A DNA stretch of 63,569 nt, counting the filler, from Actinomycetota bacterium (GTDB lineage: Bacteria; Actinomycetota; CADDZG01; JAHWKV01; JAOPZY01): the NCBI GenBank assembly GCA_025963875.1. It is 5 parts of 5 records of this genome, joined end to end, with 100 filler letters (N's around TTAATTAATTAA, not from the genome) between each part and the next. Parts side by side here need not be neighbours in the genome. Positions count along the whole stretch, not along the records: positions 40,493 to 55,105 come from JAOPZY010000025.1; 4 more parts are not named here. One strand, 5' to 3'. Shown here piece by piece: positions 1 to 63,569 of the stretch. Each line of letters starts with the position of its first letter. Within the stretch, counting starts at the first letter, position 1. A program made the position numbers and the translations under genes. The notes under the pieces are model-generated. The model did no database searches. It worked only from the letters and a program-made list of their open reading frames with translations, and was not told where the DNA came from.

Positions 1-2
1 TC

Positions 3-260
3 GGGAACGCCACCGGGCACCCGAGCTTCGTGATGTCGAACAGCTTCACCAACCAGGTCATCGCCCAGATCGAGCTGTACACCCGCAGCGGCGACTACCC
101 GATCGGCGTCTACGTGCTGCCGAAGCACCTCGACGAGAAGGTGGCCCGGCTGCACCTCGACGCCCTGGGCGTGAAGCTGACGAAGCTCACGCCGGAGCAG
201 GCTGCCTACATCGGCGTCCCCGTGGAAGGCCCGTACAAGGCGGACCAGTACCGGTATTAG
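3..260 (+). CDS. ahcY: S-adenosylhomocysteine hydrolase, C-terminal part (5' truncated by window edge)
   Basis: [18 protein letters not shown]...[14 protein letters not shown]...YRY is the canonical AhcY C-terminus. Confidence 0.97.
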
Positions 261-267
261 CGGCTGG

Positions 268-1218
268 TCAGGCGAGGTACTCCTGTAAGGGCTCCAAGAT
301 CTTCTCGGGCCTGCGGACGAGGTCCTGCCAGGTGGCGTAGACGATCCGCCAACGCGTCCGGCCAAGGCTGTTGGCACGATCAGTATCGCTCTGGAACTTG
401 GCCCGCCCTGAATGGCACCAGTACCCCCGTGGCTCCAGTCCAACGTGAGGCGTCACGGTGAGCCATGCAAAGTCGATCCGGGCAATGAACTCGTCGCCGT
501 CCCAGACCTCGTACTGACGGACCGGCATCTCGATCCCCGCCCTCCGGAGCAGCCGCTCGATCAGCGTCTCGAACATGCTCTCGGTTGGCGCCGCATCGGG
601 GTCCCGGAGGGCCAGCAGCTCCCGCAGCACCCCTGCCCCCCGTCGCCCGTTGGCGCCGAGGGTCTCGAGTCGCTCCTTCATCCGGTCGAAGAGGTGCTCG
701 TCCCGGCGGAGTGCCGACTCCATCGCCGCCTCGACGACGGCGGGGTCGGGGACCACGGCGCCGAGGTCGATGAGGGTCCTCGCGAGGCCCGTCACTCTCA
801 AGGCCCCGAGCCATCCGGCGTCGGAAGGCGTGAGGAGCTTCGTCCGGTGCAGGGTGATGCCCTGCGGCATGTCCGGATTGCGGGGCCGGGCAGTCGTGAC
901 CTCGACCAACCCGTCAGCGTCGACGCCATCCAGTTTCCACAGGGCGGCGGCCGATCGGTGGGACACGGCGGACTCCGGCCCGGCCCAAAGGGTGGCAGCC
1001 ATGAGCTTCTGTTCCCACGATGGCGAGGCGCCCCGGATTCGGTAGACGCCGGGATGCAGCCGCTGCCACTCGCCGGAGTCGAGACGGTGCTGGATCGCGC
1101 CCCTCCCTAAACCGGCCTCGAGGGCCTGCGAACGGCTGAGCACGCCCCGTTGCTTTGCTATGAGGCGCCCTAGTTGAGCTTCTTTGTATGATGAGGCAGC
1201 ATTTTCATGTTTATTCAT
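268..1218 (-). CDS. AbiEi-like N-terminal HTH plus DUF559/Vsr-like C-terminal domain protein
   Basis: QRGVLSRSQ...WQRLHPGVY, SHRSAAALW, RTLIDL, TESMFE, RIDFAW and D-x-x-R-x-N motifs typical of this actinobacterial family; ATG at 1218 chosen, start uncertain. Confidence 0.85.
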   Translation of the reverse strand: MNKHENAASSYKEAQLGRLIAKQRGVLSRSQALEAGLGRGAIQHRLDSGEWQRLHPGVYRIRGASPSWEQKLMAATLWAGPESAVSHRSAAALWKLDGVDADGLVEVTTARPRNPDMPQGITLHRTKLLTPSDAGWLGALRVTGLARTLIDLGAVVPDPAVVEAAMESALRRDEHLFDRMKERLETLGANGRRGAGVLRELLALRDPDAAPTESMFETLIERLLRRAGIEMPVRQYEVWDGDEFIARIDFAWLTVTPHVGLEPRGYWCHSGRAKFQSDTDRANSLGRTRWRIVYATWQDLVRRPEKILEPLQEYLA

Positions 1219-1229
1219 ACAAAGAAGCT
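1177..1229. repeat. 53-bp palindromic element, family B copy 1 (15-bp perfect arms, 23-nt spacer)
   Basis: AGCTTCTTTGTATGA (1177-1191) and TCATACAAAGAAGCT (1215-1229). Confidence 0.85.
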
Positions 1230-1261
1230 TACAGCGAGGTACTGACAATCTGAGCCCTGTT

Positions 1262-1984
1262 TTAGGCGAGGCCGGCGGCTACGGCTTCCAGGAGGTCGGC
1301 AACCTCGGTCGCTCGGGCCTCCGATGCGATGAGGACGTCCTCGGCGGTGGCGGGGGCTCCGGCGCGGTTGGCGACCACCGTCACGCCGAGCACCTTCATG
1401 CCGAGCCGGCGGGCCATGACGACCTCCGGGACGGTCGACATCCCGGCGACGTCCCCCCCGAGCATCCGCAGCATCCGGACCTCGGCCGGGGTCTCGAAGC
1501 TTGGGCCCGACATCCCGACGTAGACGACCTCGGGGAGGCGAAGGCCCATCCGCTCGGCGGTGGCCCGAGCGGCACCACGAAGCTCGGCGTCGTAGGCCTC
1601 GGACAGGTCGACGAACTCCGACGTGCCACGCAGGGGGTTGTCGCCCATGAGGTTGATGTGGTCCCGGATGAGGGCGATCTCGCCGGCGGCCAGTTCCGCC
1701 CGCAGCGACCCCGTGGCGTTGGTGACGAAGAGCACCTCCGCTCCCCAGTCGTGGGCCTGGGCGACGGGCTCGGTGACCTCCGCCATCGAGTAGCCCTGGT
1801 AGAAGTGCAGCCGTCCCGCGAAGCCGAGGGCCGGCACACCCCCGAGGGTGCCCTCGACGATCTCCATCTTGTGGCCGGGCGCGGGGGGCCGGTCGAGGCC
1901 CGGGTGCGTCCACGGCCTGCGCTCTCCCTCGATGCGCTCGGCCACGGCGCTGAGGCCGGACCCGGCGATCACGGCGACCTTCAC
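1262..1984 (-). CDS. punA: purine-nucleoside phosphorylase (PNP family 2)
   Basis: GSGL, GRLHFYQG, DHINL, GPSFETPAE, GMSTVPE motifs. Confidence 0.93.
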   Translation of the reverse strand: MKVAVIAGSGLSAVAERIEGERRPWTHPGLDRPPAPGHKMEIVEGTLGGVPALGFAGRLHFYQGYSMAEVTEPVAQAHDWGAEVLFVTNATGSLRAELAAGEIALIRDHINLMGDNPLRGTSEFVDLSEAYDAELRGAARATAERMGLRLPEVVYVGMSGPSFETPAEVRMLRMLGGDVAGMSTVPEVVMARRLGMKVLGVTVVANRAGAPATAEDVLIASEARATEVADLLEAVAAGLA

Positions 1985-1994
1985 GGCGGCCCTC

Positions 1995-3098
1995 TCAGAC
2001 CGCGTACGTGCCGAGTGCGGCCTTGAGGGTGTCGATGGCGACGATGGGAGCCGGGTCCGCCCCGCGGGCGATGCCCAGGTAGGTGGTGGCGTGGTCGCCG
2101 GTGGTGATCAGGTCCAGCAGGCGGGCCAGGGGGGACGAACCCCGGGCCCAGACGTCCTCGACGAACTCGACGGAGTCGGACACCAGGGACCGGGTGACGT
2201 CGATGCGGCGAGCGATCCGGGGGTTCTCCCCCTCGTGGCGGAGGACGACGACCCCGAACGGCGCGGGGTTGGGCGGCGAGTCGCCACCGGAGCGGTAGAG
2301 GCCCACCACCTCGTTGTGGTTGAGCTCCGGGAAGGTCGCCCAGCCGGCAAGCACCTTTGCGTTCTCGTTGAACTGGCACTTCATGCGGTAGGCGGCGGCC
2401 CCGGCGATGCCTTCGGAGCCCCAGACCAGCGGCAGGCACCCCACGAGCCGGGCTCCCAGCTGCTTGGCGGGGTTCGAGGCGGCCGGCACGCTGCGGTGGC
2501 ACTCCCCCGCCCGCCGGGCGGCGACCTCCACCGCCTCGTCGAGGGCTGCGTCGAGTCCCGGCGCAAGTCCCAGCCGGCTGCACACGACCAGGGGCGGGAT
2601 CCCGACATAGCCAAGGGCGGCCCGAGGCATCAGTCCCCCGGGCACGACGACGGCCGGGTAGCCACGGGCATCCGCCTCCTGGGCGAGGGCGCCGCCGGTG
2701 GTGACGGCCACGATCCGGGCACCCCGCTCGGCGGCCTGGTGGAAGGCGCTCAGGGTCTCCTCGGTGTTGCCCGAATACGAAACGGCGAACACCAGGGTGT
2801 CCGGCCCCACCCAGGCGGGCACGTCGTAGTCGCGGATGGTGACGACGGGAACCGGCGCGAGCGGCGCCAGCACGCTGCGGCACAGCTCGCCGGAGATGCC
2901 GGAGCCACCCATGCCGAGTACAGCGATGGCCTTGAGGCCGGCGGCCGGGGGTAGGCCGTCGACGGCCGCCGCGAGACCGACCGCCTCGCCGAGCTGGGCC
3001 GGCAGGCCCTCCACGGCCTTCAGGAAGTCGCTGGGATCGGCTGCTGCGAGCTTTTCGGGGTCGTCCAGGTCGTCCAGGCGGGTCGTGGCCGGCGTCAA
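1995..3098 (-). CDS. bifunctional phosphoglucose/phosphomannose isomerase (SIS domains)
   Basis: GMGGSG, SYSGNTEET, QFNENAK, PELNHNE; TTG start at 3098 overlaps the Trm112 stop. Confidence 0.93.
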   Translation of the reverse strand: MTPATTRLDDLDDPEKLAAADPSDFLKAVEGLPAQLGEAVGLAAAVDGLPPAAGLKAIAVLGMGGSGISGELCRSVLAPLAPVPVVTIRDYDVPAWVGPDTLVFAVSYSGNTEETLSAFHQAAERGARIVAVTTGGALAQEADARGYPAVVVPGGLMPRAALGYVGIPPLVVCSRLGLAPGLDAALDEAVEVAARRAGECHRSVPAASNPAKQLGARLVGCLPLVWGSEGIAGAAAYRMKCQFNENAKVLAGWATFPELNHNEVVGLYRSGGDSPPNPAPFGVVVLRHEGENPRIARRIDVTRSLVSDSVEFVEDVWARGSSPLARLLDLITTGDHATTYLGIARGADPAPIVAIDTLKAALGTYAV

Positions 3099-3262
3099 GG
3101 CTTGACGGCCTCGTCGATGAGCATGTGCGGGATGTCGTTCACGACCGGGTACTCGTACCTGCATTCTCCGATGCAGGCGATGACGCTGTCGGCCTCCCGG
3201 TACTCGACCTGGCCCCGGCAGTTGGGACAGACGAGGATCTTCAGCAGCTCCTGATCAACCAT
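3095..3262 (-). CDS. Trm112 family protein
   Basis: LLKILVCPNCRG...YPVVNDIPHMLIDEA; usual position between manB and pgi/pmi. Confidence 0.9.
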   Translation of the reverse strand: MVDQELLKILVCPNCRGQVEYREADSVIACIGECRYEYPVVNDIPHMLIDEAVKP

Positions 3263-3302
3263 CGGCAACCCGCTCCCATCTCTCTCTTCCGAGCCGGAAG
3301 CC

Positions 3303-3818
3303 TCAGGATATGTCACCTTCCTCCGGCGGCATGTGGAAGGTGAACATCTTGTCCGCCTGGATACGGATGTAGCGGGAGCCGGAGTCCAGGAACTGCTCCC
3401 AGTCCGGCCCGAAGCGGGGCACGTAGATGTCGAGGAGCGTCTGGCGAAACCCGCCAGCCTGCACGTCGACGGGGACGGCGGTGCCGTGCACCGTGACGCA
3501 GAGCTCCTCGCCGGGCAGGTGCGTGGCGCTCACCTGGGGCCGCGCCCGGAGGTGACGCAACCGAAAGGAGTCGGGCGCCGACCCGAAATGGAAGGCGCCC
3601 CGGTAGAAGATGCCGTCGACCGGGCCGGTGAGGGGTCGCCCGTCGGCCGTCACGGTGGCCACCACGAGCAGGCGCATCCCCTGGAGCCGCTCGACGAGCT
3701 CGGCCGCGTCCACCCGCCGGTCGGGTGTGATGATGCTGCGGAGGTGCCGGCCGCCGGCCGCGTGGCTCCGGTCGAGCAGGTCCTGGAGCCGGGCGACGTC
3801 GTCTCGGGTCTCGTGCAC
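3303..3818 (-). CDS. pyridoxamine 5'-phosphate oxidase-like (split-barrel flavin/F420-binding) protein
   Basis: VATVTADGRP...RLRHLRARPQVS...VTVHGTA. Confidence 0.85.
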   Translation of the reverse strand: MHETRDDVARLQDLLDRSHAAGGRHLRSIITPDRRVDAAELVERLQGMRLLVVATVTADGRPLTGPVDGIFYRGAFHFGSAPDSFRLRHLRARPQVSATHLPGEELCVTVHGTAVPVDVQAGGFRQTLLDIYVPRFGPDWEQFLDSGSRYIRIQADKMFTFHMPPEEGDIS

Positions 3819-3840
3819 GCTGGCAGACCGCGGTGGGCGC

Positions 3841-5184
3841 TTACCGCGCGGAGATCCGGGCCAGCAGCTCCGCCGTCTTGGCCTCCCCGAGCTCGGCCGT
3901 GGTCGCCTCGACGTTGAGGCGAAGCAGCGGCTCCGTGTTCGACGGCCGGGCGTTGAACCACCAGTCGGGATAGTCGACGGTCAGGCCGTCGAGCCAGTCG
4001 ATCTTGCCGTCGGCGTACGCCTCGGCGAGCTCCTTCAGCTTCGCGGTCTGATCCCTGACCTCGGTGTTGATCTCGCCGGAGTTCCAGTACTTGCGGTACG
4101 GGGCCAGGACCTCGGACAGCGGCTTGTTCTCGGTGCCGAGCGCCTCGAGGACGAACATGGTGGCGATCATCCCCGAGTCGGCCCGGAAGTTGTCCCGGAA
4201 GTAGTAGTGGCCCGAGTGCTCGCCCCCGAAGGCGGCGCCGGTCTCCGCCATGATCTGCTTGATGAAGGAGTGGCCCACCCGCGAACGGATCGGCTTGCCG
4301 CCGTTGGCGAGGATCGTCTCGGGGACGATCCGGGAGCAGATCAGGTTGTAGACGATCGGGGCGCCCGGGTTCTTGGCGAGGATCCGGGCTGCGACCAGGG
4401 CGGTGGTGAGGCTCCCCGACACCGTCTCGGCCTTCTCGTCGACGAGGAACACCCGGTCGGCGTCGCCGTCGAAGGCCAGGCCGATGTCGGCCTTCTCGGC
4501 GAGGACTGTCGCCCGGAGGGCCTTCAGGTTCTCGATCTGGATGGGATCGGCGGGGTGGTTGGGGAAGCTGCCGTCGAGCTCGAAATAGAGCGGCACCAGG
4601 CGCACCGGCAGGCGCCGGAACAGCGGGGGCACCATCTTGCCCGCCATCCCGTTCGCGGCGTCGGCCACGACGGTCGACGGCTTGATGTTGTCCGTATCCA
4701 CGAACGAGAGGACGTGCGTGGCGAAGTCCTCCACGATGTCCAGGGTCTCGACGGTGCCCCTGGTGGGCGCTGGGGGCAGCTCGGTCTCGGCAAGCCGGCG
4801 GACCTCGGCGAGGCCGGTGTCCTGCCCGATGGGGGCGGCGCCGGCCAGGCACATCTTGCACCCGTTGTAGCGGGGGGGGTTGTGGGAGGCGGTGAACATG
4901 GCCCCGGGGGCATCCAGTTTGCCGGAGGCGAAGTAGAGGGCGTCACTCGAGACTTCGCCGATGTCGACGACGTTCGCACCCTGCCCCGTGGCCCCCTCGA
5001 TGAAGGCCGCGGCAAGCGCCGGCGAGGAGAGCCGCATGTCTCTGCCGACAATGACCTTGGGGGCCTTCACGAAGGCGGCGAACGCGGCGCCCAGGCGCTG
5101 GGCGACCGTTTCGTTAATCTCGTCCGGATAGATGCCCCGGACGTCATAGGCCTTGAAGATGCGGGAAAGATCCAAGAGGTCCAT
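3841..5184 (-). CDS. manB: phosphomannomutase/phosphoglucomutase
   Basis: IFKAYDVRG, TASHNP, DGDADR, GEHSGHYY, RPSNTEP. Confidence 0.96.
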   Translation of the reverse strand: MDLLDLSRIFKAYDVRGIYPDEINETVAQRLGAAFAAFVKAPKVIVGRDMRLSSPALAAAFIEGATGQGANVVDIGEVSSDALYFASGKLDAPGAMFTASHNPPRYNGCKMCLAGAAPIGQDTGLAEVRRLAETELPPAPTRGTVETLDIVEDFATHVLSFVDTDNIKPSTVVADAANGMAGKMVPPLFRRLPVRLVPLYFELDGSFPNHPADPIQIENLKALRATVLAEKADIGLAFDGDADRVFLVDEKAETVSGSLTTALVAARILAKNPGAPIVYNLICSRIVPETILANGGKPIRSRVGHSFIKQIMAETGAAFGGEHSGHYYFRDNFRADSGMIATMFVLEALGTENKPLSEVLAPYRKYWNSGEINTEVRDQTAKLKELAEAYADGKIDWLDGLTVDYPDWWFNARPSNTEPLLRLNVEATTAELGEAKTAELLARISAR

Positions 5185-5473
5185 GGCGGGCACTTTACCC
5201 GGCCGTGGCTGCCACCCGCAGCCGTCCGCCAGAGATTTGAGCAAGTGTTGACATGGCCTGGATAATAGGTATCGAGAAGCAGGGATTCCGGATTCCTCCG
5301 TGCCACACTACGCCACTTCCCGCAAACAGGGCGCGAGCGTCCGGGATTTTTGACTGTCGATGTGATTTTCCGCAGTATCTCCGCAACATCCGTCGCACCG
5401 TCTGGGGCCGTGGAACCAGCGGAGCGGGGTTGGCGTCGAATCGAGTACGAGCAGAGCTGGAGCGAGGGACGAC

Positions 5474-5800
5474 GTGACCAACGAAGAGCATCCATCCAGG
5501 AAGACGACGAAGACCACCAAGGCGCTCGCATCCAAGCTGGCGTCCCTCGAGCTGGAGGCCCGCTGGCAGGACCTTGCCGAATGCAAAGGCATGGACCCCA
5601 CCCTGTTCTTCGGCCCCGAGCACGCCGAGACCGTCAAGGAGAAGCGTGACCGGGAAGACGCCGCCAAGGCAGTGTGCAACCGCTGTCCCGTTCGGGCCGA
5701 GTGCCTCGAATATGCGCTCGACGCCCGGGAGGCGTACGGAATCTGGGGTGGCATGACCGAGCTCGAGCGCCGGGCGCTGCTGCGCCGGCGTGCCAGCTAG
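5474..5800 (+). CDS. WhiB-family Fe-S transcription regulator
   Basis: WQ...C...LFF...AKAVCNRCPVRAECLEYAL...GIWGGMTE.ER, four conserved Cys. Confidence 0.96.
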   Translation: MTNEEHPSRKTTKTTKALASKLASLELEARWQDLAECKGMDPTLFFGPEHAETVKEKRDREDAAKAVCNRCPVRAECLEYALDAREAYGIWGGMTELERRALLRRRAS

Positions 5801-5837
5801 GGGCTACCGGATCAACCGGATTTAGGGGGCCGGCCGG

Positions 5838-6386
5838 TTGGGGGTGGGTGGGCCGCGCCGTCTGATCGTCTGCCTCGTGGGAGTCATGGCCTGCGTCGCG
5901 GTGGGTTGCAAGGGAAAACCGATGGCCGCGCAGGCCGACGTCAGCAAGTGGAAGAGCTACGACAGGCCGGGCTTCAGTGCCAGGTTCCCCAGCTCGCCGG
6001 CGATCGAGATCCAGCACATCACCCAGTCGGGCCTGAACGTCGACCTGACGATCTACAAGGCGGACCTCGGGACCAGCCACTACACCGTCAGCTCCGTCAC
6101 CTACCCCAGCACCGTGGACGTCAGCACCCCGGCGAACAACCTCAACGGGGCAGTTAACGGCGCCCTGCAGAGCTCGGGCATCAAGAACGCCCACGTCGTC
6201 AAGCAGACACCGAACACGGTGAGCGGGAGCCCCGGCATGGAGGTGGAGGCGAGCGCCGACAACGGCTATCTCTTCCTCGAGGCCATCCTGAGGGACCACA
6301 CCCTGTTCCAGGTCCTGACGGCCAACGACCAGAACGCCCCTCCCGCCTCGGCCCAGCCCTTCATCGACAGCGTCACACTCAAGTAA
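5838..6386 (+). CDS. hypothetical lipoprotein
   Basis: basic n-region, hydrophobic stretch and lipobox VAVGC; strong GC3 codon bias. Confidence 0.7.
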   Translation: MGVGGPRRLIVCLVGVMACVAVGCKGKPMAAQADVSKWKSYDRPGFSARFPSSPAIEIQHITQSGLNVDLTIYKADLGTSHYTVSSVTYPSTVDVSTPANNLNGAVNGALQSSGIKNAHVVKQTPNTVSGSPGMEVEASADNGYLFLEAILRDHTLFQVLTANDQNAPPASAQPFIDSVTLK

Positions 6387-6416
6387 GGGCCCGACCAGCT
6401 GGACGCCGGCGCTACC

Positions 6417-7853
6417 ATGGCCCGCGTGCGCCTCTACGACACGCTGACCAGATCCGTCAGGGACTTCACGCCGAACGATCCGGGCCGCGTGACCATGTAC
6501 ACCTGCGGCCCCACGGTGTACCGGCCCGTCCACATCGGCAACCTGCGCACCTTCATCGCGGCCGACCTGTTCCGCCGGGCCCTGGAGCTGGAGGGCCTCG
6601 AGGTCCGCAAGGTGATGAACATCACCGACGTCGGGCACATGACGGACGACTCCCAGGAGGAGGGCGGCGAGGACAAGATGCAGCTCGCCTCGGAGGACGA
6701 GGGCCTCTCCCCGGTGGAGATCGCCGAGAAGTACACGGCCGCCTTCCACCGCGATGCCGGGTCGGTCAACATCCTTCCGGCAGCCGCCTACCCGAAGGCC
6801 ACCGAGCACATCGCCGAGATGGTCGAGCTCACCGAGACGCTCATCCGGCGTGGCCACGCCTACGAGGTGGACGGAATGGTCTACTTCGACGTCGACTCGT
6901 TCCCCACCTACGGGAAGCTGTCCCACAACACCGTCGACCAGCTTGCCGCCGGGCACCGCAGCCTGACGCCGGGAGGGGGCGTCGACCCGAAGAAGCGGCG
7001 CCACTACGACTTCACCCTGTGGCGGGCTGCCGGCCCCCGCCGCCTCATGAAATGGCCCAGCCCGTGGGGAGAGGGCTATCCCGGCTGGCACGTCGAGTGC
7101 TCGGCCATGAGCCTGAAGCTCCTCGGCGACCACGTCGACCTCCACACGGGGGGCGCCGACCTGGTCTTCCCCCACCACGAGGACGAGATCGCCCAGTCGG
7201 AGGGCGCCACCGGGCACCAGGTGGTGGGCGCGTGGTCGCACGCCTACCACCTGCTGTCGGAGGGCCGGAAGATGGCCAAGTCGGCGGGCAACTTCTACGT
7301 CCTCGCCGACCTCGTCGAGCGGGGCGCCGACCCCCTGGCGTTCCGCTACCTGGCCCTCCAGACCCGCTACCGGGAGCCGACCAACTTCACCTTGGAGGCA
7401 CTGGCGGCGGCCGATCGGGGCCTGGAGCGCTACCGCAAGCAGATGGCGGAGTGGTTCGCCGGGCCGGTGGCGGTCTCGCCGGGAGGTGTGCCAGCTGGCT
7501 TCTCCGGGGGGGCTGCCGAGCTCGACCAGCGGTTCCGGGAGGCGGTGGCCGAGGACCTCAACACCCCCCGGGCGCTGTCCGTCGTGGCCGAGCTGGCGTC
7601 GGCTGCGATCGAGCCCGGTCAGAAGTACCGGCTTCTCACGTCGTGGGACCGGTTCCTCGGCCTCGACCTCGCCAGGGAGGTCACCACCCGGGACCAGCTC
7701 CCGCGCGGCGCCTCCGAGAAGATCGAGGCAAGGGAACGGGCCAGGGGGGACCGGGACTGGGCCAGCGCCGACCGGATCCGGGCCGAGCTCGCGGCGCTGG
7801 GCGTGGAGGTCATCGACACCCCCCAGGGCACCCGCTGGCTCGTGTCCCGCTGA
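6417..7853 (+). CDS. cysS: cysteine--tRNA ligase
   Basis: YTCGPTVY, HIGN, PGWHVECSAM, FPHHEDE, KMAKS. Confidence 0.98.
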   Translation: MARVRLYDTLTRSVRDFTPNDPGRVTMYTCGPTVYRPVHIGNLRTFIAADLFRRALELEGLEVRKVMNITDVGHMTDDSQEEGGEDKMQLASEDEGLSPVEIAEKYTAAFHRDAGSVNILPAAAYPKATEHIAEMVELTETLIRRGHAYEVDGMVYFDVDSFPTYGKLSHNTVDQLAAGHRSLTPGGGVDPKKRRHYDFTLWRAAGPRRLMKWPSPWGEGYPGWHVECSAMSLKLLGDHVDLHTGGADLVFPHHEDEIAQSEGATGHQVVGAWSHAYHLLSEGRKMAKSAGNFYVLADLVERGADPLAFRYLALQTRYREPTNFTLEALAAADRGLERYRKQMAEWFAGPVAVSPGGVPAGFSGGAAELDQRFREAVAEDLNTPRALSVVAELASAAIEPGQKYRLLTSWDRFLGLDLAREVTTRDQLPRGASEKIEARERARGDRDWASADRIRAELAALGVEVIDTPQGTRWLVSR

Positions 7854-7870
7854 GGTTAAGCACCTCGCCA

Positions 7871-7923
7871 AGCTTCTTTGGGTGAATAGCCGCCATATTG
7901 ACCACTTATCACCCAAAGAAGGT
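7871..7923. repeat. 53-bp palindromic element, family B copy 2; may also act as bidirectional terminator between convergent genes
   Basis: CTTCTTTGGGTGA (7873-7885) and TCACCCAAAGAAG (7909-7921), 23-nt spacer, same geometry as 1177-1229. Confidence 0.8.
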
Positions 7924-7924
7924 T

Positions 7925-8221
7925 TCAGGGGGTCTCGTCGGGCAGGTCCTTGCCGATGTAGCGGGTCCGTACCCGGCCCCCCTCCCGCCAGTAGGCGTAC
8001 CAGTAGGGGCCGTGCGGGCAGCGGGTGCAGCCCCGCTTGCCGCACCGGACGGACTGGAGGCGGTACCCGACCTTGCCGGGGCCACTGCCGATGACCTCGC
8101 CGGGGCCGAGCGGGAGGTCGCCGCGCTGGACGAGGAGGCCGCGGACGAAGATCAGGAGGCGCCGGAGGTCGTACTCGTCGAGGGTGCGGACCTCCCGGAT
8201 GAGCCGGCGGTCGAGGCTCAC
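7925..8221 (-). CDS. DUF6788-like small zinc-binding protein
   Basis: RCGKRGCTRCPHGPYWYAYWREGGRVRTRYIG motif; GTG start at 8221. Confidence 0.75.
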   Translation of the reverse strand: MSLDRRLIREVRTLDEYDLRRLLIFVRGLLVQRGDLPLGPGEVIGSGPGKVGYRLQSVRCGKRGCTRCPHGPYWYAYWREGGRVRTRYIGKDLPDETP

Positions 8222-8237
8222 AACCGCCCTACGGGTG

Positions 8238-8507
8238 TTAGATCGCGTCCGCCTGGAAGATCTGCTCCTCGATGACGCTGCGGGCGAGCGTCGCCCGACG
8301 GTCCTCGACCTCCCAACCCCGCGGGGGCCGGAATCTGTCGGCGTGGTCCGAGCAGAGGTCGTAGCTCGCCGGGTCGGGCGGATCGGGCAGGTCGTGGAGC
8401 CACACCCGCCGGGTGGCGTAGTCGAACGCGAGGGTGGCAGCTGCCGCGCTCGGACAGCCCGCACGCGAGCAGGGCCGGGGAGGATGCCCAACCTCGTAAA
8501 ACGCCAT
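8238..8507 (-). CDS. DUF3499 family protein
   Basis: RPCSRAGC...AATLAFDY...SYDLCSDHADR..PPRGWEV. Confidence 0.88.
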   Translation of the reverse strand: MAFYEVGHPPRPCSRAGCPSAAAATLAFDYATRRVWLHDLPDPPDPASYDLCSDHADRFRPPRGWEVEDRRATLARSVIEEQIFQADAI

Positions 8508-8842
8508 CGCCCACGACTGTAAGTTACCGGCCTGTTGTTTTCAAGAGCCCGGCCCCCTCCCGGGGTATCTTACCCGTCGGATCCGTTGCCTAAGAAGCTT
8601 TTGTGATTCTTCCCAGGAGTGCCCGCTGGAGGGCTACGCCCGACCGGCAGAACACTTCGGGAAAAACAAGAAGGAACGCCCCCGAGGGCGCTCCTCCGAT
8701 GATCTACCCGACATCCGTGAACAAAAAAGTGTTCCGCAGTAACCCTTGGGTTGCCCCTCCGGTTTCTGCGGAACTCGATTACTTTAGCACGGGGTGGCCC
8801 GGCAACGCAAGGCCTAGAACCAACTTTTTTGACATCGCGCGA

Positions 8843-9655
8843 TTACCGGTCGTTGAGGCTGAGCACCGGCGACGGTGGCGGGATCGCGTGGCCCCCTTCG
8901 GACGGGATGACGGCCGTGCCCACCGCGAAGAACTCGATGATGTGCGATCCCCAGCCGTGGCTCTTCTCCTGAAGCTGGACCCCGACGATGCCCTGCGCCT
9001 GGAGGTCCTCGGCCTCCTTCTGCATCCGCTCCATCGCGAGCTCCCTGGCCTCGTAGAGGGCCTGGGTGAAGTTCGGCATCTCGACGTTGCGGCCGGCCTG
9101 CTTCATCGCCTGGAGCATCCCCTGGTGGGCGACGTGGTAGACGCAGCTCCCCATCACCATGCCCACCGGGCGGTACCCGGTGTTGAGCAGCGTCCAGAAG
9201 TCCTGGCCCGAGAGGTCGCTGGTGAACGGCCGCCCGTTCGGCGCCCGGTGCAGGACCCCCTCCCGGTGCTTGACCGCCGTGCCGATGGCGATGAACTCGG
9301 CGAGGTTCTCGCCCCACTCGTAGCGGCCGATGTCGAGGCGGACGCCGACGATCCCGTCGGCCCCGAGTTGGTCGGCCTCCTCCTCCATCCGGGTCATCGC
9401 CAGCTCCCGGGCCCCGTACATGGCCTGGGACAGGACCCCCATCTCCTGGCTCTGCTTCCAGCCGGCGATCTGGATGCCGATGTGGTAGATGGAGCTGCCG
9501 ACGACGAGACCGAGCGGGTCGAAGCCTGCGTGGCGGACGAGCAGGAACTCGTTGACCGACAGATCGCTCGTGAAGAGGCCCCGGCGCATCTGCTCGATCC
9601 GTTCGCGGGCCTGGACGGGGACGCCTTCCATAGACGTGGGGTCGTAGGTGCTCAT
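8843..9655 (-). CDS. YbjQ/UPF0145 (putative heavy-metal-binding) tandem-domain protein B
   Basis: two repeats of FTSDLS...ARELAMxRM...GIVGV...GTAV; ATGA overlap with upstream paralog. Confidence 0.88.
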   Translation of the reverse strand: MSTYDPTSMEGVPVQARERIEQMRRGLFTSDLSVNEFLLVRHAGFDPLGLVVGSSIYHIGIQIAGWKQSQEMGVLSQAMYGARELAMTRMEEEADQLGADGIVGVRLDIGRYEWGENLAEFIAIGTAVKHREGVLHRAPNGRPFTSDLSGQDFWTLLNTGYRPVGMVMGSCVYHVAHQGMLQAMKQAGRNVEMPNFTQALYEARELAMERMQKEAEDLQAQGIVGVQLQEKSHGWGSHIIEFFAVGTAVIPSEGGHAIPPPSPVLSLNDR

Positions 9656-10623
9656 AGGGCTCCTCTGAGGTCGAGAGTCGTGCGGACGTCGAGATCGCGG
9701 CCGGGATCGGGCACCTCCACAATGGCGGTCCCGAGCACGTGCAGCGTGACGATCAGGTCGATGCGCTTCGTGTCGTTGCCGGTGTCGACCTCCCGGCGGC
9801 CGATCGACTGGTCGATGGACACCCCGACGATGCCGTGCGCCCCCAGGGTCTGTGCCTGGGCGCTGAGATGCCCGAACGCCACCTCGCGGGCAGAGTAGAC
9901 AGCCTGGGTGAAGTCGGGCAGCTCCTGGTTGGACCGCCCGGACAGCCAGCTCGTCGTGAGCCGTTGGGTCGACCACTGCGGCACGACGTAGAAGATGGTC
10001 GTCGCACCCACGACGCCGACCGGGCGGTAGCCCGCCTGGAGCAGCTTCCAGAGGTCCTGGCCGGACAGGTCGGTGAGCACCGGTGGATCGGTGCGCTCCG
10101 CATGTGCGGTCCGCACGGCGGTGCCCATGGCGACCATCTCGACGGAGTTGGGGGCGAAGTCGTGGGCGCCCCACTTGATGTGGACACCGACAACGGCGTC
10201 CGCCCCGGCCAGGCGGGCCTCCTGTTGGAGCCGGGAGAGGGCAAGGCTGCGTGCGCTGTTCCAGGCCTGTGACAGCACGCCAAGCTCGGAGGCGCCGCGA
10301 CCCATGCCGAAGAACGAGCCCGGCATCCCCTGCCATCCGACGTGGTAGACGGAGCTGCCCATCACCTGCGAGACGGGCTGGAGGCCGGTGCGGGCGACGA
10401 GGGCGAACTCGTTGATCGACAGGTCCGACGTGAAAAGGGTCTGATCGCCTTCATATCCGGCGCCTTGAGGGGCGCCTCGGGCGCGCAGCTCGGCGAGACG
10501 CTGCTCCGCCTTGGGCGGGATGCCACCCCGCTCCAGGGCCGCAAGGGCCGCATGGAGATCCGCCGCTGCTGTCGCAGGATCCTGTTGCGTGCCGTCGGGG
10601 CCTCGGCGGTGAATGAACGGCAT
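9652..10623 (-). CDS. YbjQ/UPF0145 tandem-domain protein A
   Basis: LFTSDLSINEF, ARSLALSRL, ADAVVGV, GTAV, with a second repeat; paralog of the downstream gene. Confidence 0.85.
   Translation of the reverse strand: MPFIHRRGPDGTQQDPATAAADLHAALAALERGGIPPKAEQRLAELRARGAPQGAGYEGDQTLFTSDLSINEFALVARTGLQPVSQVMGSSVYHVGWQGMPGSFFGMGRGASELGVLSQAWNSARSLALSRLQQEARLAGADAVVGVHIKWGAHDFAPNSVEMVAMGTAVRTAHAERTDPPVLTDLSGQDLWKLLQAGYRPVGVVGATTIFYVVPQWSTQRLTTSWLSGRSNQELPDFTQAVYSAREVAFGHLSAQAQTLGAHGIVGVSIDQSIGRREVDTGNDTKRIDLIVTLHVLGTAIVEVPDPGRDLDVRTTLDLRGAL
10455..10479 (+). repeat. 25-bp hairpin repeat, family A copy 1 (in-frame inside YbjQ protein A)
   Basis: ATCCGGCGCCTTGAGGGGCGCCTCG exact. Confidence 0.92.
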
Positions 10624-10635
10624 GCCTGGCCCTCC

Positions 10636-11025
10636 CTACGTCAGCAGCCGCTCGAGGGCGAGGCGGGCCTGCTCGCTGGTCGCAGCCTCGGCGGACAGGT
10701 CACGGGCCAGCCCCTGGATCCATTCGGCGAGCGGGAGGTGCTCGTTCTTCAAGACGATGCCCCGCACCGCCTTTGCCCGGGCCGTCTCGACGGCGCCGGC
10801 GCCGTCGGACTGCAGCGTGTAGCGCCAGTCGCCCACCGAGACGGACAGGTTGCGGACCACCTTGTCGTGGGAGAAGAGATTCTTCGCCCGCCGCTCGACC
10901 TCGCAATGTCCGGGGAGGGCGCCCATAAGTTTGGCCGCGAGGGCCTCGACGAAGGCCGGCAGGTCGGCTGAGTCTGCCCGGAGGCTTGCGGCGACCATCT
11001 CGAAATCCTCAGGCTCGGTGCCCAT
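10636..11025 (-). CDS. hypothetical protein (129 aa), first gene of the YbjQ cluster
   Basis: clean ORF with coding bias, 15 bp after aceE and 12 bp before YbjQ A. Confidence 0.8.
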   Translation of the reverse strand: MGTEPEDFEMVAASLRADSADLPAFVEALAAKLMGALPGHCEVERRAKNLFSHDKVVRNLSVSVGDWRYTLQSDGAGAVETARAKAVRGIVLKNEHLPLAEWIQGLARDLSAEAATSEQARLALERLLT

Positions 11026-11040
11026 CGGAATGCGCCGAGG

Positions 11041-13737
11041 CTACAGGGTGACGGGGTTGGGCCGGTCGGGGTCGATGCCGTAGCGATCGATCGCCTCGGC
11101 CACCGCCTCGGGCTTGACGTCGCCGGACGCGGCCAGCGCCGACAGCGTCGCCACGACGATGTGCCCGGCGTCGATCTCGAAGTGCCGGCGCAGGTTCGCC
11201 CGGGTGTCGCTGCGCCCGTACCCGTCCGTGCCGAGGACGGAGTAGGGGGCCGGCACGAAGCGGCCGATCAGGTCCGGGACCGCCTTCACCCAGTCGCTCG
11301 CCGCGATGACCGGCCCCTCGGCCCCCTCGAGGGCCCGGGTGACAAAAGGCACCCGCGGCGGCTCGGTCGGGTGCAGGCGGTTCCAGCGCTCGGCGTCCAG
11401 CCCGTCCTCCCGGAGCAGCTTGTAGCTCGTGACGCTCCAGACGTCGGCGGCGACGTCGTGGTCCGCGGCCAGCAGCTCCTGGGCCTTGAGCACCTGGGTC
11501 GGAAGGATCGATCCCGACCCGAGGAGCTGCGCCCGGTGGGTGCGTTCCCCGGCGGCAGGCTTCACCAGGTACATCCCGGCCAGGATCCCTTCGTCGCAGC
11601 CCTCGGGCTTGGGCGGCATGACGTAGTTCTCGTTGTAAAGGGTCAGGTAGTAGAAGACATCTTCTGCATCGCCGATCATGCGGCGCAGCCCGTCCTTCAC
11701 GATCGCCGCCGTCTCGTAGGCGAAGGCGGGGTCGTAGGACCGGCAGTTGGGCACCGGGGCGGCCAGCAGGTGGGAGTGGCCGTCCTCGTGCTGGAGACCC
11801 TCCCCGTTGAGCGTCGTGCGGCCGGCCGTGCAGCCGAGCAGGAACCCCCGCCCGCGGGCGTCGCCGAAGGCCCAGATCAGATCGCCGACCCGCTGGAAGC
11901 CGAACATCGAATAGAAGAGGAAGAAGGGCACCATGTGGACGCCGTGGGTGGCGTAGGCGGTGCCGGCGGCGGTGGTGGATGCCATGGAACCGGCCTCGGT
12001 GATCCCCTCCTCGAGGATCTGGCCGCTGCGGGCCTCGGTGTAGGAGAGCAGCATGTTGGCGTCGACCGGCTCGTAGCGCTGACCCATCGGTGAGTAGATC
12101 TTGAAGTCCTTGAACAGCGACTCCATGCCGAACGTGCGGCCCTCGTCGGGGATGATCGGGACGACGTGGGGGCCGAGCTCGCGGTCCCGCATCAGGTCGC
12201 GCAGCAGACGCACGAACGCCATCGTCGTCGAGACCTCCTGGCCACGGTCGACGGTGCCGGAGTCGAAGGAGTCGTAGATCTTGCGGTCGGGCAGGGTGAC
12301 CATCTTCGGCCGCACCCGCCGCTCGGGCACGAAGCCCCCGAGGGCACGGCGCTGGTCCCGCAGGTACTGGATCTCGTCGGAGTGCTCCCCCGGGTGGTAG
12401 AAGGGCAACTCCTCCCCGGAGATCTTCTTGGCCGGGATCTGGACCTGGAGGCGCTCGGCGAAGCTACGCAGCTCCTGCTCGGTCATCTTCTTGATCTGGT
12501 GGGTGGCGTTGCGGGCCTCGAACTCCGGGCCGAGGGCCCAGCCCTTGACGGTCTTGGCGAGGATCACCGTCGGGGCGTCCCGCACCTCGGTGGCCACCTT
12601 GTAGGCCGCGTAGACCTTGCGGTAGTCGTGGCCCCCCCGGCGCAGCCGCCAGAGCTGGTCGTCGGTGAGGTGGGCAACCATCTGCTTCAGGCGGGGGTCG
12701 GGGCCGAAGAACCGCTCCCGGATGGAGGCACCCGAGGACTCGACCGAGTAGGCCTGGAACTCGCCGTCGAGGGTGGTGTTCATCTTGTTGACGAGGGCGC
12801 CCTCGGCGTCGCGGGCCAGCAGGTCGTCCCACTCCCGGCCCCAGATGACCTTGATGACCTGCCACCCGGCGCCCCGGAAGAGCGCCTCGAGCTCCTGGAT
12901 GATCTTGCCGTTGCCGCGGACCGGCCCGTCCAGGCGCTGCAGGTTGCAGTTGACGACGAACGTCAGGTTCTCGAGGCCCTCGTGGGCAGCGAGGTGCAGC
13001 GCCCCGACGCTCTCGGGCTCGTCCATCTCGCCGTCCCCGAGGAAGGCCCACACCCGCTGCTCGGAGGTGTCCTTCATGCCCCGGTGCAGCAGGTAGCGGT
13101 TGAAGCGGGCCTGGTAGATGGCGTTGATGCCGGTGAGGCCCATCGACACCGTCGGGAACTCCCAGAACGCCGGCATGAGGCGAGGGTGCGGGTAGGAGGA
13201 GAGGCCCCCGGGCTCGAGCGCCTCGCGCCGGAAGTGATCGAGCTGGTCCTCGGAGATCCGGCCCTCCAGGTACGCCCGGGCGTAGATGCCGGGGGCGGCA
13301 TGGCCCTGGAAGAAGACCTGGTCACCGCCGCCGGGATGGTCCTTGCCGCGGAAGAAGTGGTTGAAACCGACCTCGTAGAGGCCCGCCGCCGAGGCGTACG
13401 TGGCGAGGTGGCCGCCGATGCCGATGTGGAGGTTGTTGGCCCGGGAGACCATGACCGCCGCATTCCAGCGGATGATGCGGCGGATCTGCAGCTCGAGGCG
13501 CTCGTTGCCTGGGAAGTAGGGCTCCTGCTCCGGCGGGATGGTGTTGATGTAGTCGGTCTGCAGGAGCGACGGCAGGCCGATCTGGCGCTGGCGGGCGAGG
13601 TGAAGGATGCGGGTGAGGAGGTACCGGGCACGCTGGCGGCCCTGGTTTTCGAGGACGTCGTTGATGGCGGACAGCCACTCCGCCGTCTCGTCGGGGTACG
13701 GGTCCGGGAGCTGGTCCCGGAACATCTCATAGACCAT
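11041..13737 (-). CDS. aceE: pyruvate dehydrogenase E1, homodimeric type
   Basis: GGHLATYAS, SSYPHP, GDGEMDEPES, NCNLQRLDGPV, GEGLQHEDGH; strong GGAGGAG RBS. Confidence 0.97.
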   Translation of the reverse strand: MVYEMFRDQLPDPYPDETAEWLSAINDVLENQGRQRARYLLTRILHLARQRQIGLPSLLQTDYINTIPPEQEPYFPGNERLELQIRRIIRWNAAVMVSRANNLHIGIGGHLATYASAAGLYEVGFNHFFRGKDHPGGGDQVFFQGHAAPGIYARAYLEGRISEDQLDHFRREALEPGGLSSYPHPRLMPAFWEFPTVSMGLTGINAIYQARFNRYLLHRGMKDTSEQRVWAFLGDGEMDEPESVGALHLAAHEGLENLTFVVNCNLQRLDGPVRGNGKIIQELEALFRGAGWQVIKVIWGREWDDLLARDAEGALVNKMNTTLDGEFQAYSVESSGASIRERFFGPDPRLKQMVAHLTDDQLWRLRRGGHDYRKVYAAYKVATEVRDAPTVILAKTVKGWALGPEFEARNATHQIKKMTEQELRSFAERLQVQIPAKKISGEELPFYHPGEHSDEIQYLRDQRRALGGFVPERRVRPKMVTLPDRKIYDSFDSGTVDRGQEVSTTMAFVRLLRDLMRDRELGPHVVPIIPDEGRTFGMESLFKDFKIYSPMGQRYEPVDANMLLSYTEARSGQILEEGITEAGSMASTTAAGTAYATHGVHMVPFFLFYSMFGFQRVGDLIWAFGDARGRGFLLGCTAGRTTLNGEGLQHEDGHSHLLAAPVPNCRSYDPAFAYETAAIVKDGLRRMIGDAEDVFYYLTLYNENYVMPPKPEGCDEGILAGMYLVKPAAGERTHRAQLLGSGSILPTQVLKAQELLAADHDVAADVWSVTSYKLLREDGLDAERWNRLHPTEPPRVPFVTRALEGAEGPVIAASDWVKAVPDLIGRFVPAPYSVLGTDGYGRSDTRANLRRHFEIDAGHIVVATLSALAASGDVKPEAVAEAIDRYGIDPDRPNPVTL

Positions 13738-13757
13738 GGGTGTTCTCCCTCTCCTCC

Positions 13758-13780
13758 ATCCGGCGCTTGAGGGCGCCTGG
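13758..13780 (+). repeat. family A variant copy (one stem pair shorter) just upstream of the aceE RBS
   Basis: ATCCGGCGCTTGAGGGCGCCTGG. Confidence 0.75.
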
Positions 13781-13826
13781 GGGCTGGGAAGGGGCCGGAT
13801 CCCTCCCACCATTAATCTACAGCCCA

Positions 13827-14420
13827 GTGAATACTTCCGACCGGTGCCCGTGGGCCGCCGACCCTCCCGAGTACCGCCGCTACCACGACGAAGAATGGGG
13901 CCGGCCGGTTACCGACGACGGCTCCATCTTCGAGAAGCTCTGCCTCGAGGGGTTCCAGGCCGGGCTGTCGTGGCTGACGATCCTGCGCAAGCGGGAGGCC
14001 TTCCGGGCTGCGTTCGCAGGGTTCGACGCCGCGGCAGTGGCCGGGTTCGGGCCGGACGACGTGGCGAGGCTGCTGGCCGACGCCGGCATCGTCCGCAACC
14101 GGGCGAAGATCGAGGCCACGATCGCCAACGCCAGGGCGACGCTGGCCCTGGGGGACACCGGGGAATCGCTGGCTGCGCTCGTGTGGTCCTTCGAGCCACC
14201 GGCCGGCCCGGCGCCGACCGGCCTCGGCGACATCCCGCCTTCGACGCCGGCGTCGAAGGCGCTCAGCAAGGAACTCCTCCGCCGGGGGTTCCGCTTCGTC
14301 GGCCCGACGACGGTCTACGCCGCCATGCAGTCGCTCGGGATCGTCAACGACCACGTCGCCTGGTGCTTCGCCCGGGCGGAGTGCGAGGCGGAGCGGGCGG
14401 CCCTCCGGCGACCTGGTTAG
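13827..14420 (+). CDS. tag: DNA-3-methyladenine glycosylase I
   Basis: RCPW, YHDEEWG, FQAGLSW, IVRNRAKI, FVGPTT, NDH..C. Confidence 0.96.
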   Translation: MNTSDRCPWAADPPEYRRYHDEEWGRPVTDDGSIFEKLCLEGFQAGLSWLTILRKREAFRAAFAGFDAAAVAGFGPDDVARLLADAGIVRNRAKIEATIANARATLALGDTGESLAALVWSFEPPAGPAPTGLGDIPPSTPASKALSKELLRRGFRFVGPTTVYAAMQSLGIVNDHVAWCFARAECEAERAALRRPG

Positions 14421-15844
14421 GCGCCGTGGAGCTGCTTGCCCGCCAGGTGGAGCATCGTCTCGCCGACGGCCTCGGACAGCGTGGGGTGCGGATGCAGGAG
14501 GGCGGCCACCTCGGCCGGGTAGGCCTCCCAGTTGAAGATGAGCTGCGCCTCGGCCACGAGCTCGGTGACCCGGGGCCCGATCATGTGGACGCCCAGCACC
14601 TTGCCGCCCTTCTCGGCGATGGACTTCACGAAGCCGTGCGGCTCGCCGAGGATCGAGGCCTTGCCGGAGGCTGCCCACTGGTAGCGGGCGACCTCGACGT
14701 CGTAGCCGGCCTCTCTGGCCTGGGCCTCCGTGTAGCCCACCGATGCGATCTCGGGGGTGGTGTACGTGCAGCGCGGGACGCCGAGGTAGTCGACGAGGGC
14801 CGGGTCGGCCGAGCCGGCGATCTGCTCGGCGACGTGGATCCCCTCGGCGAATGCCACGTGGGCCAGCTGCAGGTGCGGGATGGGCAGGCCGAGCGACGGC
14901 TGCGTGATCAGGTCGCCCACCGCCCACACGCCGTCGACGCCGGTGCGGCACCACTCGTCGGTGACGACGAACCCCCGCTCCAGCCGGACGCCCTGCTCCT
15001 CGTACCCGAGGCCCTCGGAAATGGGGCCCCGCCCGGTGGCGACCAGGCACCGCTCGGCCGTGACGACCTCGGTCTTGCCGTCGGCGGTCTCGTAGGTGAC
15101 GGAGGCGCCGTTGCCGGATGCCTCGGCGGCCGTGACCTTCACACCCGTGACGGACTTGATCCCCCGCTTGCGGAACTGGCGGGTGAGCTCGGCCGACACC
15201 TCCTCGTCCTCACCTGGCGCCAGCCTGGGGAGAGCTTCGAGGATGGTGACCTCGACGCCGAAGGAACGGTAGAGGCTGGCGAATTCGAGCCCGACCGCCC
15301 CGGCCCCGATGATGATGGCCGAGGCAGGAAGGTCGCCCAGCGTCAGCGCATGGTCGGAGGTGATGAAGGCCTCGCCGTCGATCTGGATGAAGGGCAGCGA
15401 CCGGGCGTAGGAGCCGCTGGCCAGGACGACAGCCCTCGCCTGGACCGTCTGCTTGCCGCCATCGGGGGTGGTGACCTCGATGGCATCCGGGGCGACGAGC
15501 ACGCCCGACCCGGCGAGGACGGTCACCTTGCGGGCCTTGATGACGCCCTGCAGGCCCCGGTAGAGCTTCGTGACGACGGCGCTCTGGTAGCCGAGGACCT
15601 TGCCCCAGTCAACGGACGGCTCGCCCACCAGCACGCCGAAGTCCCCGGCCGAGCGGATGTGGTCGACGACCTCGGCCGAGTGCAGGAGGGCCTTCGTCGG
15701 GATGCACCCGCGGTGCAGGCAGGTACCGCCCACTTTGTCCCGTTCGACCAAGATCACACTGAGCCCGAGTTGGGCGGCGCGCAGGGCACACGCGTAGCCG
15801 GCGTTGCCCCCGCCAAGGATCGCTACATCCACACCTTCAGCCAT
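14417..15844 (-). CDS. lpdA: dihydrolipoyl dehydrogenase
   Basis: GGTCLHRGCIPTK redox disulfide motif, HPTLSE. Confidence 0.96.
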   Translation of the reverse strand: MAEGVDVAILGGGNAGYACALRAAQLGLSVILVERDKVGGTCLHRGCIPTKALLHSAEVVDHIRSAGDFGVLVGEPSVDWGKVLGYQSAVVTKLYRGLQGVIKARKVTVLAGSGVLVAPDAIEVTTPDGGKQTVQARAVVLASGSYARSLPFIQIDGEAFITSDHALTLGDLPASAIIIGAGAVGLEFASLYRSFGVEVTILEALPRLAPGEDEEVSAELTRQFRKRGIKSVTGVKVTAAEASGNGASVTYETADGKTEVVTAERCLVATGRGPISEGLGYEEQGVRLERGFVVTDEWCRTGVDGVWAVGDLITQPSLGLPIPHLQLAHVAFAEGIHVAEQIAGSADPALVDYLGVPRCTYTTPEIASVGYTEAQAREAGYDVEVARYQWAASGKASILGEPHGFVKSIAEKGGKVLGVHMIGPRVTELVAEAQLIFNWEAYPAEVAALLHPHPTLSEAVGETMLHLAGKQLHGA

Positions 15845-15902
15845 GAAGACAGTTTAATGGAGCGAAGCCGATTCCCGCTCACGTAGAGTCGGGGGCGCAG
15901 CC

Positions 15903-17102
15903 ATGATCGAGACCGACGAACGCCCGACCCCCTCCCGTGCCCGGCCCCGATCCCTGGACCTTGCGTTCGTCGTCGTCGTGTTCTCCCTCGCGGCGATCCC
16001 CCTGCTCCACCTCCGCATCCATCTGCACCGGTTCCCCGTCGACCTGGAGGTGTACCGGGAGGCAGGCCGCTATGCCCTCCACCACCGTGACCCCTACAGC
16101 CCGGGCTTCGGCGACGGCCTCCGGGTCAAACTCCCGTTCACCTATCCGCCGTTCGCGGCCCTCGCCCTCATCCCGCTCGCGCTCGTGCCCAGGACCCCCC
16201 TCCTCCTCGGCTGGACGGCGCTCTCCGTCGGACTCCTGATCGCCCTCGCCATCCTCGCAGTCCGGCCTGCCCTGCTGGCCCGGGGATGGAGCCATCCCGC
16301 CGTGCTCGCCGCGGCAGCCGGGGTCCTCGTGTGGGCGGTGCCCGTGACCCAGACCATCTCGTTCGGCCAGGTCAACCTGATCCTCGTCGCCGCATGCCTG
16401 CTCGACTGCGGCGTGACGCCGATGGTGCCGGCGAAGCGGCGCGGTGTGCTCGTGGGCATCGCCACCGCCATCAAGCTGACGCCCGGCATCTTCATCGTCT
16501 ACTTCGCCGTCACGAGGCAGTGGGCGGCGGCGGCGAGGGCGGCGGCGACGGCCGCCGTGTGCGCGGCCCTGGCCTTCGTCGTGTATCCCGGGCCTTCCCG
16601 CGAGTACTGGCTGCATCTGGTGTTCGACGCCAAGCGCCCGGGAAGCCCGGCCTACTACGGCAACCAGTCGCTCCTGGCGGCCCTGGAGCGGCTGCACGTC
16701 GGGTGGTTGTGGATCCCGCTCGGGCTCGCACTCGGGTGCGTGGGGCTCTGGCGGGCGGCCCGCGCCCACCGTGCCGGCGCCGAGGTCACCGCCGTCGCCC
16801 TGGTCGGGCTCACCGCCCTGGTGGTCTCACCCATCTCGTGGCAGCACCACGGGGTGTGGGTCGTGCTCGCAGCCGGCGCCCTGATCACATGGGCCACCAC
16901 CCTGAGGCGGGCGGCGGTCGCGGCACTCGGGTTCGGCGTGTTCCTCTTCCCACTCGACTTCTGGGGGCAGCGTCTGTACTCGATGGGATGGTCGCCGTGG
17001 ATCACCCTCCCGCTTCGCAACGCCTACGCCTTCGCCTTCATCGGCGTGCTGCTCCTGCTGCCGATCGCCCCCCGGAGGATCCGGAGCATGGCGTGGCGGT
17101 AG
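15903..17102 (+). CDS. glycosyltransferase family 87 (polyprenol-phosphate-mannose-dependent mannosyltransferase-like)
   Basis: DLEVY, PFTYPPFAA, FGQVN, AIKLTP, NQS, SPISWQHH. Confidence 0.92.
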   Translation: MIETDERPTPSRARPRSLDLAFVVVVFSLAAIPLLHLRIHLHRFPVDLEVYREAGRYALHHRDPYSPGFGDGLRVKLPFTYPPFAALALIPLALVPRTPLLLGWTALSVGLLIALAILAVRPALLARGWSHPAVLAAAAGVLVWAVPVTQTISFGQVNLILVAACLLDCGVTPMVPAKRRGVLVGIATAIKLTPGIFIVYFAVTRQWAAAARAAATAAVCAALAFVVYPGPSREYWLHLVFDAKRPGSPAYYGNQSLLAALERLHVGWLWIPLGLALGCVGLWRAARAHRAGAEVTAVALVGLTALVVSPISWQHHGVWVVLAAGALITWATTLRRAAVAALGFGVFLFPLDFWGQRLYSMGWSPWITLPLRNAYAFAFIGVLLLLPIAPRRIRSMAWR

Positions 17103-18310
17103 AGGAAAAGGCGCCCCGCCGATTCCTATCCGGCGCCTTGAGGGGCGCCTCGAACCGCTTCATCCCGGTCCGGCGCCCGCCGACGACCGACATCCTGGTC
17201 GGCCTCGCCGTCTTCGGGCTGGCCGTCGTCCCGCTGCTCTTCCTCAAGTTCCACGGCGGCAAGTTTCCGCTCGACCTCGCGGTCTACCGGGAGGCCGGCC
17301 GGGTCGTCCTGCACGGCGGGGACCCGTACGCCGCGGACTTCGGCCGGCACCTGCGGGTCCCGCTGCCGTTCACCTACCCCCCCTTCGCCGCCCTCGCTTC
17401 GGTGGCGGTGGGGCTGCTGAGCGAGCCCGTCGCCATCGTTGCCTGGACGGCGCTGTCGCTCTCGCTCCTGGTGACGATGGTGTGGCTGGTCATGGGCCGG
17501 TCGATCCGGCAACCCGTCCTGCTCGGCCTTGTCGCCGGGGCCCTCGCCTGGACCGTCCCGCTGAACGAGACGATCTCGTTCGGGCAGGTGAACCTGGTCC
17601 TCGCCATGGCCTGCCTCCTCGACTGCACGTGGACCGGCCGCCACCGCGGTGTGCTCGTCGGCGTCGCCACGGCGATCAAGCTGACGCCGGGGCTCTTCAT
17701 CGCTTACTTCGCCCTCACCCGGCAGTGGGCGGCCGCCGCCCGTGCCGCAGCGACCGCCGCGGTCTGCGAGCTGCTCGCCGCCGCGATCCTGCCCGGCCCG
17801 TCACGGCGGTACTGGTTCCACCTCGTCTTCTCACCGAGCCGGACGGGCGACCCGGGCTACTACACCAACCAGTCGATCTTCGGGACGCTCGCACGGCTGC
17901 ACCTCGCCCAGTGGCTGTGGGTCCTGTGGATTCCCGCTGCGCTCGGCGTCGGCGCCCTCGGCATGTGGCGGGCGGCCCGGGCGCACCGGGACGGACAGGA
18001 GATCGCAGCGGTGGCGCTGGTCGGCCTCACCGGCGTGCTGGTGTCCCCGATCTCCTGGCAGCACCACGCCGTGTGGATCGTCCTCGTCGTGGGCGTCCTG
18101 GCCGCCTGGGCGACCACGGCGCGGCGGGCGGCGGCGACCGTGGCCGTCCTGGGCGTCTTCCTGGTCCCGCTGCCGTGGCTCGGGAGCAGGCTCGTGGCCG
18201 ATGGCGCCGCCCCGCTGCTGGGCGGGCTCCTGGAGAACTCCTACGTGCTCGCCTTCCTCGCACTGCTCGTCGTCCTCCCGCTTGTTGCTGGCGTGGCCGA
18301 TGGCGGGTAG
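17093..18310 (+). CDS. glycosyltransferase family 87, tandem paralog
   Basis: DLAVY, PFTYPPFAA, FGQVN, AIKLTP, SPISWQHH; GTG at 17093 is the only canonical start close upstream of the conserved region. Confidence 0.9.
   Translation: MAVEEKAPRRFLSGALRGASNRFIPVRRPPTTDILVGLAVFGLAVVPLLFLKFHGGKFPLDLAVYREAGRVVLHGGDPYAADFGRHLRVPLPFTYPPFAALASVAVGLLSEPVAIVAWTALSLSLLVTMVWLVMGRSIRQPVLLGLVAGALAWTVPLNETISFGQVNLVLAMACLLDCTWTGRHRGVLVGVATAIKLTPGLFIAYFALTRQWAAAARAAATAAVCELLAAAILPGPSRRYWFHLVFSPSRTGDPGYYTNQSIFGTLARLHLAQWLWVLWIPAALGVGALGMWRAARAHRDGQEIAAVALVGLTGVLVSPISWQHHAVWIVLVVGVLAAWATTARRAAATVAVLGVFLVPLPWLGSRLVADGAAPLLGGLLENSYVLAFLALLVVLPLVAGVADGG
17128..17152 (+). repeat. family A copy (in the N-terminal coding region of the second GT87, read as SGALRGAS)
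   Basis: exact 25-mer. Confidence 0.92.
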
Positions 18311-18321
18311 AAATAAGTGAG

Positions 18322-18600
18322 ATGGATACGGGACCCACGGATGCCGGCGACGACCTCGAGCGCCTCGTGAGCGAGCTCAGGGCCAAGGGCTGGTCGCCCG
18401 GCAAGCTCGAAGGCCTCCGGGACCGTTGGGAGGACATCTGCCACGACCCGATGCGCCGCGGCCGTGGTGGCAAGGGCATCCCCGAGAACGAGCGCCCGGA
18501 GCCGGGTGCCGATCCGGCTCCCGTCCCCCGCCCCGATATCGCCGCCCTGCTGAACAAGGCAGCCACCTGGAAGGCAGAGCCGGGGGCCGAGCAGAACTGA
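18322..18600 (+). CDS. hypothetical protein (92 aa)
   Basis: ORF fills the gap between GT87 and the convergent oxidoreductase; high GC3. Confidence 0.6.
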   Translation: MDTGPTDAGDDLERLVSELRAKGWSPGKLEGLRDRWEDICHDPMRRGRGGKGIPENERPEPGADPAPVPRPDIAALLNKAATWKAEPGAEQN

Positions 18601-18605
18601 CGGGC

Positions 18606-20183
18606 TCAGACCACCTGGAAGGTGACGAAGTCGTAGCCGGAGGCCCCACTCGGGTGGGGAGCAGCGGGCTGGGAGGTCTGGATCTCGCCCGTGCCGTCGG
18701 TAGCCCGCACCAGGACCCGGCGCGGGCCCGTCCCCGGCGAGATGTCCGTCGCCCAGAGCCGCCACGCCACCGGGGACAGCTCCCGCTTCAGCACGGCCGG
18801 CCGCCACGTCGCGCCGGCGTCATCGGAGACCTCGACCTTGACGATCCCACGGTCCCCGGCCCAGGCGACGCCGGCCAGCTTCCCCGGGAGGTGGACACTG
18901 TCGGCCGAGGCGGGGGCGTCGATGCGGGACTCCGTCTTCACCCGGGCGACGTCGTCCCAGCCCCTGACCTCCCAGTAGCCCCTGTAGTGGTGGTCGACGG
19001 GGGCGATGCTCGTCAGCCACTTCACGTTCTTCATCCCGTAGATGCCCGGCACGATGATCCGGGCTGGGAAGCCGTGCTCCTTGGGGAGCGCGTCGCCGTT
19101 CATCCCGAAGACCACCAGCGTCGTGTCCTCCATAGCCTTGGCGAGGGGGATGGAGTCGGAGTAGCCCTCGGTGGACTTGAAGACGATCTCGGAGACCGAG
19201 GGCCCCAGGCCGGCCTTGGCGAGCACGTCCTTCAACCGTACCCCCCGCCAGACCGCCGTCGAGATCAGGTTGCCCCCGACGTCGTTGGAGATGCAGGTGA
19301 GGGTGTGGGCCATCTCCACGACCTCGAAGCCGTTCTGGAGCTGGGTGTAGCTCAGCTCGTAGGGCGACGTCACCAGGCCCTCGATGCTGAGGCGCCACGT
19401 GGCCGAGTCCACCGACGGCTTCAGGAAGTCGATGTCGACGTTGTAGAAGTCGGCGGTGGGTGTGATCTCCGGCGACAGCCCGGCGACCTGGGGGAAGGTG
19501 GCGTCCGGCGCCGGAGGCGTGAAGGGCTTGGTCGCCCCCACGATGCGGACCTTCGGACCCCGCCGGAGGAACTTCGAGACGCCGGCGCCGGCGAGCAGCG
19601 CCAGCCCGCCGAGGGCGACGCCTCGGCCGAGGAAGCTGCGCCGGGACCGGCGCATGGCGTCGAGGGGCGTCTCGCCCTCCCTGACCTCGGGCTCGAGCAT
19701 GCGGCCGAGCGACACCCCGGCGCTGACGCGGGCGTAGCCGTACGCTGCGACGGCGTAGACCAGCAGCGCCGGCCAGGCCATACCGCCCCCGGCGGTCACC
19801 GCGAGGACCAGTGAGGCCACGAACAGACCCACCGTCACGGCGAACGCCGCCCTCGCCCGGCGGCCGGGGCTGGGGATGGCCGCCAGGCGCACCGCGCCGA
19901 CGCCACCCAGGAGGAGGAGGCCGGCGTGCACGGCGATGAACAGCGCCCGCAGGCCCCAGTGTTTGAAGCTCTCGATGGTCGCCGTGGCGAGGCCGCCGGG
20001 AATGATCGTCCGGATGACGTCGACGACCCGTTCCGGCGGATAGGGCACCGCGCCGAGCACGATCCCGGCGGCATACGTGAACGCCATCGCCGCCGCCATC
20101 GCCACGACGCCGGTCAGGAACTGGCGCCGGCGCGAGGGGGCGGGCTCGGCAGTCGCCTGCACCGCCTCCTTCGCGATTGTCAT
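18606..20183 (-). CDS. membrane-anchored molybdopterin-dependent oxidoreductase (sulfite oxidase family)
   Basis: TLTCISN, WRGVRL, MNG..LP.EHGFPAR, GMKNVKW, YWEVRGW; N-terminal TM helices and an internal RRSFL twin-arginine-like motif. Confidence 0.92.
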   Translation of the reverse strand: MTIAKEAVQATAEPAPSRRRQFLTGVVAMAAAMAFTYAAGIVLGAVPYPPERVVDVIRTIIPGGLATATIESFKHWGLRALFIAVHAGLLLLGGVGAVRLAAIPSPGRRARAAFAVTVGLFVASLVLAVTAGGGMAWPALLVYAVAAYGYARVSAGVSLGRMLEPEVREGETPLDAMRRSRRSFLGRGVALGGLALLAGAGVSKFLRRGPKVRIVGATKPFTPPAPDATFPQVAGLSPEITPTADFYNVDIDFLKPSVDSATWRLSIEGLVTSPYELSYTQLQNGFEVVEMAHTLTCISNDVGGNLISTAVWRGVRLKDVLAKAGLGPSVSEIVFKSTEGYSDSIPLAKAMEDTTLVVFGMNGDALPKEHGFPARIIVPGIYGMKNVKWLTSIAPVDHHYRGYWEVRGWDDVARVKTESRIDAPASADSVHLPGKLAGVAWAGDRGIVKVEVSDDAGATWRPAVLKRELSPVAWRLWATDISPGTGPRRVLVRATDGTGEIQTSQPAAPHPSGASGYDFVTFQVV

Positions 20184-21172
20184 GGGGTGTTGGCCGGCTT
20201 GCCTGCGAGGCTCTCCCGCAGCTCACGGGCGCTCGGCACTCGAGGGCCGGCCACGGTGCCGGGCAGCTCCTCGACAACGGCGGTCGCCGGCGGGTCCTCC
20301 CCCACCTCGACTTTGTCGCCCAGGGCGACGGTGGTGCGGACGGGGCCGATGCCGAACCCGCCCCCCGGGCTGGTGACCCGGCCGACCTCCTGGCCCTCGT
20401 GGCGCACCACGCCGGCACGGGCGGGGCCGTCGAACCGGAGATGCCGGAGGCGCCGCTTCACCCTCCCGCGCTGGGTCATCGCCACCGCCTCCTGCCCCAG
20501 GTAGCACCCCTTCGCGAAGTGGACCGCCCGCTCCAGGGCAGCCTCCTGCGGCAGGAACCCCTCGTCGAAGTCGACCCGGTCGCGGGCCAGGCCGCTGGCG
20601 GCCCGTAGGGCCTCGTAGTCCTCGGGGGTGGCCGGCGTCCCGCCGGCGGCGGTGAGGGAGGCGAGCGTCACGTCGACCGCCCCCTTCGGTACGTAGAGAT
20701 CGAGACCGGGGATGGGACGGGCCACCCGCACCACGAGCGCGGCGGCGCACCGGACGCTGGCGTGCTCGGCGTCGGGGGGGACCCTGTCGACAAGGGTCAT
20801 GGTGCGGACGACGTCGTCCGCGGCGGGGCCGAGGACGGACACGATCCCGAAGTCGCCGGTGACGTCGGCGATCTCCACCCGGGTCGAGAACACCCGCCCC
20901 TGAAAGAACTCGGCAAGCCCGGCGGCGAGGCCGGGCTCCATGTCGGCCATCACCTCGCCACCGTTGGAGACGAGGCGGAGGAGCGCCCGGATCTTCCCGT
21001 GGGGGGTCAGCAGCAGCGCCTCGGCCCCCTGACCGTCGGCGAGGTCCACCACCTGGTTGGAGAGCAGCTGGTCGCAGAACCAGAGGGCCTGGTCCCCCCT
21101 GAAGCGGAGCTTGCCCCGGTCGGAACGGTCGACAACGCCCGCGGAGGCGAAGGGTGACCCTGGGGCGGACAT
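20180..21172 (-). CDS. ygfZ: YgfZ/GcvT-like folate-binding protein
   Basis: KGCYLGQE signature; GGAGG RBS before ATG 21172. Confidence 0.88.
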   Translation of the reverse strand: MSAPGSPFASAGVVDRSDRGKLRFRGDQALWFCDQLLSNQVVDLADGQGAEALLLTPHGKIRALLRLVSNGGEVMADMEPGLAAGLAEFFQGRVFSTRVEIADVTGDFGIVSVLGPAADDVVRTMTLVDRVPPDAEHASVRCAAALVVRVARPIPGLDLYVPKGAVDVTLASLTAAGGTPATPEDYEALRAASGLARDRVDFDEGFLPQEAALERAVHFAKGCYLGQEAVAMTQRGRVKRRLRHLRFDGPARAGVVRHEGQEVGRVTSPGGGFGIGPVRTTVALGDKVEVGEDPPATAVVEELPGTVAGPRVPSARELRESLAGKPANTP

Positions 21173-21267
21173 GGTCCTCCCAGCGTAACGCCGTACCCGG
21201 GCTACCTGAGGTTGGTAGCTTTTCCCGCGGATACGCGGGATTTCCTTCTGACCTCGAAGCTGCCCGG

Positions 21268-21945
21268 CTACCTTTCGCCCGCGGGACCGGGCAGCAGCCC
21301 GTACGTCGCCCCGCACATGCCGCAGTAGATGGCGACGAAGGGGAGGGCCTCCCCGCGCGGTCCGGGGATCGTGACCGCCGCCGTCTTGGCGGTCTCGGCG
21401 GTCAGCGCCCGGCACTGGATGCAGAGTGGCCCCGTGGGAGGGTCCTGGGACGCCGCCGCCGGGCGGGACCAGGCGCCGCCTCGCACCGATTCGGGCCCCG
21501 ATTCCGAGATGAGGGCCATGACCTGCTGGCGGATGGCATCCGGCTCCGCCCCGAGGACCCGCAGCACCTCCACCCCCACGCCCGGCCCCATCTTCGTGTC
21601 CACCTGCACCATGCCCAGGAGGATGTGCTCGGTCCCGATGGAAGTGTGCGCGAGCTCCAGGGCTTCCCGGAGGGAGAGCTCCAGGGTCTTCTTCGCCCGC
21701 GACGTGAAGGGGATGTTGCCCGCCGGCGCCGCGGTCCCCGGGGCGGCCTTCTCCCCCACCTGGGCCCGGGCGGCGTCCAGTGTGATGTCCATTGCCGCCA
21801 GCGCCTGGGCGGCGACCCCGTCCCTCTCGGACAACAGGCCGAGCAGCAGATGCTCGGTGCCGATGGCGTCGTGCTTCAGCTGGCGCGCTTCCTCCTGCGC
21901 CAGCACGATCACCCGCCGAGCCCGATCCGTGAACCGCTCGAACAT
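21268..21945 (-). CDS. stand-alone Clp N-terminal domain protein with C-terminal CxxC...CxxC
   Basis: MFERFTDRARRVIVLAQEEA, two IGTEH repeats, no AAA+ domain; CIQC and CGMC. Confidence 0.9.
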   Translation of the reverse strand: MFERFTDRARRVIVLAQEEARQLKHDAIGTEHLLLGLLSERDGVAAQALAAMDITLDAARAQVGEKAAPGTAAPAGNIPFTSRAKKTLELSLREALELAHTSIGTEHILLGMVQVDTKMGPGVGVEVLRVLGAEPDAIRQQVMALISESGPESVRGGAWSRPAAASQDPPTGPLCIQCRALTAETAKTAAVTIPGPRGEALPFVAIYCGMCGATYGLLPGPAGER

Positions 21946-21978
21946 GTCCAGATCGTACGCCGGGGAGGACCCGCCGTC

Positions 21979-23037
21979 TCAATCGTGGTCGTGCGGTATG
22001 TGGTCGTGGTCAGGGTGATCGTGGGTGTGGGCGGCATTGTCCGCCGCCCCGTCGAAATGGTGGGCGGTGGCCCGGTGGTAATGGGCGTCCTCGCCGCCCT
22101 CGGCCCACGGGTCGAAGTGCACGTTCACCTGCGAGACACCTTCGACGTCGTGCAGGATGGCGTGGCGCACGTCCTCCCCGATGTCGTGGGCCTCGTGCAG
22201 CGGCAGGTCCTGGTCGAGGGAGAGGTGCAGGTTGACCAGGAGCGACCGTCCGGCCCAGCGGGCCTGGATGTCATGGGAGTCGATGACCCCGGCCACCGCC
22301 TCGGCGCTGTGCTGGATGCCTTCGATCAGCTCCGGGTCGACGGCGTCGACCACCCGCAGGATCACCCCCCTGGCGGTGCCGATCGTCACCCAGACGATGA
22401 CAGCGGTGATGGCCAGCGCCGCGATGGGGTCGGCCTTGGGATAGCCGAGGGCCACCCCGGAGAGCCCCACCAGCGCCCCCGCCGAAACGAAGCCGTCGAC
22501 ACGGGAGTGGATGCCGTCGGCCTCGAGGGCGACGGAGTGGATCCTGCGGCCGATCGCGATCTTGTACTGGGCCACCGCCTCGTTCCCGATGATCCCGACC
22601 ACGGCCGCCGCCATGGAGATGGCCAGGTGTCCCACCGCCCTGGGCCTGAGCATCGCCCGGTAGGACTCGTAGGCAGCGGCTGCGGCGGTGAGGGCGATGA
22701 TGGCGACGATGCCGATGCCGGCCAGGTCCTCGAAGCGGTGGTAGCCGAAGGTGTAGCGCTCGTCGGCGGCCCGGCGGGACGCGCGGAAGGCGACCCAGAG
22801 GGCGACGGTGGTGAAGACGTCGCCCAGGTTGTGCAGTCCATCGGCCAGCAGGGCGACCGAGCCGCCGAATGCGGCAATCGCGAACTGCACGGCTGCGGTC
22901 GCCGCCAGGCCGAAAGTGGAGACCTTGATCGCCCGGATGCCGTCGGCGGAAGCCCATGCGGCGCGGTCCACGACGCCGTGGTCGTGCCCGTGCCCGTGGT
23001 GGCGCCCCTGATGCTGTCCGGCGTGGCCTCCCGCCAT
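21979..23037 (-). CDS. cation diffusion facilitator (CDF) metal transporter
   Basis: ALLADGLHN, YTFGYHRFEDL, DGIHSRVD, His-rich N- and C-termini. Confidence 0.93.
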   Translation of the reverse strand: MAGGHAGQHQGRHHGHGHDHGVVDRAAWASADGIRAIKVSTFGLAATAAVQFAIAAFGGSVALLADGLHNLGDVFTTVALWVAFRASRRAADERYTFGYHRFEDLAGIGIVAIIALTAAAAAYESYRAMLRPRAVGHLAISMAAAVVGIIGNEAVAQYKIAIGRRIHSVALEADGIHSRVDGFVSAGALVGLSGVALGYPKADPIAALAITAVIVWVTIGTARGVILRVVDAVDPELIEGIQHSAEAVAGVIDSHDIQARWAGRSLLVNLHLSLDQDLPLHEAHDIGEDVRHAILHDVEGVSQVNVHFDPWAEGGEDAHYHRATAHHFDGAADNAAHTHDHPDHDHIPHDHD

Positions 23038-23176
23038 TTCGGCAGGATACCGCCGCCCCCCTGGCGACCGGCTTTCCCCCAGGTTGCATTGGTCCCGGGT
23101 AACGGGTACCTTGGCTCCGCCGCGGCCACGGCGCACATGGCCGACACGCGCGCCGGATGCCGGTGGAGGGGGAAAC

Positions 23177-24445
23177 ATGTCGTTACACGGGGGAACTCCC
23201 CCGCCACAGAAGAAGAAGCGCCCGGGACTCGGTGGCTTCAAGCCCGCCGGCGGCGGGCGTTCCGGCAGCAGTTTCACTCCGCCGTCGTCCGGCAGCAGTT
23301 GGAGGCCGCCCTCCTCGGGCAGCAGTTGGACGCCGCCAACGTCGCGGAGCAGTTGGACGCCGCCGTCGTCGGGGGCCAGCTTCCGACCGCCGCCGCCTTC
23401 GTCCGGCAGCACCTACACACCCCGGTCCACATCCAGCGGCTCGTCGCGCGGGGCCTCGCCCTTCGGGGGGTTCAAGTTCCCCGGCCTGGGCGGCGGGCCC
23501 GGTGGCGGCGGCATCTGGGGCGCGGAACCCACGGGCCCCGGCTTCACCGCCAACTGGACGGAATCCACCCGCACGCTCGTCGCCGCCGGTGCCGGCGCCC
23601 TCATCCTCCTCGGTGCGGGCCTGCTGGTCTTCGGGCTCATGAAGGGCGGCCAGGCGAAGACGGACGTGGCAGTGATCAGGGATGCTGGGATCACGAAGTT
23701 CGTCCCCCCGACGGCGTCGGCTGGGGGCAAGACCCAGATGAGCATCGCCTTCACCGACGGCACCAGCGCCGACCTGCTCTACGACCCGAGCCTCGACCTG
23801 GCGAGCCTGGGGGTGAACGTCGCCGACTCCGGAACCCTGGGCAAGTTCACCCGGGGGGGCCGGCAGTTCCAGATCGACCACGGCGGCGCGAGCTTCGTCG
23901 GCAGCCACCCGACGCCTCCACCCCAGGGCCTGCCGGGCGCCGCCGGGGGGGCCTCGGTCCCGGTGTTGCCGGCTCCCAGCCCCACCCAGGGGAACTATCT
24001 CGACTTCAAGTTCGGCGATTGGCACGTCGGCGTGTGGGAGGGGATCGGCGACGAGCTGATGTCTCCCTCCGACGACCAGGCGTGGGCCGCCAACCTGGTG
24101 GGGACACCGAACGCGTCGGGTTTCCTCGTCCTCACCGCCAAGGACCCGCTCAAGCTCACGCCCTTCGGCACCGCGGGGGGGCCGTACATGACCATCGGCG
24201 ACATCTACTCCACCGGCGTCCTGCTGACCCCCGGCGCCTGCAGCGTGCCGTCGGGCAACAACGTCGCCAACAATGCCAACGGGGTCCCCGTGCGGATCTC
24301 GCAGAACGCCCCGGATCACTACGAGGGCGACCTCTGCCTGAAGGACCAGAAAATGGAGGCCCTCATCTACGGCAGCCAGACCTTCGTCCGCGGGGTTACC
24401 GACAGCCTCGAACTCCGCAACGTCAAGGCAGGCCCGGCCCGCTAA
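23177..24445 (+). CDS. single-pass membrane protein with N-terminal Ser/Pro/Gly low-complexity repeats
   Basis: GGAGG RBS, 9-aa repeats, one TM helix (LVAAGAGALILLGAGLLVFGL), long C-terminal domain with two Cys. Confidence 0.8.
   Translation: MSLHGGTPPPQKKKRPGLGGFKPAGGGRSGSSFTPPSSGSSWRPPSSGSSWTPPTSRSSWTPPSSGASFRPPPPSSGSTYTPRSTSSGSSRGASPFGGFKFPGLGGGPGGGGIWGAEPTGPGFTANWTESTRTLVAAGAGALILLGAGLLVFGLMKGGQAKTDVAVIRDAGITKFVPPTASAGGKTQMSIAFTDGTSADLLYDPSLDLASLGVNVADSGTLGKFTRGGRQFQIDHGGASFVGSHPTPPPQGLPGAAGGASVPVLPAPSPTQGNYLDFKFGDWHVGVWEGIGDELMSPSDDQAWAANLVGTPNASGFLVLTAKDPLKLTPFGTAGGPYMTIGDIYSTGVLLTPGACSVPSGNNVANNANGVPVRISQNAPDHYEGDLCLKDQKMEALIYGSQTFVRGVTDSLELRNVKAGPAR
23261..23428 (+). repeat. coding tandem repeat, about six 27-bp units
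   Basis: SGSSFTPPS/SGSSWRPPS/SGSSWTPPT/SRSSWTPPS/SGASFRPPPPS/SGSTYTPRS. Confidence 0.85.
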
Positions 24446-25170
24446 GCGCCCGCAGTCTCCAGCAACGCCTTGGCGTAGGCGGGCCCCACGCCGCCGCCCT
24501 CGTGCTTGAAGTAGCAGTAGACGTCCCGGCCCTCGTCGAGCAGCGCGCGGACGCGGGCACCCCAAGCCGCGATCTCGTCGGCCCCATAGTCCTCCTTGCG
24601 CAGGCGGAGGTAGACGTGCGGGGCCGTGACCTCAATCGATGCCAGGGCCTTGGCGTCGGTGTCCGCCGCGCACACCGCGACCCCGTGCGCCTCCAGCAGC
24701 TTGGCCACCTCGGGGTCGCCCCAGGACTCGTGGCGGAACTCCATCGCTGCCCGGACGACCGGCGGCAGGCTCGACAGGAAGCCCTCGAGGAGCTCGCGGC
24801 TGTACACGAGGGTCGGGGGGAGCTGGAACAGCACGACCCCGAGGCGGTCCCCGAGGCTCAGCGCCTTGCGGACAAACTCGTCAACGTCGCCGGCGGCGCC
24901 GACCAGCCGGCGGATGTGCGTGATGCGCTGGGGGGCCTTGAGCGTCAGGCGGAATCCCTCGGGCGTCTGCGACCGCCACCCCTCCAGCACGGCATCCGAC
25001 GGAAGGCGCCGGAAGGTGTAGTTGATCTCCACAGACGGCAGCACGCTCGCGTAGTGCGACAGCATCTTCTTGGCGGGGAGGTCGGCGGGGTAGAACGGGC
25101 CTTTCCACTCCTGGTAGGCGAACCCGGAGGTACCGGCGTAGAGGGTGCCGGGCGCTGCGGCCGGCGTCAT
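24442..25170 (-). CDS. DUF72 domain protein
   Basis: GTSGF, WKGPFYP, VEINYTF, FQLPP, EFRHESW, YLRL. Confidence 0.94.
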   Translation of the reverse strand: MTPAAAPGTLYAGTSGFAYQEWKGPFYPADLPAKKMLSHYASVLPSVEINYTFRRLPSDAVLEGWRSQTPEGFRLTLKAPQRITHIRRLVGAAGDVDEFVRKALSLGDRLGVVLFQLPPTLVYSRELLEGFLSSLPPVVRAAMEFRHESWGDPEVAKLLEAHGVAVCAADTDAKALASIEVTAPHVYLRLRKEDYGADEIAAWGARVRALLDEGRDVYCYFKHEGGGVGPAYAKALLETAGA

Positions 25171-25889
25171 ACCCGCGACGACGGGCAGATCTCGTTCAGG
25201 ACGCACTCCTCGCAGCGCGGCACGGGGGCCTTGCACACCTTGCGCCCGTGTTCGATGAACAGGTACGTGACCCGCATCCACTTGCTGCGGGGAATGAGCC
25301 GCATCAGGTCACGCTCCACCTTGACGGGGTCCGTCTCCTTCGTGAGGCCGAGGCGGCGGGCGAGCCGGCCGACGTGGGTGTCGACCGCGATGCCTTCCAC
25401 GACGCCGTAGACGTTGCCGAGGACGACGTTGGCAGTCTTGCGGGCGACGCCGGGCAGCGTGAGGATCTCCGCCATCGTGTCGGGGAGCTTGCCGTCGTAG
25501 GCGTCGAGCAGCCGGCGAGCGGCGCCCTGGATCGCCTTTGTCTTCATCCGGAAGAACCCCGTGCTCTTGATGTCGGCCTCGAACTCCTGCGGATCGGCTT
25601 TGGCGTAGTCCTCGAGCGTCCGGTACTTGGAGAACAGCCTCGCCGTCACCTTGTTCACCGTCGCATCGGTCGACTGGGCCGACATGATCGTGGCGAACAG
25701 CATCTCGTAGGGGGTGGAGAAATTGAGCGCAGTCCTGGCCTCGGGGTACTCCTTGTCCAGGCGCCGGTAGATCACAGGGAAACGCCGCTCCGGCGGGTCG
25801 TCGCGGGAGAGACGCGCCCGGCGCTTGGGCGCCGGTGGGGCCGGCGGGGGCTTGGGGGCAGCGGAAGTCTCGGGAGTCATGCGGGGCAT
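25167..25889 (-). CDS. nth: endonuclease III
   Basis: SAQSTD, LPGVARKTANV, VDTHV, C-x6-C-x2-C-x5-C Fe-S motif. Confidence 0.97.
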   Translation of the reverse strand: MPRMTPETSAAPKPPPAPPAPKRRARLSRDDPPERRFPVIYRRLDKEYPEARTALNFSTPYEMLFATIMSAQSTDATVNKVTARLFSKYRTLEDYAKADPQEFEADIKSTGFFRMKTKAIQGAARRLLDAYDGKLPDTMAEILTLPGVARKTANVVLGNVYGVVEGIAVDTHVGRLARRLGLTKETDPVKVERDLMRLIPRSKWMRVTYLFIEHGRKVCKAPVPRCEECVLNEICPSSRV

Positions 25890-25937
25890 TCTACGGAAGG
25901 AAGGACGCGAGCGACGGCCGCCTCAGATGGGCGAGGC

Positions 25938-26015
25938 AGATTCCGTCAAAAAGTGTGGCCCCTGCTTTTATCCGGCGCCTTGAGGGGCGCCTCGGGGCCC
26001 TTTTTGACGGAATCT
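25938..26015. repeat. palindromic element, family C copy 1 (16-bp perfect arms) with a nested family A repeat
   Basis: AGATTCCGTCAAAAAG (25938-25953) and CTTTTTGACGGAATCT (26000-26015). Confidence 0.88.
25970..25994 (+). repeat. family A copy (intergenic, nested in family C element)
   Basis: exact 25-mer. Confidence 0.92.
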
Positions 26016-26026
26016 AAAAAATGCAT

Positions 26027-27424
26027 CTAGGGGTAGGGCGACGCCGTCTCGGAGACCCGGAACGAGGGACTTCTCATCGCCTTGACGGACGGAGTCGCGA
26101 AGGGACTCGGTGAGAGGGTCGGGTATGGCGACGGCGTCCTCGTCAGCAGCGGGTTGAGCGACGGTGTCGCCGAGGGTGCGGACGGGCTCACGTCCGTCAC
26201 CGACGACCCCCGCTTCGCCAGCACGGCGAAGAAGTCTCTCGTGGAGGCGCCGAGGTAGCGGCCAGGATCGCCGGCCATCGTCGGCAGCAGCTTGGACCCG
26301 TTCGCGGAGTTCGGATCGGCCCCCATCACCGGCTTGAACGAGATGAACGACACCCACGTGGAGTTGATGTCCAACTCCATCGCCCGGACTGCGCCGGCGT
26401 GTTTGAGGATGTCCGCGAGGGATTGGATCGACAGCCCGGGGCCGGCGGCGTACACCAGAGCGCCGTTGCGGGTGACCCCGATCCCGGAGCGCCAGACGAG
26501 CACCTCGTTGCGCAGCGTGGCCCCCCACGAGCGCATCGAGTTGTGGAACACCTCCGGCGTGACCAGGCCGCCGTCGAGGATCAACGACAGGTTCTGGCGC
26601 ACGGCGTAGACCGAGGCCGTGATGGTGACGTCCCGCCCCCACTTCGCCACCGTGGCCGAGCCGTCCCGGTTGATCACCAGCGACGCTGCGTTGTCGACGA
26701 GCGGCCGTCCGGTGCGCCCGCCCGCGTAGTAGCCGCCCCAGCCGTCGGGCAGGCGGAAGCCGGCATTGAACGTGGCGAGCAGCCGGCGCCGTTGGTCGGC
26801 AGACAGCGGCGCCTGGTCCACCCACCCGCTGCCCCCCGGCTGCTGGGAGCCGGCGACGAGGCGCAGGTCGATCACGCGCGGGTCCATCCAGACCAGGCCG
26901 GCGGTCAGGCTGGTGTGCACCGCGTCGGGCCGGATGAAGGCCGCATACATCGCCGCCTCTCCGCCCACGGTTCGCCCGACGGGCTCCCATTGACCCTCGC
27001 CGGTCAGCGGCGGCTGCGCGATGGCCGGGACCGCCTCGGGCTTGCCGAGCGGCGACAGGGGAATGCCGGTCGCCTGGGGGTCCACCGAGCTCGGATCGAT
27101 GGTGCCGGTGCCGCCGTTCATGGCGGCGGGCGGTGCCCCACCGGCCGGCGGTGCGTTGTGCCCGTAGTACATGTTCTCGAACCAGGCCACCAACCGGGAT
27201 CCGCCCATCGACCGGACCCAGTCGACGGTACGGGCTCCGAGGGCGCCCCCGCCCGGCACGGTGAGCGCCTGGACGTAGGACACACCGAGGGGAGTGCCGA
27301 CCACCACGGCGACCAGTGCCACGATCGCCACCCATCGCCGCACCGAAAGGGTCCCGATCTGTACCCGGGGCTTGCCGGGAGCCTCTTTTTGGATCCAGGG
27401 CCGGTCGTCGAGCATGTTGGTCAT
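26027..27424 (-). CDS. membrane-anchored phosphodiester glycosidase (NAGPA/DUF2233-like) family protein
   Basis: N-terminal TM helix, FNAGF, RSGIG, AMELDIN motifs; ATGA overlap with dprE2. Confidence 0.75.
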   Translation of the reverse strand: MTNMLDDRPWIQKEAPGKPRVQIGTLSVRRWVAIVALVAVVVGTPLGVSYVQALTVPGGGALGARTVDWVRSMGGSRLVAWFENMYYGHNAPPAGGAPPAAMNGGTGTIDPSSVDPQATGIPLSPLGKPEAVPAIAQPPLTGEGQWEPVGRTVGGEAAMYAAFIRPDAVHTSLTAGLVWMDPRVIDLRLVAGSQQPGGSGWVDQAPLSADQRRRLLATFNAGFRLPDGWGGYYAGGRTGRPLVDNAASLVINRDGSATVAKWGRDVTITASVYAVRQNLSLILDGGLVTPEVFHNSMRSWGATLRNEVLVWRSGIGVTRNGALVYAAGPGLSIQSLADILKHAGAVRAMELDINSTWVSFISFKPVMGADPNSANGSKLLPTMAGDPGRYLGASTRDFFAVLAKRGSSVTDVSPSAPSATPSLNPLLTRTPSPYPTLSPSPFATPSVKAMRSPSFRVSETASPYP

Positions 27425-28182
27425 CCCGGCAACCTGCGGAACACGGCAGTCGGCAGCAGCTTCACGGCAGCCATCACCCAGCGCAGCACCGGCGGGGCCC
27501 ACACGAGGTCCTCGCCGGTCTCCAGCCCCCGGACCACGCATTCGGCGACGTCCTCGGCCGTGGTTGCGAACGGCGCGGGCTTGAGGCCCGCGGTCATGCG
27601 CGTCGCCACGAAGCCGGGGCGGACCACGACCACCCGGGCGCCCGAGCCTTCGAGGTGGTGGCGGAGGCCCTGGAAGAAGGCGTCCATACCGGCCTTGGAG
27701 GAGCCGTAGACGAAGTTGGAGGGGCGCACCCGGACCCCGGCCACCGAGGAGAGCGCCATCAGCGTCCCGTGCCCCTGCCGGCGCAGGTGCCCGGCGACGG
27801 CGATGCCCGCCGAGACCGAACCCGCGAAGTTGACAGCCGCCACCTCGGCGGCCCCCGTGGCATCGGTGGCGTCGCGCTCGGGGACGCCAAGGGTCCCGAA
27901 GGCGAAGAGCACGAGGTCGATGTCGCCGTGGCGACCGAAGACGTCGTCGATGAGGCTCTGGTGGCCGGCGGTCTCGGTCGCCTCGAACGAGAGGGTCTCG
28001 ACCGTCTCCGCCCCGAGCGTGAGCAGCTCGGCCGCGGTCTCCTTCAGCCGCTCTGGATCCCGGCCGGCGAGGATGACCGTCCGGGCGCGCCTCGCGACGA
28101 GCCGGCGCAGGATCGCCCGGGCCAGCTCCGAGCTCCCTCCCAGCACGAGGACGGACTGCGGCGCCCCCAGGGCGTCGTTCAT
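27421..28182 (-). CDS. dprE2: decaprenylphosphoryl-2-keto-ribose 2-reductase (SDR)
   Basis: MNDALGAPQSVLVLGGSSE, SSVAG.RVR.SNFVYGSSKAG; follows dprE1. Confidence 0.92.
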   Translation of the reverse strand: MNDALGAPQSVLVLGGSSELARAILRRLVARRARTVILAGRDPERLKETAAELLTLGAETVETLSFEATETAGHQSLIDDVFGRHGDIDLVLFAFGTLGVPERDATDATGAAEVAAVNFAGSVSAGIAVAGHLRRQGHGTLMALSSVAGVRVRPSNFVYGSSKAGMDAFFQGLRHHLEGSGARVVVVRPGFVATRMTAGLKPAPFATTAEDVAECVVRGLETGEDLVWAPPVLRWVMAAVKLLPTAVFRRLPG

Positions 28183-29540
28183 GCCGCCCTCCGCTGCAGG
28201 GTGAGGCCGAGCCGCCGGGCCAGATCTGATTGGAGGACCCCCTGGGGATCCACCCGGTCCCGCACCGCCTTCCACTCCCCGAGGCGGGGGTACATGTGGG
28301 CGAGCAGGTCGGGGCGCAGCCGGCCGTCCTTCGCCAGGTACACCCGGCCGCCGGCGCCGGCAACCAGCTCGTCGAGGGTATCGAGGAACGCCGCGAGGCC
28401 CCCGAGGCGCGCGGGGAGGTCGAGGGCCAGGGTCCAGCCGGGCATGGGGAACGACAGTGGGCCCGGATCGGCGGGCCCGAACCGCTTGAGCACGGCGAGG
28501 AACGAGGGCAGGCGCAGCGCGGAGAGGCGCTGCAGGGTCGTTTGAACGATGTCCACGGCTGCGAGCGGCACGACGAACTGGTACTGGACGAAGCCGCCAG
28601 GGCCGTACAGGCGGTTCCACCCGCGCACCGCGTCGAGCGGGTGGAAGAAGCTCGAGATCGGCTCGATCGTCGTCGCATGGGACTTCGCCTTGCGGAACCA
28701 GCCCTCGTTGAACAACCGCACAGTGGTCCGGTTGACGAGACCCGGCACGAAGGCCGGCACGGAAAGGTGCGAGGAGGGATCGAAGCGGAGTGGATGCTGC
28801 CGTGCGGCCGCGGGGAGCTCGTCGACCCGGGCGTGGTCCCCCCGGGTGAGGACGGAGCGGCCGAGGGCCCGGCCCTGCGCCAGGCAGTCGATCCAGGCGA
28901 CGGAGTAGCGGTGGCCGGCGTCGCCCGAGGACATCCTGGCCATCACGTCGTCGAGGTCCGCCGCCCGTTCGGTGACCACCCGGACCCGGGAGGTCTCGAT
29001 GGGCAGCATGCGGAGCGTCGCCCCGAGGATGATCCCGGTCAGTCCCATGCCGCCGGCGGTGGCCCAGAAGAGATCCGGGTCATCGCTGGGCGTGACCTCG
29101 CGGGTGCCCGCCGGGGTGGCGAGCGTGAGCGACGTGACGTGGGAGGCGAAGCTGCCCTCGGCATGGTGGTTCTTGCCGTGCACGTCCGCCGCGATGGCGC
29201 CGCCAACGGACACCCACCGCGTGCCGGGTGAGACCGGTACGAACCAGCCCCGGGGCACCAGCGCCCGCAGGATGGCGTCGAGGCTCGTCCCGCCGCCGAC
29301 GGCGAGGAGCCCCGCCGCTTCGTCGCTCCAGCTCATGCGGTCGAGGGCGGCGGTGGCGACAACGGTGCCACCGGCGTTCTGGGCGGCGTCGCCGTAGCTG
29401 CGCCCGAGCCCGCGCGCGATCACGCCCCGGGAACCCGGCGACGCCAGCATGGCCGCCGCAGAGCCCGCATCGGCGGGCCTGACGACCTCGGCCGTCGTGG
29501 GCGCAGTTCGCCCCCAGCCCGTCAGGACCTCAGTGCCCAT
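28179..29540 (-). CDS. dprE1: decaprenylphosphoryl-ribose 2'-oxidase (FAD-binding)
   Basis: LTGWGRT, RGLGRSYGD, DVHGKNHH, YSVAWID, GGRVYLAKD. Confidence 0.93.
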   Translation of the reverse strand: MGTEVLTGWGRTAPTTAEVVRPADAGSAAAMLASPGSRGVIARGLGRSYGDAAQNAGGTVVATAALDRMSWSDEAAGLLAVGGGTSLDAILRALVPRGWFVPVSPGTRWVSVGGAIAADVHGKNHHAEGSFASHVTSLTLATPAGTREVTPSDDPDLFWATAGGMGLTGIILGATLRMLPIETSRVRVVTERAADLDDVMARMSSGDAGHRYSVAWIDCLAQGRALGRSVLTRGDHARVDELPAAARQHPLRFDPSSHLSVPAFVPGLVNRTTVRLFNEGWFRKAKSHATTIEPISSFFHPLDAVRGWNRLYGPGGFVQYQFVVPLAAVDIVQTTLQRLSALRLPSFLAVLKRFGPADPGPLSFPMPGWTLALDLPARLGGLAAFLDTLDELVAGAGGRVYLAKDGRLRPDLLAHMYPRLGEWKAVRDRVDPQGVLQSDLARRLGLTLQRRAA

Positions 29541-30490
29541 CAGGGCCCATAGACGCCGGCGGCGAACAAGGCAGCCCACACCGTCCCGAGCAGCAGGATG
29601 GTCCGGTCCCTCAGCACCACGTCCTCCGGCGCACCGCCGGCTCCGCCCTCCAGGAGCAGGGCGTAGCGCAAGATTGCCAGCACGAACGGCACGATCGTCA
29701 ACTCGAAGTACACGTGGCCGCGGGGGGCGAGGGATGCCTTCTCGAAGGCCCAGAAGCAGTACGCGGTGATGGCGATGCCGGCCGACGTCCCGCGGATGAA
29801 GCGGAGGAACTGCTGGGAGTAGGCGCCCAGCGCCCCCCGGTGGCCGATGCCCCCGAGCTCCAGCTCGCGGTGGTCGGCCTGGCGCTTGCCGGCGACCATG
29901 AACAGCGACCCGAACGAGGCGACGATGAGGAACCAGTTGGACAGCGGCACCCCCACCGCCAGCCCTCCGGCGATCGCCCGGATGAGGAAGCCGGACGCCA
30001 CCGCGGCGAGGTCGAGGATGGGCTCGCGCTTGAGCCAGACGCTGTAGGCGAGGTTGATCCCGGCATAGACGCCGACGGCCAGGGCGAACTCCCCGCCCAG
30101 GAGGGCAGCCCCCAGCCCGATGGACCCGGCCAGCAGCAGCGCGGCTGCCACCGCGGCGGTCCGGGGGCCGACCACGCCCGCCGCCACCGGCCGGTGACGC
30201 TTGTCCGGATGGAGGCGGTCCACCTCGCGGTCGAGGGCATCGTTCATGAAGTACGTGCCACTGGCGGCGAGGCAGAAGATGGCGAAGGCGATGAGGCTGC
30301 GGCCCAGCGCCGTGCCGTGCGTCAGGACCCCCGCGGCGCCGGGCGCTGCGAAGACGAGGAGGTTCTTGATCCACTGGCGAGGGCGCGCCGTCCTGACGAG
30401 TCCGGCGGCGAGCCCCATCGGGGGGGCCGCAGCTGCGCTGTCGGAATCGGGAACGGGCTCTGGGCGGGGCCGCGGCTCGGCCTCGGTCAT
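29540..30490 (-). CDS. ubiA: decaprenyl-phosphate phosphoribosyltransferase (UbiA family)
   Basis: RPRQWIKN, YFMND..D...DRLHP.KRHRPVAAG; operonic with dprE1/E2. Confidence 0.92.
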   Translation of the reverse strand: MTEAEPRPRPEPVPDSDSAAAAPPMGLAAGLVRTARPRQWIKNLLVFAAPGAAGVLTHGTALGRSLIAFAIFCLAASGTYFMNDALDREVDRLHPDKRHRPVAAGVVGPRTAAVAAALLLAGSIGLGAALLGGEFALAVGVYAGINLAYSVWLKREPILDLAAVASGFLIRAIAGGLAVGVPLSNWFLIVASFGSLFMVAGKRQADHRELELGGIGHRGALGAYSQQFLRFIRGTSAGIAITAYCFWAFEKASLAPRGHVYFELTIVPFVLAILRYALLLEGGAGGAPEDVVLRDRTILLLGTVWAALFAAGVYGP

Positions 30491-30500
30491 GCCCGAGCAC

Positions 30501-30525
30501 CGAGGCGCCCCTCAAGGCGCCGGAT
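30501..30525 (-). repeat. family A copy (reverse orientation, 10 bp upstream of the ubiA start)
   Basis: CGAGGCGCCCCTCAAGGCGCCGGAT. Confidence 0.92.
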
Positions 30526-30733
30526 AAGAACGTTGCTGGGTCTTCCTACCATTGCCAAACCTTCCGTGAGCCGTTCGTCCGAGGAATCCCCTACCGGCGC
30601 CCAAGGAACCGGAGGGCGAAGGGCGTAACGCTAACGTACCCGGACGCGTCGGTGTGGTTTCCGGTCTCAACCACATCATCCATTTCGACTCTGAGCGCGG
30701 GCTGAACGTTGCTGCGCTTGTGGAAAATCGCGC

Positions 30734-30833
30734 NNNNNNNNNNNNNNNNNNNNNNNNNNNNNNNNNNNNNNNNNNNNTTAATTAATTAANNNNNNNNNNN
30801 NNNNNNNNNNNNNNNNNNNNNNNNNNNNNNNNN
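30734..30833. other. artificial contig-join spacer
   Basis: N44-TTAATTAATTAA-N44, stop codons in all frames. Confidence 0.97.
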
Positions 30834-31507
30834 GGGACGGCGGCGACCACGACGAACGAGGACACCAGCTTGGGGTGGGCGCAGACGATGTCGTAGGCCA
30901 TCCGGCCGCCGTTGCTGTACCCGACCAGGTAGACGGCGCTGACGTCGGGCCGGCTGCCGACACTGCGGATGAGATTGGTGACGAACGAGACGTCGTCCAC
31001 CCCGGCGAGCTGCGCCGGGCCGCAGCAGGCGCCGGCGTTCCAGGACTGCCCGTAGCCGCTGGGGTAGACAACGAGGGCCTTGCCCTGCTTGGCGAGCTGG
31101 ATCAGCCCGTCCCGGCTCTCCTCGACGGTCACCGACGATTTGCGGCCGTGCAGGACGACCAGCGCCGGGAGCCGTCCGGTCGCTCCCGCAGGCGGGGAGA
31201 AGACGTCGTAGGTCCGGACCATGCCCCCCACCGTCACGCTGGACGTCACCGGCGTGATGCCGTCCGGCAGGACCGGGGTCGGAGGCCGCACCGGGCCGCG
31301 GCCGATGCCTGCCCCCGTCGCGAGCTGCTTGGCGGGCACGGCGGCGCCGGGGTGCGTGGCCACGGCGTGCCGGGCGGGGACCTCCTGGCCGAAGACGCCG
31401 CCGGCGAGGTCGAGGTCGGGCAGGCCGCGGGAGGCCGACACCAGTGCGGCGGCAAGGAAGACGGCAAGGAAAAGACCTCCCACGACGAGCGTGCGCCGGC
31501 GTCTCAA
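30834..31507 (-). CDS. secreted or anchored alpha/beta-hydrolase esterase (PHB depolymerase/LpqP-like), 3' truncated by gap
   Basis: signal or TM segment, LVVLHG, SWNAGACCG, VDDV.F, GYSNGG nucleophile elbow; TTGA overlap with VOC stop. Confidence 0.85.
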
Positions 31508-31902
31508 TACATCATCCGGGGGTCGAGGTAGTGCTTGAACTCGACGAGGTTGTTCGAGGGGTCGACGAGCACGAAGGTCGAGTGCTCCTCGACCAGGCCG
31601 TCGAAACGCTGCGACGGCTCGGCGAAGAATGTGGCACCGCGGACTCGGGCGAGGCGTACGAGGGCGTCGAAATCCTCCCGGCGCCGGAACGTGATGCCGA
31701 AGTGGCGGGGGTACATCTCGGGGTGCTCCTCGATCCGGTCGGACAGGTGGCACACAAGCTGATCACCGAAGAAGTCGAGCGTGATGCGGTCGGCGTAGCG
31801 GCGCGCCAGTTTGCAACCAAGGAGCTTGACGTAGAACGCTTCGGCTTCGTCGAGATCTCGGGCAGGGATTGCAAGGTGAAAGGCGTCGTCGCTGGTTCGC
31901 AC
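31504..31902 (-). CDS. VOC (glyoxalase/bleomycin-resistance/dioxygenase) family protein
   Basis: FHLAIP..DL...FY...LGC, PRHFG, DPSNNLVEFK with H/H/E metal ligands. Confidence 0.9.
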   Translation of the reverse strand: MRTSDDAFHLAIPARDLDEAEAFYVKLLGCKLARRYADRITLDFFGDQLVCHLSDRIEEHPEMYPRHFGITFRRREDFDALVRLARVRGATFFAEPSQRFDGLVEEHSTFVLVDPSNNLVEFKHYLDPRMMY

Positions 31903-31963
31903 GGTTGTCGTATCGGCTCAGAATGGCTTCAACTGGATCCCCCGAACAGGGTCACGACGTAGC

Positions 31964-32722
31964 TCACAAGAGTAGCGTGTCGGACCGCAACCCGAGGCGG
32001 AGGGTCTCGAGCGCCAGGACATCGCCCGGGGCGATGTTCCCGAGGTTGACGTTGGTCCCCACCCGGCGCACGAACCAGGTCTGCAGGTCCTTGGTGGGCG
32101 CCTCGAACACCATTCGCTCGACGTCCGGGACTGCGGTGAGGATGCCCTCGACCAACTCCCGGCGGAGCCCCCCGTCGGGATGGCAGATCCCGCTGCGACC
32201 GCTCTCGCGGGCCTCGGCCACCACGTACGAGGCGCCCGCTTCGAAGTCCTGGTGGATGAACGCCAGCCAGTCCTCGACCGTCTGGGTCTCCGATCGGGCC
32301 GAGTCCTTGCAACCCACCTCGGAGAAGACGGCGAACTCGCCGGCGAGCTTCTCGACGTAGCGCGCCTTCTCGTCGTTGGGCAGTTCCACCGTGCCATTGG
32401 AGACTTCGACGTACCGGCACCCCCAATGGTGGCAGTAGGCGCGGAAGTCGTCGAAGGCGCTACGGGAGAGGAACTTCTCGAACAGGGTCCCGCCGAAGAA
32501 GAAGGGGATCTCCAGCTCCCGGAGCGTCGCCAGCTTGTCGGCGAGCTGGTGGGTCACCAGCGACGTCCCCCAGCCGAACTTGACGTAGTCGACGAGCTGC
32601 GACGTGCTCTCGAGGTAGTCCCGGAAGAGCCCTTTGGGCAGGCCGTTGTCGATGATCGTGGTGAGCCCGGCCTGCCGGGGCTTGGGCGGCCGCTCCGGCA
32701 GGCGGAGCGAGTGCGGGATCAT
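31964..32722 (-). CDS. comA: phosphosulfolactate synthase
   Basis: KPR..GLT..ID.G, DYVKFGWGT, GGTLFE, VEVSNG, SEVG.KD, EARESG, FEAP, NVNLGNI, LETLRLGLRSDT. Confidence 0.95.
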   Translation of the reverse strand: MIPHSLRLPERPPKPRQAGLTTIIDNGLPKGLFRDYLESTSQLVDYVKFGWGTSLVTHQLADKLATLRELEIPFFFGGTLFEKFLSRSAFDDFRAYCHHWGCRYVEVSNGTVELPNDEKARYVEKLAGEFAVFSEVGCKDSARSETQTVEDWLAFIHQDFEAGASYVVAEARESGRSGICHPDGGLRRELVEGILTAVPDVERMVFEAPTKDLQTWFVRRVGTNVNLGNIAPGDVLALETLRLGLRSDTLLL

Positions 32723-33939
32723 GCGGCACTCCCGTGATGCCGGAGGAGCTGGTGCCTCAGGCGGGGGCGGCCCGCGACCACGAGACTCGCCGGCGTGCGC
32801 CGCGTCCAGCCCACGAGGGCCACCGAGGCGGCCAGGAGCAACGGGACGACCACCAGGAGATCCAGCGGCAGGACCACCACGGACGGGATCGCACCGGCGA
32901 CCGTGCGGGAGGCCAGCGGGGCTGCGACGATCAGGAGGCCTTGCAGCAGCAGGGGGTGGGCCAGATACACGCCGAAGGTGGCGTCGGACGCGGCGCGGAC
33001 GGCCCGGCGAAACCGCCGCTCGGGCCCCCGGTCCGCCCACCGGACGCCGAGGGCGAAGAGGCCCAGCACCGAGGCGGCCGTCGTGACGGCGATCATCGGC
33101 TGGAACACCTCGCCCGCAGCCGCCGCGTCCATGCCGGCGGCGACGTGGTCGAACAGGTAGCTCCCCAGCCCGGCGGCCAGGCCGCCCGCAACAAGGAGGT
33201 GCACCGCACGCCGGTGGGTGCGGACCCAGGCTGCCAGCTCCTCGAGGTGGAACGCGGCGATGCCGCCGGCCACCAGGTAGAGCTGGTAGCTGAACACCAG
33301 GGGGTCGGGATGCCGCAGCCAGACGCCGAGGAGCCCGGGTGCATGGAGGGGAGCGTCCCGGAAGTAGTGCAACGTCGCGGTGAACACCGTCTGCACCGCC
33401 ACGCTCGCCGCCAGGAGGAGCCCGTGATGCCGGCGGGTGGCCCGCAGCAGCCACAGCAGGAGGGGGAACGCCGCGTAGATCTCCATCGTGACGAGCAGGA
33501 AGTACAGGTGGTACCGGGCCGTGCCCGTCAGCAGGTCCTCGAGCAGCCGGTGGGCCGGGGCACTCCATGGGCGGTACGGGCCTCCGTCGGCGACGAAGTA
33601 CAGGACGCTCCAGGCAAGGTACGGCACCCCGACGAACAGGTAGCGCCTCCTCCAGAACGATGTGAGCGACCAGCCGTGGCGGCTGCCGTAGCTGTAGCAG
33701 AGGACGAAGGCCGTCAGGAAGAAGAACACCTCGCGGTTGACGTGGAGGAGGGCGTTCGCGGCGCCGACCACGACATCCTGTGGGTCGGTTGTGTAGGCCA
33801 CGACATGCACCGCGATGACGCCGGCGATCATCGCCACCCGGACAAGGTCAACGGCGTCGAGATGGGGACGGCGGGCCGGCGCGGGTACGGCCTGGTCCAG
33901 AGCGCCGGAGGCGGTGCTCGGCGCGGCAACGGCGCTCAT
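32719..33939 (-). CDS. membrane acyltransferase family 3 (OafA/IcaC-like)
   Basis: DLVR..MIAGVIAVH, FFFLTAFVL, FWRRR...VGVPYLAWS, YHLYFL, TFGVYLAHP; about 10 TM helices. Confidence 0.9.
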   Translation of the reverse strand: MSAVAAPSTASGALDQAVPAPARRPHLDAVDLVRVAMIAGVIAVHVVAYTTDPQDVVVGAANALLHVNREVFFFLTAFVLCYSYGSRHGWSLTSFWRRRYLFVGVPYLAWSVLYFVADGGPYRPWSAPAHRLLEDLLTGTARYHLYFLLVTMEIYAAFPLLLWLLRATRRHHGLLLAASVAVQTVFTATLHYFRDAPLHAPGLLGVWLRHPDPLVFSYQLYLVAGGIAAFHLEELAAWVRTHRRAVHLLVAGGLAAGLGSYLFDHVAAGMDAAAAGEVFQPMIAVTTAASVLGLFALGVRWADRGPERRFRRAVRAASDATFGVYLAHPLLLQGLLIVAAPLASRTVAGAIPSVVVLPLDLLVVVPLLLAASVALVGWTRRTPASLVVAGRPRLRHQLLRHHGSAA

Positions 33940-35315
33940 GAGGTTGCCAGCTCCCGCAGCGCGTCTCGCCGGACCTTGCCGGTCGGCGTGAAGGGGAGGC
34001 TGTCGGCCAGGTGGATCCGGGCCGGGCGCTGGTGGCGGCTCAGCTCGCGTTCGCAGAGCTGAAGGAGCTGCGTTGCGAGGTGGGCGGGGGTCCCATCTCG
34101 GGGCACGACGAACGCAACGGGGACCTCGCCCAGCACCGGGTCGGGCACCCCCACGACGGCCGCCTCGGCGACGCCGGGGTGGCCCCGCAGCACCTCCTCG
34201 ACCACCCGCGGGTACACCTTCTCCCCGCCGCGGTTGATGACGCCGTCGATCCGGCCGAGGAGGTAGAGGAAGCCCTCGTCGTCGCGGTAGCCGACGTCGT
34301 CGGTGCGGAACCATCCGCCGGCGCCGGCTGCGGGGGCCCGGGAGGGCGGGGCGCCGGGGACGAGGTAGTGGTCGACGACGGTCGGGCCGAGGATCTCGAC
34401 GAGCCCGGCGGCACCGGCGGCAAGCGGCGCCCCGTCGTCGCCGATCAGCCGCACCTCGAGGCCGACCGGTTGCCCGACGGATCCGGGGCGACGGGCGGCG
34501 GGGTCCAGCGGGTTGGCACAGATCTGCCCGGCCGCCTCGGTCATCCCGTAGGTCTCGAGGACGCCGATGCCGCATCGCTCCTCGAACCGGCGCAACGTGG
34601 CGGGCGGCAAGGGCGCCGACGCTGAGCGGGCAAAGCGGATCCTGGCTGCCACGGCCGGGGGCGGCGGTGGCTCCTGGGCGAGGATGGCGAGGATGGCCGG
34701 GACCGCATTGAGGACGGTCACGCCGCAGCGGTCCATCACGTCCCAGAACCCCGTGCGGTGGAACCGGTCGTCGACCGCCAGCGTCGCCCCCGACACCAGC
34801 GCGGCCAGCACCCCGACCACCTGGGCGTTGATGTGGAAGAGCGGCAGCGGGCTGTAGACGGTGTCACCGGGAGAGAACCGGTGGTGGCGGGCCACGAGGC
34901 TGGCGGCGTGCAGGAGGCGCGCCTCGCCCAGCGGCACCCCCTTCGGCGTGCCGGTCGTACCGGAGGTTCTGAGGACGACGGTGCCCGGCTCCGCCCAGCC
35001 AACCGGAGCGGGCCCCCCGATGTCGAAGCCATCCACGGCGGCAGCCACATCGGCCTCCGGCGCATCGGGAGCCATCGGGAACACGACGGCGCCCGCGGCG
35101 AGGAGGCCGAGGTACGCCGTGATGAACTCAAGCGGCCGCTCCTGCCTGAGCAGCACCGCCCTCCCGGCAATATCGCTGCGCCCGGTCCAGCCCGCGAGCA
35201 GCCCTGCGAGAGCGCCCCAGGTGATGGTGTGGCCGGTCCTGCCCTCGACCAGGGCGGCATCCGACGAGGCACGCTCGGCGTGCTCGGCGACCAGTGCCGC
35301 TATGCGCCTCGGCAT
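33936..35315 (-). CDS. AMP-binding acyl-CoA ligase
   Basis: TSGTTGTPKG, LPLFH, RSASAPL, ETYGMTE, GWFRTDD, INRGGEK, TPTGKV; AGGAGG RBS. Confidence 0.93.
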   Translation of the reverse strand: MPRRIAALVAEHAERASSDAALVEGRTGHTITWGALAGLLAGWTGRSDIAGRAVLLRQERPLEFITAYLGLLAAGAVVFPMAPDAPEADVAAAVDGFDIGGPAPVGWAEPGTVVLRTSGTTGTPKGVPLGEARLLHAASLVARHHRFSPGDTVYSPLPLFHINAQVVGVLAALVSGATLAVDDRFHRTGFWDVMDRCGVTVLNAVPAILAILAQEPPPPPAVAARIRFARSASAPLPPATLRRFEERCGIGVLETYGMTEAAGQICANPLDPAARRPGSVGQPVGLEVRLIGDDGAPLAAGAAGLVEILGPTVVDHYLVPGAPPSRAPAAGAGGWFRTDDVGYRDDEGFLYLLGRIDGVINRGGEKVYPRVVEEVLRGHPGVAEAAVVGVPDPVLGEVPVAFVVPRDGTPAHLATQLLQLCERELSRHQRPARIHLADSLPFTPTGKVRRDALRELATS

Positions 35316-35439
35316 CGACGGCAACCTCCTGGAGCAACGTTGGACAGGAACGTTTCTGGGAAGCAGCTTGAAGGCTGAACATGGACGGAATCTGTCCGCC
35401 AATTGTGTCCCCCCTGTTAGCAACCCCCGGGCGCGACCG

Positions 35440-36234
35440 TTACGACCAGATCGTGACCGGTCGGGCCTGCAGCTCGCCGTCCACGGTGATGTCCACCTTC
35501 TCGTTGTAGAAGCTCACCATGTTCTCGATCTTGGGGCACTCGGGGATGGGGAACGGGTAGCCCCAGAGGATGTCTCTGGGCCCGTCCCGCATCGTCCAGT
35601 AGACGGCGATCCCCTTGTAGGGGCACTGGCTCGTCGTGCGGGACGGCTGCATGAGGTCCATCCGGACATCAGGCTTCGGCAGGTAGTAGCGGGTGGGCAG
35701 TCCGGTCTCGAACAGCAGGCACGGCCGGGAACTCTCCGCAACGACCTGGCCGCCAATCTCCACCCGGACATGGCGGGAACTGCGCAGCACGTCGACTCGG
35801 TGGTACGGGTCACGAGGGTGGACGTAGACCTCGTCGTCCTCCTCGTACCAGGAGTCCATCTCCTTCCAGTAGAAGGCGACGTGGTCCTTCAGCGCCTCCA
35901 GGCCCGGCCCGGGATCGGGGTAGGTCCAGGCTGCCTTCTCCGCACGTCGCTCCCCGACCACGACGTCGAAGCGGGTGGCCCGGGAGGGCGTCGACCCCGT
36001 ATGGCCCGCGGGCCAGAGGTACCCCGCCGACACGTCCGCCTGGGGAAACCAGTAGACGGGCAGCCGCTTCGGTTCGAACGCGAGCAGGGCGTTGCGGGAG
36101 TCGGCGACCGCAACGCCGTTGAAGTACACCCGCACGCGTCTCGGCGACGGTTCCACCCAGGGGCCGTCGACGATGCGCCGGCGTGGCGGCTCCACGATCT
36201 CCTTCTCCTCGATCCGCTCCGCCATCGCGCTCAC
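35440..36234 (-). CDS. DUF427 tandem-domain protein
   Basis: AAWTY, WYEED, HPRDPYHRVD, LFETGLPTRYY, CPYKG. Confidence 0.92.
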   Translation of the reverse strand: MSAMAERIEEKEIVEPPRRRIVDGPWVEPSPRRVRVYFNGVAVADSRNALLAFEPKRLPVYWFPQADVSAGYLWPAGHTGSTPSRATRFDVVVGERRAEKAAWTYPDPGPGLEALKDHVAFYWKEMDSWYEEDDEVYVHPRDPYHRVDVLRSSRHVRVEIGGQVVAESSRPCLLFETGLPTRYYLPKPDVRMDLMQPSRTTSQCPYKGIAVYWTMRDGPRDILWGYPFPIPECPKIENMVSFYNEKVDITVDGELQARPVTIWS

Positions 36235-36773
36235 ACCTCCTCGAAGAACACGGTCAGGTTGCCGGCGAAGGGCGCCAGCGTGTCCTGCAGCCCCCGGACG
36301 ATCTGGCGGAGGTGGAGCAGGTCGTGGCAGGCCCAGTAGTGGATGAGGTCCCGGGCGGCGAAGATCCCGGCCCGGTCGTGCTCGCCTTCGCTGTCGAGCG
36401 CGCCGGCGGGCAGCGACCGCAGCCAGGCGACGTCACGTGCACGCCGCTGCTCGAGCTCGGCGAGGAGGTTCTCGACGGTACGGGCCGCATAGCCCCCTTC
36501 CACGAGGCGCGCGGGGGGATCGATGGAGCGGATGTAGGGCCGCTCGCCGTTCACGCCGGCGTCCACCAGGCGGCGCACGCGGTCCATGAAGGCGATGTCC
36601 TCGACGTCGACCAGGTGCTCGGCCACCTGCCGCGGCCCCCAGCCTTCGCCCCCGGTGGGGCCACCTTCGAGGACCGGCGCGTCCAGAGCATCGACCAGGC
36701 CTCGGAGCACTGTTGGTGTACGGCCGATGATCGTCAGGGCGGCCTCCAGGCTGGCGAAGGGGGCTTCGGGCAC
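36231..36773 (-). CDS. DinB family protein
   Basis: WGPRQVAEHL..E, HDLLHLRQI metal triad. Confidence 0.88.
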   Translation of the reverse strand: MPEAPFASLEAALTIIGRTPTVLRGLVDALDAPVLEGGPTGGEGWGPRQVAEHLVDVEDIAFMDRVRRLVDAGVNGERPYIRSIDPPARLVEGGYAARTVENLLAELEQRRARDVAWLRSLPAGALDSEGEHDRAGIFAARDLIHYWACHDLLHLRQIVRGLQDTLAPFAGNLTVFFEEV

Positions 36774-36835
36774 GGACCCAAGGTAACGCAACCGGGATGC
36801 ATGCGGCGAGCCGTTGCGGCATGATGCTCCCTGCA

Positions 36836-37282
36836 ATGGCGCAGGTGACGCAGAAACCCCAGGGGTCCCCGGAGTGTGGGTTCATGAAAGCGCTCGAAGA
36901 CCCCGACGCCCTCCTACTCCACCAGGTCCACCCGGTCAAGCTGGCGGCGGACGCCGGGGCGGCAGCTGTCTCCCTCTGGCTCCTGTGGCGGGGCCGCACG
37001 AAAAGCGGCATTGCCGTCCACTACCTGATTCCCCTGGTCGCTTCCGCCTTCGTCCTCACCCGGGACGTCTCGTACCTCAGGGCCACGGGCCGGGGCCGCT
37101 ACGTGCTCGAGCACATGCCGCCTCCGGCGCAAGGGGTGCGGGCGCTGGGCGACACCCTGATGGTGCGGGGTGCCCGGAAGCACCAGACGAGGTGGATCGT
37201 CGCCGGGGCGCTCGGCGTCGCGGCCGGGTGGGCCTACGGCCTGGTGCCCCGGCCCAACCGGAGTTCAAGCTCGCCGTTCTAG
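36836..37282 (+). CDS. hypothetical membrane protein
   Basis: HQVHPVKLAAD followed by hydrophobic helices; start uncertain (36836 or 36884). Confidence 0.7.
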   Translation: MAQVTQKPQGSPECGFMKALEDPDALLLHQVHPVKLAADAGAAAVSLWLLWRGRTKSGIAVHYLIPLVASAFVLTRDVSYLRATGRGRYVLEHMPPPAQGVRALGDTLMVRGARKHQTRWIVAGALGVAAGWAYGLVPRPNRSSSSPF

Positions 37283-37333
37283 ACTGGGCGACCTGCCGGA
37301 ACACCGACCGATCATCGAAGAAGGAGAGGCCCT

Positions 37334-39022
37334 CTGACCCGCGCCCGCCGACGGTTCCCTGCGCTCGTTCCCGTGCTTGCTCTGGCCCTGCTGGCCGCCT
37401 CCTGCGGCGCCAAGAGCGCGTTCAAGGTGGGCCAGAACGACATCAACCCGGTCCCCCGGTCCAACCTGCAGGACGGGGGCACCCTGAACTGGCCGATTGC
37501 CGCGCTGCCGATCAACTACAACTTCAACGGGGAGGCCGGGGCCAGCACCGACGAGCTGGCGATCATCAGCGCACTGATGCCGACGCTGTTCACCTTCGAT
37601 GCGACCGCGCAGCCGGTCATCAACAGCGCCTACCTCGACACCGCGGCCGTCACCACCGGCGCGCCGCAGCAGGTGGTCACCTACCGGATCAACCCCAAGG
37701 CGGTGTGGGGCGACGGGACACCCATCACGGAGGCCGACTTCGAGGCCCAATGGCGGGCGCTCAACGGCACGAACAAGGACTTCCGCACCCCGTTCACCCA
37801 GGGCTACAACGAGATCACGTCGGTGACGCCGGGCAGGGACACCCGCGAGGTGCTCGTCACGTTCAGCCAGCCCTACGCCGACTGGCGGGGACTCTTCAGC
37901 CCGCTGTTCCCGGCGTCGCTCAACAAGGACGCCCAGACGTTCAACAACGGCTGGGTCACCGGGACCGTCACCTCCGCAGGGCCGTTCGTGTTCCAGAGCC
38001 AGGACGTGCCGGGCAAGACGGTCACCCTCGTCCGTAATCCCCACTGGTGGGGCCAGACTCCCAGGCTCTACTCGATCGTCTACCACGGCGTTGGCAGCGA
38101 CCCCAACGCCCAGCTCGATGCGCTGAGCAAGGGCCAGATCGACTTCGTCGGGATCTCCCCCAACACCGACCAGCTCAAGAAGGGGCAGGGCGTCACGGAC
38201 GCCGTCGAACGGAAGTGGGCCGGCCCGACGTTCCGCCAGCTCACGATGAACGGGACCAGCCCCACGCTCAGCAACGCCAACGTCCGCAAGGCGATCGCTC
38301 TTGCGGTGGACCGCCCCGCCATCGCCAAGGCCCTGCTCGATCCGCTCGGTGTGCCGGACGCCAGCCTCGACAACCACATCTTCATGACCAACCAGCACGG
38401 GTACCAGGCCAACGCCGGCGACCTGGCGAAGGCCGATGCGGCCAAGGCCGGGGCCCTGCTCGACCAGGAGGGTTGGAAGCTCGCCGGCGCGGACCGCTCC
38501 CGCAACGGCCAGCCGCTGTCGATCCGCCTCGTCATTCCCGACAACCTCGCCGAGGCAGGCCAGGAGGCGGACCTCATCAAGACCCAGTTGAAGGGCGTGG
38601 GCGTGGCGGTGGCGGTCCAGCCGGTCCCGAGCCAGCGGTTCTTCGACAGCTTCGTGACCAAGGGGGACTTCGACATGGCCCTGTTCTCGTGGCAGGGCAC
38701 CGTCTTTCCGATCAGCTCCAACCTCCCCATCTATCAAAACCCGACACCCCAGCCGGGCGGCGACGTCGACATCCACCAGAACTACGCGCGCATCGGCTCC
38801 CCCGCCATCGACACCCTCTTCGCCAGGGCCACCGCAGAGCTCGACCCCCAGAAGGCCATCGCGCTCGGCAACCAGATCGACACCGAGATCTGGAAGGAGG
38901 TCCACTCGCTGACGCTGTACCAGCGCCCCCAGCTCGTCTTCCAGAAGAAGACCCTGGCCAACTTCGGGGCGTTCGGCTTCGCCTCCGTCAACTACGAGGA
39001 CATCGGCTTCTCGAAGCCCTGA
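37334..39022 (+). CDS. ABC transporter family 5 substrate-binding lipoprotein (orphan)
   Basis: lipobox LAASC, INPKAVWGDGTPIT..DF, SAGPF, VRKAIALAVDR; CTG start at 37334 proposed, first canonical GTG is 37373. Confidence 0.9.
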   Translation: MTRARRRFPALVPVLALALLAASCGAKSAFKVGQNDINPVPRSNLQDGGTLNWPIAALPINYNFNGEAGASTDELAIISALMPTLFTFDATAQPVINSAYLDTAAVTTGAPQQVVTYRINPKAVWGDGTPITEADFEAQWRALNGTNKDFRTPFTQGYNEITSVTPGRDTREVLVTFSQPYADWRGLFSPLFPASLNKDAQTFNNGWVTGTVTSAGPFVFQSQDVPGKTVTLVRNPHWWGQTPRLYSIVYHGVGSDPNAQLDALSKGQIDFVGISPNTDQLKKGQGVTDAVERKWAGPTFRQLTMNGTSPTLSNANVRKAIALAVDRPAIAKALLDPLGVPDASLDNHIFMTNQHGYQANAGDLAKADAAKAGALLDQEGWKLAGADRSRNGQPLSIRLVIPDNLAEAGQEADLIKTQLKGVGVAVAVQPVPSQRFFDSFVTKGDFDMALFSWQGTVFPISSNLPIYQNPTPQPGGDVDIHQNYARIGSPAIDTLFARATAELDPQKAIALGNQIDTEIWKEVHSLTLYQRPQLVFQKKTLANFGAFGFASVNYEDIGFSKP

Positions 39023-39042
39023 GTGCCTCCAGCGGCGGGAGG

Positions 39043-39801
39043 TCAGGCCGTGAGCGGCCAGACGAGCTCGATGTGCACGTTGTCGAAGTCGGGGTCCTCG
39101 AAGGAGCCCATCGTGCGGGCAACCATGCCCTCGATCGGGCCGTCGGCGATCACTCGGCCGAAGGCCTGGCTCTCGATGAGGCGGTTGCACAGCTCCGAGG
39201 CCGCCGGCATCGCATCCTGGGGGACGTTCCGGATGCTGACGTCGGGCCGGCCGAACGCCCGGAGCCCCCGGGTGTGCAGCCAGACGGTGGCTTCTTTTGA
39301 TCCGGCGCCTTGAGGGGCGCCTCGGGCCTCTTCCTCGCCGTGGAACACGTTGACGTGGAGGCGCGGCTGTGGCTTGTCGGGGGCGAAGATGACCCCTCGC
39401 CACTGCTCGGGGGTGAACATGCCGAGAGACTGGAGGTTGGCGGCGGCGCGGCCCCCGGCCTCGAGGATGGCGGTCACGACCCCGACACAGTTGCGCAGGT
39501 AGCGGAGATCCTTCGGGTCGGGGACGTCCGCCCGCATCACCATGCAACCGTCGGCCGCCAGCACGGACGGTTCCTCGCCCTCCCACCCCTGGAGCAGGGT
39601 GGCCCCGACGGGCGAGTCCAGCAGGCCCGCCGCCACCTGGGGTTCCTGGTACTCCAGCTCGAGCGACAGGTCCATCGGCACGACGCGGTGGGCCAGCGAG
39701 GTGACCCGGAGCGGCTCCGGCTTCGGTCCGAAGACCACGAACAACACGGAGGCGTCGCCGCCGCCGGCTTCATACTGCGGTCGTTCCCAGTCCTCTTCCA
39801 A
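39043..39801 (-). CDS. hypothetical protein
   Basis: 252-aa ORF with coding bias; WLHTRGLRAFGRPDV resembles DUF4261-type proteins. Confidence 0.75.
   Translation of the reverse strand: MEEDWERPQYEAGGGDASVLFVVFGPKPEPLRVTSLAHRVVPMDLSLELEYQEPQVAAGLLDSPVGATLLQGWEGEEPSVLAADGCMVMRADVPDPKDLRYLRNCVGVVTAILEAGGRAAANLQSLGMFTPEQWRGVIFAPDKPQPRLHVNVFHGEEEARGAPQGAGSKEATVWLHTRGLRAFGRPDVSIRNVPQDAMPAASELCNRLIESQAFGRVIADGPIEGMVARTMGSFEDPDFDNVHIELVWPLTA
39300..39324 (+). repeat. family A copy (in-frame inside 39043-39801)
   Basis: exact 25-mer, read as RGAPQGAG. Confidence 0.92.
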
Positions 39802-39858
39802 TCAGGCCCTCTCTTGTCGTCGTCTGCGCGGGGGTCACCCTAATGCCCTGACCCGGGC

Positions 39859-40026
39859 CTATCCGGCGCCTTGAGGGGCGCCTCGGGAGAGGGTTCGCAC
39901 GGGAAGGGGTTCGGGGAGAGGCACCGGGACCGGTTCGGGGATGGGCTCGGGCGGCGGGATGGGCTCCGGCGCAGGGAACGGCTCGGGCGGGATAGGCGAC
40001 GGGACGGGCTCAGGGACGGGACTCAT
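39859..40026 (-). CDS. small proline-rich protein (55 aa)
   Basis: MSPVPEPVPSPIPPEPFPAPEPIPPPEPIPEPVPVPLPEPLPVRTLSRGAPQGAG-stop, translated by hand; not in the ORF track. Confidence 0.5.
   Translation of the reverse strand: MSPVPEPVPSPIPPEPFPAPEPIPPPEPIPEPVPVPLPEPLPVRTLSRGAPQGAG
39861..39885 (+). repeat. family A copy (forms the last eight codons of the proline-rich ORF)
   Basis: exact 25-mer. Confidence 0.92.
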
Positions 40027-40031
40027 AGCGC

Positions 40032-40082
40032 CGAGGTTAGGTAATTATGTCGGCTATAGCAACAATTTCTTACCTAACCTCG
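40032..40082. repeat. 51-bp AT-rich palindrome (13-bp perfect arms, 25-nt spacer)
   Basis: CGAGGTTAGGTAA and TTACCTAACCTCG. Confidence 0.8.
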
Positions 40083-40105
40083 CGCACCAACGCTTCCCTG
40101 AGGGG

Positions 40106-40392
40106 CTAGTGGAGGCGGCCCACCCCGACGATGGGCGAGCCCGTGCTCCCGCCGCCCAGCACGGCTGCGTCGCCGAAGGCGAAACTCTGGCCGCCGGCCG
40201 TGACCAGCCAGTAGCCGCCGCCGCTCGGCGTGGCCGCCATGCCGGCGACCGGCGCCGGGGCCACGCCGGCGGCCGAGCCCTTGAAGGATGCGTCGCCGAA
40301 GTTGAACATCCCACCGTCGGAGGCAACCATCCAGTAGCCGTTGCCCGATGCCGTCCCCGCCATGCCGACGATGGGCTGGTTGAGGCGGATCG
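40106..40392 (-). CDS. C-terminal fragment of a surface protein with GYWxVASDGG repeats (5' truncated by gap)
   Basis: LNQPIVGMA...GYWMVASDGGMFNFGDA...GYWLVTAGG..FAFGDA. Confidence 0.8.
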
Positions 40393-40492
40393 NNNNNNNN
40401 NNNNNNNNNNNNNNNNNNNNNNNNNNNNNNNNNNNNTTAATTAATTAANNNNNNNNNNNNNNNNNNNNNNNNNNNNNNNNNNNNNNNNNNNN
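40393..40492. other. artificial contig-join spacer
   Basis: N-run with TTAATTAATTAA. Confidence 0.97.
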
Positions 40493-41567
40493 CGGGCACG
40501 TCCAGCCTGCGGTAGCGCGCGCCGGTCGAGATCAGGACCGCACGGGACGTGATCGTCGTGCCGTCGTCGAGGTGGACGACCTGGTAGCCGTCCCGGGTCC
40601 CCAGCCCCCTGGCTTCCGCCGGAACGGTGATGTGGACGCCGAACTTGTGGGCTTGGATGACCGCCCGCTCCGCCAGCTCCGAGCCGGAGATGCCGGAGGG
40701 GAAGCCGAGGTAGTTCTCGATGCGGGGCGACAGGCTCGCCTGGCCCCCGGTCGCCGTGCAGTCGAGGAGGATCGTGTCCAGCCCCTCGGAGGCGCCGTAC
40801 ACCCCGGCAGCCAGCCCTGCCGGGCCGGCGCCGATCACGACGAGGTCGCAGCTGCCCGACGTCATAGCCCGGGGACTCAGGCCGATGACCCGCGAGAGCT
40901 CGGCGTTGCTCGGATTCCGCAGGACCCGGTTGTTGCCGAGGATCACGACCGGGGTCTCCTCGGGGCGGATGCCGAGGGTCCGCATCAGCGCCTCGGCTGC
41001 CGCGTCGCGCTCGAGGTCGCTCCAGCGGTGCGGCAGGCGGTTGCGGGTCGCGAACTCACGGATGCGCTTGGTGTCGGGTGAGTACCGGGAGCCGATAATC
41101 CTGAGGCCCGAGCCGAGCCCGATCAGCAGCGAGCGTCGCTGGAGATAGGCTCGAAGGATGACGTCGCCCAGGCCGGGATTCCGGGCAACGACCTCACGCA
41201 GGCGCTCGACCGGGACGATGAGGACCTCACCCGGCTCGGCGACGACCGCCGTGACGAACACCGCCTCGCCCGTGAGGAGGTTGAGCTCCCCGAGGAAGCG
41301 CCCCGGGCCGTGCACGCCGATGGTGCGCTCCTGGCCACTCCCGAAGCCCTCGACGATCTTGACCTTCCCCGAGAGGATGACGATGAAGTCGCAGCTCGCG
41401 TCCCCCTCCCGGTAGAGGACCTCGCCGGCCTCCGTGGGCCGGCGGAAGCCCTCACGGCTGAGCTCCTGGATCTGGTACTCGTCCAGCCGCGGGAAGGCCC
41501 CAGCATGGTCCGGCGTCTCCGCAAGTGGCTGGGTATCGACGGCGTCGGTGTTGGCTTCGCCCGGCAT
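40493..41567 (-). CDS. cNMP-binding domain plus thioredoxin-reductase-like FAD oxidoreductase (3' truncated by gap)
   Basis: AFPRL, FLGELNLL, GAGPAGLAA, GGQA, IENYLGFP, STGARYRRL. Confidence 0.92.
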
Positions 41568-41712
41568 GACCTCCAGCGTGATCCGTGCGGACTGGCCTCA
41601 CATCCCCGGAACGCGTGGTTCGCCGAGGATGGCCGGCCCGCGACCCCCCGGCCCCCATCTCTACGCGGCCACGGGATGTGGCGACCCGTCACGCACAGAT
41701 ACCGTCAGGGCC

Positions 41713-42168
41713 ATGCAACGCTCCACCTCCGTCGCGCTCGTTGCGGCCCTCCTGTGCCCCGGCCTGGCTGCGGCATGCACGTCCGCCAAGAATTCGACCG
41801 CTGCCCCGGTAGCGACGACCGGCACGGCCAGCCCGGCGGCGGCGCGCTGGCGGGCCTCGATGGCAAGGTGATCGGCATCCCGACACCGGCAGCCACCGAT
41901 CCCCAGCTTGGCGGGGCTGCCGTCGGCATCGGGTTCGCCATCCCCGCCAACACCGCCACTGATATCGCCGGCCAGATCGTCCGCGACGGCAAGGTCACGA
42001 ATTCCCACCGCGGCGGCAGCGGGCATCAAGCCCGGCGACATCATCACCGGAGTGGACGGCAAGCTGGTCGCCGGCATGGCGCCGGGCCAGAAGGTCACGG
42101 TGGCAATCACGCACCCCGATGGCAGCACGGCCACGGTGACGGTCACCATTGGCCAGTTCCCCGGATAG
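41713..42168 (+). pseudogene. internally deleted and frameshifted HtrA/S1C serine protease remnant
   Basis: lipoprotein signal (LAAAC) in one frame, GGAL..LDGKVIGI...GIGFAIP in a second, PDZ fragment AAAAGIKPGDIITGVDG in a third segment; catalytic His/Asp region missing. Confidence 0.75.
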
Positions 42169-42179
42169 GAGGCATTCGC

Positions 42180-42629
42180 ATGCCCGTCATGGCTGTTTCG
42201 ACGTTCGAACGCTTCTTCCGCCTGGCAGCCTCCCTGGACGTCGACAAGAACGACATCAAGCGGTACACCGACTTCGTGAACCAGAAGATCTACGACCTCC
42301 TCCTGATGGGAGTCGCGACAGCAAGTGCCAACGACCGGGACATCGTCCAGCCATGGGACCTCCCCATCACCAAGGGCCTGCAGGAGAACATCCATGCCTT
42401 CCGCAAGCTCGACATCGACACGGGACTCGAGGACGTGCTCGAGCGGCTTGCCGCCTGGCCGCCGCTGGAGCTGGCGCTGGCGGACGAGACCGCGGTGCGG
42501 CTGCCGGAGATCGCCGGGGGCATCAGCGTGTGCCTGGCGGAGGCGTTCACTATCGTCGACCCCAACGTGAAGAATCCGCAGACCGTCCAGTGGGAACGGG
42601 TCTTCCGGCTCTTCAAGTTGCTCCTCTAG
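42180..42629 (+). CDS. DUF1931 family (double histone-fold) protein
   Basis: FERFFRLAASLDVDKND.KR, DLPITKGLQE.IH.F, PPL, W.RVF.LF.LLL; AGGAGG RBS. Confidence 0.92.
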   Translation: MPVMAVSTFERFFRLAASLDVDKNDIKRYTDFVNQKIYDLLLMGVATASANDRDIVQPWDLPITKGLQENIHAFRKLDIDTGLEDVLERLAAWPPLELALADETAVRLPEIAGGISVCLAEAFTIVDPNVKNPQTVQWERVFRLFKLLL

Positions 42630-43057
42630 CCCGCCGGGTTCGCTCCTTCGCTCCTTCCTTCCCTCGCGGGGGCGACGTGCTCCTGGAAGTGCTGCCGGAC
42701 CTGCTCGAGGTCCTCCCAGCTTCCCTCGTCCACCCGGATCATCGAGTTGGACGCACGCTCGAGGGCGCGGATCAGCTCGTCGAGCTTGAGCTGGATCGCC
42801 CGGTCGTCGTGGTTCTGCGTGTGCTGGACGACGACGACCAGCACGAGCGTGAGCACGGGCAGCCCTGCGGTTGCGCCGAGCTCCCAGCTCCGGGGGAAAC
42901 GGAGGGCCCAGCCAGCGGCGAGCCAGGCCCCCAGAGCCACGACGATCGCCACGATCGACCACGGCGACCCCGTCAGCATGGTGAGGTGGCGCGCGCCGCG
43001 GGCAAACGGCGGGGGCTGCCGGGAGATGCGTTCCGCTGCGTGCGGTTCCTCGTCCAC
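42626..43057 (-). CDS. low-affinity iron permease (Fet4-like) family protein
   Basis: two TM helices then QHTQNHDDRAIQLKLDELIRA. Confidence 0.85.
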   Translation of the reverse strand: MDEEPHAAERISRQPPPFARGARHLTMLTGSPWSIVAIVVALGAWLAAGWALRFPRSWELGATAGLPVLTLVLVVVVQHTQNHDDRAIQLKLDELIRALERASNSMIRVDEGSWEDLEQVRQHFQEHVAPAREGRSEGANPAG

Positions 43058-43103
43058 AGCGGACTTCCTACCCAACACGCGAGGCTGGGGGAGCCGCCAC
43101 CTC

Positions 43104-44630
43104 CTACGGGCAGCCGCTCGGTCGAACGGGAGTACCCGGCTCCTGGGCCGGGACACCCCCGTTCGGCGGGACCGGGTTCGTCGGTACGAGGCCGCCGATA
43201 GGCAGGCCCGGTAGGAGACCGCCGAGGAGACCGGCAGCTTTCGTCAGGCAGTCGCTGCCGATGACGCGGGGGTCGAGGAGGCTCGCCTCCGGCAGGGAGG
43301 GCACGGAGCTGTTCGCCGGCGAGGCGAAGTTGAAGGCGCTGGTGAGATCGCCCGTGACCGAGCGGCGCCAGGGGCTCAGGTTGGGGACCTCGACCCCGAA
43401 ACGGGTCTCGAGGAACCGCAGCAGCGACGTGTGGTCGAACGTGTCCGAGCAGACCAGGCCGCCCCGGCTGTACGGGGATGCGACCAGCATCGGCACCCGG
43501 GGGCCGAGCCCGATGGGCCCGCGGATGCCTTGCGCCGCCGCCGGCAGGCTTGCGACCGTCAGGTACTCCCCCGCCGTCCCGGCCGGAGCGACCGGCGGTG
43601 GGACGTGGTCGAAGAAGCCTCCGTTCTCGTCCCAGGTGACGAACAGCGCAGTCCTGGCCCACAGGGCGGGGTTGGCGGTAAGGGCGTGCAGCACCGACTC
43701 TGTGGCCGTTTCACCGTAGAGCGGCGGCGCCGGCGGGTGCTCCGACGTCAGCAACGGCGCGAGCACCCAGGAGACCTGCGGCAGCGACCCGAGCAGGCAG
43801 TCGAGCTGGAACGTGCCGGGGAAGCTCGGGGTGAATGCGTTGGCGGCGAGCTGGGGGTTCGCCGTGTAGTTCTTGAAGTAGAGGAGGACGTTGTCGCCGA
43901 AGTTGCCGTCGGGGTTCCCGTAGACCTTCCAGCTGACCCCGGCCGACTGCAACCGCTCCGGCATCGTGGTCCACGTGAAGGACCTGAAGTGCTGGGCGCG
44001 GGTGCCGGCGAGGGTCTCGACCAGCGGGCCGCCGTTGCCGCCACCGGGGTCGATCGTGGCCGTCATCGAGTAGAGGCGGTTCGGGTCGGTGGGCCCGAGG
44101 ACGGAGCAGTGGTAGCCGTCGCAGATCGTGAAGGCGTCGGCGAGGGCGTAGTAGAACTCGAGGTCGGAGCGCTGGTAATAGGCCATGGTGAGGGCGCCGT
44201 TGGCAACGCCGTCGGCGGCCACGTGCTCGGTCACCCAACCGTCCATCGCCCCACCGTCCCAGCTCCGGTGCTGGACATCCCACGCATGGGAGATGTCGTT
44301 GGAGCAGGCGCCGTTGGCCCGCGAGTCGAGGTGCCAGGGGTTGAGGGCGGCCCCGTTGGGGACGTAGCCGGGCTGAGCGAAGACCCCGGGCAGCGCGGCG
44401 GCATCCTGGAAACCGCGTACGCCCTTGTACGTCCCGAAGTAGTGGTCGAACGAGCGGTTCTCCTGGATGAGGATCACGACGTGCTCGATGCTGCGAAGGC
44501 CCTGGCAAGCCGGCGGCGCCGACGCCGCGACCGCCCTGGCGATCAGCTCATGGTGCCGTAGCCCGACCAGACCCAGCCCCGCACCACCCAGCACTCCGGC
44601 TCGCAGGAAGTCGCGGCGGCTGAGTGGCAT
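43104..44630 (-). CDS. Tat-exported phospholipase C / phosphoesterase
   Basis: SRRDFL Tat motif, HVVILIQENRSFDHYFG, GPTDPNR, WDENGGFFDH, GLGPRVP; alternative TTG start at 44669. Confidence 0.93.
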   Translation of the reverse strand: MPLSRRDFLRAGVLGGAGLGLVGLRHHELIARAVAASAPPACQGLRSIEHVVILIQENRSFDHYFGTYKGVRGFQDAAALPGVFAQPGYVPNGAALNPWHLDSRANGACSNDISHAWDVQHRSWDGGAMDGWVTEHVAADGVANGALTMAYYQRSDLEFYYALADAFTICDGYHCSVLGPTDPNRLYSMTATIDPGGGNGGPLVETLAGTRAQHFRSFTWTTMPERLQSAGVSWKVYGNPDGNFGDNVLLYFKNYTANPQLAANAFTPSFPGTFQLDCLLGSLPQVSWVLAPLLTSEHPPAPPLYGETATESVLHALTANPALWARTALFVTWDENGGFFDHVPPPVAPAGTAGEYLTVASLPAAAQGIRGPIGLGPRVPMLVASPYSRGGLVCSDTFDHTSLLRFLETRFGVEVPNLSPWRRSVTGDLTSAFNFASPANSSVPSLPEASLLDPRVIGSDCLTKAAGLLGGLLPGLPIGGLVPTNPVPPNGGVPAQEPGTPVRPSGCP

Positions 44631-44708
44631 GACTGCGTCAGTGTCGGGGGGACGGACCTCGCGCGTCAATCGAAGTCGGTGAAAATTCGCAGTCCTGTCA
44701 CCGAGCGT

Positions 44709-45368
44709 TCATGCGTCCGTCGGCTCGTCCTCCGCCAGCAGCCGGTAGAGGCTGCGCCTGGCCTCCGACAGGATCTCCTTGGCCTTCTGGATCTGGCCCT
44801 CGTTGCCGGACTGCACGACCTGCATCACGGCCGTCACGAGGCCGAAGCCGAGGGTCCGGAGCTCGGCGAACGGCTCTGCCTCGGCCCCCATCTCCCAGGG
44901 TGCGGGGGTGTCCGGGCCGCGCTTGGCCGCCTCGGTCTTGCCGGCGTCCGTGAGGTGGAAGACTCGCTTTCCGTCGACCTCCTCGCTGCGCACAAGACCC
45001 TCGTCCTCCAGGAGCTGCAGGGTCGGGTACACGGAACCGGGGCTGGGCCGCCACATGCCGCCGCTGCGTTCCGAAAGCTCCTGGATCACCTGGTACCCGT
45101 GCATCGGACCCTCGCCGAGCAGGGTCAGGATGGCTGCACGGACGTCTCCCCGGCCCGCTCGGGGACCTCGCCCGAAGGGGCCGAAGCCCTGCCACGGACC
45201 TCCACCCGGTCCGCCGGGTCCTGCCCAGGGTCCGAAGGGGCCACCGTGCCCACGCCCGTGATGGCCGTGGCCATGCTTGCGCCCGGCGGCCATCATCGCC
45301 CACCGTGCCGCCCACGGTGGCCTGCCGCCGCCGAATCCTTGCTCATCCCACGCCGCTGAGTGTCCCAT
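44709..45368 (-). CDS. PadR family transcription regulator
   Basis: RGDVRAAIL, MHGYQVI, WRPSPGSVYPTLQLLEDEG. Confidence 0.95.
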   Translation of the reverse strand: MGHSAAWDEQGFGGGRPPWAARWAMMAAGRKHGHGHHGRGHGGPFGPWAGPGGPGGGPWQGFGPFGRGPRAGRGDVRAAILTLLGEGPMHGYQVIQELSERSGGMWRPSPGSVYPTLQLLEDEGLVRSEEVDGKRVFHLTDAGKTEAAKRGPDTPAPWEMGAEAEPFAELRTLGFGLVTAVMQVVQSGNEGQIQKAKEILSEARRSLYRLLAEDEPTDA

Positions 45369-45401
45369 TGCCGTCTCCCCTTCTTCACAAGTTGCGATAG
45401 T

Positions 45402-45417
45402 TCACGATATATCGTGA
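45402..45417. promoter_or_regulatory. perfect 16-bp palindrome, probable PadR operator
   Basis: TCACGATATATCGTGA between divergent padR and the ycaQ-like gene. Confidence 0.65.
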
Positions 45418-45448
45418 TAGCTCGCTCGTCAACCGGTACCATGCTCGG

Positions 45449-46576
45449 ATGCAAGAGATCTCCCTGGCGGAGCTGCGCCGCCGCCTCGTGTCGGCCCAGG
45501 GCTACGCTTCACGTTTCCGCCGGGGAGGACCCGCCGACGTCGTGGCCGCGGTGCAGCGCCTCGGCGCCGTACAGCTGGACTCGATCTCGACGGTCGAGCG
45601 CAGCCACCGGCTCGCCCTGTCGTCCCGGGTGGGGTGGTACCCGCCGGGGACCGTGTCGAGGCTGCTCGGGACGCAGAGGCTCTTCGAGTACTGGGCGCAC
45701 GAGGCCTGCCTGCTGCCGATCGAGGACTACCCGTGGCACCGGTGGCGGATGCGGGAGTTCCAGGGCCATGCCTGGCGGACGCGGATCCTCGAGGAGAACC
45801 CCGGCCTGGTGAAGCGTGTGCTGGAGGAGGTCCGGGATCGTGGCCCGCTCGGGTCGCGCGACTTCGACGGTGTGGGACCGGGCGGTCCGGGCGGGGGGAT
45901 GTGGAACTGGAAGCCCGCCAAGCGGGCGCTGGAGGCGCTCTTCGCAACCGGCGAACTGGCCATCGCCGGCCGGGACGGGTTCCAGCGGATCTACGCCCTG
46001 CCGGAGCAGGTGATCCCGGATGACCTCCTCGGCCGGCCCCTGCCGTCGCGCGACGAGTTCGTCCGGTGGGCCACGGTGCGGGGCGTGACCGCCCGCGGAG
46101 CGCTCACGGACAAGGCCGTGGCGGAGATGTGGCGGCTGCAGCAGGGCGTCGCCGGCGTCCGCCCGCATGCCGATGCCCTGGTGGCCGACGGCCTGCTGGA
46201 GCGGGTCGCCGTGGAAGGCGGCGGGCCGCCGGTGCTCGTCCCAGCCGGCATCGAGCCCGGCGACCCCGCTCCCCCGGTGCTGCTCTCGCCCTTCGACAAC
46301 CTGTTGTGGGACCGGCCGCTCCTGGTCCAGGCCTTCGGCTTCCGCCACGTCATCGAGGTCTACAAGCGGGAGCCCGAACGGGTCTACGGCTACTACGTCC
46401 TTCCGCTGCTGTGGCGGGACCGCTTCGCCGGCCGGGCGGACCTGAAGTACGACCGCCCGGCCGGGACGCTGCGACTCAAGCTGTTCCATCCCGAGCCGGG
46501 GATCCGGGACAGCGGGGCGCTGCGGGCGGCCCTGGAGCGGGCCCTCCTGCGGCTAGCCCCAATACCCATAAGTTAA
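45449..46576 (+). CDS. YcaQ/AlkZ-like (HTH_42) DNA crosslink-repair glycosylase; C-terminus replaced by IS sequence
   Basis: VQLDSI (QxD motif), LFEYWAHEA, LSPFD, R.YGYYVLP, GRADLK; the stop codon lies inside the IS left end. Confidence 0.9.
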   Translation: MQEISLAELRRRLVSAQGYASRFRRGGPADVVAAVQRLGAVQLDSISTVERSHRLALSSRVGWYPPGTVSRLLGTQRLFEYWAHEACLLPIEDYPWHRWRMREFQGHAWRTRILEENPGLVKRVLEEVRDRGPLGSRDFDGVGPGGPGGGMWNWKPAKRALEALFATGELAIAGRDGFQRIYALPEQVIPDDLLGRPLPSRDEFVRWATVRGVTARGALTDKAVAEMWRLQQGVAGVRPHADALVADGLLERVAVEGGGPPVLVPAGIEPGDPAPPVLLSPFDNLLWDRPLLVQAFGFRHVIEVYKREPERVYGYYVLPLLWRDRFAGRADLKYDRPAGTLRLKLFHPEPGIRDSGALRAALERALLRLAPIPIS

Positions 46577-46603
46577 GGTTACATCTGTGTTATTCTGCCG
46601 GCC

Positions 46604-48025
46604 ATGCCACGAGCCGGGTGGGTCAAGCCGAGGGATGACCAGCGGTTGTCCGACCATGTGGCGCTCGGTGTGTTGACCCGCACATTCCCATCCGAGTTGG
46701 TGGACGCGGTGGTGTCGGACACGGGCCGCCGCCAGCGGCGCTCCCGGCTGCTGCCGGCCCGGTTGGTTGCCTATTACGTCATGGCGATGGCCCTGTTCTC
46801 TTCTTCTGGTTACGAGGAGGTCATGCGAAGCCTGGTCGAGGGCTTGTCGTGGGAGTCGGGATGGCGCCAGAGCTGGAGCGTTCCCTCCCAGCCGGCGATC
46901 TCGCTGGCCCGGGCCCGGCTCGGGGAAGCCCCGCTCGCCGAGCTGTTCGCCCGGGGCTGCGTCCCGGTTGGCACCGCCTCGACGCCCGGCGCCTTCTGGC
47001 GGGGCCGGCGGCTGGTGAGCATTGACGGAACCACCCTGGACGTGGCCGACACCCCCGAGAATGCCGCCGAGTTCGGCCGGCCTGGGTCGGGCCGGGGCTC
47101 GGGGGTGGGCGCCTTCCCGCAGATCCGAATGGTGGCGCTGGCCGAGTGCGGCACTCATTGCATGTTCGAAGCGGCCATGGGCACCTACGCCATCGGGGAG
47201 GCCACCCTGGCCCGCCAGCTTGCGGACAGGCTTCGGCCGGGCATGCTCGTGTTCGCTGACCGTGGCTTCTGCGCCCACCCCCTGTTCTCGGCCTTCGCTG
47301 CCACCGGCGCCGATCTGTGCTGGCGGGCCAAGGCCAATGCGGTGCTGCCGGTGCTCGCCCGCCATCCCGACGGCTCGTACGCCTCCGAGCTGGTGGCCAG
47401 CGACGACAAGCGTGCCCGCCAGCGGGTCACCCCGGTGCGCGTCGTGGAGTACGAGATCGCCGACCCGGGACGCCCGCAGGCAGAGACCACCCGCTACCGC
47501 CTCGTCACCACCATCCTCGACCCCGACGAGGCACCCGCCGACGAGCTGGCGGCGCTGTATGCGCAGCGCTGGGAGATCGAGTCGGCCCTCGACGAGCTGA
47601 AGAGCCACCAGCGCGGACCACGCGTGGTGCTGCGCTCCAAGGCGCCGGAGGGGGTGCGCCAGGAAGTCTGGGGTTTGCTGTGCACCCACTACGCCATCCG
47701 GGCGCTCATGGCCACGGCCGCCGGCGGCGGCGGGGTCGACCCCGACCGCATCTCGTTCACGGCCACGCTGCACGCAGCCCGGCGCAGCGTCCGTGCCGGG
47801 GTCGGTACCACCACCTCCGCCCTCGCACTGGCACTGGAGGCCACCGTCGCCGAGATCTGCCGGCACCTCGTCCCAAAGCGTCGCCTGCGTGCGGCAGCCC
47901 GGGTGGTCAAGCGCAAGATGTCGAACTACAAGGTCAAGCGAGCCGAGCACCGCAGCTGGCCCCAGCCCACCCGCACCCCCTCTCAGGCGGTGCGGGTCCT
48001 GCGTCCCGGGGTTGCGCTCACATGA
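46604..48025 (+). CDS. IS4-family DDE transposase
   Basis: SIDGT, FADRGF, LYAQRWEIESALDELK (YREK signature). Confidence 0.96.
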   Translation: MPRAGWVKPRDDQRLSDHVALGVLTRTFPSELVDAVVSDTGRRQRRSRLLPARLVAYYVMAMALFSSSGYEEVMRSLVEGLSWESGWRQSWSVPSQPAISLARARLGEAPLAELFARGCVPVGTASTPGAFWRGRRLVSIDGTTLDVADTPENAAEFGRPGSGRGSGVGAFPQIRMVALAECGTHCMFEAAMGTYAIGEATLARQLADRLRPGMLVFADRGFCAHPLFSAFAATGADLCWRAKANAVLPVLARHPDGSYASELVASDDKRARQRVTPVRVVEYEIADPGRPQAETTRYRLVTTILDPDEAPADELAALYAQRWEIESALDELKSHQRGPRVVLRSKAPEGVRQEVWGLLCTHYAIRALMATAAGGGGVDPDRISFTATLHAARRSVRAGVGTTTSALALALEATVAEICRHLVPKRRLRAAARVVKRKMSNYKVKRAEHRSWPQPTRTPSQAVRVLRPGVALT

Positions 48026-48360
48026 CGACCAGTCGGCCTTCGGCCTGGGCGGTGCTGGAGCAGGCCCTCCTGCAGCGAAGGCCCGTCGCCGTCCGCTACC
48101 AGGGCAGGGAGCGCATCCTGTGCCCGCATGTCCTCGGCTACAAGAACGGACGGCCCAGGGTCCTGGCCTACCAGACTGGCGGAGCCACGAGCCAGGGTCG
48201 CCTCCCGGACGATCCCCGGCAGCGCTGGCGATCCATGTTCGTCGATGAGGTCGAAGACCCGGTGCTCAAAGATGGCCCTTGGCAGAGCGCGCCCAACTAC
48301 TCGCCCAGCACCAGCGGCATCGATGAGGTGGAGATCGCCATTGACCAGCCAGAGAATTGA
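48022..48360 (+). CDS. stand-alone WYL-like domain protein (IS passenger, 112 aa)
   Basis: ALLQRRPVAVRY..RERILCPHVLG...VLAYQ...WRSMFVDEV matches the WYL pattern; ATGA overlap with transposase stop. Confidence 0.75.
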   Translation: MTTSRPSAWAVLEQALLQRRPVAVRYQGRERILCPHVLGYKNGRPRVLAYQTGGATSQGRLPDDPRQRWRSMFVDEVEDPVLKDGPWQSAPNYSPSTSGIDEVEIAIDQPEN

Positions 48361-48466
48361 TCAACAGGCACCCTCGGAGCCATCAGAACTCTTCTCGCGG
48401 GACTATAACTTATGGGTATTGGGCCTAGACCGGCCTGATCAGGCGCTGGTCGGGGGGCTGAGAGAA

Positions 48467-48515
48467 GTAGATTCCGTCAAAAAGGGCCGCCAGCAACCCT
48501 TTTGACGGAATCTAC
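48467..48515. repeat. palindromic element, family C copy 2
   Basis: GTAGATTCCGTCAAAAAGGG-N10-CCCTTTTGACGGAATCTAC. Confidence 0.88.
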
Positions 48516-48530
48516 AGGTCATGACGCGGC

Positions 48531-49534
<1,004 letters not shown>

Positions 49535-49538
<4 letters not shown>

Positions 49539-50512
49539 CTCACGTCGGACGGGCGCAGGTGGATGCACGCCGCTTGCCGCCCGGCGCCGGCGGGCCACAA
49601 CGGGGGGTCCAGCCGCTCGCACTCCGCAACGGCAACCGGGCACAGCGGGCGGAAGGAGCAGCCTGCAGGAAGGCGCTGCGGATCGGGGGGATCGCCCGCA
49701 AGGCCCCCGGGCTTCCCGCGTGCCGTCTCGTCGCCGATCCTGGGGTAGGCAGCGACGAGCGCCGCCGTATAGGGGTGCCGGGGGGCGGCGAACACCTCGG
49801 CCGCCGGACCCTCCTCGACGATCCGTCCTGCGTACATCACGGCCACCCGGTCGCAGGTCGACGTGAGGACCGAGAGGTCGTGGCTGATCAGGACGAGGCC
49901 GATCCCCTGCCCCGTGACGAGCCGGTCGACGAGCCGGAGGATCTGGGCCTGGACCATGACGTCGAGGGCACTGGTCGGCTCGTCGGCGACCACGAGCCGC
50001 GGCGAGCACGCAAGCGCCATGGCGATCATCACCCGCTGGCGCTGCCCGCCGGAAAGCTGGTGGGGGTAGGCATGCGCCGTGGAGGCCGCCAGCCCCACGT
50101 CCTCGAACAGGCGGGAAACTCTGGCGCGGGCTTCGGCCTGCTCGACCTCCTCGTGCAGCAGGATCGGCTCGAGGACCTGGGAGCCCACCTGGCGGACCGG
50201 GTTGAGCGAGTGCATCGCCCCCTGGAACACGATCGACGCCTCCGACCACCGGACGGCCCGGAGCCGGCCCCACCCCATCGTCAGGATGTCCTCGCCCTCG
50301 AAGCAGATGCGGCCGGTCGCCCGCGCTCCTCGGGGGAGCAGCCGCAGAAGACTGAGCGCAAGCGTCGATTTGCCGCATCCCGATTCGCCGGCGATGCCGA
50401 CCTTCTGACCCGCCTCGATGGTCAGGTCGATACCGCGGAGCGCCGGCACCTCTCCGGAGGCGCTCCGGTAGGTGACCCGGAGATCGGCGATCTCGAGCAG
50501 GGCGGGGGTCAT
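49535..50512 (-). CDS. peptide ABC transporter ATP-binding protein (OppD/DppD-like)
   Basis: GESGCGKS, YPHQLSGGQRQR, ADEPTSALD, HPYT. Confidence 0.94.
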
Positions 50513-51369
50513 CCCTTCCCTTCGAGCCGGGGATTGAGCGTCGCCTCCAGCGCCCGGCCGCACAGCGTGAAGGCAAGCGCCACCGCCACGATCGCCAGGC
50601 CCGGCGGCAGTAGGATCCACCAGTCTCCGGCGCTCACGGCGCCCACCTGCTGGGCGAGCTGCAGGGTCGTGCCCCACGACACCTTTGTGGGGTCGCTGAG
50701 GCCGAGGAAGGCGAGGGTCGCCTCCATGAGGATGGCCGCCGAGACCGACAGGGTCGTCTGGGCAAGGATCAGGGGCGTGAGGTTCGGCAGGACGTGGCGG
50801 CGCATGACATGCCAGTCGCCCGCTCCGAGGGCCTTCGCCCGCTCGACGTAGGGCCTGGCCTCCAACGTGAGGGTCTGTGCCCGCACGAGCCGGGCGGTGC
50901 CGGGCCACGCGGTCAGGCCGATGGCGATGATCACCGTCACGATGCCACGGTGCATCACGCTCGCAAGCGCCGCGGCGAGCACGAGGGTCGGGAGCACGAG
51001 GAACCAGTCGGTGACGCGCATGAGCAGCGTGGAGACCCAGCCCCGGAAATGTCCCGCCACGATGCCGGTGAGCGAGCCGATGCCGACGGACATCATGGTG
51101 GCCAGCAGGCCGACGGCGAGGGAGATCCGGGCGCCCCAGAGCGTGACCGCCAGCATCGAACGGCCGTAGGCGTCGGTCCCGAGCAGGAAATGTGACGACG
51201 GGGGCTGGCGCGGGGCGCCGGGAGCATAGACGGCGCTCAGGTCCCTGGCAGTCACGAAGAGTGGGGCACCGACCGCCAGCGCGACGAAGAGGAGCAGCGC
51301 GGCGAGGCCCACCACGCCCGCCCGGTGGTTGCGGTACTCGCGCAGGGAGCGGGCGAGCGAGCCGCTCAT
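50509..51369 (-). CDS. peptide ABC transporter permease (OppC-like)
   Basis: LGTDAYGR, GARISL, YVERAKALGA, HVLPN. Confidence 0.93.
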   Translation of the reverse strand: MSGSLARSLREYRNHRAGVVGLAALLLFVALAVGAPLFVTARDLSAVYAPGAPRQPPSSHFLLGTDAYGRSMLAVTLWGARISLAVGLLATMMSVGIGSLTGIVAGHFRGWVSTLLMRVTDWFLVLPTLVLAAALASVMHRGIVTVIIAIGLTAWPGTARLVRAQTLTLEARPYVERAKALGAGDWHVMRRHVLPNLTPLILAQTTLSVSAAILMEATLAFLGLSDPTKVSWGTTLQLAQQVGAVSAGDWWILLPPGLAIVAVALAFTLCGRALEATLNPRLEGKG

Positions 51370-52397
51370 CCGGTCCGGACCCTGGGGTCCAGCAGCGGGC
51401 AGAGCAGCTCGGCCAGCAGGTTCATGACGATCACCGAGGCCGAGAAGAAGAGGAAGAGCCCTTGGAGCAGCGGCAGATCGGGGACGGTCAGGGCCTGGTA
51501 GAAGAGCGAACCGAGGCCTGGCCACGAGAACACGGCTTCGACGAGGACCGCACCGGACACCACGGTGCCCAGCTGCAGGAAGACCAGGGTCACCGTGGGA
51601 AGGAGGGCGTTCGGGACGGCGTGCCTGCGGAGGACCTCGGTGTCGCGCAGGCCCTTCGCCCGAGCCGTGGTCAGGTAGTCCTCGCCCATCTCGTCGAGCA
51701 GGGAGGACCGCATGATGAGCAGGTACTGGGCGTAGAGGACGGCGACCAGGGTCAGGCAGGGAAGGACGAGGTGAGCCAGCCGGTCGGCCACTACGGGGAA
51801 GATGCCGGTGACGCCCGGTGCGCTGATGCCGCCGGTGGGGAAGAGCCCCGGGATCGGGCCGACGCCGACGGCGAACACGACGATGAGGATCAGCCCGAGC
51901 CAGAAGGTCGGCACCGACCACAGCGTGAGGGCGATGGCGGTGTTGGCACGGTCCGCGGCCCCGCCCCTCCTCCAGGCGGTGCGGGCGCCGAGCCACAGGC
52001 CCAGGGCAGCGGCGAGGAGGGTCGCGGTCCCCACCAGGTACACGGTGGCACCGAGGTGCTCGAGGATGAGCCGGAGGACGGGCGTCCGATACTGGAACGA
52101 GACGCCCAGGTCGCCGTGGGCGAGTCGCAGCAGGTAGTCGCCGAACTGCACGACGACTGGCTTGTCGAGGGCGAACGTGTGACGGAGTTCGGCAAGCTGG
52201 GCTGCGCTCACCGGCCGTCCCCGCGTGATCGTGCGGACGGGGTCGCCCGGAAGGATGCGGAAGATGAAGAAGCCGGTGAACGCAACAGCGAGAAGGCTGA
52301 CCAGGGAGCCCCGTATCCTTGCCGCGACGTAGCCGCGAGCCGCGGGGCGTCGGGTGGGAACCCCGTGAGCAGGCTGGCTTGCGGGCTCCGTCGCTAC
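51366..52397 (-). CDS. peptide ABC transporter permease (OppB-like), start unresolved
   Basis: IFRILPGDPV, GDLGVSF, EDYLTTARAKGL, VFSWPGLG; frame is open to 52397 but the first canonical start is 52211. Confidence 0.88.
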   Translation of the reverse strand, partial: VATEPASQPAHGVPTRRPAARGYVAARIRGSLVSLLAVAFTGFFIFRILPGDPVRTITRGRPVSAAQLAELRHTFALDKPVVVQFGDYLLRLAHGDLGVSFQYRTPVLRLILEHLGATVYLVGTATLLAAALGLWLGARTAWRRGGAADRANTAIALTLWSVPTFWLGLILIVVFAVGVGPIPGLFPTGGISAPGVTGIFPVVADRLAHLVLPCLTLVAVLYAQYLLIMRSSLLDEMGEDYLTTARAKGLRDTEVLRRHAVPNALLPTVTLVFLQLGTVVSGAVLVEAVFSWPGLGSLFYQALTVPDLPLLQGLFLFFSASVIVMNLLAELLCPLLDPRVRTG

Positions 52398-54229
52398 TCA
52401 CGCTCCTGCGCCGTCGAGCGCCGTCGGACCACCAGGAGCACCACCGCCGCCAGGACGACGGCTACCACGGCGACACCGGCAACGACGGCCCATGCGCCGA
52501 CGTGAGATGACGACGAAGCCGCCGCGCCGGGGGTCGCCGACCACCAGCTCCAGTACCCGTCCTGCCCGTCGTAGATGCCGTTGGGCTGGGGCTGCATCTG
52601 CATCGAGCCGATCACGTCATTGCGGTAGGCCTCGAGGGTGTTCGGATAGTAGAGGACGTTGACGTAGCGGTCTGTGAAGAGCTGCGCCTCCATCCTCTTG
52701 ATGAGACCCGCGCGGGCAGCGGCGTCGTACTCGGAGATCTGGGCGGCGTAGAGCTGGTCGTAGGTCGAGTCGCAGACGAAGTTATCGCCGGGGAAGCTGC
52801 CCCCCGCCGTCGCCGGGCGGGCGCCGCAGGTCTGGATCGAGAGCACGAAGTCGGGATCGGGATTGACGAGCCAGGAGTCGAAGGCGAGGTCGTAGTTCCC
52901 CGCCGTCTCGTTGTCGCCCACGGTCGCCTGGTCGACGATCGAGGCCGAGACGTTGATCCCGATGGCGTCGAGCCACTCCTTGACGAACGTGGCGTTCTGC
53001 GCGTCCTCCGCCCGCTGGGTCTCGCCGTAGAGGCGCAGGGTGAAGGGCTTGCCGTCGGGGGTCGTGCGCCTGCCGTCCGGCCCTTTGCGATAGCCCGCCT
53101 GGTCGAGGAGCTGGCTGGCCTTCGCCGGGTCGGAGCCGACCGTCTCGGTGGCCGGCGGGCTCCAGGTGTAGGTCGAGAAGATGGGCGGGATGTAGCCCTG
53201 ACCCACGACCCCGAAGCCGCCGAGCGTCTTGTTCACGAGCGCGGGCTTGTCGATGGCCTCCATGATGGCCTGGCGCACCAGCGGGTCCTTCAGAGCGGGG
53301 TTGCCGTCGCCGAATGGCTTGCCGTTCGTCGTGGTGGCGCCGGGGTTGATCGCCAGCGCGTAGAAGCGCTTCCCGTCGCCGTTGTTGAGCGTGATGTTCG
53401 CGGCCCCTTTCAGGGAGTTGAACTGCGCCGGCGTCAGGTCGCCGGCGAAGTCGACCTCCCCCTTCTTGAGGGCCTGCACTTCGGCATCCTGGTTCGCATA
53501 GTGCTTGAAGATCAACTGGTCGAACTTCGGCCGGCCCCTCCAGTAGCCGGGGTTGGCGTCGAGCTGGATGTACTGGTCCTTGCGGTAGGCGGAGAGGATG
53601 AACGGTCCGTCGCCCACGATCGGGAAGGTCGCGTCGTTGCTGAACGTGCCGATGTCGGAGACGTGGGACTCCCACACGTGCTGGGGGGCGACGGGGATGT
53701 CGAGGGCGAGCATCGTCGCTTGCGGCTTGCCGAGCACGACGACCAGGGTCGAGTCGTCGGGCGCCGTCACCGATTTGAAATTGGCCACGAAGTTGCCGTT
53801 GGCCGTGGCAGCGTCCTTGTTGGTCATCATCAGGTTGTAGGTCCAGGCGATGTCCCTGGCGGTGACGGGAACGCCGTCCGACCACTTCATCCCGGACCGG
53901 ATCGCGTAGGTCCAGGTGAGCTTGTCGGGCGAGGGAGACCAGGACGTGGCCATCGCCGGCACGGCGTGGTCGTCCTTCGGGTCGTAGTTCGTGAGGAAGT
54001 CATAGACGAGCCGGTGGACCTCGGTCGGGAGGACCCGCTGCGCCAGAAAGGGGCTCAGGGAGTCGACGCTCCCATTCGTGGCGACGGTCAGGACCTTCTT
54101 CGGCGCAGCGGCGGCGGGCTTCCCGAAGGGCGCCGGGGCAAGCAGGAAGGCCGCGAGCAGGAGGGCGATCGCCAGGGCGGGCAGCCGGGACGTGGGCCTG
54201 CCTTCAGCGATGTGCCCGGTCCCCTCCAT
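52394..54229 (-). CDS. peptide ABC transporter substrate-binding protein with C-terminal TM anchor
   Basis: signal peptide, KWSDGVPVTA.D, GDGPF, VRQAI..AIDK, C-terminal TM followed by RRRSTA.ERE. Confidence 0.93.
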   Translation of the reverse strand: MEGTGHIAEGRPTSRLPALAIALLLAAFLLAPAPFGKPAAAAPKKVLTVATNGSVDSLSPFLAQRVLPTEVHRLVYDFLTNYDPKDDHAVPAMATSWSPSPDKLTWTYAIRSGMKWSDGVPVTARDIAWTYNLMMTNKDAATANGNFVANFKSVTAPDDSTLVVVLGKPQATMLALDIPVAPQHVWESHVSDIGTFSNDATFPIVGDGPFILSAYRKDQYIQLDANPGYWRGRPKFDQLIFKHYANQDAEVQALKKGEVDFAGDLTPAQFNSLKGAANITLNNGDGKRFYALAINPGATTTNGKPFGDGNPALKDPLVRQAIMEAIDKPALVNKTLGGFGVVGQGYIPPIFSTYTWSPPATETVGSDPAKASQLLDQAGYRKGPDGRRTTPDGKPFTLRLYGETQRAEDAQNATFVKEWLDAIGINVSASIVDQATVGDNETAGNYDLAFDSWLVNPDPDFVLSIQTCGARPATAGGSFPGDNFVCDSTYDQLYAAQISEYDAAARAGLIKRMEAQLFTDRYVNVLYYPNTLEAYRNDVIGSMQMQPQPNGIYDGQDGYWSWWSATPGAAASSSSHVGAWAVVAGVAVVAVVLAAVVLLVVRRRSTAQERE

Positions 54230-54392
54230 CGACGGGCAACCCTAGCAAGGTTTGCTCCGGGGTGGAAGCACGCCGGGTGGTGGTTCGGCCCGGGCCCGGC
54301 CGAAGAAAGGAGCAGATCGCGCGAATGCGCGCGGTGGGGCCCTAACCTTCTCCTACAGCTCCTGGCCGGCGCAGATCTGGCGCCGCCTCGTC

Positions 54393-55049
54393 TCAGGCAA
54401 CGAGCGAAGCCGCAGGAGTGGTCACTGCCCTGATCAGCAGGTCAACCAGCTCGCCGTCCAATTGGGAGCCTGCGACCCGGTCCAACTCACGGAAGGCTTG
54501 GGACGTGCAACATCCTTCCCGGTAGGGACGTTGTGAGACAAGGGCGTCGTAGGTGTCCGCCACGGCGACGGCCCGCGTCATCCAGGGGAGGTCGGCCGCT
54601 CCCAACCCTGCGGGGTATCCGCGCCCGTCAAAGCGCTCGTGATGGTGACGGACCGCATGGGCCACGTCGGAGGAGACGAACGGCCCGACCATCCAGCCTC
54701 CCGCGGCTGCATGATCGCGCAGCACCCCAGCTTCTTCCTCCGTCAACGCCGTTGGCTTGTCGAGCAGTGCCGTTGGGATCGAGATCTTGCCGACATCGTG
54801 CAGAAGGCCCGCAAGGAAGGCGGCGGAGTGCTCTCGTGCCGGCAGGCCCTGGTTGGCTGCCATGGCAACCACAAGGTGCGCGACCCGGATGGAGTGATGC
54901 AGCGTACTCGGATCATGCTCTCCGAGGAGGGCCGTGAGCCGCTCGACGACGCTGCTTCCGGCGGAGGTGACACAGGGACGAGGTTGGCCGACCAGTGTGA
55001 GGCGGACCTGCGCCGGGGCCGCGCCGTTCACGCTACCTTCTCCTCCCAA
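54393..55049 (-). CDS. HD-GYP domain phosphodiesterase (start uncertain, near gap)
   Basis: HS.RVA, LLHDVGK, HHERFDGRGYP, VADTYDAL...RPY. Confidence 0.88.
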   Translation of the reverse strand: MGGEGSVNGAAPAQVRLTLVGQPRPCVTSAGSSVVERLTALLGEHDPSTLHHSIRVAHLVVAMAANQGLPAREHSAAFLAGLLHDVGKISIPTALLDKPTALTEEEAGVLRDHAAAGGWMVGPFVSSDVAHAVRHHHERFDGRGYPAGLGAADLPWMTRAVAVADTYDALVSQRPYREGCCTSQAFRELDRVAGSQLDGELVDLLIRAVTTPAASLVA

Positions 55050-55105
55050 CCACTTGCTTCCTGCGTTGCCGCCAACATCTCCTCCGGCCCCACGAACCGG
55101 TGGCC

Positions 55106-55205
55106 NNNNNNNNNNNNNNNNNNNNNNNNNNNNNNNNNNNNNNNNNNNNTTAATTAATTAANNNNNNNNNNNNNNNNNNNNNNNNNNNNNNNNNNNNNNN
55201 NNNNN
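55106..55205. other. artificial contig-join spacer
   Basis: N-run with TTAATTAATTAA. Confidence 0.97.
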
Positions 55206-55206
55206 C

Positions 55207-55533
55207 GTCTGGACTTCCATCGCCCTGCACACCACGCCGGGCGTCCCGCAGTTCATGGAACCCGAGGTTGCCCTCGTGAGCGCGGGCGTGGAGTGCGACG
55301 TGCTGGGAATCGGCTACCACGACATCAGCGACGCCGACCGCGCGGCGATTACCGCGCTGCACCCACGCCCGGACTTCAAGCGCCGCATCATCGAGGCCTT
55401 CACCGAAGGCATGGCCCCCAGGCCCGAGACCACCTTCGGCACCATGAATGCGGACGTCCTCGAACGTTTCGTGCCCGGCTTCAAGCGCGGCAACTTCGTG
55501 GATATCATCGAGAACTCTGCCTGGCCGGAGTAG
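55207..55533 (+). CDS. HD-domain hydrolase, C-terminal part (5' truncated by gap)
   Basis: VWTSIALHTTPG...DVLG...HPRPDFK...TTFG. Confidence 0.8.
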   Translation, partial: VWTSIALHTTPGVPQFMEPEVALVSAGVECDVLGIGYHDISDADRAAITALHPRPDFKRRIIEAFTEGMAPRPETTFGTMNADVLERFVPGFKRGNFVDIIENSAWPE

Positions 55534-55564
55534 GGCCCGCGAACTGCGCTGTCCTACGAGGTCG

Positions 55565-56691
55565 TCATGTAATGGAGTGACCGGGGCCGACGAGGGCTGG
55601 TGCCCCCTTGCCGGCACGGAGCACGAGGAGATCGCCGAGTCCGCCGACGGCGCCCAACTCCATGAGCAGGCCGAGCTCTCCCTGCAGCACCTCGGCCTGC
55701 TCCAGCCAGCCCTCCAGGGCCGACAGGAACCCGGCGGCTTCGATCTCGTCCGCAACCTGGGCGAGGCCGAGGGACAGCAGCCAGGTGCGTTGCGAAACAA
55801 GAGGTCCCGGACAGAAGCCGGCCGCCTCGACGGCTTGGAGGACGGCGGAGAAATTCACCTTCGCCGTGATGTCCTTTGACCCTGGGTCGTCGAGGGGCGA
55901 CGGGCCGGCGTCGGCGGGTCCATGGGTGACGAGGGTGCCCAGGGGGTTGTCGAGCCAGATGTCGGGCTGGACGTCGCCGTGGTCAAGGAGCAGGAGGTAG
56001 CCACGTTCGAGTGCCCGTGCGGCCTGGCAGCACCAGACCTCGAGCTCGGGGCACAGCTCGAAGCGGGCACCTTCGTCGAGGTGGCTGGCTGCCTGCCGGG
56101 CCCGCCCGGCGAGATCCGGCGTCGAGAGCCGTCCCAACCGTTCCACAAGGTGGTTGCCGTCAATGTCGACGTAGATCTCGCCGACGCGGTCACCGTCGAT
56201 CACTTCGAGGGCGTGGACCGGGAAGTTGTCGAGCACTCGTTGGCCAGCACGCAGCCGGCCGCCACGGGCGGCTCTCCCAGCCGCGGAGCCCACTCCGCCG
56301 ACGTAGCGGCCGTGCCCAAGCGCCGCCGCTGCCAGGACCGAACCCGATCGAAACGCTCGACGAACCGCCAGTGCAGGGCATCCGACATCGGCCCCGCCGC
56401 CTCCATCGCCCCTGCAGCGAGGTCCCCCAGGCCCGCTCCGACCTCGATGACCCAGAACGGATCCGGCGCCCCGAGCGCCTCCCACATCGCCTCCAAGTGG
56501 CGGGCGACGAGCCGGCCGAACCAGGGTGTGATCGAAGCGGACGTGCGGTAGTCGCTGCCGTGGCCGGGCACCCGCGTGGCGTAGTAGCCGTCGCTCGGGT
56601 GGTAGAGGGCGAGACGCATGAAGTCGACGAAGGGGAGCGGCCCCGTGGAGCAAATCGCTCCCGGCAAATCCTCGATCAGCGATCCCGTCAC
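55565..56691 (-). pseudogene. SAM-dependent methyltransferase (MidA/NDUFAF7 family), frameshifted
   Basis: FM.LALY.P..GYY, IEVGAG.G, ANE|VLDNFP split by a 1-nt deletion near 56236, DITA.VNF. Confidence 0.85.
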
Positions 56692-56842
56692 GACGGTTGG
56701 GTCCTCTGACGGAGCGGCACCAGTGAAGGAGTAGGTGCGCGGAAGTATCGCGCCTCGGCGGCCGCTCCCGCACGGGTTCGGCGCTACTTTCCTTCTCGGC
56801 CGTCTGGGATACTTGTCCGTCCTGTTGACAGACTGGCGAACG

Positions 56843-58849
56843 ATGGCGACCTTCGAGCTGGACGATTTCCTGGCCATGCCCCGCGTGACCGGGCTGGCAC
56901 TCAGCCCCGACGGGACTCGGCTGATCACGTCCGTGGCCACGGTTGCCGCCGACGGCAAACGCTACGTCAGCGCCCTGTGGGAGCTCGACCCTGCCGGGAA
57001 GGCGGAACCGAAGCGCCTGACCCGCTCCGCGAAGGGCGAGTCACCTGGCGCTTTCCTCCCCGACGGGGGGTTCCTCTTCAGCTCCGCCCGCCCCGATCCG
57101 GATGCCAAGCCGGATGCTCCCGACGACGAGCGCAGGGGACTCTGGCTGCTCCCCGCCGGCGGCGGGGAGGCCCGGCTGGTAGCGGACCCGCCGGGAGGCG
57201 TCGAAGGCCTGGCTGTGGCCCGCTCGTCCGGAGCGGTGGCTCTCGGCATCGGCACGTTCCCGGGGACCGAGTCCCTGGAGGAGGATGGCGAGCGCTTCAA
57301 GGCGCGCAAGGAAGCGGGCATGGTGGCGCAGCTCTTCGAGTCCTATCCCATCCGTCACTGGGACCACTACCTCGGCCCCCGGGAGCGTCAGATCTTCGTC
57401 GCCGCCCCACTGCCGGCGGGTGACACCCCCATGGACCTGCGCCGCGTCGCCGGGGGCGAGGCACACAGCCTCAACGAGGTCGATTTCGACCTCACACCGG
57501 ACGGTTCCACGCTGGTCACGGGCCGGCGCCGCCTGGGGACGGCCCTGGCGGTGGACGTGGTGGCGGTGGACGTCTCGACCGGCGAGGCGCGCGACCTTGC
57601 TGCATCGGAGGCCGACCACGCCGGCTTCGCGTGCGCCCCCGACGGAGGCAGGGTCGTGTGCAGGCGCCAGACGTTGGGCAATCCCGGCGAGGCCGCCGAG
57701 GTCACGCTGTGGCTGATCGACCTCGCGGAAGGTCGAGGACGGGATCTCATTCCGGGCTTCGACCAGTGGCCCAAGAAGCCGGTCTGGGCCCCCGACTCCC
57801 AGGCGGTGTTCTTCGCAGCGTACGAGGCCGGCCGGGCTCCGGTGTTCCGGGTGGACGTCGCCACCGGTGTGGTGACCCGGCTCTCGGCTGACGGCGCCTT
57901 CTCCGACCTGTGTCCCTCTCCCGACGGCTCGACCCTCTACGCGCTGCGCTCCCGGATCTCATCCCCGCAGGAGGTCGTGGCGCTGGATGCACGGGCACCC
58001 GACCAGGATCCCCGCCCTATCCCGACGCCCGGGGTACCGGTCACCGTCCCGGGCCGGGTCGAGGAGATGGTCGCAACTGCTGCCGACGGCGTGGCGATCC
58101 ACTCGTGGCTGGTGCTTCCCGAGGCGGCGTCGGAGGCGTCGCCGGCGCCGCTCGTGCTGTGGATCCACGGCGGCCCGCTGGGCTCGTGGAACGAGTGGCT
58201 TTGGCGCTGGAACCCCTGGGTCCTGGCGGCCCGCGGGTACGCGGTGCTGCTTCCCGACCCTGCGCTGTCGACCGGCTATGGACAGGCCTTCATTCAGCGG
58301 GGGTGGGGTCGCTGGGGGGCCGAGCCCTTCACCGACCTGATGGCTGCCGTCGATGCTGCGGTCGCCCGCCAGGATATCGACCCGGAGCGCACGGCTGCGA
58401 TGGGTGGCTCGTTTGGCGGGTACATGGCCAACTGGGTCGCCGGCCACACCCGCCGCTTCCGTGCGATCGTCACCCACGCCAGCCTGTGGGCGCTCGACCA
58501 GTTCCACGGCACGACCGACGAGGGCCAATGGTGGGAGTGCGAGTTCGGCAACCCGTACGAAGACCCCCACCGCTACGAGGAGAACTCACCCCACCGCCAC
58601 ATTGCGCGCATCACCACCCCGGTCCTCGTCACCCATGGGGAGCTGGATCACCGGGTGCCCGTCGGGGAGGCCCTTCGCCTCTGGACCGACCTCCGGCGCA
58701 ACGGTGTCCCCGCCAAGTTCCTCTATTTCCCCGACGAGAACCACTGGATACTCAAGCCGCAGAACACCCGGGTGTGGTTCCAAACCGTGATCGCCTGGCT
58801 CGACCAGCACCTGCTTGGGAAGGATTGGGAGCGGCCCGCGCTTCTCTGA
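56843..58849 (+). CDS. S9 family peptidase (prolyl oligopeptidase/acylaminoacyl peptidase)
   Basis: beta-propeller repeats, IHGGP, GGSFGG, GELDHRV, FPDENH. Confidence 0.95.
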   Translation: MATFELDDFLAMPRVTGLALSPDGTRLITSVATVAADGKRYVSALWELDPAGKAEPKRLTRSAKGESPGAFLPDGGFLFSSARPDPDAKPDAPDDERRGLWLLPAGGGEARLVADPPGGVEGLAVARSSGAVALGIGTFPGTESLEEDGERFKARKEAGMVAQLFESYPIRHWDHYLGPRERQIFVAAPLPAGDTPMDLRRVAGGEAHSLNEVDFDLTPDGSTLVTGRRRLGTALAVDVVAVDVSTGEARDLAASEADHAGFACAPDGGRVVCRRQTLGNPGEAAEVTLWLIDLAEGRGRDLIPGFDQWPKKPVWAPDSQAVFFAAYEAGRAPVFRVDVATGVVTRLSADGAFSDLCPSPDGSTLYALRSRISSPQEVVALDARAPDQDPRPIPTPGVPVTVPGRVEEMVATAADGVAIHSWLVLPEAASEASPAPLVLWIHGGPLGSWNEWLWRWNPWVLAARGYAVLLPDPALSTGYGQAFIQRGWGRWGAEPFTDLMAAVDAAVARQDIDPERTAAMGGSFGGYMANWVAGHTRRFRAIVTHASLWALDQFHGTTDEGQWWECEFGNPYEDPHRYEENSPHRHIARITTPVLVTHGELDHRVPVGEALRLWTDLRRNGVPAKFLYFPDENHWILKPQNTRVWFQTVIAWLDQHLLGKDWERPALL

Positions 58850-58980
58850 GCCCAGTGGATGAGCCCTCATCGGCGGTTGCCGTCAGGTTGCAGGAAAAGC
58901 CCACCATGAGGCTGTTGCGAAATTCCACCCCAGGCCTCCGAGCCCGCATGCGGAGCGCGTAGGAGCCTGCCTGCTGATGT

Positions 58981-59023
58981 TTGCGCCAAAAACCGCGGCA
59001 GCCGCGGTTTTTGGCGCAATCTA
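58981..59023. repeat. perfect 19-bp-arm palindrome, diverged family C member or terminator
   Basis: TTGCGCCAAAAACCGCGGC-A-GCCGCGGTTTTTGGCGCAA then TCTA; the right end matches the family C arm at 14 of 16 positions. Confidence 0.75.
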
Positions 59024-59261
59024 GCCTTAGTCCCTCCCTGCTCCACCCACGCCTTGAGGCGCTCCAGGCAGAAGCCCCCAGCCTTGATGCCCGGCCCCTG
59101 GTCCGAAGTTGGGAGCGAATCGCGCGCATACGCGCTCTAGGTGACGCCGCAGAAAGTGGCCTTTTTCGGCAAGCCCCGTCAGCACGGACGGCGGAGCCTT
59201 GGGGGCGACCGTTCGACGTTTTCGGGTAGCCCGGCGGCCTTCGTGGCCCCATATGACCCGT

Positions 59262-59361
59262 NNNNNNNNNNNNNNNNNNNNNNNNNNNNNNNNNNNNNNN
59301 NNNNNTTAATTAATTAANNNNNNNNNNNNNNNNNNNNNNNNNNNNNNNNNNNNNNNNNNNN
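59262..59361. other. artificial contig-join spacer
   Basis: N-run with TTAATTAATTAA. Confidence 0.97.
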
Positions 59362-59592
59362 GACGTGAACGATCGCCTGGGGGGCCACCTCGAACCATCG
59401 GTCCACGGCTGTGCCCACGCCGGTCAGGTCCGGGGAGCGCGTCGAGCCGTCAACCTCAGACAGCTGCACCTGGCGCCGGCACGCCACCATCGCCTGCGGG
59501 CCTCGTACCGCAGGGCGGGAGGGCGGGACGAGGCCCTCCGCCGGCAAGCGGGGCACTGCTGGCTGGAGCCCCACCCCCGGCACTGCCCCTGA
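59362..59592 (+). CDS. possible 3' end of an unidentified protein (truncated by gap)
   Basis: frame open from the gap with high GC3, ending 14 bp before the convergent livF stop; no motif recognised. Confidence 0.4.
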   Translation, partial: DVNDRLGGHLEPSVHGCAHAGQVRGARRAVNLRQLHLAPARHHRLRASYRRAGGRDEALRRQAGHCWLEPHPRHCP

Positions 59593-59606
59593 CGCACGGG
59601 CCCGAA

Positions 59607-60317
59607 TCACAGCCCCAGGTAGGCGAGGCGGACCTCGGGGTTGCCGAGCAGCTCCTTGCCGGTGCCGGCCAGCGTGGTGGTCCCCGACTCCATGACGTAG
59701 GCCCGGTCTGCCCTCGCCAGCGCCTGGAGGGCGTTCTGCTCGACGAGCAGGACCGAGGTCGTCTCGGAGCGGATGCCGTCCACGATCTCGAAGACCTGGT
59801 CGACGAGCTTCGGCGACAGACCGAGGGACGGCTCGTCGAGGAGTAGCAGCCGGGGAGCGGCCAGCAGGCCCCGGGCGACCGCCAGGATCTGCTGCTCGCC
59901 GCCGGAGAGGTTGCCCGCCAGCTCGTCCCGGCGCCCGGCCAGGATCGGGAAGCGCTGCAGCATCTCGTCGATCTCGCGCGCGACCTGGCTGCGGTCCTTG
60001 CGCCGCCAGGCGCCGAGGTCGAGGTTCTCCTCGACGGTCATCCGTGCGAACACCTCCCGGCCCTCCGGCACCTGGACCAGCCCGGCCCCGACGATCTCGG
60101 GGGGGCGCATCCCGGCGAGGCTTCGCCCCGCGTACACGGCGGTCCCCGCCCTCGGCCGGACCAGACCGCTCAGGCACGACAGCAGCGTCGACTTACCCGC
60201 ACCGTTGGCGCCGATGACCGCCACGATCTCCCCCGCCTCGACCGCCAGGGAGGCATCCCGCACCGCCTCGATGGCCCCGTAGGAGACGGCGAGATGCCGG
60301 ACATCGAGCAATGCCAC
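59607..60317 (-). CDS. livF: branched-chain amino-acid ABC transporter ATP-binding protein
   Basis: GANGAGKST, VPEGREVF, LSGGEQQ, DEPSLGL, VEQN. Confidence 0.94.
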   Translation of the reverse strand: MALLDVRHLAVSYGAIEAVRDASLAVEAGEIVAVIGANGAGKSTLLSCLSGLVRPRAGTAVYAGRSLAGMRPPEIVGAGLVQVPEGREVFARMTVEENLDLGAWRRKDRSQVAREIDEMLQRFPILAGRRDELAGNLSGGEQQILAVARGLLAAPRLLLLDEPSLGLSPKLVDQVFEIVDGIRSETTSVLLVEQNALQALARADRAYVMESGTTTLAGTGKELLGNPEVRLAYLGL

Positions 60318-61091
60318 TCAGAGCACCTCGCTTGCCCCAGCTTTGCCGAGATAGGCTTCGGCGACGACCGGGTCCTCCAGCACTGCGGCCGCCCAGCCGT
60401 CGGCGATCTTCCTGCCGTAGTTGAGCACCACCACACGGGTGCAGACCTCCACGACCAGGCGGAGATGGTGCTCCACGAGGATCATCGTGAGACCCTCGGC
60501 GTTGAGCTCGCTGAACAGCGTCGAGAGCTTCCCGACCTCGGCGGGGTTCATCCCCGCGACGGGCTCGTCGAGCAGGAGCAGCCGTGGCGACAGCGCCAGG
60601 GCCCTGGCGATCTCCAGCCGCCGCTGCTGGCCGTAGGCGAGGGAGGAGGCCGGGCGGCTTTCCACGCCGGTGAGCCCGACGCGCTCCAGGAGTGCGCGGG
60701 CCTCCCCCGCCCGTTCCCGCGCCGAGGCGCGTGCGCCCGGCAGGCCCAACAGGCGGCCCAGATCGCCGCCCCCCGTGCGCCCGTGCATGCCCACGAGGAC
60801 GTTGTCGAGGACGCTGAGCGCCCCGAACAGCCTGACCCGCTGGAACGTCCGGGCAAGGCCTGCTGCCGCCAGCCGGTGGGGCTGCCACCCCGCCACAGGG
60901 CGGCCGGCGAAGACGATCGTCCCGCGGTCGGGTCGCTGGAATCCGCTCACCAGGTCGATGAGGGTGGTCTTGCCGGAGCCGTTGGGCCCGATCAGTCCGA
61001 GGAGCTCGCCCTGCCGCAGCGCGAGGTCCACGCCGTCCACTGCCTTGACGCCGCCGAAGTGCCGGGCGACGCCGGCAAGCTCGAGGATCAC
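60318..61091 (-). CDS. livG: branched-chain amino-acid ABC transporter ATP-binding protein
   Basis: GPNGSGKTT, ARTFQ, YGQQRRLEIARA, DEPVAGM, EAYLG. Confidence 0.94.
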   Translation of the reverse strand: MILELAGVARHFGGVKAVDGVDLALRQGELLGLIGPNGSGKTTLIDLVSGFQRPDRGTIVFAGRPVAGWQPHRLAAAGLARTFQRVRLFGALSVLDNVLVGMHGRTGGGDLGRLLGLPGARASARERAGEARALLERVGLTGVESRPASSLAYGQQRRLEIARALALSPRLLLLDEPVAGMNPAEVGKLSTLFSELNAEGLTMILVEHHLRLVVEVCTRVVVLNYGRKIADGWAAAVLEDPVVAEAYLGKAGASEVL

Positions 61092-61966
61092 AGCTTGACG
61101 CGGCGGCCGACGCGGCGGATTCCCACCCTGCCTCCGAGCAACCCCTGGGGCCGGAAGATGACCAGCGCGATGAGGATGACACCGTAGAGCGCGTCCCGGT
61201 AGCTCTGGGCGAAGCGGATCACCTCGGGCAGCGCCGTGAGGACCGTCGAACCGACGACGGGACCGGCCACGCGGCCGATGCCGCCGAGGGTCGCGAACAC
61301 GAGGACCCCGACCACCCGCTGGAAGGAGTACAGCGAGGTGTCGATGAAGAAGTTGATGTGGGCCTCCAGCGCACCTGCGTAGCCGGCCAGGACGGCGCCG
61401 AGGACGAAGGCCAGCATCCGGTACCGGGCGACGTCGATGCCCTGGGCCTCCGCGGCCAGCGAATCCTCCCGGACCGCATCCCAGGCCATACCGAGGCGCG
61501 TCCTCGCCAGCCGCCAGAGCACGTAGGCGATCACCACGAGCGACAGGTAGGCGGGCAGGAGGGAGGAGCTGGCGTCGGGCACGGTCAGCCCGCGCCCTTC
61601 CCCGGTGATGGGGATGTTGAGGATCGCCCCGACCACCACCTGGCCGAAGCCGATCGTCGCGATGGCAAGGAAGATGCCCGACAGGCGCAGCACCGGAATG
61701 CCGATCGGGATGGCGAGCAGGCCCGCGGCGAGGGCGCCGGCCAGCACGGCCACGGGCAGCGGCAGGTGGCCGTTGACGTGGAGCAATACCGACACGTAGG
61801 CCCCCACCGCCATGAAACCCACGTTGGCCAGGGTGAGCATGCCGGCCCTCAGTGTGATGTACATCGAGAGCGTCAGCAGGGCGTTGATGCCGAGCTGTGC
61901 CAGCAGGAGCTGGTGGGCGCGGTAGAAGCCGAGCGGGTCACTGAAAAGCTGGATGAAGAATTGCAA
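61088..61966 (-). CDS. livM: branched-chain amino-acid ABC transporter permease
   Basis: GFMAVGAY, LRLSG.FLAIAT, AVRED..AA...GID, RPQGL. Confidence 0.92.
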   Translation of the reverse strand: MQFFIQLFSDPLGFYRAHQLLLAQLGINALLTLSMYITLRAGMLTLANVGFMAVGAYVSVLLHVNGHLPLPVAVLAGALAAGLLAIPIGIPVLRLSGIFLAIATIGFGQVVVGAILNIPITGEGRGLTVPDASSSLLPAYLSLVVIAYVLWRLARTRLGMAWDAVREDSLAAEAQGIDVARYRMLAFVLGAVLAGYAGALEAHINFFIDTSLYSFQRVVGVLVFATLGGIGRVAGPVVGSTVLTALPEVIRFAQSYRDALYGVILIALVIFRPQGLLGGRVGIRRVGRRVKL

Positions 61967-61971
61967 GCGGC

Positions 61972-62913
61972 TCAGACCTGCCGGGCGACGGTGCGCCCCC
62001 GGAGGATGCCCCCGGGGAACGCCACGAGGGCGAGGAACAGCACGACGAAGGCGACGCCCCCCGACACGTTCGACCCGAGGAAGACGAGGGCGGCAACCTC
62101 GGCGAGCCCGAGCAGGTAGCCGGCCACCACGGCGCCCCGGATCGATCCCATCCCGCCGAGCACGATGACGGCCAACCCCTTCAGCTCGATCTGGTCACGG
62201 CCCATGAACGGGTTGATGTCGTGCTGGGACAGCCCGTAGAGGATCCCGGCGACCGCCCCGAGGGCGGAGGTCAGCACCAGCGTCCAGGCAATGACCGCGT
62301 CGACGTTCATGCCCATGAGCTGGGCGGCCCTCGGGTTCTCGGCGACGGCACGGATGGCCCGGCCGGCCCTCGTGCGGCGCACGATCCAGCCGAGCGCGGC
62401 CGCGAGGGCCAGGCTGAGCAGGAGCGTGGCGATCTTGCTGTCCTCCAGCACGAGACTGCCCAGGTGAACAGATCCGGAGAGGGCAACCGAAGCGGGGAGC
62501 GCCCGGGAGTTGGCGCCGAAACGCAGCTCCGCGATGTTCACGAAGATCAGGGCAAGCCCGATGCTCGTCAGCAGGGCGCTGATCGGCGGCGCGCCGCGGT
62601 GGCGGAGGGGCCGGAGCGCCACCAGGTCGATCCCGTACCCAACGGCGGCGCACGCCAGGGTGGCGAGCAGGGCCCCCAGCAGGAAGGGCAGGCCGAGCGT
62701 CACCGCCAGTCCGTACGTGATGACGGCACCCAGCATGAACACCGCCGAGTGGGCGAGGTTGAGGATGTCGAGGACCCCGAAGACCAGCGTGTAGCCCACG
62801 GCGAACAGGGCGTAGATGCTGCCGGTGAAGATGCCGTTCAGCGTCTGGGGCAGCAGCGTGCCCGCGACCCCCGAGGCGAGCGCCACAGGGACTCCGCCTA
62901 CCGCGGACGGCAT
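61972..62913 (-). CDS. livH: branched-chain amino-acid ABC transporter permease
   Basis: GSIYAL.AVGYTLVFG...LNLAH, GRAIRAVAEN, LGGMGS. Confidence 0.93.
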   Translation of the reverse strand: MPSAVGGVPVALASGVAGTLLPQTLNGIFTGSIYALFAVGYTLVFGVLDILNLAHSAVFMLGAVITYGLAVTLGLPFLLGALLATLACAAVGYGIDLVALRPLRHRGAPPISALLTSIGLALIFVNIAELRFGANSRALPASVALSGSVHLGSLVLEDSKIATLLLSLALAAALGWIVRRTRAGRAIRAVAENPRAAQLMGMNVDAVIAWTLVLTSALGAVAGILYGLSQHDINPFMGRDQIELKGLAVIVLGGMGSIRGAVVAGYLLGLAEVAALVFLGSNVSGGVAFVVLFLALVAFPGGILRGRTVARQV

Positions 62914-62918
62914 CCCTG

Positions 62919-63569
62919 CTATGGGTGCACGACGTCAACCAGCGTGAACCCGCCCGAGCCGTCCATGGCGACGACGTAGATGGGCTGGTGCACGTCGTGG
63001 GCGCTGGTGAAGCTGAAGGGGCCCAGGGGTGTGTCGAGGGACACCTTCTCCAGGGCGGCCCTGAGGGCGTCCCGGTCTTTGGCCACGTCGCTGAAGCCGA
63101 GCGAGGCGTGCCGGGCGGCCTCGGCGAAGAGGTAGACCGCCGTGTAGGCCTGCGCTGCGAACTGGTCGGGGTAGGCGTTGAACTTCGTCTTGTAGGCGGC
63201 GACGAAGTTGGTGTTGACGGTCGTGGTCGTGCCGAGGTACCAGGCGCTTCCCGATTGCGCCCCGACACCCGCCGGGCCGGCCTGCATCGACACCGCCGAG
63301 CTGTTGAAGCCGTTGCCGCCGAGGATGGGGCCGGCGTACTTCTGGCGCCGGAGCTCGACGATCAGCTTCGAGGGCACGCCGCCGACACCCGAGATGGCGA
63401 CGACGTCGGGCTTCTTGGCGATGATGCTGGTTGCGTAGGTGGAGAAATCGGTCTGGATCTTGGAGAACGCCTCGGTGTCGATCAGGTTGATGTGGTCGGC
63501 GCTGAACGTGGTCTTGAAGATCTCGGCGCCGTCCGAGGAGAACTTGTCGTCGTTGGCGAAGGCGAGGGC
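62919..63569 (-). CDS. branched-chain amino-acid ABC substrate-binding protein, C-terminal part (5' end beyond window)
   Basis: GGNGFNS, FVAAYK.KF...PDQFAAQAY, TPLG.FSF; upstream of livH. Confidence 0.9.
   Translation of the reverse strand, partial: ALAFANDDKFSSDGAEIFKTTFSADHINLIDTEAFSKIQTDFSTYATSIIAKKPDVVAISGVGGVPSKLIVELRRQKYAGPILGGNGFNSSAVSMQAGPAGVGAQSGSAWYLGTTTTVNTNFVAAYKTKFNAYPDQFAAQAYTAVYLFAEAARHASLGFSDVAKDRDALRAALEKVSLDTPLGPFSFTSAHDVHQPIYVVAMDGSGGFTLVDVVHP

Follow-up and report, generated by a model that had tools for sequence, protein, structure and literature searches.

A candidate operon for the supply and transfer of a sulfonated acyl group in an actinomycetotal genome

Organization of the Locus

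The window, meaning the whole stretch of DNA analysed (63,569 nucleotides, Actinomycetota bacterium, GCA_025963875.1), is a concatenation of several contigs with N...TTAATTAATTAA...N linkers between them. One of these artificial joints (30734-30833; N run, TTAATTAATTAA, N run) separates another contig on its left from the contig discussed here, which runs from 30834 to near 40400. Positions 30834-35315 hold five co-directional genes, all on the minus strand by ORF reading. In the direction of transcription they encode an acid-CoA ligase of the ANL superfamily (33936-35315), a stand-alone integral membrane acyltransferase of the AT3 family (32719-33939, 406 aa), a member of the (2R)-phospho-3-sulfolactate synthase family, ComA (31964-32722, 252 aa), a small single-module metalloprotein of the VOC family (31504-31902, 132 aa), and the 5' part of an exported alpha/beta-type hydrolase (30834-31507), which breaks off after some 224 codons because the contig begins at 30834.

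The genes are tightly coupled. On the minus strand, the AT3 start overlaps the ligase stop in an ATGA (33939-33936), the ComA start overlaps the AT3 stop in another ATGA (32722-32719), and the TTG start of the hydrolase overlaps the VOC stop in a TTGA (31507-31504); a gap of 61 nt separates the ComA and VOC genes. Junctions of this kind leave no room in the operon for an ACP. An earlier note, made from the sequence alone, had described an operon of five same-direction genes with these overlaps and a contig end within the esterase. This gene-level description is confirmed: the families are backed by Pfam and NCBIfam profiles, and the hydrolase frame runs to the contig edge.

Two further co-directional genes lie upstream on the minus strand, a DUF427 gene (35440-36234, PF04248) and a DinB-family gene (36231-36836, PF12867). 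They accompany the five genes in four loci only (L001, L002, L016, and L017), are missing from the other architectures, and are lineage-specific neighbours outside the conserved module. No ComB, His_Phos_1 or HAD phosphatase is found within the window, no envelope-synthesis genes adjoin the operon there, and a Pfam and NCBIfam profile search of its contig finds no NRPS genes.

The Five Protein Families

ComA matches PF02679 over the full profile (positions 1-243 of 243) with 277.2 bits against a cut-off of 25.2. Against the phosphosulfolactate synthase of B. subtilis (YitD, 1u83) it scores 284 bits, against methanogen ComA (1qwg) 162 bits, and it reaches 222.9 bits with TIGR03849, the equivalog of the archaeal coenzyme M pathway, short of the 280 cut-off. 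By these scores ComA groups with the bacterial YitD-like branch.

The ligase is about 459 aa long when counted from the likely ATG start at 35315, with the frame open up to a TTG at 35423. It has both domains of an ANL acyl-CoA ligase (PF00501, 165.7 bits; PF13193, 79.4 bits), the P-loop-like TSGTTG.PKG motif and the C-terminal lysine. The TSGTTGTPKG and catalytic-lysine PTGK motifs are kept in the module-linked ligases, which also have in common PLFH(I/V)NA(Q/E)VV, RSASAPL, and YGMTEA..I.ANPL. The top PDB matches are oxalyl-CoA synthetases (6qjz, 5ie0, and 8aff, 235-223 bits), as expected from the kinship with oxalate-CoA ligases that had been proposed earlier, and are followed by FadD13 and malonyl-CoA synthetases. 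Identity to 5ie0 and 6qjz is only about 45%, over residues 105-455. With the best solved relatives, AAE3 and Pcs60 (5ie0, 6qjz, and 8aff) and MatB (4fut and 3nyq), which are enzymes for small anionic acids, the ligase shares RF.RS.SA.L, Y.MTEA...NPL, and the catalytic lysine. Its N-terminal subdomain is shorter than theirs, however, and it has HINAQ and AAGQICA where these relatives have HVHGL and ATHLMSS, at positions that we take to line the acyl pocket. As these putative pocket motifs differ, the substrate is probably not oxalate. Membership in the oxalyl-CoA synthetase (AAE3/Pcs60) or FadD7 families was considered and rejected in favour of a related, oxalyl-CoA-synthetase-like clade: the putative pocket motifs are unlike, and the best NCBIfam model, FadD7 family NF004511, gives 286.9 bits, under its cut-off of 650.

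The acyltransferase scores 99 bits with PF01757 (cut-off 31) and has no solved relative by sequence. R34, H45, and R69 are invariant in 15 module-linked AT3 proteins, and the conserved Arg and His of TM1 presumably correspond to the residues essential in OafA and OatA. The 406-aa protein is an AT3 domain alone, with no fused C-terminal SGNH domain of the OatA/OafA type. AT3 enzymes can acylate small molecules as well, macrolides among them.

The VOC protein (PF00903, 46.9 bits, cut-off 20.6) is about 70% identical to an uncharacterised protein of known structure, 3rri_A. Its AF2 model (pLDDT 91.8) has the beta-alpha-beta-beta-beta module of the superfamily with a predicted His/His/Glu metal site, and superimposes on 3rri_A with a TM score of 0.93. 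FosA (about 0.67), FosB, and FosX are the next structural neighbours. Across 24 sequences H9, H67, and E121 are invariant, as are R34, R35, R39, R66, and R99.

The hydrolase is of the PHB-depolymerase/feruloyl-esterase type. It matches NF050058 (PHA-depolymerase-type esterase, E 1.1e-20) and is weakly similar to the feruloyl esterases 9j07 and 8jh8, and the fragment scores 19 bits with PF10503, below the cut-off of 23. It has an N-terminal RRRR with a hydrophobic segment after it, GYSNGG as nucleophile elbow, and the motif GGGHAWP. The full-length form, of 359 aa, occurs in a locus (L011) whose five genes match those of the window at 96-100% identity. Exported hydrolases, either alpha/beta or SGNH, are found in 22 of 79 metagenome loci and in two others (L004 and L007); in L004, L007, and L050, from other lineages, an SGNH hydrolase replaces the alpha/beta enzyme. 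Since an SGNH hydrolase is the classic AT3 partner, this exchange makes a role in transfer at least as likely as the eraser function first suggested. It could serve as the outer partner in transfer and not as an eraser.

Conservation of the Module

Relatives with 67-88% ComA identity carry the same five genes in the same order. The four core families are also found together in hundreds of metagenome contigs and in two phyla, arranged in at least five gene orders. The arrangement is far beyond chance. Anchoring on ComA, VOC adjoins in 5 of 7 bacterial ComA loci of reference genomes; four of these five ComA-VOC loci also contain AT3 and ligase, and these four span three gene orders and two phyla. 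The VOC-anchored sample comprises 79 metagenome loci with a median length of 4.1 kb. Of these, 66 have ComA and 52 have AT3 and/or ligase, 21 of them both; the genes are invariably on the strand of VOC. ComA lies directly upstream of VOC in 54 of the 60 metagenome loci having room. Where at least 4 kb is available on both sides (n = 13), AT3 is found in 10 loci and ligase in 9. Starting from AT3, the subfamily and VOC are found in the same 4 of 26 genomes in the taxonomic order of G001, 1-2 kb apart. In the class of G003, 5 of 251 genomes have the AT3, all five with ComA and VOC within about 2 kb. Over the two sampled groups, then, ComA-VOC lies within about 2 kb of AT3 in 9/9 genomes. The association of comA with the ligase-AT3 pair, on which the earlier note had staked its reading of a functional module, thus holds from all three anchors and extends to relatives and other gene orders. 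The module is rare (in a sample of 401 genomes from the phylum, VOC was found in one), and the operon is maintained in many Gram-positive soil bacteria.

The informative neighbours (two-component system, sortase, LCP protein, transglycosylase) are envelope-related. Biosynthetic genes (NRPS, PKS, ACP or others) are absent from the flanks of all loci examined, and sulfoacetaldehyde dehydrogenase, Xsc, sulfo-lyase, and sulfonate transporter genes are missing from every architecture seen. The two-component system stands beside the module in some lineages.

Phosphatase genes vary. ComB (PF04029) is encoded alongside ComA neither in the window nor in four cluster-bearing MAGs (G001, G002, G003, and G005), which are possibly incomplete genomes. 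In 21 of 37 loci the gene directly upstream of ComA is His_Phos_1. ComB occurs in three loci and in Bacillus sp. T33-2, never together with His_Phos_1. A convergent HAD hydrolase lies beyond the exported hydrolase in 9 of the 10 window-type relatives having sequence there, in keeping with the earlier suggestion that a phosphatase may be out of view. Because three unrelated phosphatases alternate beside the module, sulfolactate is probably a pathway intermediate. VOC is also found beside ComA and ComB, with no ligase, in L005, L035, L047, and L054, and for this reason it probably acts on the free acid.

Comparison with Known Systems

The first enzyme is the same as in the YitD/YitC route of B. 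subtilis and in the first two steps (ComA and ComB) of coenzyme M synthesis in methanogens, and a phosphatase step likely follows in the module as in both routes. The coenzyme M route then uses ComC and ComDE, whereas the module, in a lineage where ComB was not found, has VOC, ligase, and AT3. Its product would be transferred, while B. subtilis accumulates sulfolactate and methanogens make coenzyme M.

The membrane half of the module resembles AT3 envelope O-acylation. OatA, OafA, and OafB are AT3 proteins fused to SGNH domains and use acetyl-CoA as donor; OpgC, ExoH, and mycobacterial SucT are AT3 proteins that transfer succinyl groups. Both sides share PF01757, including the conserved Arg/His of TM1, together with a hydrolase-fold partner that is extracytoplasmic, and the succinyl systems also give an anionic ester decoration, as we propose for the module. 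Unlike the OatA, OafA, and SucT systems, the module would draw on a sulfonated acyl-CoA dedicated to it and produced by enzymes encoded alongside, and its partner, fused in OatA and OafA, is a separate gene (alpha/beta hydrolase in the window lineage, SGNH in others). The Dlt system has similar logic. DltA is an adenylating enzyme, DltC a carrier, DltB a membrane acyltransferase, and DltD an extracytoplasmic esterase-fold protein; in both systems an adenylating enzyme is followed by a membrane acyltransferase and an exported hydrolase-fold protein, and the surface charge would be altered. The module has AT3 in place of the Dlt MBOAT and lacks a carrier protein, and the effect on charge would be opposite, an anionic sulfonate against cationic D-alanine.

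The only precedent for the module that we found in print is misNOPQ of the type V glycopeptide cluster for misaugamycin in Streptomyces sp. WAC00631, which encodes an ACP together with acyl-CoA ligase, phosphosulfolactate synthase, and glyoxalase (PMC9136965). The authors predict that misaugamycin-B owes its 2-sulfoacetyl group to misNOPQ, and this congener is favoured when sulfite is fed (PMC9136965). Compared by gene composition, misNOPQ and the operon have phosphosulfolactate synthase, glyoxalase/VOC, and acyl-CoA ligase in common. They differ in that misNOPQ includes an ACP and is predicted to pass its acyl group to an NRPS peptide at the N-terminus, while the operon has neither ACP nor NRPS context but AT3 and an exported hydrolase. 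The earlier statement that no pathway of such composition has been described is thus nearly right, with misNOPQ a partial precedent (PMC9136965).

Proposed Pathway and Alternatives

On balance, and by a modest degree, we favour reading the operon as one that supplies a sulfonated acyl group and transfers it. The gene families, their close coupling, and their conserved co-occurrence are observed; the individual reactions, the nature of the acyl group, and its acceptor are inferred. ComA would join PEP and sulfite into phosphosulfolactate, the function of its family. A phosphatase encoded beyond the window's view would then remove the phosphate; the candidate here is the HAD hydrolase just past the contig end, and in other lineages His_Phos_1 or ComB. 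VOC, with a FosA-like His/His/Glu site and conserved arginines around it, may convert sulfolactate (or phosphosulfolactate) into 2-sulfoacetate in a C3-to-C2 step, most simply an O2-dependent oxidative decarboxylation, although we know of no VOC enzyme that carries out such a reaction on a 2-hydroxy acid. The oxalyl-/malonyl-CoA-synthetase-like ligase would form sulfoacetyl-CoA, AT3 would take the acyl group off the cytoplasmic thioester and bring it to the membrane's outer face, and the exported alpha/beta hydrolase would finish transfer onto the acceptor, or trim it. Genes for glycans, lipids or carriers are not found with the module, so that its acceptor can only be guessed at. The likeliest is a glycopolymer or glycolipid of the envelope, which if decorated would gain permanent negative charge.

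The earlier note had named both a sulfolactyl and a sulfoacetyl group, the sulfolactyl first. ComA yields a C3 acid and phosphatase genes go with the module, so that a 3-sulfolactyl (or phosphosulfolactyl) group could be transferred by the same system, with VOC as an epimerase or accessory protein like methylmalonyl-CoA epimerase; the VOC family does include epimerases and isomerases, and analysis of the VOC sequence and model gave no oxygenase-specific feature. We nevertheless consider sulfolactyl transfer unlikely. VOC stands with ComA and ComB where no ligase is present, which points to the free acid, and the relatives of the ligase use C2-C3 diacids, sulfoacetate being isosteric with malonate. 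The sole ComA, VOC, and ligase cassette in print with a chemical anchor, misNOPQ, is assigned by prediction to a 2-sulfoacetyl group, and by this analogy 2-sulfoacetyl is the more likely acyl group. If it is so read, VOC is a candidate C3-to-C2 enzyme and not the epimerase proposed before. The first interpretation is in this sense partly supported.

That the module instead tailors a secreted small molecule or glycolipid, AT3 acting like a macrolide O-acyltransferase or the module feeding an assembly line elsewhere, seems improbable to us. The AT3 family has antibiotic acyltransferases, the window shows no adjacent envelope-synthesis genes, and the one printed precedent sits in an antibiotic gene cluster; against this, biosynthetic flanks are lacking in the examined loci, the informative neighbours are those of the envelope, and envelope O-acylation systems typically have an exported hydrolase partner (alpha/beta or SGNH). 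A role in breaking down sulfonates or detoxifying sulfite, with ComA running in reverse or as a sulfite sink and a SauT-like ligase, is very hard to sustain: sulfoacetate-CoA ligases are known in degradation pathways, but the catabolic genes listed above are missing from the architectures seen, and a membrane AT3 and an exported hydrolase have no catabolic role. Packing of five unrelated neighbours by chance, which deserves next to no credence, is already contradicted by the recurrence of the core families, by the adjacency of ComA and VOC in all nine AT3-anchored genomes, and by the 4-nt start/stop overlaps.

A bolder form of the sulfoacetyl proposal, which we put forward tentatively and would sooner expect to fail than to hold, is that many Gram-positive soil bacteria (Actinomycetota and Bacillota in our data) esterify an envelope polymer with 2-sulfoacetyl groups and that VOC is the first sulfoacetate synthase. 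If true, AT3 and the exported hydrolase would confer a pH-independent, permanently anionic surface charge, a mirror of D-alanylation, and VOC would decarboxylate sulfolactate oxidatively in a reaction dependent on a metal and O2. We found no description in print of a surface modification of the sulfonated acyl type. The origin of the misaugamycin-B sulfoacetyl group would also be explained, and there would be a hint at the ComA-VOC product in spore formers. ComA-VOC pairs occur without AT3 and ligase in 3 of the 13 long loci, some of them beside spore-germination operons, and the sulfonate therefore has other fates.

Organization of the operon

In the window at least five contigs are strung together by artificial N...TTAATTAATTAA...N linkers, one at 30734-30833 and further ones near 40437, 55150 and 59306. 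Genes that a linker separates have no physical link to one another. The operon lies on a contig of ~9.5 kb whose first position is 30834. Its five genes, all on the minus strand, were assigned to families with Pfam and NCBIfam profiles: a ligase (33936-35423, with a likely start at 35315; PF00501 and PF13193), an AT3 acyltransferase (32719-33939; PF01757), ComA (31964-32722; PF02679, 277 bits), a small VOC protein (31504-31902; PF00903) and an exported hydrolase that is truncated at the contig end (30834-31507; NF050058, a PHA-depolymerase-type esterase, E 1e-20). The overlaps described in an earlier note on the sequence are present: ATGA joins the ligase to AT3 (33939-33936) and AT3 to ComA (32722-32719), and TTGA joins VOC to the hydrolase (31507-31504). 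A scan for promoters and terminators across 30835-37400 gave nothing useful.

A close counterpart of the locus, on a contig of a separate metagenome (L011, 4127 nt in all), encodes proteins 96-100% identical to those of the five genes. It completes the hydrolase at the 3' end and also includes the start of a convergent HAD gene. The complete hydrolase (359 aa) has RRRR and a hydrophobic export segment at its N-terminus, and carries the nucleophile motif GYSNGG as well as a GGGHAWP motif. The DNA upstream of the operon encodes DUF427 and DinB-family proteins (35440-36836; the gene ends overlap by 4 nt) and, at 36797-39801, a small ORF, an ABC substrate-binding protein of the family-5 peptide/nickel type and a 252-aa protein without a family match. 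This block, from DUF427 to the 252-aa protein, is syntenic in two related loci (L001 and L017) and absent from the other module architectures.

Properties of the individual proteins

ComA is nearest to B. subtilis YitD (1u83, 284 bits) and scores below the archaeal equivalog cut-off. The best solved relatives of the ligase are the oxalyl-CoA synthetases 6qjz, 5ie0 and 8aff (235-223 bits; ~45% identity over residues 105-455), in keeping with the resemblance to oxalate-CoA ligase noted earlier. FadD13 and malonyl-CoA synthetases come next. The motifs RF.RS.SA.L and Y.MTEA...NPL are common to the ligase and the oxalyl-CoA synthetases; the ligase departs from them at positions that we take to line the acyl pocket. 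AT3 keeps R34, H45 and R69 in 15/15 cluster-linked homologues, and a search of its sequence against the PDB gave no match.

VOC is ~70% identical to an uncharacterised structural-genomics entry from Alicyclobacillus acidocaldarius (3rri_A). Next after 3rri_A, its AF2 model (pLDDT 91.8) is most like VOCs from integron cassettes and the FosA, FosB and FosX proteins of fosfomycin resistance. H9, H67, E121 and five arginines are invariant across 24 VOC sequences, a pattern suited to a metal site for a small polyanionic ligand. The family comprises 2,517 clusters at 90% identity (E <= 1e-20) and is present in the cultured genera Pseudonocardia, Nocardia, Jatrophihabitans and Sulfobacillus; a Protein Atlas look-up with VOC returned generic VOC clusters only.

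Conservation of the gene association

The association was probed from three anchors, ComA, VOC and AT3, with counts taken from tblastn with a panel of query proteins (E <= 1e-8). The MAGs are incomplete, and metagenome contigs are short, so that absences are weak evidence. The ComA anchor found ten loci in reference genomes. The five-gene order is identical in two Actinomycetota MAGs (ComA identity 81-88%). In an Acidimicrobiaceae MAG the order is His_Phos_1-ComA-VOC-ligase-AT3, and the other strand carries an SGNH hydrolase; in a Bacillota MAG it is ComA-VOC-PBP-AT3-ligase-SGNH; and in Bacillus sp. T33-2 sulfate-activation genes precede ComB-ComA-VOC. ComA stands alone in B. caseinilyticus and in three Methanobrevibacter loci.

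The VOC anchor was a metagenome scan from which the best 80 of 415 relatives were taken; two of these (L040 and L041) are a single contig, which leaves 79 loci with a median length of 4.1 kb. Among these 79, ComA occurs in 66, AT3 in 45 and the ligase in 28; AT3 or the ligase is found in 52, and both in 21. Over all 80 loci, 60 extend 800 nt or more upstream of VOC; ComA is the immediate upstream neighbour in 54 of these and the immediate downstream neighbour in one more, the exceptions being L012, L021, L022, L024 and L037. Where at least 4 kb is available on both sides (13 loci), AT3 is present in 10 and the ligase in 9, with neither in L033, L045 and L052. In L012, a close relative of the window's cluster, AT3 falls into three tblastn pieces followed directly by VOC with no ComA between (2-1426), which may reflect decay of the copy or a fault of assembly.

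From the AT3 side, the order of genome G001 (26 genomes) has the AT3 subfamily and VOC together in four genomes, with 1-2 kb between them, and neither in the remaining 22. In the class of G003 (251 genomes) AT3 is found in five, all with ComA and VOC within ~2 kb. In these two groups the AT3 subfamily is accompanied by ComA-VOC in 9/9 genomes. An even sample of 401 genomes of the phylum has VOC in G001 only, and AT3 in G001 and G088 only. The G088 homologue, at 34-35% identity and with no ComA, VOC or ligase within ~8 kb, was set outside the subfamily. By the counts from these anchors the module is rare but coherent. The earlier note had made its proposal depend on conservation of comA beside the ligase and AT3 genes in other genomes, and such conservation is what the three sets of counts contain.

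A probable phosphatase step

Three unrelated phosphatase families, His_Phos_1, ComB and HAD, adjoin ComA-VOC across the variants of the module. Because these families replace one another beside ComA-VOC, they suggest that dephosphorylation to sulfolactate belongs to the pathway. Of the 37 loci with enough room, 21 have His_Phos_1 immediately upstream of ComA; ComB is present in L005, L035, L047 and L054, never alongside His_Phos_1. Ten loci with the architecture of the window extend 290 nt or more past the esterase, and all of them except L001 have a convergent HAD hydrolase there (9/10). The window (63,569 nt) has no ComB, His_Phos_1 or HAD gene, and the arrangement in its relatives suggests that its contig stops just short of a candidate phosphatase, as the earlier note supposed.

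Two other assignments were rejected. VOC co-occurs with ComB or His_Phos_1, which argues against its being the phosphosulfolactate phosphatase itself. The coenzyme M pathway was dismissed because the gene context is different and ComB was not found in the window or in four cluster-bearing MAGs, which are possibly incomplete; the absence of phosphatase and coenzyme M genes refers to the window and the MAGs of its relatives.

Probable identity of the acyl group

The only chemical anchor known to us for ComA, VOC and ligase together is misNOPQ (ACP, ligase, ComA and glyoxalase) of the misaugamycin cluster. The authors who describe it predict that the cassette supplies the N-terminal 2-sulfoacetyl group of misaugamycin-B, which is favoured by sulfite feeding, and misaugamycin-A has an isosteric malonyl group in its place (PMC9136965). 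This anchor points to a C2 acid as the acyl group. Of the two groups named in the earlier note, the misaugamycin prediction thus favours sulfoacetyl (C2) and speaks against sulfolactyl (C3).

Since a C2 acid is indicated, VOC would be the sole candidate for the step from sulfolactate (C3) to sulfoacetate (C2), most simply by a metal- and O2-dependent oxidative decarboxylation; we know of no VOC precedent for precisely this reaction. VOC also accompanies ComA and ComB where the ligase is absent, which would fit its acting on the free acid, before activation. Sulfoacetate as the ligase substrate would likewise fit the kinship of the ligase with oxalyl- and malonyl-CoA synthetases. The chemistry of the module is inferred throughout.

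Proposed transfer and possible acceptor

AT3 proteins take the acyl group of a cytoplasmic acyl-CoA and hand it to an acceptor outside the cytoplasm; an SGNH partner often completes this transfer. In the window the position of the partner is taken by the exported alpha/beta hydrolase, and in other lineages (L004, L007 and L050) by a separate SGNH hydrolase; a hydrolase of either type is detected in 22 of the 79 VOC loci. For this reason a role of the hydrolase in transfer seems at least as likely as the role of eraser that the earlier note gave it.

Neighbours elsewhere that may bear on the acceptor are those of a two-component system, namely ORF clusters present in 21 and 17 loci whose representatives are annotated as an OmpR-type regulator and a HAMP/HisKA kinase. 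Others are a sortase in 4 loci, an LCP protein and a transglycosylase. Several ORF clusters without a Pfam match (e.g., L071:287-1057) were left uncounted since they are probably shadow frames of opposite-strand response-regulator/kinase genes. On the neighbouring contig (27421-30490) three minus-strand genes, for a short-chain dehydrogenase, an FAD_binding_4/ALO oxidase and a UbiA-family prenyltransferase, resemble the DprE2-DprE1-decaprenyl-phosphate phosphoribosyltransferase set that makes decaprenyl-phospho-arabinose. If they are such a set, the wall of the organism may contain arabinan, and a wall of that kind could conceivably accept the acyl group.

Alternative readings and significance

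The reading that we favour is that ComA, a phosphatase, VOC and the ligase would make sulfoacetyl-CoA, whose acyl group AT3 would pass outward. Decoration with sulfolactyl, with VOC as an epimerase, would use the same genes and is less likely, given the misaugamycin prediction. That the module tailors a small molecule, as the setting of that cassette might suggest, is also less likely; NRPS, PKS and glycosyltransferase genes are not consistently attached in the loci examined. A search for a mis-like ACP variant found a ligase-VOC pair without ComA in L021 (8077-10399) and L022, preceded by an 82-aa ORF without a Pfam match and set among GntR, amidohydrolase and PTS genes, which may represent a different use of VOC. 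A role of the module itself in catabolism was weighed as well and is very unlikely. That chance brought the genes together is also very unlikely. Their order takes at least five forms, and in the 79 VOC loci ComA, AT3 and the ligase are all on the strand of VOC.

Known bacterial envelope decorations, acetyl, succinyl, D-alanyl and lysyl groups among them, do not to our knowledge include sulfonated acyl esters. The proposed system would be a form of AT3 envelope acylation in which the donor is dedicated and sulfonated. A full-text literature search found no paper on sulfoacetyl or sulfolactyl surface modification and no ComA-VOC-ligase-AT3 system, the sole related paper being PMC9136965. If true, decoration with a sulfonated acyl group would be a new means of setting surface charge, with possible effects on cation binding, susceptibility to antimicrobial peptides and phages, and adhesion to soil. 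A function would then follow for the highly conserved VOC family as well, for the structural-genomics entry 3RRI, and for bacterial ComA homologues outside coenzyme M synthesis.

ComA and VOC without transfer genes

In two loci of high-GC spore formers (L031:4816-9228 and L033:9107-14717), a ComA-VOC pair without AT3 or ligase directly adjoins a GerA/GerAC/spore-permease germination-receptor operon and an NlpC/P60 hydrolase. The setting brings to mind B. subtilis, whose spores contain sulfolactate, and suggests that what ComA-VOC makes may serve some Bacillota as a solute of the spore. A third architecture, ComA-VOC-ComB, is found in L035 (6601-9518, with two ComA copies in tandem), L047, L054 and L005 (8340-11417). 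The set of Bacillus sp. T33-2 is preceded by PAPS reductase, sulfate adenylyltransferase-like and APS-kinase-like genes. Among the control genomes, PF02679 scored above cut-off in Corynebacterium glutamicum, B. subtilis and M. jannaschii, and phosphosulfolactate synthase is reportedly mentioned in an abstract (PMC2627906) on the pH response of C. glutamicum.

Follow-up and report, generated by a model that had tools for sequence, protein, structure and literature searches.

An intact insertion sequence of the IS4 family, 1,862 bp long and with two genes, was identified by sequence analysis at positions 46560-48421 of the window (the whole stretch of 63,569 nucleotides that was analysed), in DNA of an uncultured soil actinobacterium. 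The 112-aa product of the second gene, here named mini-WYL, is a real single-domain WYL protein with neither an HTH nor a WCX domain. From sequence comparisons, structure modelling and analogy, we give about an even chance to the joint proposal that the mini-WYL clade is an exchangeable accessory module of IS4-like DDE elements (IS4, IS1634, IS701 and ISAs1) in soil Actinomycetota, and that its members would be regulatory subunits, made in cis, that bind single-stranded nucleic acid and tune transposition.

Structure of the insertion sequence

An 18-nt perfect inverted repeat (46558-46575 and 48406-48423; two matches, with zero expected from 100 shuffles) delimits the element, and the repeat search returned arms of 23 nt with 96% complementarity. 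The ends were set at 46560 and 48421 because multi-copy relatives start and end with CAATACC...GGTATTG. The left terminal inverted repeat, CAATACCCATAAGTTA, occupies 46560..46575 on the plus strand, the perfect repeat here reaching 2 nt further out, to 46558, and the right one, its reverse complement, occupies 48406..48421 on the minus strand. Only one copy of the element is present in the window. The 10-bp flanks at the position of the target duplication, CGGCTAGCCC on the left (46550..46559) and GGCCTAGACC on the right (48422..48431), are identical at 7 of 10 positions; the flanks of relatives L002 and L026 match at 7-8 of 10, and relatives L001, L008, L027 and L028 have perfect 10-bp duplications, their targets being GGGCTAGCCC-like palindromes. 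As genomic context, an AlkZ-like DNA glycosylase gene lies at 45449..46576 on the plus strand (PF06224, 2.3e-63, model positions 1-327 of 329 covered), and its last codons and TAA stop (46574-46576) come from the inserted element.

After a 5' untranslated region of 28 nt (46576-46603), the first gene (46604..48025, plus strand) encodes in a single unbroken frame a DDE transposase of 473 aa, which scored 240 bits against NF033592 (cut-off 115) and matched the Pfam domains Nterm_IS4 (PF13006, 106.7 bits, 7.6e-31) and DDE_Tnp_1 (PF01609, 73.6 bits, 2.4e-20). Homology to this transposase at E<=1e-20 was found for 6318 of 8000 scored clusters, and its gene has a GC3 of 0.879 and a GC2 of 0.558. The mini-WYL gene (48022..48360, plus strand) follows directly, its ATG (48022-48024) overlapping the TGA of the transposase (48023-48025) as ATGA, and a non-coding spacer of 45 nt (48361..48405) separates its stop from the right repeat. 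A promoter scan found none, and one terminator-like site was detected, inside the transposase gene (0.7 expected).

The ORF listing buries the 112-aa ORF inside a 347-aa GTG frame (47317-48360), the upstream extension of which has a GC3 of 0.545 and a GC1 of 0.898, indicating that it is non-coding in that frame; the 112-aa part has a GC3 of 0.83 and a GC2 of 0.50, similar to the transposase. The original prediction had described an IS4 element with exactly these ends, whose terminal repeats enclose the transposase and a 112-aa ORF that begins on the stop codon of the transposase, leaves about 45 bp up to the right repeat and is hidden in a spurious longer frame; the repeats, the relatives, the codon-position GC values and the domain matches bear this out in full, and the protein motifs that it quoted (A...RRPVAVRY, RERILCPHVLG, VLAYQ and WRSMFVDEV) are all found in the translation.

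Identity, fold and conservation of the mini-WYL protein

The 112-aa protein matched PF13280 with 23.8 bits (cut-off 21.8), residues 9-78 aligning on profile positions 3-66 of 70, and matched the generic WYL model of PADLOC (E 2.5e-5). Pfam gave no Sm or Hfq match, PHROGs gave none of any kind for this protein or for the DUF6788 proteins described below, and a sequence-profile search of the PDB returned only CapW (E 0.76). In the AF2 model (pLDDT 89.2, pTM 0.83), an N-terminal helix (residues 7-18) is followed by a five-strand Sm-like SH3 beta-barrel (22-26, 29-41, 44-56, 69-73 and 77-82) and an extra strand (102-106). The WYL proteins DriD, CapW, BrxR and PafBC occupied ranks 1-10, 15-17, 21, 23-25 and 27 of the Foldseek search, Sm proteins appearing from rank 28 on, and two ssDNA-bound structures, DriD 7tzv and CapW 9c5g, were among the top rows. 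VIA Z scores of the model were 10.7 for BrxR, 10.4 for DriD, 10.1 for PafBC and 9.8 for CapW, over about 85-90 aligned residues, and the Sm/Hfq chains lay clearly under these (Z 5.8-7.1). No HTH match was obtained with Pfam or NCBIfam, and the WYL helix begins at residue 7; in place of a WCX domain, about 25-30 residues follow the barrel and form one strand in the model. Fused or longer forms were absent among 197 candidates, which is weak evidence.

Homologues of mini-WYL formed 67 clusters at 51-96% identity, 12 of which carried a precomputed PF13280 annotation, and an alignment of 66 sequences had 8 invariant and 20 near-invariant columns. The dN/dS of the gene was 0.22 against L002 (dS 1.06) and 0.26-0.55 for most closer pairs; the median over 2670 pairs was 0.5, a moderate value, and values of about 1 were obtained for a few close pairs (L076/L077, 1.24; L058/L064, 1.15). 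A chance or decaying frame without function could be imagined for so short an ORF, high-GC DNA giving many spurious ones, but this is contradicted by a Pfam score over the cut-off, a confident fold, a coding-type GC3, the 67 conserved clusters, the 1318 representatives of the wider stand-alone mini-WYL family, and a frame that is unbroken in nearly all of the 80 loci described below, so that such an origin is extremely improbable.

Distribution among insertion sequence families

A search of GTDB species genomes gave 95 relatives of mini-WYL. The 80 loci retained from these came from about 45 MAGs, and 77 of the loci were from Actinomycetota (54 from Acidimicrobiia). The commonest carrier was IS1634 rather than IS4: the upstream partner was an IS1634 transposase in 46 loci (subgroup a, 40; b, 3; c, 3), IS4 in 15, ISAs1 in four and IS701 in one, and the remaining loci had a DUF6788 gene (n = 5), an unclassified gene (n = 2) or no partner upstream on the same strand (n = 7). 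The start of the WYL gene overlapped the upstream stop by 4 nt in 47/80 loci, and an in-frame NTGA start candidate was present in 67/79.

One genome contained eight copies of a 2.36-kb IS1634a element and four of a 2.38-kb IS1634c element, with the gene in each of the 12; in two genomes all the IS1634a transposase loci (8/8 and 5/5) were followed by it; a 1.8-kb IS4 element carrying it was found in three copies; and repeats also enclosed it in elements of the IS1634b and ISAs1 groups. Among IS1634b elements that share their ends, it came either after the transposase gene (L061) or after a divergent DUF6788 gene (L059). The WYL tree was divided into two clades, each with 100% support and each mixing transposase families.

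A 470-aa DUF6788 protein had been considered as the upstream partner in five loci and was rejected, this frame being the antisense of the IS1634b transposase gene; the real gene encodes a small, Cys-rich protein of about 115 aa and faces the transposase gene in IS1634b. Its model (pLDDT 88.5) comprises a helix, three strands and a long helix, for which the best PDB match in Foldseek did not go beyond E 0.33, and no mention of DUF6788 was found in the literature.

Siblings without the gene and distant family members

IS4 siblings without the WYL gene exist, with the same repeat type and an apparently intact, full-length transposase 70% identical to that of the window. They are interspersed with WYL-bearing elements on the transposase tree (16 rows), whose supported branches force at least two changes, and their existence indicates that the module is dispensable for this transposase family and not needed for transposition. 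Target choice by the WYL protein was ruled out, the siblings lying in the same GGGYTARCCC-like type of site. With regard to the original prediction, its WYL domain without HTH agrees with both the profile match and the predicted fold, the gene is conserved as purifying selection would have it, and close homologues of the transposase do carry it alongside those that do not. Beyond that prediction, the gene appears as a widespread exchangeable module, with WYL-less siblings and with IS1634 as its main carrier.

A metagenome scan for the distant part of the family used one distant protein as the query. Distant members (30-35% identity) lie outside insertion sequences, no transposase match being obtained in the 22 neighbours scanned; one overlaps a DNA methylase gene, one adjoins an OLD-type nuclease, and others are on small, mobilizable plasmids. 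Their location suggests that the ancestral role was not specific to transposition, and the coupling to methylases and proximity to nucleases suggest that the module probably has a general role for DNA-acting enzymes.

Insertion sequences with passenger genes are known, and the mini-WYL gene could be cargo of the transporter-IS type, with a role at the level of the host or in defence and none in transposition. Such a reading would accommodate both its dispensability in the siblings and the occurrence of the wider family outside insertion sequences. Transporter elements, however, usually differ in their cargo and express it from separate signals, whereas mini-WYL, although its presence varies among relatives, is where present always the same gene, in one and the same coupled 3' position across four IS families and several of their subgroups; it is also the sole extra gene of the window's element and is kept in every copy of the multi-copy elements. 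The original prediction had offered two functional readings, a sensor coupling transposition to ssDNA or damage signals and defence-related cargo; the fixed coupled position in at least four families favours a component cooperating with the element over cargo of a random or defence kind, which we consider improbable.

Candidate ligand groove and proposed role

R31 of mini-WYL is invariant, and C34, P35, H36, R44, Y50, Q51, R66, W69 and R70 are invariant or near-invariant; conserved Tyr residues lie in beta-1 (Y26) and beta-3 (Y50), and HMMER aligned the CPH motif weakly (E 0.76) to SPH of the S. maltophilia CapW. A WYL groove lined by four basic residues and a cysteine is described in PMC4012209, and the set R31, C34-P35-H36, R44, Y50-Q51, R66 and W69-R70 is compatible with that description. 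The ssDNA contacts of CapW include S144, R164, R168 and R184, and PMC11662680, PMC9186387, PMC10853764 and PMC11804915 present ssDNA as a WYL ligand.

The preferred reading starts from the anatomy: mini-WYL points the same way as the gene before it, with its start on the stop of that gene. Termination-reinitiation is therefore the most likely route of its translation, open only to ribosomes that have just completed the transposase, and mini-WYL would thus be made in cis and in step with the transposase. Judging from the fold and the conserved residues, the barrel would bind single-stranded nucleic acid, with ssDNA favoured because the WYL domains of DriD, CapW and PafBC bind it. Lacking any DNA-binding or enzymatic domain itself, the protein would serve as a detachable sensor subunit for the product of the preceding gene, either the transposase or, in part of the IS1634b elements, the DUF6788 protein. 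It would thereby tune the production or the activity of the transposase to ssDNA arising from replication or DNA damage, and licensing and braking would fit alike. Counting against this reading are the apparently intact siblings that lack the gene, the moderate dN/dS values, the distant members outside insertion sequences and the 7 of 80 loci with no same-strand transposase upstream. A common C-terminal tail of the transposases was ruled out as the docking site: the tails of WYL-carrying transposases are family-specific, differing completely between IS families, so that one shared docking site is not obvious. Complex prediction from the transposase and WYL alignments scored 0.00 (mark, 0.32; no controls) and speaks neither for nor against binding.

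The same barrel could act on RNA instead, standing in for Hfq: by binding the 5' region or ribosome-binding site of the transposase mRNA, or an antisense RNA, it would repress translation and provide negative feedback and copy-number control. IS10/Tn10 and IS50/Tn5 belong to the IS4 family, and Actinomycetota are not known to have Hfq. The fold is Sm-like, with Hfq/Sm Z scores of about 6-7, below the WYL rows, and the model also resembles the Cas13d accessory protein 6oaw (Z 7.8), which we take to bind ssRNA. Hfq represses the transposases of IS10/Tn10, IS50/Tn5 and IS200, according to PMC5006887, PMC4265352 and PMC4513863, and a feedback regulator needs just such synthesis in cis, tied to translation of the transposase. 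Against this, the closest relatives with a ligand in their solved structure bind ssDNA and not RNA, and the element has a 5' untranslated region of only 28 nt and no conserved RNA structure or Rfam family, two sub-threshold Rfam matches to animal families being taken as chance. The 5' regions of the carriers also differ between IS families, so that a common RNA target is not evident, and regulation at the RNA level seems unlikely on the whole.

Alternatively, a bare WYL domain might soak up the ssDNA signal or poison host WYL regulators of the PafBC (damage) or BrxR/CapW (defence) type, hiding the breaks left by cut-and-paste transposition. Decoys usually consist, as here, of a sensor domain without an output domain, host regulators of the WYL type sense ssDNA (PMC11804915 and PMC11662680), and the distant members found beside an OLD-like nuclease or a DNA methylase, or on small mobilizable plasmids, could be read in the same way. 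A transposase normally made at trace level would, however, be a poor source of a stoichiometric sponge, mini-WYL has no WCX or dimerisation domain with which to pair with host regulators, and in PADLOC it matched the generic WYL model alone, which makes a decoy or anti-defence function rather improbable.

The preferred reading, of a subunit tuning transposition, can be drawn more sharply. The portable WYL/Sm-like sensor of about 110 residues, passed among at least four DDE IS families, might be a built-in switch that is made only on completion of the transposase, reads single-stranded nucleic acid (at replication forks, from DNA damage or in RNA of the element itself) and gates transposition, and that might take over, in Hfq-less Actinomycetota, the role of Hfq in IS10/IS50; we hold this version tentatively, at somewhat less than an even chance. 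If this is true, simple insertion sequences would have their first known ligand-sensing subunit. Such elements are generally regarded as reduced to the essentials of movement, and their control is mostly ascribed to host factors, antisense RNAs and transposase-derived inhibitors; a separate sensor-type protein swapped among IS4, IS1634, IS701 and ISAs1 would represent a new layer of control, and would give direct access to a long-standing question, namely if transposition is tied to replication or DNA damage and by what means. Together with its WYL-less siblings, the element forms a natural with/without pair for experiments, and the carriers are abundant in soil Acidimicrobiia, which are poorly studied. 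No description of a WYL gene inside an insertion sequence was found in the journal literature searched, and nothing on such a gene was found in PMC8533066, PMC6563490 or PMC6794481, the second of which mentions a casposon with a WYL protein.

Comparison with known systems

DriD, CapW, BrxR and PafBC share with mini-WYL the domain family and fold and, as candidate common features, the Tyr in beta-1 and beta-3, several Arg residues and the Cys/Ser-Pro-His motif, and their WYL domain binds ssDNA and signals DNA damage (PMC11662680 and other papers). They are wHTH-WYL-WCX proteins, whereas mini-WYL has neither wHTH nor WCX and comprises 112 aa in all; in sequence it resembles WYL proteins of known structure only marginally (CapW being the best match, E 0.76). 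Unlike these regulators, mini-WYL does not head a defence or repair operon and instead lies in an insertion sequence, coupled to the transposase. WYL1 of the type VI-D CRISPR-Cas13d system (6oaw) is a structural match (Z 7.8) without a sequence match; it is a WYL protein other than a classical transcription factor, reported by Yan et al. in 2018 (cited in PMC6563490) to be an accessory subunit that modulates the adjacent enzyme. In contrast to the bare mini-WYL, WYL1 has about 390 residues and extra domains, and it is paired with an RNA-guided RNase instead of a transposase.

The window's element shares with the classical IS4 members (IS4, IS10, IS50 and IS231) the DDE_Tnp_1 and IS4 N-terminal domains and short inverted repeats, and the 10-bp duplications of its relatives agree with target duplications of about 9-13 bp in the family. 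Classical members encode only the transposase, IS50 adding an inhibitor from the same frame, whereas the element described here has a second, coupled gene and a GGGCTAGCCC-like palindromic target. More than one gene between the repeats, inherited with the element, is also the case for IS21 (IstB), IS66 (TnpA/TnpB), IS91 (orf121), IS605 (TnpB) and the cargo of transporter elements. The accessory genes of IS21, IS66, IS91 and IS605 are family-specific, whereas mini-WYL is common to IS4, IS1634, IS701 and ISAs1 and can even shift between the two operons of one element type.

Anatomy of the element and its surroundings

A perfect 18-nt inverted repeat was located at 46558-46575 and 48406-48423 (2 matches; 0 expected from 100 shuffles), and the repeat search returned arms of 23 nt with 96% complementarity. 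Comparison with multi-copy relatives set the true ends (CAATACC...GGTATTG) at 46560-48421, the same limits as in the original prediction, giving an element of 1,862 bp. The transposase ORF spans 46604-48025 (473 aa), and the 112-aa WYL ORF (48022-48360) begins on its stop codon, with the ATG overlapping the TGA as ATGA; the right repeat begins 45 nt past the end of this second ORF. The whole predicted arrangement was found in the sequence. The ORF listing concealed the 112-aa ORF within a 347-aa GTG frame, which had been suspected to be spurious: GC3 was 0.83 in the 112-aa part and 0.879 in the transposase, against 0.545 in the upstream extension of the GTG frame, which is non-coding.

The transposase matched NF033592 with 240 bits (cut-off 115), contains the Nterm_IS4 and DDE_Tnp_1 domains, and belongs to a very large group (at least 6318 clusters at E<=1e-20 among the 8000 scored), the best 120 clusters showing 67-93% identity. 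Transposase and ends place the element in the IS4 family, but its second gene sets it apart from the usual single-gene layout.

The 10-bp flanks of the window copy (46550-46559 and 48422-48431) agree at only 7 of 10 positions, and in the soil metagenome run X2 a contig covering 46484-46559 was identical to the left flank and, beyond 46559, unlike the right flank of the window. The two flanks may therefore stem from different target sites, if copies have rearranged with each other, or reflect a difference between strains. In another soil run, X1, the word depth rose from 32-35 in the flanks to 82 in the element, which fits an element present in several copies; the soil metagenome runs containing the stretch comprised 20 rows from 14 studies. 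An AlkZ-like DNA glycosylase gene (45449-46576) has the element at its extreme 3' terminus and stops within the left repeat, so that its last five residues and stop codon are encoded by the insertion sequence; without the element, the frame could extend about 25 codons into 48422-48505. Just to the right of the element, a 19-nt inverted repeat (48467-48515; 95% complementary, 11-nt loop) precedes a convergent ABC-transporter ATPase gene; it probably terminates transcription of the flanking genes and does not belong to the element.

Identity and conservation of the small WYL protein

The predicted WYL-like identity of the small protein held: it scored 23.8 bits with the Pfam WYL model (cut-off 21.8), and AlphaFold, given 66 homologues, confidently predicted (pLDDT 89.2, pTM 0.83) a helix, a barrel of five strands and one additional C-terminal strand. 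Among the Foldseek matches listed, all were WYL proteins through rank 27, with Sm proteins lower, and the top matches were DriD and CapW with bound ssDNA. The VIA-align Z scores were 10.7 for BrxR, 10.4 for DriD, 10.1 for PafBC and 9.8 for CapW, and 6-7 for Sm and Hfq proteins. Excerpts of three reports describe Hfq as a repressor of transposase expression in IS10, IS50 and IS200 (PMC5006887, PMC4265352, PMC4513863), which speaks for an Hfq-like regulator of the transposase mRNA; we regard this alternative as credible, albeit unlikely. By sequence alone, solved WYL proteins were barely detectable (CapW, E 0.76). HTH and WCX domains are both absent from the small protein, which therefore falls outside the wHTH-WYL-WCX regulators, and no fused longer relative was found, which is weak evidence.

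The WYL gene is real and conserved. Its protein had relatives in 67 clusters (75-196 residues, 51-96% identity), and the alignment of 66 sequences contained 8 invariant and 20 near-invariant columns, these conserved positions including L12, Y26, Q51, W69, R70, W87, A90, N92 and a CPH motif. The dN/dS ratio was 0.22 (dS 1.06) against the closest locus (L002), 0.26-0.55 for most closer pairs and 0.5 in the median of 2670 pairs, a few of which were near 1, all crude estimates because the whole length was used, variable ends included, under a strong GC3 bias. That the ORF is non-functional is, next to these figures, hardly tenable. Loci L002 (and L060) and L072/L091 come from genomes flagged as unpublished (G003, G217).

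Recurrence of the WYL gene in several insertion sequence families

When each GTDB species was scanned through one genome, 95 relatives emerged; 80 loci from about 45 MAGs were retained, 77 of them in Actinomycetota (54 of these in Acidimicrobiia). Only 15 of the 80 had an upstream IS4 transposase of the window type, while 46 followed a transposase of the IS1634 family, in three subgroups (40, 3 and 3); the other upstream partners were ISAs1 (4), IS701 (1), a small DUF6788 gene (5) and unclassified genes (2). The seven remaining loci lacked a same-strand transposase upstream; among them were one IS4 remnant, two opposite-strand IS701 genes, one downstream ISAs1 gene and one contig edge. The WYL start overlapped the stop of a long upstream ORF by 4 nt at 47 of the 80 loci, and an in-frame NTGA start candidate was present at 67 of 79. 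One genome contained an IS1634a element of 2.36 kb in 8 near-identical copies and an IS1634c element of 2.38 kb in 4 copies, amounting to 12 WYL genes; in two genomes every IS1634a transposase locus was followed by the WYL gene (8/8 and 5/5), and another genome carried 3 copies of an IS4-type element of 1.8 kb. Inverted repeats bounded the WYL gene in IS1634b and ISAs1 elements. In the WYL tree two clades received full support, with carriers mixed in each: one with IS4, ISAs1 and IS701 carriers, the other with the IS1634 subgroups and the DUF6788 arrangement; the inner order was poorly resolved because of the 123 columns available. The WYL gene, first noticed in a single element, thus recurs across several IS families, coupled to the upstream gene in a constant position, which widens the original interpretation, itself supported in part.

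IS1634a-type elements (loci L030-L038, L021-L023 and L048-L050) had CTAG at both ends (CTAGCGGGAGTTTCCGGGCTA...) without further duplication, which leaves two readings of CTAG, a target duplication of 4 bp or a segment of the ends; IS4-type elements are likewise centred on CTAG. In the WYL-carrying ISAs1 transposases (L035:1944-3932 and L010:73-2148), the segment N-terminal to DDE_Tnp_1_assoc and DDE_Tnp_1 matched PF14236, the Druantia DruA family (E 1e-20 and 2e-18).

IS1634b elements with identical ends carried the WYL gene either behind the transposase (L061) or behind a divergent DUF6788 gene (L059). The DUF6788 gene (named after its Pfam family; about 115 aa) is a third small gene, lying inside IS1634b and IS701 elements in divergent orientation to the transposase gene; it was located at L061:1842-2183 (-) and L059:2000-2332 (+), and also at L006, L040, L045, L053, L055, L056, L063 and L067; the window element lacks it. 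Residues C37, C42, C44 and H52 were invariant, and the predicted fold (helix, three strands, long helix; pLDDT 88.5) found no match in the PDB, nor was literature on DUF6788 found. Its product may regulate the promoter of the transposase gene.

Elements without the WYL gene and split transposases

Among 401 genomes of the class, window-type transposases were present in at least 9 and the WYL profile in at least 5, counts covering the part of the first-look candidates that was scored. Direct inspection revealed intact WYL-less elements of 1.44-1.47 kb (L081, L082, L083 and L084) that share the repeat type and have a full-length transposase, 70% identical to that of the window in L081 and L082; WYL-bearing forms measure 1.8-1.88 kb. 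Both forms were interspersed in the transposase tree (16 rows), where supported branches forced at least 2 changes. Contigs with transposase clusters fell into length groups of about 1.43-1.64 kb and 1.8-2.1 kb, only suggestive of WYL-less and WYL-bearing forms. The WYL module is optional; that it is plain cargo seems improbable to us.

In a subgroup of IS4-type WYL-bearing relatives the transposase was split at a conserved CCGGGTTTTTCCCCCT motif (L001:3730-3995, L004:1220-1475, L008:2500-2770, L026:3740-3995, L042:3720-3985 and L009:1180-1460), in short-read and long-read assemblies alike, unlike the single uninterrupted frame of the window transposase. The body frame stops within 0-6 codons, directly as CCC TGA in L042 and L009, and the +1 frame holds a basic C-terminal tail whose stop overlaps the WYL start. 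From its sequence the site resembles a programmed +1 frameshift at CCC_U, in which case synthesis of the complete transposase, and with it that of the coupled WYL protein, would depend on the shift.

A wider family of small WYL proteins

A profile search over 1.84 billion representatives detected 1318 proteins with E<=1e-3, of which 397 reached E<=1e-10; among the best 150, almost all had a length of 95-140 residues and a match over the whole profile. R31 was invariant, and P35, H36, G39, Q51, W69, R70 and W87 were near-invariant. A distant branch (30-35% identity) lay outside insertion sequences, with no transposase among the 22 neighbouring proteins scanned: one gene overlapped, as ATGA, the stop of a 599-aa N6/N4 DNA methylase gene (L104:1702-3812), and another stood just upstream of an OLD-type AAA_15 and TOPRIM nuclease gene (ATPase-TOPRIM; L094:3468-5993). 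Other members (26-33% identity) occurred on small ColE1-like mobilizable plasmids and Bradyrhizobium plasmids. Insertion sequences have therefore taken up one clade of a broader mini-WYL family. The alignment of this wider family (A3) conserves C34, H36, the Cys of 'NWRC' (position 71) and a Cys near position 99, which, judged from the alignment, could be a metal site; position 71 is Ser in the clade of the window, and position 99 is Gly in the window protein.

Proposed function and comparison with known systems

The layout of the element, the WYL fold, its conservation and its recurring coupled placement are observations; what follows on function is inference throughout. The overlap of the WYL start with the upstream stop suggests termination-reinitiation, by which WYL synthesis would occur in cis and keep pace with that of the transposase. 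Excerpts of the reports on characterised WYL barrels state that they bind ssDNA and report DNA damage (PMC11662680, PMC9186387, PMC10853764, PMC11804915), and portions of two further papers (PMC4012209, PMC6789036) describe a superfamily groove with which the conserved Arg, Cys-Pro-His and Tyr residues are consistent. The protein might act as a decoy for host ssDNA-sensing regulators, a reading to which we give little credence. Lacking an output domain, the WYL protein is most simply modelled as a detachable sensor subunit, whose target would be the product of the gene immediately before it, be it the transposase or the DUF6788 protein, whose gene faces the transposase gene as that of a regulator would. 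Against this model stand the dispensability of the module and the completely different C-terminal tails of the carriers, and we infer this function with a confidence evenly balanced between acceptance and doubt.

No description of one sensor-type gene common to four IS families was found in the literature, ISfinder not covered. IS21, IS66, IS91 and IS605 are known to have accessory genes, each confined to its family; in contrast to those, here one sensor-type gene is common to four IS families.
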